Of a stretch of 37,586 nt of DNA, positions 1 through 37,586 are shown piece by piece (the first letter of the stretch is position 1; each line of letters begins with the position of its first letter). The stretch is from Oopsacas minuta (Eukaryota; Animalia; Porifera), in contig JAKMXF010000069.1 in assembly GCA_024704765.1 (NCBI GenBank), positions 1 to 37,586 on the forward strand, written 5' to 3'. The notes beneath the pieces are model-generated. The model did no database searches. It saw nothing but the letters and a program-made list of their open reading frames with translations, and was not told where the DNA came from. The translations under genes were made by a program, and so were the position numbers.

Positions 1-152
1 ATGAAGTTAGAGTGAGTGACATCCACAAGCTTCTGACTCAGCGACAAAATGTCACCTGTCCTTTGTTGGATTTGGCTCAGTAACGCAGTACGTTCCTCCC
101 TTGAAGCTTTCATCTCAGCCATAATGAGGGCGACAGTTGAATGGACTGCCAT
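1..152 (-). CDS. Open reading frame running off the window start (MAVHSTVALIMAEMKASREERTALLSQIQQ...), possibly the start of a retroelement ORF1-like helical protein
   Basis: ATG at 152 after a pyrimidine-rich leader; 50 codons without a stop to the window edge; no family motif recognised. Confidence 0.25.
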   Translation of the reverse strand, partial: MAVHSTVALIMAEMKASREERTALLSQIQQRTGDILSLSQKLVDVTHSNF

Positions 153-309
153 AGTATGAGGAAAAAAGAAGAATAAAAAATAAAATAAATAAAAACTGAA
201 GAATTTGTTTACAAGAATTATTCTATCACTATTTAAGGTTACTAGCTCTATGCAATACTCTTTTGGAATTGTGTCTGTTTGCATCACGAAGGTATAGGAT
301 TTCAACACT

Positions 310-678
310 TTAATATGAAACAAGTTTAAATCTATTCTGAACCCTTTGCCACTTTTGTCTTGCATTTTTCTCTGTAGGTTTCTGTGATTTCAGGATGCAG
401 ATTTTTTGCTCTATTTCGTCAGGTGAGAATATATTAATGGCTGAATCAGCCAGTTTCTTTTCGTCAAGAATTTTCATGAACTCTTCTGTTCCGGTAGGAC
501 CAGGTTTCAATCCAATATCTCCCGATAAAAGGAGAGGAATAGATAGATTTGGATAATTCCTTAATGATAACCATCGTGAGAAAGGAAATAGATGTTTGTC
601 GTTTGGTATGAGATGAACGGGAACGAATATTAAGAAACAATTTGGTATGGCACTGATGGTGATTATAAAATGCAACAA
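310..678 (-). pseudogene. ORF remnant with a degenerate 2A-like (StopGo) motif LLLSGDIGLKPGP
   Basis: Codons 534-496 read LLLSGDIGLKPGP, two single-base changes (GGA/GAA, AAA/AAY) from LLLSGDIELNPGP. Confidence 0.4.
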
Positions 679-1006
679 ATGTGTACGAGTTATCTGATTT
701 TATCAAGTTAGTCGGGATACACTTAGAGCTCGGATGGATAAGTAGAGTACTTTTATAGAATTGAAGATCATAATTCGTCACCAATGGAATTAAGGATATA
801 GTCCGTGCTTCGAGCTCGAGACCCACAATGTTTCCATCTAGAATGTACATAAAGTACATTATTGGTAATATAATGACGAACTTTGGAATGATAATCATTG
901 TACAGGGTGTAACAAAAGTCTTGGCCGATTCTCAATCGTAGATGGATTTAATATATACTAGTAATTATAGCATACAACGGAAATGCTAGTTAACTGATAG
1001 TTACTA

Positions 1007-2360
1007 CAGTGACGGTCAAAAAGAATTGCTCAGAATAAATTTACCCCAAATTCTTATTCTATGACTGATTTTAACAATAATGCTTTATTATAATCGAGTA
1101 AATTGTTGTTAGTATTTAGTAGTACCTATTCTTGCTTGAATTACGGCTTTACATCTTTGCGGCATACTCTCAATTAGAGTATGGATCCTGTTAATGTCTA
1201 TGCTATCCCAAGTGCTTAATATGGCATTCCACAACTCTGAGTAGTTGGATGAGCTTTTCTCTTGAATTCTGAGGGAAATGTGATCCCAGAGATTCTCAAT
1301 CGGATTTAGATCAGGTGACTGAGCAGGCCAATTCATAATCTCTATTTTTTGCTCACCAAACCATTGCTTAGTACCCTTTGACCTATGGCATGGAGCGTTG
1401 TCTTGCTGAAAGGTCCAGTCAGAATGTAGAGAATGCATATCAACGCTTGGGATTAGTGCATTTTCCAATATATCAATGTAGGAATTTGTCTTGAGGTTCC
1501 CAGATACTTTCCACAAGAGTCCTACGCCACTTTAGCAAAAGCATCCCCAAACCATGATGCCACCTCCACCAGACTTGCAAGTTTTTTGAAGACACCTCTC
1601 TGAGAACTCCTCCCCTTTCATCCTCCTGACGTAGGCTCTCCCGTCATTAGTATACAGAAGGAACCTAGATTCGTCACTGAACACAACTCTTGCCCATTCT
1701 TCAGTATTCCAATTCTTGTGCGATCTTGCGAAGGAAAGTCGGTCTCTTTTGTGCTTGGTAGTAAGGTGGGGCTTCCTTCGCGGTTTTCGTTCGAACAGTC
1801 CAGCCCCTCGTAACCTTCTCTGAACTGTTGAAGTGGAAAGTTTTATCGAAAATTCTGATAACACTTCAGCTTTGATCTGAGTAGCAGTCTTAAATCGATC
1901 CTTTTTGCATTTTCTGACCAATAAATTGTGTTGCCGTTTGGTTGTGACACGAGGCCTACCAGGAATAGCGAGGTCTCTTACCGTGCCAGTCAGCCTGTGT
2001 TTCTTAAGGATCTCGGCTACACTTTTTTGGCTACACCCAACCATTTTAGCTACCTCCCTCTGAGTGTGGCCACTTTCTGAAAGTAGTATCAGGTTGGCTC
2101 GATTTTCAATGGAAATTCGGGGTTTAGAAGGCATTGAAAATTCGATAAAAACAGATAAATTGGAAAAAAAAGAATACAAAATAACAACTGTAAGTTGTGC
2201 AAATATAATGAATGGATTAGCTGTGTTGGTGTGTTACTTGTCAAAATACATATGGCTGAGTATGGTTTCGCAAGAATTCAACTATCTGGTCAGTGTATAC
2301 AATTTGACATTTACTATACTGTATACATTCATTTTGAGTAATTCTTTTTGACCGGCACTG
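1007..2360 (-). mobile_element. Tc1 DD34E element nested in the DD37E element
   Basis: 26-bp TIRs CAGTG(A/C)CGGTCAAAAAGAATT(G/A)CTCA with 2 mismatches; TA TSD at 1005-1006 and 2361-2362. Confidence 0.95.
1109..2134 (-). pseudogene. Tc1 DD34E transposase, intact except one in-frame stop at 1532-1534
   Basis: ORFs 1532-2179 and 1109-1516 are in frame; PGRPR, VVFSDES, IMVWGCF, FQQDNAPCH-34-SPDLNPIENLW. Confidence 0.95.
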
Positions 2361-2464
2361 TATATAGTAACTACATTTATACTATAGGCATATTGAATAT
2401 CTTCAACACTGCTCTCGAATTTTTTTTAGCATATATACCTTAGCAGTTTTTTTCGGGAAAATGA

Positions 2465-3654
2465 ATGTCGGTGATCACGGAGTCGAGCTCGGTTCTAAAG
2501 CAATTGGGATGCTCGAAAGGAGGCATTACTCAAAAAGAGGTAGCTACACGTCTAAATGTTGGAGTAAGATCAGTACAGAGATGGTGGAGTCAACACAAAT
2601 GCGGTGAGACTATAGAGACCAAGCCTCGATCTGGACGGCCTCAAATTTTGAACCGGGTATCACGAATTGTGATTAAGAAATCTTTAAGAAGATGGGGTGT
2701 TGGAAAGCTTTGAAGACAGTGGTATTGTTACCACACAGATGGCCATCCAACTCTTGGCAATGATTTGAAATGATTTTGATGAGTTCTCAGATATCCAGGA
2801 TACAGTGATTGGGGAAAAGGAGGCAATCAACCCGAAAATTGTCGAGGAGACTATCTATCAAAGGAAACCCCATATCTCACATGACAATTCAACGGCACTT
2901 AGCACAAAGGCTTGATACCAGACCCTATTAACGTCCCAAATGGCCAAAAATTACACAAAAAATCAAGGAAAATCGATTGAAATTCGCTCGGGATCATGAG
3001 AATTGGTCTTTCGAAGATTGGAATAAGGTGTTCTGGTCTGATGAATCACCCTTTGAGTTATTTCATTCGCCAAACAGACAGAATGATCGAGTATGGGCAA
3101 TTGGTTCACAAAATATTGAGCCTATTTTTCTGGTCAAATTCCCAGCGAAAATTATGGTCTGGGGAATGATGTCACACAGAGCGCTGTCAGAATTGCACAT
3201 TGTACCCCAAAAACAGACCGTCAATGGAGGCTACTTTAGGAACGAAATATTGAAGCAAACCTGTCTGGATGCGATCGGTCGTAAGCCAAAAAGGGATCCG
3301 TTATTGAGAGGTCCATGTTGATAAACATGTCAGAGTTTCTGTTCATGAAGGATGGTGCCCCCGCACATACGGCCAATGTCACGTAGCAGTGCTGTTCAGA
3401 GAAGTTCCCTTGGTTTTGGAAGAAAGTGGAGTGGCTAGCTAACTCCCCCGACTTGAATCCGATTGAAAATCGTTGGGGTATTTTATATGAACGGTTGGAT
3501 GAAATGGGCTAGGTCACCACGATTCAAGCCCTAATTGCAAACCTAAAAACGGCATAGAAGACGATTTCACCGAAATTACTTCGAAACCTGATGAATGGGA
3601 TGCCTAATCGAATGAAATTAGTTTTAGAAAGAGGTGGTGATTATATTGGTAAAC
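2465..3654 (+). pseudogene. DD37E transposase pseudogene
   Basis: HTH with RSGRP, FWSDES, NRQNDRVW, KIMVWG, KDGAPAH...NSPDLNPIEN with 37 residues between D and E; stops, frameshifts and a 125-bp insertion. Confidence 0.9.
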
Positions 3655-4059
3655 AATTAGATATTGTGACCTTGAAATATTTTATGTGAACCACCATAAT
3701 GCAACCGGCCAGACTTTTGTTACACCCTATATATACAAGCAGTATTCAAGAAGATTAATATATCTCTCCTTGTGCTTGAGTATTTATGTGTTTAATAGTA
3801 TTTCCCCCAGTATTCATTGTAATGTTGTCACAAATTATGTCATATTATTTTATATTAATTATTGATATTCCTTTTATTTCTAGGTGCTAGCAACTCAGAT
3901 ACTTTTTCAAAGGATGCTGAAAAATTACAATGTTGATAACAATGATAAATAATGATATAATAATGATAATTAATGCACTGCAACATATTTATTATGTTTA
4001 ATTTTGTATTTAGTAAAGAACCAGAAGAGAACATTTTATTATGCCATGGCTATACAGCA

Positions 4060-4124
4060 GTGTGCGCACGCGCACACCAACATGGTGTACACGCGATTAC
4101 ACTGGTGTGCACGCGTACACACCA
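4060..4124. repeat. Cluster of CpG-rich palindromic units (GTGTGCGC-AC-GCGCACAC; TGGTGTG-N8-CACACCA), probably a transposon end
   Basis: Two hairpins with 8-bp and 7-bp stems and a third related unit in ~65 bp. Confidence 0.6.
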
Positions 4125-4364
4125 AGCACCTCCATAAACTGCAACATAAATTCCAAAGAATGCTATAGTAATTATTAAGTAAACCCACACGAAGTAAATA
4201 CTCTTAGGGCTATATTTGGTAAAGAGGAATGTAGCAAACAAGATGTGATAACCTGTGATAATTCCAATCCTCGGACATAAATAGAAAATGATCTAGTTCT
4301 AGTTTTAGATTCGTTTTCTCATTAACATTCATTACATTTTGTCTTTGCTATTATAACTTTACTA

Positions 4365-5783
4365 ATGGCCGAACCTCTTGATCAGCCAACCTTTGGGCTG
4401 ATCAAGTCACAAAGAGGAGGAGACTAGCTGTAGGAAGATGGATAATTATATGGAGTGCAGAGGAGTGTTGGAGATGTGACGCATTGGTTGTGTGAGCAAA
4501 AAGGGGTCTGCAAAGCTAGGGTACATATCAAAGGGATGGTGATAGTCAAGCACACGAATGAGCACTCCCATGGGCTTGACGAGCAGGCATGAAGAGGAAA
4601 GCACGGAGTCCCAGGGTAGCACATACAACATAGTGGGCAAGAGTTAGCAAACAGTATCAGAGGGTACTGCTGCTAAACTCCCCAAACTGGACAGCCTGAA
4701 GCGGACGATACAACGCCAACGTGCTAATGTACCTGCAGTTCCAGCACAGCCTACCACTCTAGCAGAGCTAGCTCTACCAGCAGTTTACCAGCAGACAGCC
4801 AAGGGAGAACAGTTCTTACTCTACGACTCTGGTGCAGACGATGTACACAGATTCCTCATCTTCGCGACACAACACAACCTCGGGATGCTACGGCGAAGCA
4901 AGATCTGGCCAGCTGATGGCACCTTCTAGACGGCACCTCTCATCTTCGCCCAGGTGTATGTAGTGCATGGACTTCGTGGAGGAGATGATCCTATGAGGAC
5001 CGGTCATCTGTTACCGAACCTGTTCGTGCTACTGCCCAACAAGACGGGGGCTGCTTACCTGAGGATGTGGGAACAGATCTGCCTACTGTGTCCACTTGCC
5101 CAGCCTCAACAGATGCTCCTGGACATTGAGAAGGGCGCGATTACCAGCTTTGAGCATGTCTGGCCTAACACAGTAGTGAAGGGCTGCTTCTTCCACCTCA
5201 CACAGAATATCTGGCGACATGTGCAGTCTGTAGTGCTGCAGTCTGCCTACACACATGACGAAGAGCTGGCCATGCACACCCGGAAGATACCAGCCCTTGC
5301 CTTTGTCCGACCAGCATACGTACCCGATCTGTTTGATCAAGTGGCAATGCACCTCCACGTCACGCCTGAGATAGGCAAGCTAGTCGAGTACTTTGAGAGG
5401 ACGTATATCGGCCGCACAGTTGCCAGCGGACACCATGTAGCGGCGACGTACCCTATTCACCTGTGGAACAACCACATCGGCACGCTCTTAGGACTCCCCG
5501 TACAACCAACGCCGTAGAGGCATGGCACCGCACCTTCAATGCCACTCTCGGCTGCCATCACCCTACCAAATGGAAGTTGATCCTCTCTCTCAGCGTGAGC
5601 AGGGCCTAGTGGAGGTGCGGCATACTAAGTACCTCGTTGGCAAGCCACCAACCAAGCGGAGGCGGTCCCAACAGAGTGAGGAAGCGTTGAAGACTCTAGT
5701 TCGTGAATATTATCCTCGAGATAGTTCTAAAAATAGATTTCTTGCAGGGTCTAGCACATCATTTCAGTTTGGGAGCCGATTAA
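4365..5783 (+). pseudogene. MULE (Mutator-like) transposase pseudogene with FLYWCH-like N-terminal zinc finger
   Basis: WLCEQKGVCKARVH...HSH; ADGTF; FVLLPNKT..Y; LLDIEKG; VKGCFFHLTQNIWR; YFERTYIG; stops and frameshifts. Confidence 0.9.
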
Positions 5784-5810
5784 CATGTTAATCTAAAGGA
5801 TTATCTCTAA

Positions 5811-7345
5811 CACTGCCCTGCGTCAAATTTACTGATTATTATCCATGGGTTGTTTTTAGCTAACTTGAGTATACTGATTCTCAATCTGTCATCAGAATTC
5901 CCCTATAACGTCTCGTTTTTACTCAAATGTCATTTTAATGCAAGTGGATTTTTTTAAGTACACTTCCCTAGAATAAATGATCATATTTGATACATGTGTG
6001 AATTCTTGTCTTTTGAAATAAACAGATGCGTGCTTTATTGCATTTTCTAATTAGTCCCTTTAACTCTATTCTTTTCTACATAATTTGTTTTAATTTATTT
6101 TTGTTATATACAGCTTTATTGTACTATAGTCTACTATTTTGATATTTTATTATCATATGGCTTATCGCAGAAGGTGCAGTAATGATCCAGACGTCTTTTG
6201 TTATATTTGTGGGAGTTTTATGACTTCTAAACAAACTACGGCAATAACAGGATTTGTTAAAAAAGTATATTTAGAATATTTTGGAATGAGATTAGGTGAT
6301 CAACACAAAACATGGGCTCCACATACAGTGTGCCGATCTTGTGTAGAAAATTTGAGACAATGGACAAAAGGAATCAGAAAGAGTTTAAGTTTTGGAATTC
6401 CAATGATATGGAGAGAGCCACAAAATCACATTAGCGATTGTTACTCTTGTAATGCGAATATTCACGGAATCAATGCTAAAACCATGCCATTGATCAAGTA
6501 TCCAAATTTACATTCAGCAATACGACCCGTTCCCCATTCTATTGATGTACCTGTTCCAAAATTTACTAATTTGGATGTTATCTCGGAAATTGATGATTGT
6601 GAAACTAGAGATTCATTAATTAGAGAAGATGAGGATTTTATTCCGTGTGTATTATCTCGTTCTAATTCTCCACAGTTATTTAATCAGTCTGAATTAAATG
6701 ATTTGATACGTGATTTAGATTTACCTAAAGAATCTGCGGAGTTGTTATGTTCTAGGCTAAAAGAAAAAAAACTTGCTTCTCCCAGAAACAAAATTTTACT
6801 CATATAGGAACAGAGAGATCGAATTTTTAAATATTTCATAATGGAAGGCGGATTTGTGTTTTGTCATGATGTTTCACCGCTAGTTAATGCTCTTGGATGT
6901 CCGTAGGTACTTAATGATTGGAGATTCTTTATTGATAGTTCAAAACAAAATTTGAAGTCCAATTGGACATTCAGTAGGTTTAAAGGAACGATATGATAAC
7001 ATGAAAATTGTGCTTCATAAAATTAATTATAACCAGCTCAATTGGGTAATATGTGGCGACTTAAAAATCATATGCATTCTTTTGGCACAGCAATCAGGAT
7101 ATATAAAATACCCTTGTTTTTTATGCTTATGGGACAGTCGTGCAAAGAGCGAACACTTCTAGACAGAGCTGGCCAGCTAGAACCAATCTTAATGTTGAAG
7201 ATAAGAACATTATTCACGAGCCTCTAGTGGATCCTCTCAAAATTTTGCTTCTACCACTTCATATAAAATTAGGATTGATGAAACTGTTTGTAAGGGCATT
7301 AGATAAAGAAGAAAATTGTCTCAAATATATTACCGAGAAGTTTTA
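5811..7345 (+). mobile_element. 5' part of a Chapaev3-like (CMC superfamily) element with transposase pseudogene 6157-7345; 3' part lost
   Basis: Starts taa|CACTG just after the MULE stop; FCYICG, LGDQHKTWAPHTVCRSC, GIPMIWREPQNHISDCYSC, WRFFIDSSK, ICGDLK, PCFLCLWDSR, PLHIKLGLMK. Family assignment from recalled motifs. Confidence 0.75.
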
Positions 7346-7361
7346 CCCTGAGGAGTACATA

Positions 7362-8740
7362 CAGTCTGTCAACTTGAAATTGGGAAGATCTTTGTTTTTC
7401 CCTAGCTACAAGTACATTTAGTATATTTCTATTCTAAATATGTTATTAGAATGCTTAAACAATCAATGATATAGTAGGCCTAATAATTTATTTCCGTTAC
7501 TTTCCGTACTAATTTGACTCTTTTAGGTATTGATGACCAAAATGGACGTAAAAATTCATGTTCTAAAGAATTCCATACTTCATTTAGCTCCCTTTCCAGC
7601 TCATTTAAATTTCGTGGCGACTTCAAATCGATTTCTCTCTTGATCCACGACCAGAGGTTCTCGGTATGATTCAAATACGGACTACAAGCAGGCCAATCCA
7701 TCTTATGTATCCCTTTCTCCTCCATGTATCCTTTAGCAAGGTTGCACGTGTGTTTGGGATCGTTGTCTTCCTGGAAAACCCATCCATCAGGGTACAAGAC
7801 ACTTGCTTGTTCTACTAAACATTCGTGCAGAATGTCGCAGTAAAGTCCCCCGGTGAGATTTTCTCTGAAAACCTTGATAGGAAACGTTCCACGTGCTGAA
7901 AACGCTCCCCAAACATTCAATTTAGGAGAGTGTTTCGTACTGGGTTTTACTGGTTTCGAATCACCTTTACACAAGACACATACTCTGCCACCAGCTAGCC
8001 AAATGGACATCTCATTGCTAAATATCACTTTCTCCCTAACTCTACATCTGTTAGACTTGGCACAATCGACACGATAAGCCTTATGGGTTTGTGTAAGCAT
8101 CGGAATCTTTCTAGCAACCTTGCAGGTGAAGCCACGGCGCTTAATCTCAATCCTTACAGCCTCGTACGAGAGCGATAGACCCCCCCTTTTGTTAAATTTG
8201 CAAGTCAACTTCATCACAGATAACCTAGGATTGTTGATTGCCAAACCAACAAGTGGTCTAGCGTTATTTGCTTTGATCTGACACTGTTTCTCGGAACCAA
8301 TATTTCTATCAACGGATTCAGCATTCCTCAATTTGTAAACAGTGCGATAAACTGTACTTTTTGGAACTCCAGTTCTTCGAGATATTTCCATACAATTCGT
8401 GATTCCTGTGTCGAAAAGTATCTTGATATTGTTGCGTTGTTCTTACTCGTTCATTTTAAGGTTTTGAATTGATGAAAATAAAGAATTATTAGCGAAGAAA
8501 TAGAAGTGTTGCGAGAAATTCAAGTGATAAATATTTATATAGAATATTTGATTAGTAACTAAGTATAAATTCAAATATTTTGTAACCGTAGTCAGCTAGA
8601 GAAGTTCAGTTGGTTAAGAAATGACTAGAAATAGTTGAAAAACATAAACAATCAATATTATTATGATAACCAATTTGAAAATGTAATTAGGAACATTCTA
8701 ACATCGAAAAAGATTTTCCCAATTTCAAGTTGACAGACTG
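7362..8740 (-). mobile_element. Tc1 DD34E element
   Basis: 25-bp perfect TIR CAGTCTGTCAACTTGAAATTGGGAA; TA TSD at 7360-7361 and 8741-8742. Confidence 0.95.
7480..8454 (-). pseudogene. Tc1 transposase pseudogene (first catalytic D changed to N; N-terminal stop and frameshift)
   Basis: IFSNEMS, KLNVWGAFS, FQEDNDPKH-34-SPYLNHTENLW. Confidence 0.9.
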
Positions 8741-11049
8741 TATATGTAAAAGAGTACAGAACCATGTTCTGTTATGATTGGGGTGAATATCCTCACTTGG
8801 CTAGACTCCAATAGTTTTCATCCCAACTGGGGTAAAAATAAATGCTCAAACTTACCAAAACATTGTTCTAAAGCAGGCTTGTACAACCTTTTATAGAAGT
8901 GGGCCATATTATCATATTCAAACTATGTTGTGAGCCGGGTGTTGATTTTTATTCACAATTTGTAATAACTATATATTTATCAGATTAAATTACTTGTCGA
9001 TAGTTTAGAAATTAATCTTGCAACTTACAAGGATGAAAAATAGAGTTTTAATTAAAGCCCCTAATGTTATAGCAAAAAAACGAAATTATGATAACTAATG
9101 AGATATTTAACACTGCTTGGAGCGAACTATCATTGAAATATCAGGTCTGATTGTTGATATTGCAACTCGAAGCTGATTAGGAGATGTCTGTCAGTAAGGT
9201 TGGTTCTAGCTTTGGTTTTAGTAAACTTCATTTTCGAGAAAAATTGTAAGCAGATGTAGGTACTGCCAAAGACATATACCATCTTAAGTGCATGGTAATA
9301 AAGTATTAAGGGAGCATCTCTAAACTTTTCTCTTAGATGTGACGCACATTGTAGTTCTATTAGTTCAATTTGATATCTTTCTGGAACTAGATCAACATCA
9401 ATATCGAATGTAGACGAGAATATTTTGAAATCTTGTTCGTGGAGATCAAAACTCGCCATCTTATGGGAAAATTCAGTTTTAAGTATTGTTATTTCATCAG
9501 CATATTTGGTCAAATTGATTGATGTGTCTCATTTACAGTAAGTTTATTCAGGCAAGGGAAATGACTAGCATTATTTTCCAGCAGCTGCCTCTCCCAAAGT
9601 CGAAGTTTAAGTTAAAATGCCTTGATATGTTCATAGAGTTGGGTGACAAGTTAATTTTTTCCCTGGAGCTTTGTGTTCAATTAATTAAGGTGTGCTGTTA
9701 TGCCCACGAAAAATGCTAAGTCCATCTGCCAAGACTCATCTTGTATTTCAGGCACATGGTGGTCTTTCATTTCGACGAAAAGTTGGATTTCATGTAAAGA
9801 CTGTCGAATCTAATCAAACAATTTCCCCTACTTAACCAGCGAACCTCGCTGTAATAAGTCACATCGCCATATTCAGCATTTATTTCAATCAGGAATTCTT
9901 TAAACTGTCTGTGATCTAGAGCTTTTGATCGCATGAAGTTTACTGTATTTACAACAACAGACATTACATTATTCATACGGAGACGTTTAGCGCAAAGGTT
10001 TCCCTGGTGAATGATGCAATGAGATATTATTAGATCGGATTCTAAACCTAATATCGATAGCTCTCTCAATGCAAGCGCAACTACGCCTTTTCCCTTTCCC
10101 AACATACAGGGAGCACCGTCCGTAGTTAATCCAATGATTTTGAAGAAAGTTAAATCATATTTCAGCAACGAATTTTTCAGTTCAGCAAACAGTTGTTCTC
10201 CAGTCGTTGTACTTCTCATACTACATACCTCTAATAGATCTTCCGTGATATTAAAATCAGAATCTAAACTTCGGACAAATATTGATAGCTGTGCAGTATC
10301 ACCCACATCAGTAGATTCATGGAGACAAATGGAATAGATACTGATATTTTCTGAACATTTCATCAACAATGCTCCCATATTTTCTGCCAAGTCATCTAGC
10401 CTTCGAGGTATTGTAATACGGGCACAGTGGTTTAGAAGCAAAGAATAGACAAAAAATTGATTACGTATTTGATGGCTTTATTTCATTTTATATTGTTTAA
10501 ATAATTCTCATTTAAAATATCTAAGCGATTGAGAGCCTAGAAGCTGTAAAATTTCTTCATCAAAGATGCGAAATATTCAAAGGAAATTGCGGCTTCATGA
10601 TTTCTAAATTTAGCCCAAATTTCAAATGAACCTGTAGGAGCAATTACATAATCGTATGTTACTAATCTGGTATACTTTATACATTTCAACTATGCTAAAT
10701 CTAAATATCTTGTTTCTATGACTCAATCTTGTATATATTTCGTGAACATGTGATTTCTAAAATCTAGTAAAATCAGTACAGAATTTTTACAAAGAGGGAT
10801 ACTTAAAGTGTCAGGAAAAATAAACAACACAAAACAACAGCGCAAAATGAATCGGGTATTCGCATTACGATTCCTAAAAACATACTCTAAAAGCACAAAA
10901 CCCGAAACAGTGCGCAACCTACAATTTTCAATGACATTCCGCTACAACTTTTGGTGCTAGGACATTGCCATTTTAGCATACTGCAACAATGGAATGAAAT
11001 AATATTGAATTTCGTTCTTGAATTTTATTATAGTGACTTATATATATAA

Positions 11050-13319
11050 TCTACTGAATAATGCAACATATTTTTTCGGAATTTCTTGAAACAATGACAG
11101 AAGAGTTAACTTTCTCAAAGTCCCGCCTCGGATGGCAAGAATCCTGAAAGAAAATAATAATTGTGTCTTGAAAACGACAAAATATTTCAAAGAACACTTT
11201 GAAATAGACTCTAATAATACCAAACTCTTGGAAACGTTGCTGTTAAGAATTCGGGACAGATTCAAGAAGGAGAAGAGCTCTTTAGATTGTTTAGAAGGAG
11301 AATAGTGGCATTCTAACATTTCCATGAAACCTGAGTTAAAGAAATATCGTGTTTCTGATTTTCTAGAATTGTCTTCTGATGATGGTGAAGTTCCCATTCA
11401 TTCAGCGAGTCATATGAAGCATCTTGATGAACTCTCTCTGCAACAACAGCGTACTCGATTGTCAAGTCTGCTAGAATGCATTAAGTCATTCTCAGTTATC
11501 GAGAATACTACAGAAATAAGCATTGCAACACTCTCATTACTTCGATTGGCAAATGAGGAGAATAATCGTCAGGTTACTATGGTAGCCAAAGAGATTATTG
11601 TCAGTGGAGGATTCTGTAACCTCAGTAACAAGCATGTTCCTGTTGATAAAGCCTTATTCCTGCTGGATTTACTTGAAGTGGGCAGACGAAAATACATTCA
11701 ACTACATCAAACACTTCTAGCAGACAATATACATTCCCATCTTACAGCAAGCTAGCTAATCTGAGAGATGTCATGATTCCGCGATCCTGTATAACTTTAT
11801 ATCCTAATCCAGCTAAACCAATAGGTATACACGCACCATATTGTCTTCAAGTTCAGAAAACCCTGGAAAGAATATTATCAATGGTAGATCGCCCCACAAG
11901 TGAAGAATTCGCACTCACATCTAAAATCGCAGATGGCTTAGATGGTTCTGGTTGTCACACTATCTAGAACCAGCAGACAACTAGTACTTTCACCAAAACT
12001 TCATTCTGTTTTGTTTCAGGCCCATTTCCATCCACACTGTAACAAACAGGATTGTTTGGCAGATTACATCCCCTAATTCACCCTTCTCTCAAAGACCTAT
12101 TTTTCTCTGCGCTGCGACAGAATGCGAAGAAAATATTCGTTCCCTCATGGGAACTATGATCAATCCCGATACAGCGATGTGCAAAATAGGATTCCTTTAG
12201 AAAATGGTGTTGTCAATGTCGATATTATCCGCTCAATGTTTGATGGGAAGATGGCAGACATTCTCTCTGGAGCTAGAGGAGCCAGTTGTCAGATGTGCAT
12301 TGCTATACATAAAGATTTGAAGGACCGGAATTAAGTTCTTGAAGGGTTCCCCATCAACAGAAATATCACAGATGCAATCGAGTTATTAAAGCACATTGAT
12401 GACATTGAGTCGTTCTTTGCTCTTTCGATTAATGAACGCTACAATTTAACTCATCAACCAATTTTGAGATTAATATACATCAGCATCTCCACTTCATTCA
12501 TACACAGGCGTATTTAGGTAAGTAATCTAGTACTCCATTAATCATCAGAATTTATCTTCACATAATTAAACCAATTATAGGTGGTTCAATTTGCTGGTAT
12601 ATCATCTCGCATCGAAAAGTTACCTGGTCCCCAACCTCACCAGTTATCAAGGAGTCAATGAAATTCCTTCAAACAATTATTCAGGGGAAGACAGGATTAA
12701 AGGTTGACCAGCCTAATTCTAGCGGTGGAACCACCTCAACAGGGAATGTTGCTAGAAGAACCTTTTCTGATGAAAATGAATACCTTGAATGCATTCTATC
12801 AAATGTAGCAATACAATTTCGCCCAATTTTATCAAAGATACATACTTAGCTTTCAGCCATTTTTCGGGTTTTCAATTCGAGTCACAAGGTTAACACTTTG
12901 GAATTGGAGAAATTGTGCAAGGATACCTACCTTGTCATCTAAGATTCTTTCCCCTGGGTTAGCATGACTCCAACCCTGCACATGCTCTTGGCCCATTCCG
13001 AGGAGTTAATACGTGAGTCGAATTCTAGTTATGGCTTAAAGGCATTTTCAGAAGAAGGCACAGAATCATGCAACAAATTAGTTAGAAAATATCGTAGAAA
13101 TTAGCTCATAAAGTTAGTTTTTATATCGATATTAGGGATATCTTCTTCAGATTAACCTCTCAAAGTGATCCAACCTTAGTAAACTATCGAAGAATTTCGA
13201 CTTGTGAACGATGTGATCAATCTGGACACACAACGAGTTCTAAATCCTGCAATGCAATGAACAATCGGAGAACTAGTACACAGACTTTATTCACGACTTT
13301 AACCTCCAATACAGATTAG
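11050..13319 (+). pseudogene. RAG1-like/Transib transposase pseudogene (NBD-like region, DDE core, ZnC2/ZnH2, CX2CX3GHX6C tail); true start uncertain, may lie near 10850
   Basis: KHLDELSLQQQRTRLSSL; GLDGSG (D at 11941); MFDGKM (D at 12242); CQMC; VDQPNSSGGTTSTGNVARRTF; PWVSMTPTLHMLLAH; FSEEGTESCNKLVRKYR (E at 13063); SDP; CERCDQSGHTTSSKSC. Confidence 0.9.
12518..12580 (+). other. 63-bp spliceosomal intron in the RAG1-like transposase
   Basis: AG|GTAAGT...TATAG|G; removal gives VFRWFNLLVYHL, matching the uninterrupted second copy; unspliced reading stops at once. Confidence 0.85.
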
Positions 13320-13848
13320 CTATCATGTACTTAAATATGAATATAATGTACATTTTGTAAATCAATAAGATAAATTCCATCATAAGTGTGACGTCATAAC
13401 TCTATAAATAGAAGCCCTACAGCAAAATTTTCAGTTCAAGGTGACCGCCAAATACGGATAACCCGTATGTAATTAATAGATTTCATGACGATAAAGTAGA
13501 GTAAAATGTATTTATTGAAGAAAATTTAAAATTCACATATATCAATGACGTCATAACTTGGAAATTTTAGGCCATATACTTGTTTTGACAAGATGTATTG
13601 GTTCCTTATATATAATAATCTATATGTAACAATACTTTTCATATGGTTATCTCACACCAAAATAGCTATTCTTTACTAACTGCCCTATTAAACTACTGTT
13701 ACGGGATAGACTGATTTTAGAAATTAGTTCTTTCTCTCAGGACACAAAATCTCAGTGACAGTCTTAATGCAGTCCATAACAAATTCTCCATCTGTGAAAC
13801 ACTTAAGATTTTTAGCAATAATTTCACTTACGGCGTAGCTAGCTCTTA

Positions 13849-15180
13849 CAGTCTGACACGAAATTATTTACAATTTTCTGATTGATTCTTAAGAACCCGT
13901 AATATTGCAAAAGCACGAAATTGCTATATCTCGATCACTTTACATGAACAATATAATGAATATTTTTGTTATTTCAAAATTTTGTGATTTTTATATCATT
14001 TCTTTGATTTTGTCGCGTCATCCAAGGTGATTACTGAGCATTTTATCCCTATTCTGTGGTGAACTAGAATTCTTCGAAATAAATGCAACAAGCCAAACCT
14101 CAAGAAGTTTTGGAGTTGTTAAAATTGAAAACAACTACTATAAAGTCAATTGCAAAGCGATGTGGAGTTTCTTTGAAGACTGTGTATAATGTCAAAGTTA
14201 CAGTGTCAGATTCCAAAAATTTGAAGCATCGAAAAGGAGCTGGTAGACCAATGAAATGTCCAAAATTATCAAGATATCTCTTGCAGCCAAGCTCCGAAAA
14301 AGTCCACGAGTATCTGTAAGAAAGATAGCAAGTGAATTCCAGGTCACTCAGGGTTTAGATATATCTAGAGAGTCGATACGGAGGACAATAAAGAGTATGA
14401 GACTTTCTAAGAAAGTTTCGATCAGAGGGCCAGGAATCACTCCCCAGAATGAGAGAGCACGTGTCGATTGGGCCAAGAAACACAGGAATATTCACTGGCA
14501 CCAGATAATTTTCACGGATGAATGTTCCATCTGGCTAAATCAGGGTAGAATTCGAATGTGGACAAGAGGTGAACGACCAACCCCCAAAATTCCACAGCCT
14601 AGTCCCAAAGTACACATTTGGGGAGGAATTTCTGCTCGAGGTGCCACCCCAGTGAAGGCATTCAAGCATAACTTTAATTCAGAACATTGTTGTAATGTTT
14701 CAAATGAAGTTCTGTTTCAGACTGCAGATACTATACCCTGATTGCTGGAAATTGCAAAAGGATGATTCGAGTATCCATACATCAAAGTTTTCATGTGCTT
14801 TCAAAGAGACACACCGTGTTAGACGCATAGACTGGCCTCCAAATAGCCTGGATCTCTACCATATTGAAAATTTACGGGGTGCACTGAAGCACAGAATAAT
14901 GGTCAACGCTTCAAAGACAATTGAGGAAGTGGTTAGTAAGATATATTCTCTGTGGGAAACGTTTGAACCTGATTTTCTTTCTAAGTTCACAAGTTCTATG
15001 AAAAAAGGTGTGATCTGGTAATTGCCTCTGGCGGGAAAAAGGATTAACTAATAGTAACATTATTGTTTTAGGTAATATCTATCACTTCTATACAAGAAAT
15101 GTATCGTCAATTTCTTTGGTAATCAATGCTAAATTGGATTATGGTTAATTTATAATTGTAAATAATTTTGTGGCAGACTG
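13849..15180 (+). mobile_element. Tc1 element with frameshifted transposase (14083-15047)
   Basis: TIR CAGTCTG(A/C)CAC(G/A)AAATTATTTACAATT; TA TSD at 13847-13848 and 15181-15182; GAGRP, IIFTDEC, KVHIWGGIS, LQKDDSSIH, WPPNSLDLYHIEN. Confidence 0.92.
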
Positions 15181-15526
15181 TACTACGCCTTCTTCATCTC
15201 TGTTATTTTTGTAGATATTGCTTGCTCTGCCTGGAAGGATATTTTGAAATTTCAACTTTTTCCTTTCGTAAATTATGCGTGAATCTATCATATTTATCAG
15301 CATGTTTAAGCATATGTTGTCGCTTAATGTTGTGTTCCTTGATTACTGCTACTGATTGACAACAAATAACACAAATGGGTCTGTCTTCTTGAAAATAAAT
15401 AAATATTCTTCAGTCCATTTATCATTGAATGAACGACATTCAAAAGTCAATTTTTCTTCGCTTAGCAGCCATATCAGTCATGTATTATGGGTATTCAGGA
15501 AATTGATTAAATATCCAAAATAACTA

Positions 15527-16811
15527 CAGGGGGACAATTAAGTTCTGTTAGATTGATTGTACAGTCGCTTATTACTATGTTTACAGTGCAACCCTAATCA
15601 CTAGTCAATTTTTGTTAACTTTACTTGAGTATAGTCGAGTTACAATAACATTTGATACTGTTTAGCATCCAGTGCATTTTTCTTACATCATGGTAGATGC
15701 AAGGTCCGAAATCATCACTCACTATTTGTCCGGTAATACGCCAACTGAAATTTTGAAGAAGCTGAAACATGAGAAAGTGAATAGAATGCTGGTGTATCGA
15801 ACCATAAAACGATACAAAGAGATTAGTGGCATAACTGACAGGCTCGTTCAGGCAGACCACCCACTGCAAGATCCATCCGACTCAGGAAGGCAGTGAGAAG
15901 TCGAGTTGCGCGAAATCCCAGACTCTCGATGCGAAAAATGGCCAAAGAATCAGAAATTAACCTTGAATCGCTCAGAAAACTTGTACATCAGGACTTGGAA
16001 CTTAAATTTCTCAAAAGAAAGACGGTACATCAACTGATACAATCAATTCGTCATAAAAGACTCGAAACATGCAAGGGGCTCCCCGGCGGCTCGTAACCCA
16101 AGATTTTGAAAAAATTCTATTTCCGATGAAAAGCTCTACACTGTAGAGGAAGCCACGAACCGTCAAAATGACAGGATTTTATTTACTACCGCTAAAGATC
16201 TCCCTGAAGAGGTTAAATTTGTTGATCGAGTCCAGAAACCTCAATCTGTTATGGTTTGGGGAGGAGTGACGGCCAATTCGAGGACAAATCTGATTTTATC
16301 CCGAAAGGAGTAAAAATAAACTCAGAAACGTACAGGAAGCCAATACTCGAGCCGGAAGTCAAAGATGCAGGTCGTCACCTATTCAAAAACCAGGAATAGA
16401 TATTCCAACAGGACTCAGCTCCAGCGCATGCCTCAAATGCTACTCAGTCCTGGCTCAGGGGCAAATTATCAAGTTTTTGTTAAAGACGGAATGGCCACCT
16501 TCCAGCCCGGACCTCAATCCGCTAGATTATTCTGTGTGGGGTAATTTATAGAAGAGGGCTTGTGCTAAACCCCATAAAAGTTTGGCGTCGCTACTGAACG
16601 CATTAACCAGAGAATGGAATAACATGCCACAAAAGACCTGCAAGCCGCAGTCCTAAAATGTAGGACACAAATACATTCCGTTATCAAGAATAAGGGTGGC
16701 TATATTGAATAATATTTTGTAGAATGATTCGGTACTATAAAACTAATATTCAAGAGAAATTTGAAAGATATCTCGTAAATTCGAATGTAACAGAACTTTA
16801 TTGTCACGTTG
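15527..16811 (+). mobile_element. maT (DD37D) element with decayed transposase (15690-16712)
   Basis: Imperfect TIRs sharing GACAAT(T/A)AAGTTCTGTTA, TA flanks; NRQNDRI, VQKPQSVMVWGG, FQQDSAPAH-37-SPDLNPLDY. Confidence 0.88.
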
Positions 16812-17435
16812 TAATATAGAAATTGTAAATATCAATTATGGGTCAATAAAATAAGGATGTGGGCGATTATAAATTCTATAAGTTTTTTCCTATGCGGGCC
16901 GGATGAAATGTCTTTTCGGGCCGGGGGTTCTACACACCTGTTCTAAACCCTATAGACAAAGATCTTAGCAAGTCGATGTTTGACAATGAACCCTTTTTGT
17001 TCCAGCAAAATAGTGCCGATGCTCATACAGTAAAAATCACTCAAACCTGACTTCACTCCGAAATTCCTGACTTTATTTCCAAACAGGAATGGCCCCCATC
17101 TAGTCCACACCTTAACCCTCTAGACTTCCAGTTTGGTTTATTTTACAAACAAAGGCTTGTTGGAAATCCCATAAAAATTAGGAGGCCCTGAAGTGATCAT
17201 TAATACGTGCTTGGAATGAAATCCCCAGAAAACCATGCGAATGGTTGTAGAGGCGGTTCCTTCACGACTTAGGGCTGTAATTAAGAAAGAAGGAGGAAAT
17301 ATTGGATAAGCTTAATATATTATTATTTTCCAAATAAATGTGTATGTTATTGTATTAAGATTTAAAGTCATTTCAGTGAGTTTTGCAAAATTATGACCTT
17401 TTATCTGTGGGACAGAACTTATGGGCCACTCTGTA

Positions 17436-18720
17436 TATCTAAATCACTACCGTCCCATTTCTCTACTAATTTAGAGTCACGAAACGTAAAAGGTCTATAA
17501 GCCTGCTTAATGTGCTTCTTCGCTTTCTCAGTTTTAGCTACAGCCAACTCGTGTAGCATCAATGTTTTTTTGAGGAGCTATAATTGCTTGTTTTTCCACC
17601 AAATGCATTTGATAGGTTTTTGCACGTGACTAGGGCATTCCTTACGTATAACAACACCCCATATTCACTATAAATATCAATTTCGACCAAGATATTCATA
17701 CTTTTGTCATCCCCATCTGCAACCACAGTTGGATATAGTAATTTTTGGTAAATAGACTTACAGAAAACAACAGGAGTTAATCTAGATTCTAAAGCCATGG
17801 AAGTATAATCCCCATATTCCATCGCTTGGCATGTTTTCCGTGTTCGACTAGCCACAGGCAATAATCCTCCCTAGACAACCTCTTGCTTTTTAGAGCTTCT
17901 TGTTTTTCGACACAATATCGACAACCGTTGCAAGCAACTTCAATGCTTAGTATTTCACCGGTTTCCATGGAAATGGCTGCAGCAAAACAGTACCTCGCAA
18001 ATCCACCACCACCTTTCACTGTCATTTTTTGATAGGCACAAACATACGAAACTGCAACACTCAGAAATTCATCCCTGTTTTGTGGTACATGTTTCTTAAC
18101 TTTTCAGCAGCACGGTTACAGCTGCGTACAACCATTTCCATTGATAATGTTTTTAGGTTGCATAAAATGCCCTATTAGCAAGGGTTGGGGATAAACCAAT
18201 GATTGAATTCAAATATCAATCCCACTTTTACCAATCCCATCTAGCCTACCACCCAATACTTATAATATATTGTGACCAAACATTATTTTATTATCTCCCT
18301 CAGTGGATTGGTATCTAGGGAGCGAATAAAATTCTGAATGTCGACACTGTTCGCGTATATAATAATGCTTGACAACCCATTCGTATAACAGGATTGGTAC
18401 AATCTTAAATTTCCTTTTATACAATATTTACACATGGAAACTTCAGCCAAACTGTTTTCAAGTATACTTATGTCAATAAGAACTTGACCATCGACATTTG
18501 ACAAATTTCTAGTTACTGGTTTTCCTTCAATCAGAAATATATCCATATCTTCATACGGAATACCACCGATACAACTACAACTAAGTTTACTTTCAGAAGT
18601 AGTGAGACAAACTTCAGAGATGGCTTCTAATTCACACAGCTCATTGTCAACATTATCATCCAACTTAAGGGACTTACCTCGTAGTTCCAACTCTTCAAAA
18701 TTAGAAGTCAAACATGATTG
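17436..18720 (-). pseudogene. Kolobok-type / Mutator-like (PF20700-like) DDE transposase remnant
   Basis: CKYC; VAVSYVCAYQK..GGGGFARYCFAAAISMETGEILSIEVACNGCRYC; VVADGDDKS; cut at TA 17434 by the maT right end. Confidence 0.65.
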
Positions 18721-18857
18721 GTCGAAAGGAGTAGGAGGTCGGATAGTTATCGGATTGAAATGATGAAAAATTTTTCTTACTTTTTCCTAACCATAAATAG
18801 ATACCTTTGGAGGAATGTAACCAAAATTTTGAATCTGTTGCAGTAAATTGTGCAATA

Positions 18858-19983
18858 CATGGTGGCCATTAAGTTCTGTCCCATTCTTTGATACAACATC
18901 ACATAAATACTAATTAGGTTACCACAAGTTTAATAAAATTAAATCACCCTCAGAAACATTGTACTTTATATTTTTATAGCTATATGCTGTTTATTCAATT
19001 TATCTTGTACAATATTCTTTAGATTGTGAAAGGGCTGCCATTGTTGAATTATTTTCTAAAGGAAAATCACAAGGCGAAATTTTAAAATTGCTGAATTTGA
19101 AAAATCAAGTAGAAAGCTCATAAATAGAACTATCCTACGTTATCAGATGACGAGCAGCATTCAGAATATGCCCCGAAGTGGTCTTCCTAAGTCAATCACT
19201 ACTCACAGGATGAAGAATTTAGTTATGGACCGAATAAGGAGGAATCCTCTACGATCCATGGGGAAAATGGCAACTGAGTTCCACATCCAAAGGATCGATG
19301 CAAAATTTAGTCAAGAATGAATTAGATTTCAGGTCGTATAAAAGGAAGACTTCATTTCCTTTCGGAGACTATTAAGCTGAAAAGGGTCTCGAGAAGCAAG
19401 GGTTTTCTTACTCGGCTCGAAATTGAAAATCTTGAGCGGTTCTGTTCTCTGATGAACAATTGTTCAGTATAGAGCAGGCTACTAACAAACAAAATGACAG
19501 AATATTAGCTCCAAACTCTTCAAGCATCCCTGAGGATGTTTTGTATGTAGCTAGGCACAAGAATCCCGATCTAATATGGTATGGGCCGGTATTTTGGCGA
19601 ATGGACGGACTCCACTAATATTTGTACCCGAGGGGTCAAGAGAAATGCTGCAACCTATCGGCAGTTGATCCTTGAACCAGTAATTAAACATTCGAGCAGA
19701 AATATATTTAGAAATCAACCATTTGTCTTTCAACAAGACGGTGCTCTGTCTCACACGCCAATATCACTCAAAAATGGTTACATGAGAACATTTCAGGATT
19801 ACTTTCAAAGGAGGAATGGCCTCCCTCAAGTCCAGATTTGAACCCAATGGATTTCTCGATCTGGGACATATTGGAAGCAAAGGCTTGTGCAACGTCTCAC
19901 AACAATTTCGACTCTCTGAAGAGATAATTGGTCAAAGAGTGGGAAAAGATTCCTCAGGAGGTCTTGCGAGCCGCAGTTGAGTC
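18858..19983 (+). mobile_element. maT (DD37D) element, 3' end cut off by a hAT-like end
   Basis: Left TIR ta|CATGGTGGCCATTAAGTTCTGTCCCAT; PRSG, FSDE, NKQNDRI, FQQDGALSH, SPDLNPMDF. Confidence 0.87.
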
Positions 19984-20165
19984 CAGGGTTGTATCAACTC
20001 ATTTTTAGTTGGCAAAATCAACTCATTTTATTGAATGAGTTGAATGAGTTGATAGTTCAATGAAATGAGTCAAAATGAATTGATTGAACCAATTCATTTC
20101 AGATAATGAGTTGGCTGAATCAACTCATTTTAGAAATGATTTGAAATGAATTCAACTCATTTTAT
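19984..20165. mobile_element. Single hAT-like terminus with an array of CAACTCATT/AATGAGTTG subterminal repeats
   Basis: Begins CAGGGTTGTATCAACTC exactly where the maT ORF stops; about 7 copies of the 9-mer in both orientations. Confidence 0.65.
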
Positions 20166-20299
20166 GCATATATTTTTCTTTCGGTTAATTATGTTAGTGA
20201 TCTCTGATACGGTAATAGTAGATCGTCTTATGAAGAAAACACTATAGTTGATTCCAACAATTCAATGTATATCAGACTGCATTTATAATCCTAATCTTA

Positions 20300-20810
20300 C
20301 ATAGTGTAACACAATTTGAAAGATTGCGTTATTGATCAACCATACTCAGGTAATTACTCACTACCTTGGCCCCAAATGAATAATTGTCTTCTTTGAGAAA
20401 AGAAGACGATTATTCTCCAATATATCTTCCTTTCAATTGTATACATGTATCAATAAATGCTGGCATTCCAGTAACAGAATTTTCCGAAATTCAATGGATT
20501 AATATCCCTTCAGCCACTTTTAAGATTTCTGCTAACTGATTGAGGTTGGTTGAGGGCTTCACTTCATTCAACTTCTCCTGCAAACTACTCCATAGATTTT
20601 CTATCGGTTTTAAATCCGGTGAATTCCCAGGCCATTCCCCTTTGGCCCAGAAAGCAGGCATGTTATTTTTGCACCTTTCTTGTGTGCGACTGGCAGTGTG
20701 TGCTGGTGCCTCGTCTTGCATAAACATGGCCCGAGACATGTTTTCTAGCAATTTCCTGGTCAGAATACTGCCTCCCGTTTTGATCGACCCACCGCAAGTC
20801 GATAAGATTT
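20300..20810 (-). mobile_element. 3' fragment of a second DD37E element
   Basis: FMQDEAPAH-37-NSPDLKPIENLW; tail GMPAFIDTCIQLKGRYIGE; end ta|CATAGTGTAACAC resembles the 903 TIR. Confidence 0.8.
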
Positions 20811-20879
20811 CTCCAATATCTCATCTCCATAAATTTATAATTATAGAGGCACCCTTCTTTCTGTCAGATTGAAGATGTC

Positions 20880-22017
20880 TATTGTGCTATTCATGTTGAA
20901 AGCTTTGGTCTATTTTTTTCAGAAGCTAGGAAGCAGAGGTCTGATAAACGTATGTCTCAAGACGGTTTCTTTGTGAGGTTTTCATCCGTTTCATCGTTGA
21001 GAAACTTCTCTCTGCTCCTGTTGATGATACAGGCAAGTTTCTCTTTAAATTATAACGTTTGATCAGATTGGAATAGAAAGCCGGATCCATAGTTACTATA
21101 CATGATCCAGAATTAGCAAACATGTGAAACTTTGCTAATTTTGAATTAAGTAACGTCTCATTAACGTCTAATATGTCACCATAATGAGCAATTAATTTGC
21201 TAAGTGTTTTCCTTTTAAGTACTTTTGTGAAGTGCTATTCAGGACATCTAGGCCTTTGAGCAGCTCCATACCAGTGTCAGGAAATCGTAATTCTAATTCA
21301 GCAAAGACTTTGTGGCAAGCCTTTGTTGAAAATGATTGTATATGGCTCAAGTAATCAACATATTCTGTTAAATTTCTTGTCATGTTAACTGGTGAGGCCA
21401 CATTTAGGGGTATACAACAATCAGTACTGATTTCTTCTGCTTGTTCCAACATTTCAGCAACAGATATTTCGTTTCCAAACTGACTAATCATTGTCTTACA
21501 GGCTCTAATATCGTTGGCAACGTGATGCCACTCAATTGATGCTCCCTGTAAATATTCACTCAGGCTGTGAATAGTTGCAAGGGCTTTCCTCAGAACGAAG
21601 GAATTAATTATGAACTCACCACATGCATTTTGTGGTAAAGACCGCCAGCAGTTAGTGCTGCGTTGTCGTCATCCCCTACCCTTTTCATAAGAAGTACAAA
21701 TAGCTATCAGACTACAAGCAAGGAAATTGAAAATGGTCAGGGAAAATTGAAAAGTGGTCAAACCTGTCCAAAGTTATACAAGCAAATGTAAAGGTGAAGG
21801 CAATTACCTACCCAGCGCTATATACATACGTGCATTATACTAATTTCACAACCGAGAGAAGTTGAGTAGCAATAAATAATTGTAAAAACATTATAAATCA
21901 AAGACATGATTGAAATATTGTATGAAAAATAATAATCAGAATGAATTCGAAAGACTAGGAGGCCAAAAGTTTGATGGGGGGATATATCCCCCCTATCTCC
22001 CCCTGGATCCGCCACTA
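20880..22017 (-). mobile_element. Internally deleted hAT element (ZMYM1-like) with C-terminal transposase remnant and one terminus
   Basis: hAT dimerisation motif LPVSSTGAERSFSTMKRMKT..RNRL; ELELRF; end TAGTGGCGGATCCAGGGGG on minus from 22017; 18-bp palindrome GGGGGGATATATCCCCCC at 21976-21993. Confidence 0.75.
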
Positions 22018-22050
22018 CCGACATCCTACTAGATGTTTCAACACTACATA

Positions 22051-23361
22051 CAGGATGGCCCCAAAGTTCTGTCCCATCTTTTATAATACAAGGAAATGAA
22101 GATACTAGATTCACTATACATGATTTAATATTGTAATCGAACCAATTGAGTCAGTAATACAAATATTACTAAGCATATCCCTGGTTCACTTCCTCTAGCA
22201 CTTAGTTAAGCTAATTAAAGTCGAGAGAGCAGGAATTATTCGGTTATTTGAAAATGGTAAGGCTCCAGGACAAATTTTAAAGTTGCTCAATATGCCCAGG
22301 AGTCGACGGAAGTTTGTATATAGGATGATCTTGAGGTACAAGCAAACAGGGGGAGTAAAGGACAAGGCTAGATCCGGTCGTCCTTCCTCAGTTACGACTC
22401 CCAAGCTTCACAAGAGGGTACGGGAGCGAATCCGATGTAACCCGCGTCGATCCATGAGGAGGAAGGCTGTAGATCTTCAGGTGTCACGCCATTCCATACA
22501 AAACGTCATGAATACTAAGCTGGGAATGTATTCCTTCAAAAGAAAAAAGGTCCATCATCTAACAGACCAAGTTAAGCAAAAACGAATGTCTAAATGTAAA
22601 GGGTTGCTTGAGCGGCACGCAAATCACGGTCTCGAAACGATTTTGTTTTCCGATGAGAAGATATTCACTATTCAGGAGGTTACAAACTCTCAAAATGAGA
22701 GGATCATATCGGCAACGCGTTCTAGTATCCCAGAAAAGTATGGATGCGTGAGTCGCATACAGAAACCTCAATCTGTGATGATATGGGCCTGGTGTCTCGG
22801 CAACTGATCGGACACCATTGTTATTTGTCCCCCTGGAGTAAAAATAAATACTACCACCTATCGGGAGCTTATCTTGTAGCCTGTATTGCAGAATCTAGGT
22901 CAAACAATGTTTAATGGAGAACCGTTTGTATTCCAGCAGGATGGAGCACCGTCTCATACCGCCAATAGTACCCAAACCTGGCTCCAACACAATTTCCAGG
23001 ATTTATTCAGAAGACAGAATGGCCTCCCTATAGTCCAGACCTGAACCCGATGGACTTTGCAAATTGGTCCATCTGGAGACCAATGCTTGCGCCCAGTCTC
23101 ATACCTCTGTCGACTGTTTGAAACTGTCTTTAACAAGGGAGTGGAACAAAATACCTCAGGAAAGCATTCGTGCCGCGGTTGGAGTGTTTGCTGGACGATT
23201 GAGAGCCGTAGTAAAAAAACGAGGAGGTTATATTGAGTAGTAAAGATATTGTATATTTCTGATAGTATTCTGTAAGACGAGTAATAATTGCCAGCCTATA
23301 GCATACAATTTAGTCAAGCTATTCCAATTTATCAATGGGACAGGACTTCAGGGCCACCCTG
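22051..23361 (+). mobile_element. maT (DD37D) element, both ends present, frameshifted transposase ending at 23240
   Basis: TIR CAGG(A/G)TGGCCC..AAGT(T/C)CTGTCCCAT with TA flanks; RSGRP, LFSDEKIF, NSQNERI, FQQDGAPSH-37-SPDLNPMDF. Confidence 0.92.
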
Positions 23362-23426
23362 TATTCCATGTTACCTAATCATCACCAACTCTGCAAAATG
23401 TTTAAATATCTACATCACAACATATA

Positions 23427-24762
23427 CTACGGGCGTTCAATAAGTAGTCGTTATTTCAAATTTTGTAAGTCGGGATATTTCGACCCAGATCAAACTGAAT
23501 GATCTAATAACAATTCATCCATTGTGAATTTAATAATGTAAAGCGTTTTTGATTCTCATTTCTCGTTCTAATATTGTACCTATTTACATTTCGACAGTTT
23601 ATTATAGGAATATTTTTAATGGCTTCAAGAAGTGCAAATTTCAAAATTGAGCAGAGAGGATATGTGAAGATCAGCACACTGCTCAAAGTGTCGCCAACAG
23701 ATGTCCATAAAGATTTGAGATGAAGTTTATAGGGATACAGCGATTCTATATTCCACTGTTGTTGATTGGGCTAGACGCTTTCGTGAAGGTACAGTGTCCA
23801 TTGAAGATAGGGCAAGAATAGGGGGACTAGTTTCCAGCGCCAGTGACAAAAATACCCTTGAGGTATCCGCGTTACTTGAAGAAGACCTTCATATCACGTT
23901 TGTGGAGATAGCTGATGCGGTTGGGATCTCAAAGGGAACTGCTCAAGCTGTTGTACATGATAATATGAAATTCAGAAAGATATGTGCTCGATGGGTGCCG
24001 CACTTACTAACTCAGGCCCAGAAAGTAAGGAGGGTCCAATGCGCTACTAAATTGCTCTCTGAGTTTGATCGAGCTGACTCTAGGAGGTTATTTGAGATAG
24101 TAAGGGTGATGAAACTTGGGTACGTTATTCTGAGCCCTTATCAAAAGAAGCAAATAAAGTATGGGTAGCAAGAGGACAGGACTCACCAATGATCCCATGA
24201 CGTGACTTTCGGGACCCGAAGGTTATGTACTGTATATTTTTTGATTCTAATGGTCCAGTATGCCAAATTTGTGTCCCCAAATACAAACAATTACAGGCTC
24301 CTTCTACACCAATGAGTGTATACCAGAGGTTGAAAAATTCTACTAAAATCGATGGCCAAGGACTGGAACTCGTAGATTGCGAATATTGCATGATGACGCC
24401 CGACCGCAAAAGACAAAGCTGGATAGAGAAAAGTTGGAAGCCATGAAGATTGTGGAGCTAGATCACCCTCCATACTCGCCAGATCTAGCTCCCTGTGGCT
24501 TTTGGTTGTTTCCAATGCTAAAGAAACATCTATCAGGTAGGAAATTCGAGAGTCGAGCTCTGATAGGTTTGGCCATTATCCAGTATATCAAAGGTGTACA
24601 ACCGAAGGATACAAAGAATATTTTTTGAGTGGATAAAAAGGCTGAAATTGGTTTTACAGCAGGAAGGGGAATACTTTGAGAAACTCCATCACTGAATACA
24701 CAATTATGCTAGAAAAATTTAAAATTATATTGTGATAACGACTGCTTATTGAACGCCCATAG
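23427..24762 (+). mobile_element. mariner (DD34D) element, pseudogenised; third catalytic D changed to G
   Basis: TIR CTA(C/T)GGGCGTTCAATAAG(T/C)AGTCGTTAT with TA TSD; WVPHLLT; HDDARPQ-34-YSPDLAPCGF. Confidence 0.93.
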
Positions 24763-25338
24763 TATATTATGTGAATTTAATTGCTGAAATTATGAATAAA
24801 AAATTTGATCGGAATCATTGGCGACTTCATCCTCTAAGAGAGGTTGTTTGCACTATACTGCTATGTTATACAATACGGCACAAGCAACTATGATGGAATA
24901 AACTTTATCTGGACTCATCCTGATCTCCAGGAAGACAGTGGAATCTTCGTTTCCAGCGCCCATTTGTCTGTTCAACAATAACTCTTGTCCTCTAATGTGC
25001 ATAGTTGTGGTTAAATTGGAGAGTGGATAGTGGTTGGCGAAAAGGAGTGAGTAAAAATGGCCTCATCATGTAACTGCTAGCTCCTAGTATATGCTCCCCT
25101 ATTGAAAAGGTATTTCAACATGCATCCCAATACCTGAAATCTTCCAAAAGCATGAATCGTGAACAAACCCAGGAAGACATGCCAATACATCCAAAATGTT
25201 CCATCCGGTTGGCAAATAGTTTGGCATTAATTGAGTTGGAAAATGTCAATTTATATAATCTGATTCATCTCCAGAGGGTCTTTGGATTCGTATAAGGCAT
25301 AATCAGAATACTGGCCAAACTTGATTGTCTAAGTTAGA

Positions 25339-25998
25339 ATGGATAAATTTCTTGTCATTATTAAATCTGAAACTCGCTTGGATTTATTGATGAGTGAAGA
25401 TCCAAATTTAGAAAAAACTGGACACTGTTTACACGCAACAGGATATTTTTGCCATCCTGGTTATCGAGGGATGACACTTTCTTTGTTCTGGAATGTCAAA
25501 AGATTGCCGAAGATGGCCTAAAGATGTTGCTTGCAAGAAGGCAAAGAGAAGGCATGAAAATATCTACAGGTGATGTTACTCAATTTATTCAACTTATGTT
25601 AGACTTCGTTAGTCTGCAAGCAGATGCTTGGACTATGAGGTTTGCTAGCAAAGACCTTATCGATACTGATCCTGTAACTTATTGGACTTCGTATATTACA
25701 ACCCCTTCATTGGTTTACCAGACAAACGGAACATCAGTGGAGGCTGTATAAATGCTGTATGATGGAATCATTTAGGATGTGGATAACAAGTGCGAGTCTA
25801 GAAAGGGCATTTAGTATGGGGAAACATTTGGGGCCACCTCAGAAAAGTCATCCAAAAGTATCGACAACTGCAAGTCACCTCCTTATAAAAACACATTATA
25901 AACTTTACAGAGAAAGGCGTGAACGATGTCCGTCCTCAAAGAGAATACCTGTAGAATTTGATTGTAGTGAGACATTAAGTGATAGAGTGGACGAGTAA
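25339..25998 (+). pseudogene. Divergent hAT-like transposase C-terminal remnant
   Basis: LHATGYFCHPGYRG, DPVTYW and TSASLERAFS resemble the hAT C-terminal/dimerisation region; broken by frameshifts; a GGTATA-rich possible end at 26340-26405. Confidence 0.5.
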
Positions 25999-26410
25999 GA
26001 TATTGTGGATTCCTCACTTGAAGAAATCAATATCAATGAAAGAGATTTTAGGCACGAATTGTGTGAGCTAAAGCTATGGAATCCAGAAGGGAGTTCTCTA
26101 CTAAGGTTTCCTTTGAAGTTGAATAAACTTGTCCCCCATTGGGTTGCCCAAGAAAAGTTGCTGACTCAGAATTTTCTAATGAAAGCTCAGAGCCAGCAGA
26201 CCTTACATATTTTTGACGTTTTGTATTTCCTAAATCTATCGTTAGACAGAACTTATATACTTTACTAAGAAGTACTAGTCTAAATTATTTATTCGTCATA
26301 AATTCGTATTATACTTTCATACATATTATTGTATTTCGATTCGGTATACCCCGTATATTTATACCATCGCTATACCAAATACCTCGATTTTACCCAATAT
26401 ACCTAGGAAA

Positions 26411-26670
26411 CTGCTGCCTTCAGCCCACCAATGGAAGTTCCTCCCAGCCCTCAGCGTGAGCAGGGCCTAGTGGAGGTGCGCAGACTAACTACCTTGCTGG
26501 GAAGCTGCCAACCAAGCGGAGGAGGTCCAATAGAGTGAACAAGCGTTGAAGACTCTAGTTGGAGATTATTATTCACCAAATCGTACTAAGATTGAGTTCT
26601 TGTAGCGTATAGCACATCATTTCAGTCTGGGAGAGGATTAACATGATAATCGAAAGTATTATCTCAAAAT
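26411..26670 (+). pseudogene. 3' fragment of a MULE related to the 4365-5783 copy
   Basis: Direct nucleotide similarity to 5550-5810, e.g. CTCAGCGTGAGCAGGGCCTAGTGGAGGTGCG and AAGCGTTGAAGACTCTAGTT. Confidence 0.9.
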
Positions 26671-26858
26671 CAAATGTATTTGAGGGATAGATACAGAGGA
26701 TTAACATCCGTTTGCAGGCTGAGAAGGTGTTTACACTTGTATCGAAGTTCGTCATAGTATGGTCTGGTGGATATATTCTGCAAATGTCGTGTAGCGAAAA
26801 AGAAATTTTCTCTACAGAACTTTCGCTACACGGCATTTCGCTACAGACAAGTTACCGG

Positions 26859-27018
26859 TATCCACTGCTACCTGTATCCACTGTTATCTGTATCCAGTGT
26901 TACTAGTATCCACTGCTACTGTTATTCACTCTCTATCCACTGCTACCGTTATCCACTGCTCCTGGATCCACTGCTATCTGCATCCATTGCTATCGGTATC
27001 CACCGCTACCGCTATCCA
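26859..27018 (+). repeat. Minisatellite of about 10 units, 16-bp consensus TATCCACTGCTAYCTG
   Basis: Read directly; one unit truncated. Confidence 0.95.
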
Positions 27019-27289
27019 AATGTCAGGTGTATAACTAGAGGTCACTACGAGTACACATACCAAATTTCGTGACTTAACTTATAAAGGTGTGTAAATTAGA
27101 GCGCAAACATATACGTATATTATATATCGCACCACAGGCATTTTGATACTGAAATGCTTAGATGTTACTAAATGAATGATAAATTACGTAAATATGAATT
27201 TTGATACTGAACCATACAAATGTTATTGACTTCATTCCAAATTAGGCACCACAAGCATTTTGATGCTAAAATATACAAATGTTGTTGAA

Positions 27290-29153
27290 TAGGCCGGATC
27301 GAGAAAAGTATAAATTGTCGCTTCAACTTCTACCTAAGGCAAAAGTTGCCTTGACTCTCTTCTAGGAAAATGCGAGACATAAATTTGAAAAATATTTCGA
27401 GTTGACCATAGCGGTTTTATTTTTGCGTGTCACTTTCCCAAACTTGGCTTTGAATTGTGCGAATTCTCTAGTTCCTTTGACTTAGCCCCTTTAGATATGT
27501 TATTTGGTAATAGTAAGTCGCATATTTGCTTCCTTATGCTGTATTAGGCTAATCTCTGTCTTCTAAGATACTCAAGTTATCATGATATTTTTTGCATATT
27601 CTATCATACCCTAATAATATTATCCACCCCCCTTTTGTTCCGAAGATTTGCAAACGCATAATTCTTACAAATAATAGCTATATCCTCACCAAACTTAGTA
27701 TAATTCTGTATCTAGATCCAAATTCATCAATATTACCATAAAGAAATTTTACCAACTTTCCTTATCTCTCTTGCTCTTGACTTAGTTACCATTTATCTAG
27801 CATGGATTTTATGGTCAATTATTGTATCTAAATAAAACTCACTCAAATGACTCATATTATAGAGTGATCATATTCCTATAATCTATGTAATTTTGAATAT
27901 AGTAGGATACACACTTAGTATTGTAGTATTTCATTCTGTTTTGGTTATCCTGGACCCATCCCAGAAAATCTACTCCCAATAAGCTAGATCTATACAACCA
28001 TTATAGTATGCTTAGAAATGAAGATTCTAAATCACCTAGAGATGATATAGCGCAAGAATTGACTGAAGTATTAGTGCGTATCTATAATTTGGCCTCCATA
28101 CCCACAAAATCAGAGCTCCAAATATAACAGTTCATCATTTCTGATATTATTAAGAGAGCTAAATACTACAGAAAAGTATCCAAAACAAGCAATACCCTCA
28201 CGTGTCCAGCCTATAATTCCGAATTCAATGTCTTGTTCATTGTCTCAAGTTACAAATGCCTAATTCAAGAAGCAAAAGTTTTGCTCTCTCAATAATATCA
28301 GAAATGGTGTACTGTTATATTTGGAGCTCTGATTTTGTGGGTATGGAAGCCAAATTATAGATACGCACTGATACTTCAGTTAATTCTTTCGCTATATCAT
28401 CTCTAGTTGATTTAGAATCTTGATTTCTAAGCATACTATAATGATTGTATAGATCTAGCTTATTGGGAGTAGATTTTCTGGGATGGGTCCAGGATAACCA
28501 AAAACAGAATGAAATACTACAATACTAAGTGTGTATCCTACTATATTCAGAATTACATAGATTATAGGAATATGATCACTCTATAATATGAGTCATTTGA
28601 ATGAGTTTTATTTAGATACAATAATTGACCATAAAATCCATGTTAGATAAATGGAAACTAAGTCAAGAGCAAGAGAGATAGGAAAGTTGGTAAAATTTCT
28701 TTATGGTAATCTATTGATGAATTTGGATCTAGATACAGAATTATACTAAGTTTGGTGTGGATATAGCTATTATTTGTAAGAATTATGCATTTGCAAATCT
28801 TCGGAACAAAAGGGGGGTGGATAATATTATTAGGGTGTGATAGAATATGCAAAAAATATCATGATAACTTGAGTATCTTTGGAGACAGAAATTAGCCTAA
28901 TACAGCATAAGAAAGCAAATATGCGACTTACTATTACCAAATAATATATCTAAAGGGGCTAAGTCAAAGGAATTAGAGAATTCGCGCAATTTAAAGCCAA
29001 GTTTGGGAAAGTGACACGCAAAAATAAAACCGCTATGGTCAACTCGAAATATTTTTCAAATTTATGTCTCGCATTTTCCTAGAAGAGAGTAAAGGCAACT
29101 TTTACCTTAGGTAAAATTGAAGAGACGATGTATACTTTTCTCGATCCGGCCTA
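27290..29153. mobile_element. Foldback element: ~870-bp inverted arms (27290-28159, 28283-29153), 123-bp spacer, 8-bp TSD
   Basis: Ends TAGGCCGGATCGAGAAAAGTATA / TATACTTTTCTCGATCCGGCCTA; TSD TTGTTGAA at 27282-27289 and 29154-29161; arms align along their full length with scattered substitutions and small indels. Confidence 0.95.
27920..28295 (+). pseudogene. N-terminal fragment of a hATm-like transposase in the left arm and spacer of the foldback
   Basis: HSVFGYPGPIPENLLP..KLDLYNHYSMLR..DDIAQELTEVLVRIYNLASIPTKSELQI..NVLFIVSSYKC; family assignment from recalled N-terminal pattern only. Confidence 0.5.
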
Positions 29154-29861
29154 TTGTTGAATGAAAGATAAAATTGTAAAATATGAATTTTGATGCTAAC
29201 TGTAGAAATATTCTTGATCAAATACTATTTTCAGAAAATGGGTATTTTGATACTGAACCAGACAAATGTAATTAAATTATTTACACATATGACACGACAG
29301 GGGCCTTATTAACTAAAATTCTTAAGTCAAATTCTTAGAATTTTGCTTAACTTTAAGTGAAATTCTTAGAATAATCCTAAGAATTCGAACAATTCTAAGA
29401 AAAATATTTAGTGAGGTAAAGAGGACACTTAACTTATAATTTATTCTACTTTTCTATGAAATGATACTCAGTACGCATTTAATAACAAAGAAGATTGTTT
29501 ATCGCTTAAGACAATATGTTTGATTATCATATCTACATGCTGTAATACCCATAGCATAAAACTTAGTCGAATTACATACCAACTATATTTAGATACTATT
29601 TCTTGACGTCACTCTGAATTGTATTATGACATCAATAAATGTATTTATGTAATTAAATTATATCTCATATATTTTGAAACGTAATAGCTTTGTATCTAAA
29701 CTAAGGTAAATAAAATCAATGTCATTTGAGTGACGTCCTGCAAAAATATACGCAATCTATGCAATTTTACCCATTTACGTATATTATCATCTTTAGTGAT
29801 AAGTATAAATAATAATAAAATGTTAGTTAATTATGACAATATCTTAACACTCGCTCTCATT

Positions 29862-30652
29862 ATGACCACTGAAAACTCGAAAACTCGTTGAAAGAATTTT
29901 ACTCAGGAGGAGATTATTCCACTCATGGATCTCATTCAAGAGAAAAATCGAAATTGTTCAGCGCTCTAACATCAACTCTGACTTTCGATGATAACAACAA
30001 AATCTGGGAAGAAATTTCAGGGAGACTGTCTGAATTACATGGGAATGTAAGGACAAGAGATGATGTTATGAAAAATGGTATAATATACTAACAAAACATA
30101 AGCCTCGTATTGTAGATAAGTTAGGATCAGCAAGAAAAACTGGAGGAGGTCCTGCAGATGCTGATTTGAATGAAATAGAAGCTAAAATCAGTAGCATCAA
30201 AGGGAAGGAAGCTTTTGAAGGCATTGAATGGGGTATCGATCTCTCTTGAATCCCAGTGTGTAGATGATGAAACTGAAAGGATGCTGATAAGCCCAGTTCC
30301 CTCTGAAGATATTGAACAAATAAAGTTTTTCCAACAAGCCCCAAGAAAACATCATCGTTTGGAAAATGACGAATTGGAATCGACAAAACGTGCAAGTTTA
30401 GAGAAAGAAGATAAGAAATTGGAGATTTTGACTAACATTGATTCTAAGCCAGAACGGCTTGAGAGTAAATTCGATCGAGTGATCCAGATTTTGCAACACA
30501 CAGCAGCGGATCAATCAAAGACACTTTCTCTTCTGATGGCTCAAACTATGCCTCCTCTGTCGCATTTTCAGACATTGCCCCTTCATTTCCTACTTCTAAT
30601 TTGTCTTCATTGTATCATTACTTTCAAAGTCAGGACTAGGATCCTTAATTAA
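29862..30652 (+). pseudogene. Harbinger Myb/SANT-like DNA-binding protein pseudogene
   Basis: KNFTQEE..LMDLI..KLFS..KIWEEIS..RTRDDVMK.W..ARKTGGGP; stops and frameshifts. Confidence 0.85.
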
Positions 30653-30723
30653 GATAATTATGTTATAAGTAAATGAGAGCCTAATTGATTCATGTGCTCA
30701 GTTAATTAATTAGACTTCCTATA

Positions 30724-31770
30724 TCATGTGAAATAATTTATAAATATATTATCTCGAACTAAAATCCCATTATCTGCATGTTCAGTGTCTTCTGTTTCGG
30801 TGTAGGGCATATCACTTTTCAATTTTTCAAAATCAATTTGGAGACCGCAATCAACACAAAAATTATGAAGTACCATGGAGGATAAGATTAGTTTGCAAAC
30901 CCTCTGGACTATAGCACAAACTGCCACCAGTCTTGTCCATTGATCTCCATCTGCTCTTCCATATTCCAAAGGTACATTCAATTGTCTTTCGAGTCTTCAG
31001 GAAAGCACGATTATACCTTCTTTCACGAGGTGTAACAGGAGATAGCAATGGAGTCATTAAATTTGGGCGCAACGGATAATCACTATCGCCGAGGAACCAT
31101 CCATCAAGAATTGGAATTTCTTTACTGGTGATCTTAAGATTGATTCCTGATTGCCTCCATATGAACGCGTCATGTGTGCTGTCTGGCCACTTCACAACTA
31201 CATCAATAAATTTGAATATATCGTCATATATCGCTTGGACGTTAATTGAATGAAAACTTTTACGATTAACATAAATTGCTTCGTTGGTGCTAGGTGCAAC
31301 AATTGGGATGTGTGTGCCGTCTATGCAACCTAATACTTTAGGAAACACGAACTTTTCATTGATCCATGCTGCATGCTCATCTGTCTAGCAGCAGTTGGAA
31401 ACAGTATATACTCTTTCGCAATTGAGTACAATGCATCTGTTACACCTCTAACACAGTTGAACACAGAGCCTGGGAAATTCCATGAGCTGATGCAACCACA
31501 GTTTGGAAACTACCAGTAGCTAGAAACTGAAGAGTGACCACTAATTGAGTTGTCACAGAAAGTGCATGAGATCGGCTTGTAGATCGAGACATGAAAGTCT
31601 CAATTTTATCATGCAATTCTAAGAACATTTCTCTTCTGATTCTATAACGAGGAATAAACTCTACATCTGTGTATGTATCAAGAGGGTTTAACCGTCACGA
31701 AATATTCTCTGGTGTCGTAAACTGCCTATTTCCAGCTCCAAAAGATCAAAAAGCGAGGCTATGAGATTAT
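30724..31770 (-). pseudogene. Harbinger (HARBI1-like) DDE transposase pseudogene
   Basis: LQFLATGSFQTVV; FPKVLGCIDGTHIPI; NRKSFHSINVQ; KWPDSTHDAFIW; FLGDSDYP; IECTFGIWKSRWR. Confidence 0.95.
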
Positions 31771-32435
31771 ACAATAGTACACAATGAGAAATGCAATGAA
31801 TATCCTTTTCTATTGGGTGTGGCAATTTCTTGTATACTATGCGCATATCTTCTCAAAAAGCGATTGAAGTCGAATGAATTGGCATAAATTTTATTAATCA
31901 AAAGCAAGAATCAATCAAGTAGAATTACCCAATTCTAAGAATATTTCTGAGAATTGCTTAATTCTAAGAATTATTCTAAGAATTATTCTTCGGATTGCGT
32001 AATTCTAAGAATTATTCTTAGAATCCGTTAAGTATAGCCAAGTTAAGAATTCTTAACGAAAACTAAGAATATTTCATGAATTCTTAGAATTATTCTTAGA
32101 AATACACTTAGAATTAAGTTAAGAATAATTCTTAGGATTTTAGTTAATAAGGCCCCTGAAATATACTTGAACAAGGAGAGGATGCTCCAGAATTGAAAAT
32201 TTTCAATTTTGAATATTTTTGACTTCAATATGCGACTTTTACTGACGCCAGTTTGATCCTAAAATAGAAAATTTTCCTTTTTGCACAATTTTCCTCCTAA
32301 TGCATGACTACCTGAAACAGCATTTAATTTTTTATATTCTTTATCCAGGGGTCATTGGTTATCGCCGATAATATAATCTCATCGCTAGTACATTTCCTTT
32401 TTCTTTCACTATTAGATTTCTTTTTTTCTTGAATA

Positions 32436-35400
32436 TGTCTTCTCATTCATCCGATAATTCTTCTACTTCCTCTTAATCCAACAAACAGAACGATCTATGG
32501 CAGTACGGAGACGACGACTCTCTTCGATACTTTTAGTTCCAGCACTGTTCCTACCCCCAGTTCCTCACAACCCACAACCACCACACCAGGTCTAACTCTA
32601 CCTATGACATCTTTTGAACTAAATTCACTGGAGTCGCAAGTGTTCTTTCCTATTTCCTCTACTATAACTGCCCCTCGTAAAAGAATGGGTCGACATTGGA
32701 AAAAATACAGATTTCGAGGCAATCAATACACCAAAATACAGCTATCCTCCTCTTCTTTAGACAATTCTACTATACTTGATACTTCTACCCAATCTATTCC
32801 TCAATCCAAGCGATACACATATAAGTTCCTCGTTGTGGTTATACCTCAAGATTCTCTGCCCCTTTTCCATATAGAAAGTATCAAGTTCTAATGAAAAGAG
32901 ATCCAGACACCACCCGGACAGTCAAAGCTTCCAAACCGTATGGGATGAGAATTTTAGACATCGGCATACCTGCTGAAGCTATGACGAAGATTCGCTGCTC
33001 CTACTGTTCAAATGATTACCTCTCGTTGTATGAGCCAGACTCCGTAGATGGTTGGCAAACGTATTTCTATATAAAGTGTGCCTCCTGTCACCACCTATAA
33101 GCAGAATTCTCTTCTTCCAAGCCCATGAACCTACCCGAGTTCACTAAATACGTCAACACTACACTACCAAAACAGGGACTCAATGAAGTAACGATGCGAT
33201 CTATACTTGCTGTACATTGTTCCGGACTTTCTTGGCGGGATCTTCCCAAATTCGCCACCGTTTTCGACATGCCCCGCCCAGTGGAACATATGCCAACACC
33301 TTACCCAACAAGATCGAGGACGTAGTTAACATTGCTTTCGAGTTATCTATGCAAGGCGCAGCAGATGAATTACACTTGAGAGTCAATTCCATTCCATCCC
33401 CTGCCCCAAACTGCATCAACACCGCCGTTAGTTTTGACAGCTCATGGAAAACAAGAGGATACTATTCAAATATCGCTATATCTGCCAGCACTAAGAAGGT
33501 TTTAGATTATGCACTACTCAATCGAACATGCGAGAAATGTAATCGGTAGTCAAGACAACGCCAAAACGAACATCCTGAAGAGTACATAAAATGGCACAAC
33601 ACCCACCAGCTATATTGTTTAAAGAACCATAGCGGGTCCAGTCAATCAATGGAAACAAGCTGCCTAAACGATTTGGGGTAGATCGACTCTAAAGCGAAAA
33701 CTGTCCTACAACACCTTTATCGGAGATGGCGACTCGAAATCTCCCACACAAGTCTGTCAAATGAATCCATACGACTCACTTCCTATTCATAAGGAAGAAT
33801 GCTTCGTACATGAGGTGAAGCGTTGAAGAAAACACTGTAGAATTAAGAAGAACACCGCAAAGCAATCATACAATATGTCCCACAATTATTGGCATTGATT
33901 TTAACTATCGATTACTTCTACCCTGTAAAATATTTATTATTTTGAACTTTATTATATCAATATACTGATGAATAAGAAAGATGTATATGCGATCCCACAA
34001 CGAATAAATTAAGATCTAATTTTTCCACCATTATAATTCAAACAGAGTTTAATTCTTTTCTCCATTGAAAGGCAGAACGGCCTAATAAATTCAGGATCGA
34101 ATGATTGCCATATCTCAATAATTCCTTTCTTCAACTGTTCTACAGTTTTTGGTGCTCGCACCATCAGTCTTCTTTTGAGTACACCCAATAGATTTTCAAT
34201 AGGAGCTAGATCAGGACTGTTGGGGGGGCCAATCAATCCTGTGGGGTACAAATTGGGACTTCCATGCTTTTGCCACTTTTCCTGTGTGCACTGGGCTATT
34301 GTCCTCTTGCAAAATCCAAACATTACCATAGAGAGCGTTAGCCTGCTCTATCAAGTATTCGTTAAGAGTAGAAATATAACGCAATTGATTAAAGTTCTCT
34401 GTAAAATACACAATGGCGTAGCCCCCATCAGAGAAATGCCACCCCAAAGATGAACTTTAGATGGATATCGATATGAAGGCAATTGAACTGGTTAACCTAT
34501 CTTTGTCCACGCTTTAACTTTTCCCGAATCGAGCCAGATTGAACATTCGTCCGTAAAAATGTTTTTGACCAATCAAACCTTTTCATATCCTTACACCAAT
34601 TGACGCGCTTTTGGACCTGAAGGTCAGTTAATGCTGGAATTCGAATCACAGGGGATTTTACGAAATTTTGTCTTTTAAGGTGACGATATACAGTACTTTT
34701 CCCGACATTCGATTGCAATCTGGTAGTCAACTGTCGTACAGACATCCTTGCATTCGATTTTAATAGAATGGATATCCTTCTCTTGTCGTTTGGTGGAATT
34801 TTCGTTGGTGGACCAGCTCCCTTTTTGTGAAAAGACATTTGTCTTTTTTATCAGCGCAATAACTCGAAACACAGTTCTGACGGGAACACCAATACGCGAG
34901 GATATGTCTTTAGCGTTGGTAATTCCCGCATTGTAAAGGGTTTGAATTTCCATTCGACGTTGTTGTTGGGTTTTCAGACCAGCCATGAATAATATCACAA
35001 TAATAGAATGCTAGCAAAAATACAACATAATTTGTGAAAAGAATTGTGAAATCTCTAATGGGTAGTGTTGAAATCAAGGGAGTCTAAACAAAATCAATAA
35101 TATATTGCATGTTTCTAATATATTCTGCTGTACATTTCGAACTGGATTACGAAAATGTCAAAGAATGGTTGGATAATATTAATTGATAACAAATCGAGAT
35201 TACTGCCAATAATTATGGGATGAACTGTACATCCAGTGCAAACTCTCAGTGCTGAAAGCTGACTATGTTTTGACAAACTACTCAACGGTTGTTCTACAAA
35301 ACAGGGGCAAGTCACCTGCACAACTCGCTAAAGGACTTAACACCTTTCTCCATCATGTCAGTGGCGACCATTCCAACTGTCCTCTCGATACTTGGTGCCG

Positions 35401-35787
35401 CTGGAAATGAACTTCGAGCACTACTAAACCACCACCCACTAAACCTACCAACTACACACCAAATAAGATCTTGAAAATGAATGAAGTATTCGATATTTAT
35501 GCCACGAAGTGTTTTGTAGTCACCTGACTCTTGGTTTGACACAAAATACTAACGAATTATTTCACAAAGTCATCTGGAACTTCTGTGTCCCAAGGCTAAA
35601 TATCTTTCTCCACGAAACATTCGCATTAGCACAGCCATCGCAGTTGCTGTTTTCAATGAGGGAGAACTCTGCCTTTATGGTTATATGCTTGACCTTAACC
35701 TCAATCCTTATTCTTCTTTTAGATCAGTAGTCAAACCTGATCACGTCAAAGATCACCACCGGAAGTATATCAAGAAGGCTAATATCC
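32436..35787 (+). pseudogene. Kolobok-type / Mutator-like (PF20700-like) transposase pseudogene split by a Tc1 (33871-35227) and cut at its 3' end by the RAG1-like element
   Basis: CSYC..CASC; TAVSFDSSWKTRGYYS; KVLDYALLNRTCEKC; NHSGSSQSME; FIGDGDSK; KEECFVH; HHVSGDHSNC..WCRW; TQNTNELFHKVIW; AVAVFNEG. Confidence 0.75.
33871..35227 (-). mobile_element. Tc1 DD34E element with frameshifted transposase (34986-34009)
   Basis: TIRs share TCCCA(C/T)AATTATTGGCA; TA TSD at 33869-33870 and 35228-35229; LQEDNSPVH, WPP..SPDLAPIENL. Confidence 0.9.
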
Positions 35788-37403
35788 CACAGTGACTTAA
35801 AATGGGAGTTAGTAAAGAATGGGTATTTCATTTGAAATAGACATATATAATGTATTATTAGCATATAGGTTATCATATGCTAGGAATCATTTGGTGCATT
35901 CAAAATTTTTATAAGGTTTCTATATATCATGTTCTGACGTCATAGCTTTATGCTGAATTTTGTTTTTCTTTAATATCTGATTATATAACAATGTTAGCCC
36001 TATAAATTGTATTATTTGGGTATAGTATATCATATCCATGGAAGCAATTATAACTGTTAGAAATACAAAATAATTCATAATTTTTATAAAATGACGTCAT
36101 ACACAATTTTGCTTCTGTACTTCATACTTCTAAATGCGTTTTTAGAATTTATTCATATCTTTTTTTTGATAATATATATATCAATTATAACAATTTCTTG
36201 ATAAAAACAATAAGCACTTATTGTATTATTTATTCACTAACATTCAGCAAACTACGTTGTTACAATATCCTATCAATAATAAGGCCCTTGACGATGTTAT
36301 CAATAGATGATTCTAATAAATCTGTTGCATTGTCTCTACAGCACTTAGCTCTTCGGGCATGACCGTGTTTTCCGCACTTTTCGCACACCACTGTCCATCG
36401 ATATTTCATTAACACAGGATCGCTTTCAGATGAGAGCCTAACAAATATATCAATGACATTATCCTCGAAGGAAGTTTTCCTTGCTAGATGTTCCCTATAT
36501 TTCCTGATTAATTTGTTGCAGGCTTCGGATCCCTCTTCGCTAAAGCATTTCAATCCATACCCAAAGTTCATCTCTCTCAGTATTTCTTCAGAATGGGCTA
36601 GTAATTTATGTAAAGTCGGTGTAATGTTCACCCAGGGAAAGGATTGAAGAATAAGGAGATAGGTGTCTGTAAAAAGGTTACCCAATTTTTCTGTATTGAT
36701 TTTTCTGTCTGAATTTATGATTCTCAGAATGACAGATAATTGTGTGTGCAATTTACAAAGTTAGTCTCTATGATCAATCTTAACCAAAGACATTGCGCAT
36801 TCAATAAACTTGGTGTCATTTTAAAAAGCTCTTCGAGCCACACCACCAGTGGAAGTAGTACCTCCTTTGGGGTCTGGTTGGTCAATTCTTAGACTTGTTA
36901 CTTCTTGAACTATGGTTCGCACATCCATCATAGAGTCCTTAATTTCTTTTGATGACGCTGACCATGTGAGCTTGTTACAATTCAGGTGGTACACAAGTAA
37001 ATTAAACCATCTAAAAATGCACGTATAGGAATGTAAGGGAGAAGCAGGTAGAATATCTATTGTTGATAATGGTTGGTGAGTCAGGTTAAATCTTTGATTT
37101 GTTGGTAATGAAAAGAAAGCATCAATGTCTTCCAGTTCTCCAAATAATTGAATTGCGTCTGAAATGTTTCTATTGATGGGATAGCCTTGCAAAATTAAAT
37201 CACGATCTTTTAGTTCTTTCTGCGTTGCAGTACATAGTTGGCAACTCGCACCTCCTGCTCCTGAGAGAATACTTGCCATTTTACCATCAAGCATTGATCA
37301 GACAACATCGATAAATATATGTCTATCATCGGCAAAATAGAAACCTTGGTCCTTCATTTGATCAGTTTCGGGATTGATGATATCTTTCATAAATTGGTGA
37401 ATA
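35788..37403 (-). mobile_element. 3' part of a second, divergent Transib/RAG1-like element
   Basis: End CACAGTG-19bp-AAAGAATGG at 35788-35822; shares GTTAGTAAAGAAT at the same offset with the 3' end of the first copy; interrupted at TA 37402-37403. Confidence 0.9.
36260..37401 (-). pseudogene. RAG1-like/Transib transposase C-terminal half, few lesions
   Basis: MLDGKM, CQLC, PLHSYTCIFRWF, IDQPDPKGGTTSTGGVARRAF, PWVNITPTLHKLLAH, FSEEGSEACNKLIRKYR, SDP, CEKCGKHGHARRAKCC. Confidence 0.93.
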
Positions 37404-37586
37404 CAGGGTTGGGCATAAGTTCTGCCACAATATTATAATCCAGCCAAAAATTATTCCATTAGTTATTTGTATCTGTCATTTAGCTCGAACTTTGTTATAA
37501 TATATATTTTTCACTCTTTCCCTGAAATTTTATATTATCTTAGCCTTTTGAAGCGATAATTGGTCATGGAGCAAGAGAGGTCGAAA
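37404..37586. mobile_element. One end of a maT-like element inserted in the second RAG1-like gene
   Basis: ta|CAGGGTTGGGCATAAGTTCTGCCACA resembles the other maT TIRs in the window; the RAG1-like reading stops at this TA. Confidence 0.75.

Follow-up and report, generated by a model that had tools for sequence, protein, structure and literature searches.

An inactivated Transib transposon from the glass sponge Oopsacas minuta and its probably two-part, unevenly spaced ends

The DNA between positions 10423 and 13700 of the window (the whole 37,586-nucleotide stretch of Oopsacas minuta, a glass sponge, that was analysed here) is an old, inactivated single-gene Transib DNA transposon, which was inserted by cut-and-paste into another repeat. 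The uneven position of a 9-mer in its ends, ten base pairs behind the heptamer at the 5' end (+10) and nineteen at the 3' end (+19), is a constant trait shared by at least three diverged families from two assemblies. The data described below demonstrate what the transposon is, where it begins and ends, that the layout of its ends extends to the whole family, and that it was mobile in the past. An earlier note on this DNA had read the ends as RSS-like and uneven; the position of the 9-mer, fixed in at least three families, stands; the idea is not new, and the asymmetric ends which that note mentioned for some Transib families are indeed published for several Transib groups and for AanRAGL.

Identity, boundaries and past mobility

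The element of 3278 bp holds a single decayed gene (Table 1), within which no other long frames were found; between these ends there is no room for a RAG2-like kelch gene, and no such frame. The features of Transib membership are present: a RAG1-core-like DDE transposase, a 5-bp duplication, heptamer ends starting with CAC, and a single gene without a RAG2-like partner. The earlier label of a RAG1-like transposon was justified, in the sense of a Transib related to the RAG1 core, by the DDE motifs, by the HzTransib match and by the fold of an intact relative.

The boundaries are exact, because deletion of 10423-13705 in silico recovers the open frame of the host repeat, and because other copies of this repeat, in public contigs and reads of the same organism, possess the empty site with 10422 joined straight to 13706. 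The duplication ACGGG flanking the 10423-13700 copy is perfect, its letters and the empty site being in agreement; the GC-richness once ascribed to it does not hold generally across copies. Five complete end pairs, each consisting of one 5'-type and one 3'-type end, have perfect 5-bp duplications which are all different (ACGGG, TAGAT, CTGTT, CGGTA, TATTG), and therefore elements with such ends have transposed. In the second copy of the window (c2) the heptamer CACAGTG (35788-35794) is followed by 19 bp and by AAAGAATGG (35814-35822), as had been described, and the block shared by the two copies is 14 nt long (AGTTAGTAAAGAAT) and not 13 bp.

Table 1. Positions of the features in the window; L numbers denote related copies
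Feature	Position	Strand	Basis or remark
Target-site duplication, left copy, ACGGG	10418..10422		letters; empty site in other host-repeat copies; host frame restored
12-bp terminal element CACAGTGGTTTA (heptamer CACAGTG 10423-10429 + GTTTA)	10423..10434	+	common to 3' end
5' spacer, 10 bp, GTTTAGAAGC	10430..10439	+	length constant, sequence variable across families
5' 9-mer AAAGAATAG	10440..10448	+	9/9 or 8/9 at same place in L004, L005, L006, L008, L001, L012
A-run ACAAAAAAT, heptamer+19, rival "nonamer"	10449..10457	+	A-run at +19/20 in all six 5' lineages
Decayed Transib transposase gene, ~740 codons, several stops and frameshifts	11094..13319	+	motifs, homology of piece of second copy
Motif DGLDGSG	11932-11952	+	transposase gene
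Motif MFDGKM	12236-12253	+	transposase gene
Intron-like insert GTAAGT...AG, 63 nt, family-specific	12518..12580	+	in L004, L005, L008, L013
Motif SEEGTESCNK	13048-13077	+	transposase gene
Zinc knuckle CERCDQSGH..C	13203-13250	+	transposase gene
3' 9-mer AAAGAATAG	13666..13674	-	letters; sister copies
3' spacer, 19 bp, GTTTAATAGGGCAGTTAGT on minus strand	13675..13693	-	gapless 19 bp in 7 lineages, 18 in L012; sequence well conserved
3' heptamer AACAGTA	13694..13700	-	mutated; CACAGTG in sister copies
Target-site duplication, right copy, ACGGG	13701..13705		letters; empty site in other host-repeat copies
Second copy (c2), 3' part only, 66% DNA identity	35788..37400	-	upstream cut by mariner-type end at ~37401

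The 9-mer at the two ends

Each end has two parts, the 12-bp CACAGTGGTTTA and the 9-bp AAAGAATAG, with spacers of 5 bp (5') and 14 bp (3') in between, that is, heptamer+10 and heptamer+19. For the 10423-13700 copy (c1) all coordinates given earlier, for CACAGTG, 10 bp and the 9-mer as well as for AACAGTA, 19 bp and the 9-mer, are right, and AACAGTA represents a mutated CACAGTG, since sister copies carry CACAGTG at both ends. The heptamer and the GTTT behind it are kept in nearly all collected 5' and 3' ends. The short 5' geometry had rested on one copy; it is now seen in seven 5' ends of three diverged families (c1, L004, L005, L006, L008, L001 and L012), where CACAGTG is followed by 10 bp (9 in one copy) and by AAAGAATAG or its one-base variant, and the 10-bp spacer has different letters in the three families (GTTTAGAAGC, GTTTGAATAC, GCTTAATAGC). 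Twelve 3' ends have CACAGTG, 19 bp (18 in one) and then AAAGAATAG or AAAC(A/T)TTAG, the 9-mer being at +19 in c1, L004, L005, L008, L013, c2, L001 and L007 and at +18 in L012. Families whose first 300 nt agree at ~62-67% of positions keep the +10 9-mer at 9/9 or 8/9; c1 and L012 are ~66% identical there, yet their 9-mer agrees at 9/9 at both ends. L007 and L008 (without matching duplications) and L001 (with a degenerate 5' heptamer) are counted for the layout only, and L013 has no 5' end. Other copies lacking the 5' 9-mer at +10, or equal spacing at both ends, would have spoken against the uneven reading according to the earlier note, and neither is the case, because the +10/+19 layout is fixed in at least three diverged families and two assemblies.

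It is hardly credible that just by chance an A+T-rich element came to have an A-rich 9-mer close to each of its tips. Counting both strands, the 37.6-kb window contains exact AAAGAATAG three times, twice at the ends of the element, and CACAGTG with AAAGAAT behind it at 5-30 bp was observed twice in the same window against 0.02 matches expected. Within one element chance fares better: when the A+T-rich subterminal 38 nt were shuffled and all offsets allowed, 38 of 2000 shuffles reached the 9/9 end-to-end match of c1, which makes this test only moderate, and 195 of 5000 reached that of L012. What contradicts chance is that additional copies, belonging to three families and two assemblies, carry the motif at just these two distances; these families are related by descent and are therefore not independent trials.

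The A-run beyond the 5' 9-mer leads to another reading, in which the ends would be symmetric, with an A-rich block at heptamer+19 on both sides (ACAAAAAAT at the 5' end, AAAGAATAG at the 3' end), and AAAGAATAG at +10 of the 5' end would be a passenger or an extra site, on the model of ordinary Transibs with equal 20-23-bp spacers. ACAAAAAAT is RSS-like and stands exactly at heptamer+19, the A-runs of the six 5' lineages are nearer to the classical nonamer in look, AAAAAAATC of L009 and L012 is the published Transib consensus nonamer, and in the MAFFT alignment of all 5' ends the first ~45 nt need single-base gaps only and no 9-bp gap. We nevertheless regard symmetric ends as unlikely, taking into account that at +19 the two ends share just 5/9 A-rich positions versus 9/9 in the shifted alignment, that the +10 9-mer persists in families as diverged as stated above, and that published relatives with these very offsets were interpreted as uneven.

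The 9-mer is not kept everywhere, since the 5' motif has diverged in the sister lineage L007/L009/L011, which has merely a ACGTATTAG-like sequence at the collinear 5' position and, in the end-versus-end comparison, no significant 5'/3' similarity beyond 11 nt. The idea that the sponge 5' spacer had lost 8 bp, which came from a MAFFT alignment with one 5' end of this lineage, was dropped, because with three such ends the alignment is collinear in all MAFFT modes.

Two elements of the sister lineage have perfect duplications despite having no clear copy of the 5' 9-mer, and this can be taken in favour of there being no discrete second element at all. The terminal 12-17 bp alone would then be read, by the core and a CTT*-type knuckle; the subterminal stretches would be promoter, UTR or host-factor sites, and the 9-mer a remnant of an ancestral inverted repeat that was longer. 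Conservation of the 3' spacer, and of ~100 nt inward of it, is as strong as that of the 9-mer, and TGACGTCA is found at ~155 nt in most lineages, which fits such an explanation. So do published data on protostome RAGL and ProtoRAG, where mainly the first 15-17 bp and CTT* are needed; for invertebrate RAGL elements these were reported to be sufficient. The 9-mer is exact at both ends over diverged families, while the letters of the 5' spacer drift, and a two-element layout with a 9-bp difference is present also in the experimentally active AanRAGL, so we find it improbable that the second element does not exist.

Transposase and a possible mechanism of end recognition

By its sequence the transposase is closest to HzTransib (Helicoverpa zea; 6pqn and related structures). 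When its pieces were compared with Pfam one by one, RAG1 was matched weakly (E 1e-4), and only over the third catalytic region, and the homologous C-terminal piece of c2 matched HzTransib 6pqn with E 8.7e-11, BbRAG1L with 5e-4 and RAG1 with 5e-3. The 63-nt intron-like insert is missing from L001, L012 and c2, and its excision gives ...YTGVFRWFNLLVYHL, matching c2. Of 97 relatives, 64 have the exact CTT* motif Cx2Cx3GHx4C; the knuckle is spaced Cx2Cx3GHx6C in the 10423-13700 copy, which is near-exact, and Cx2Cx3GHx5C in c2.

HzTransib is also the top structural match (Z 31.8) of the AlphaFold model of an intact relative, P0017, followed by a narrow margin by the mouse RAG1 core (Z ~31) and then by BbRAG1L (Z 28.3). 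More residues of the model are aligned with BbRAG1L (512) than with HzTransib (472). Compared to HzTransib, the model is longer by ~215 residues at the N-terminus, some of them forming helices where RAG1 has its nonamer-binding domain, and it has an added zinc-knuckle tail, which can be aligned with BbRAG1L as far as residue 1125. Aligned to four RAG1 structures, the model extends into the nonamer-binding domain (from 147-163 of the model and 397-408 of RAG1 on); a PDB search revealed no sequence similarity of the N-terminal piece to this domain. The motif GRR was considered as the GRP of the nonamer-binding domain and rejected, as the structural alignment places it at the equivalent of RAG1 residues 460 onward. 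A word-indexed search with P0017 returned one further protein only; among the clustered long relatives there were no O. minuta entries, but marine metagenome and krill ones instead, and no convincing ends were found near P0017 in L002 or L003.

Taking all this together, we suggest that an old inactivated Transib with two-part uneven ends is probably the best explanation, and that its ends may be recognised as follows. The RAG1-like DDE core and the C-terminal zinc knuckle of the CTT* type may grip the heptamer along with a few bases behind it, and the core with the knuckle would carry out nick-and-hairpin cleavage. The N-terminal helical region, located at the place of the RAG1 nonamer-binding domain, may contact the 9-mer at both distances. 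The 9-mer being reached at two different distances, we propose that a synaptic complex would therefore naturally consist of one short and one long end; the assignment of a protein region to the 9-mer is our inference, and so is any favouring of unlike ends. A stronger version, in which heptamer+10/+19 is an ancient enforced pairing rule common to pelagophyte RAGL and to RAG2-less sponge Transibs and read by an N-terminal region resembling the nonamer-binding domain, we consider quite unlikely.

Relation to known systems and significance

The nearest parallel in geometry is AanRAGL of the alga Aureococcus anophagefferens, with 13-bp and 10-bp elements, 4/13-bp spacers, that is, heptamer+10/+19, and a short 5' end (Tao et al. 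2022, PMC9435367). The second element begins at positions 18 and 27 in both systems (12 + 5 and 12 + 14 in the sponge), the 5' end is the short one and duplications are 5 bp long, and the RAG1L ORF in the supplement DNA of AanRAGL appears to encode a Cx2Cx3GHx4C knuckle near the C-terminus. Unlike the sponge element, AanRAGL possesses a RAG2-like gene, the heptamer CACACCC instead of CACAGTG and a second element of unrelated sequence, and the sponge transposase is by sequence nearer to HzTransib than to RAG1L.

According to Tao et al. (2022, PMC9435367), all Subgroup I Transibs have asymmetric ends and CTT1; in MleTransib_2823 of a ctenophore, CACAGTGGGGAT is separated from ATGACATTAAG by 15 or 4 bp. 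The sponge elements share with them the single gene, the CACAGTGG start, the 12-bp terminal element and the unequally spaced second element; for the subgroup a tail of the CTT1/CTT* type has been reported. The asymmetric two-part ends of Subgroup I are seen in three of the families here as 12-bp and 9-bp elements with 5/14-bp spacers. In MleTransib_2823, in contrast, the end labelled 5' is the long one, and the sequence of the second element is different. In insect Transib5, Transib2_AG and TransibN1-3_AG the 5' ends are RSS12-like and the 3' ends are like RSS23 (Kapitonov & Jurka 2005, PMC1131882). They resemble the sponge element in the short 5' and long 3' end, the heptamer with an A-rich distal block and the 5-bp duplications, but their spacers are 12/23 and not 10/19, their consensus heptamer is CACAATG, and they are mostly of the Subgroup II type, like HzTransib. 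The V(D)J RSS has the identical heptamer CACAGTG and a second conserved block at two distances about one helical turn apart. Its nonamer ACAAAAACC, on the other hand, matches AAAGAATAG at 4/9 only, its spacers are 12/23 versus 10/19 and poorly conserved, whereas the sponge 3' spacer is conserved, and the sponge element has no RAG2 partner.

The layout has thus already been published, uneven ends being known also in ctenophore, insect and coral relatives, and the sponge family is apparently the first of its sort from a sponge: in the searched literature Transib was not mentioned together with Oopsacas, and a wider literature search on sponges was likewise without Transib among the papers listed. 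As the copy in the window is inactive and the idea has been published before, the value of the finding is incremental. The evidence points to an old, conserved geometry and not to repeated accidents, and the families, which have one layout but drifting spacer sequences, provide naturally occurring mutants that bench tests could use. The question addressed is the origin of the 12/23 rule of V(D)J recombination, to which the sponge family adds an early-branching animal host with a RAG2-less transposase and a zinc-knuckle tail of the RAG1L type. If an ancient enforced +10/+19 pairing rule were true, a rule of the 12/23 type would be older than RAG2 capture, and would have been invented neither by vertebrates nor in dependence on RAG2.

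Boundaries and identity of the inserted element

The decayed element c1 is nested within another multi-copy repeat, whose frame is restored when 10423-13705 is removed, and in public contigs of the same organism 10422 is joined straight to 13706; the boundaries of c1 and its duplication are therefore exact. The coordinates proposed in the earlier note for the c1 ends are every one correct, and the ACGGG duplication flanks c1 as it reported. The repeat into which c1 inserted is a transposase-like gene that matches DUF4371 weakly (E 0.005), and uninterrupted copies of it are found in public contigs.

A single gene of about 740 codons lies within c1, interrupted by several stops and frameshifts; its product shows DGLDGSG, MFDGKM and SEEGTESCNK motifs, with a zinc knuckle at the C-terminus. 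A RAG2-like gene would find no room within c1. Copy 2 is a second, diverged copy in the window; its C-terminal piece is closest to HzTransib (E 8.7e-11), ahead of amphioxus RAG1L (5e-4) and RAG1 (5e-3). A search of 1.84 billion representatives gave 1,484 relatives. The AlphaFold model of an intact relative, P0017 (pLDDT 80.8), reaches Z 31.8 against HzTransib, about 31 against the RAG1 core and 28.3 against BbRAG1L, the last alignment reaching residue 1125, knuckle included. The CTT* tail, defined as Cx2Cx3GHx4C (Martin et al. 2020), is exact in 64 of 97 relatives, and sponge copies have x5 or x6 at the x4 position. Among named proteins, those of Oopsacas minuta (assembly GCA_024704765.1) are nearest to the window's own, which makes this glass sponge the probable host organism. 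We read c1 as a sponge Transib whose tail approaches the RAG1L type. In the literature searched no report links Transib with Oopsacas, and none of the 15 papers listed by a wider search with sponge terms contains Transib.

All copies of the c1 family (L004, L005, L008, L013), and none of the other families, have a 63-nt GTAAGT...AG insert; because the conserved peptide is regained once it is taken out, it looks like a spliceosomal intron acquired by one Transib family. Elsewhere in the window there are large nested inverted repeats, with arms of 405, 225 and 198 nt and 94-97% complementarity.

Features of the window, and target-site duplications of two further c1-family loci
Feature	Position	Strand	Detail
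c1 target-site duplication	10418-10422 and 13701-13705		ACGGG, 5 bp
c1 5' end	CACAGTG 10423-10429; AAAGAATAG 10440-10448		spacer 10 bp
c1 A-run at +19/20	10449-10457		ACAAAAAAT
c1 3' end	AACAGTA 13700-13694; AAAGAATAG 13674-13666	minus	spacer 19 bp
c1 gene	11094-13319
63-nt insert	12518-12580		GTAAGT...AG
Palindrome TGACGTCA	13389-13396 and 13546-13553
Host gene of c1	9767-10422 and from 13706	minus	weak DUF4371 match
Copy 2 end	CACAGTG from 35788	minus	then 19 bp, then AAAGAATGG
Mariner-type end	37401-37435		family D3
Nested inverted repeats	27290-29153
L004 duplication			c1 family, TAGAT
L005 duplication			c1 family, CTGTT

Uneven ends in the window and in related copies

Of the three exact copies of AAAGAATAG in the window, two lie at the ends of c1, and CACAGTG followed 5-30 bp on by AAAGAAT is found 2 times against 0.02 expected. 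The window has four related mariner-type ends, and one of them truncates copy 2 on its upstream side, so the 5' end of copy 2 is absent from the contig.

The 10/19 layout suggested earlier for this family is real at family level, as it is repeated in the c1 family, L001 and L012, among loci retrieved around homologous gene fragments. Within the c1 family the terminal 250 nt are 89-94% identical; the 5' ends of L004 and L005 read CACAGTG (CACCGTG in L005), GTTTAGAAGC and AAAG(A/G)ATAG, and their 3' ends CACAGTG, 19 bp and AAAG(A/G)ATAG. L006 and L008 share this 5' end but for one-base changes, and L013 shares the 3' end. L001 represents a diverged O. minuta family, with about 62% identity to c1 in its first 300 nt and 73% in the roughly 107 nt that align best; its 5' end has 10 bp and AAAGGATAG, its 3' end 19 bp and AAAGAATAG. 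L012, a third, eukaryotic family from ENA metagenome assemblies (about 66% identical to c1 in the first 300 nt), has CACAGTG, GCTTAATAGC and AAAGAATAG at its 5' end, CACAGTG, 18 bp and AAAGAATAG at its 3' end, and duplications TATAG and TATTG. Through these families the 5' spacer length of 10 is thus kept despite sequence drift, and the 9-mer stays exact. Each of the twelve 3' ends has a gap-free spacer of 19 bp, or 18 bp in L012. Five complete end pairs have perfect duplications, all differing, which shows that elements with these ends have transposed, and among the pairs collected none has two like ends.

Published precedents and a possible symmetric reading

Uneven ends of this sort are known, and one published element has exactly this layout. 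Transib families with RSS12-like 5' and RSS23-like 3' ends are known (Kapitonov and Jurka 2005) and have been reviewed (Yakovenko et al. 2021), and all Subgroup I Transibs are reported to have asymmetric ends and the CTT1 (CTT*) tail (Tao et al. 2022). In AanRAGL, an active algal element, 13-bp and 10-bp elements stand 4 and 13 bp apart (Tao et al. 2022), the short end being the 5' one (supplement of the same work); its second element lies +10/+19 from the heptamer, exactly like in the sponge Transib. From the same supplement, MleTransib_2823 has CACAGTGGGGAT, 15 or 4 bp, and ATGACATTAAG, and a coral RAGL element has 6/17 spacers, as counted from a PDF-extracted alignment whose gap lengths are possibly unreliable (Tao et al. 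2022).

An A-run stands at +19/20 in all six 5' lineages (AAAAAAATC in L009 and L012), and so allows a symmetric 19/19 reading of the ends, with differing A-rich blocks. The 9/9 match between 5' and 3' ends inside one element was equalled by 38 of 2000 shuffles for c1 and 195 of 5000 for L012, trials that are non-independent, as the families share kinship. L007, L009 and L011, a further ENA lineage with perfect duplications in two of three elements, have at the collinear 5' position no more than ACGTATTAG-like sequence, and no significant 5'-versus-3' similarity beyond 11 nt. Unlike the RSS, the 3' end of these elements is as conserved in its spacer and about 100 nt inward as in the 9-mer.

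In L007 (3893-3911, 7498-7510) the 3' flank GATAGCG is repeated, not directly beside the 5' heptamer but 12 nt upstream of it, with 7 bases (CGCGGCC) unaccounted for between the apparent duplication and the element end. The palindrome TGACGTCA recurs in copy 2, L001, L004, L007, L008, L010, L011 and L012. Most lineages, ENA ones included, have it some 155 nt in from the 3' end, and the c1 family and copy 2 have it once more at about 312 nt; 16 of its 19 occurrences in 171 kb fall in these Transib 3' ends. It may be the site of a host factor or a second site for the transposase.

Possible recognition of the ends

In ProtoRAG the core and the zinc-knuckle tail were shown to hold the heptamer and adjoining bases; in the sponge element the DDE core and zinc-knuckle tail would grip the heptamer and the bases that follow. 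ProtoRAG's preference for unlike ends is only moderate, so a strict pairing rule is not to be assumed. Helices N-terminal of the dimerisation domain in the P0017 model align with the nonamer-binding domain in four RAG1 structures, and such helices could contact the 9-mer at both distances. We consider a functional reading of the uneven ends plausible and favour it moderately, against two serious rivals.
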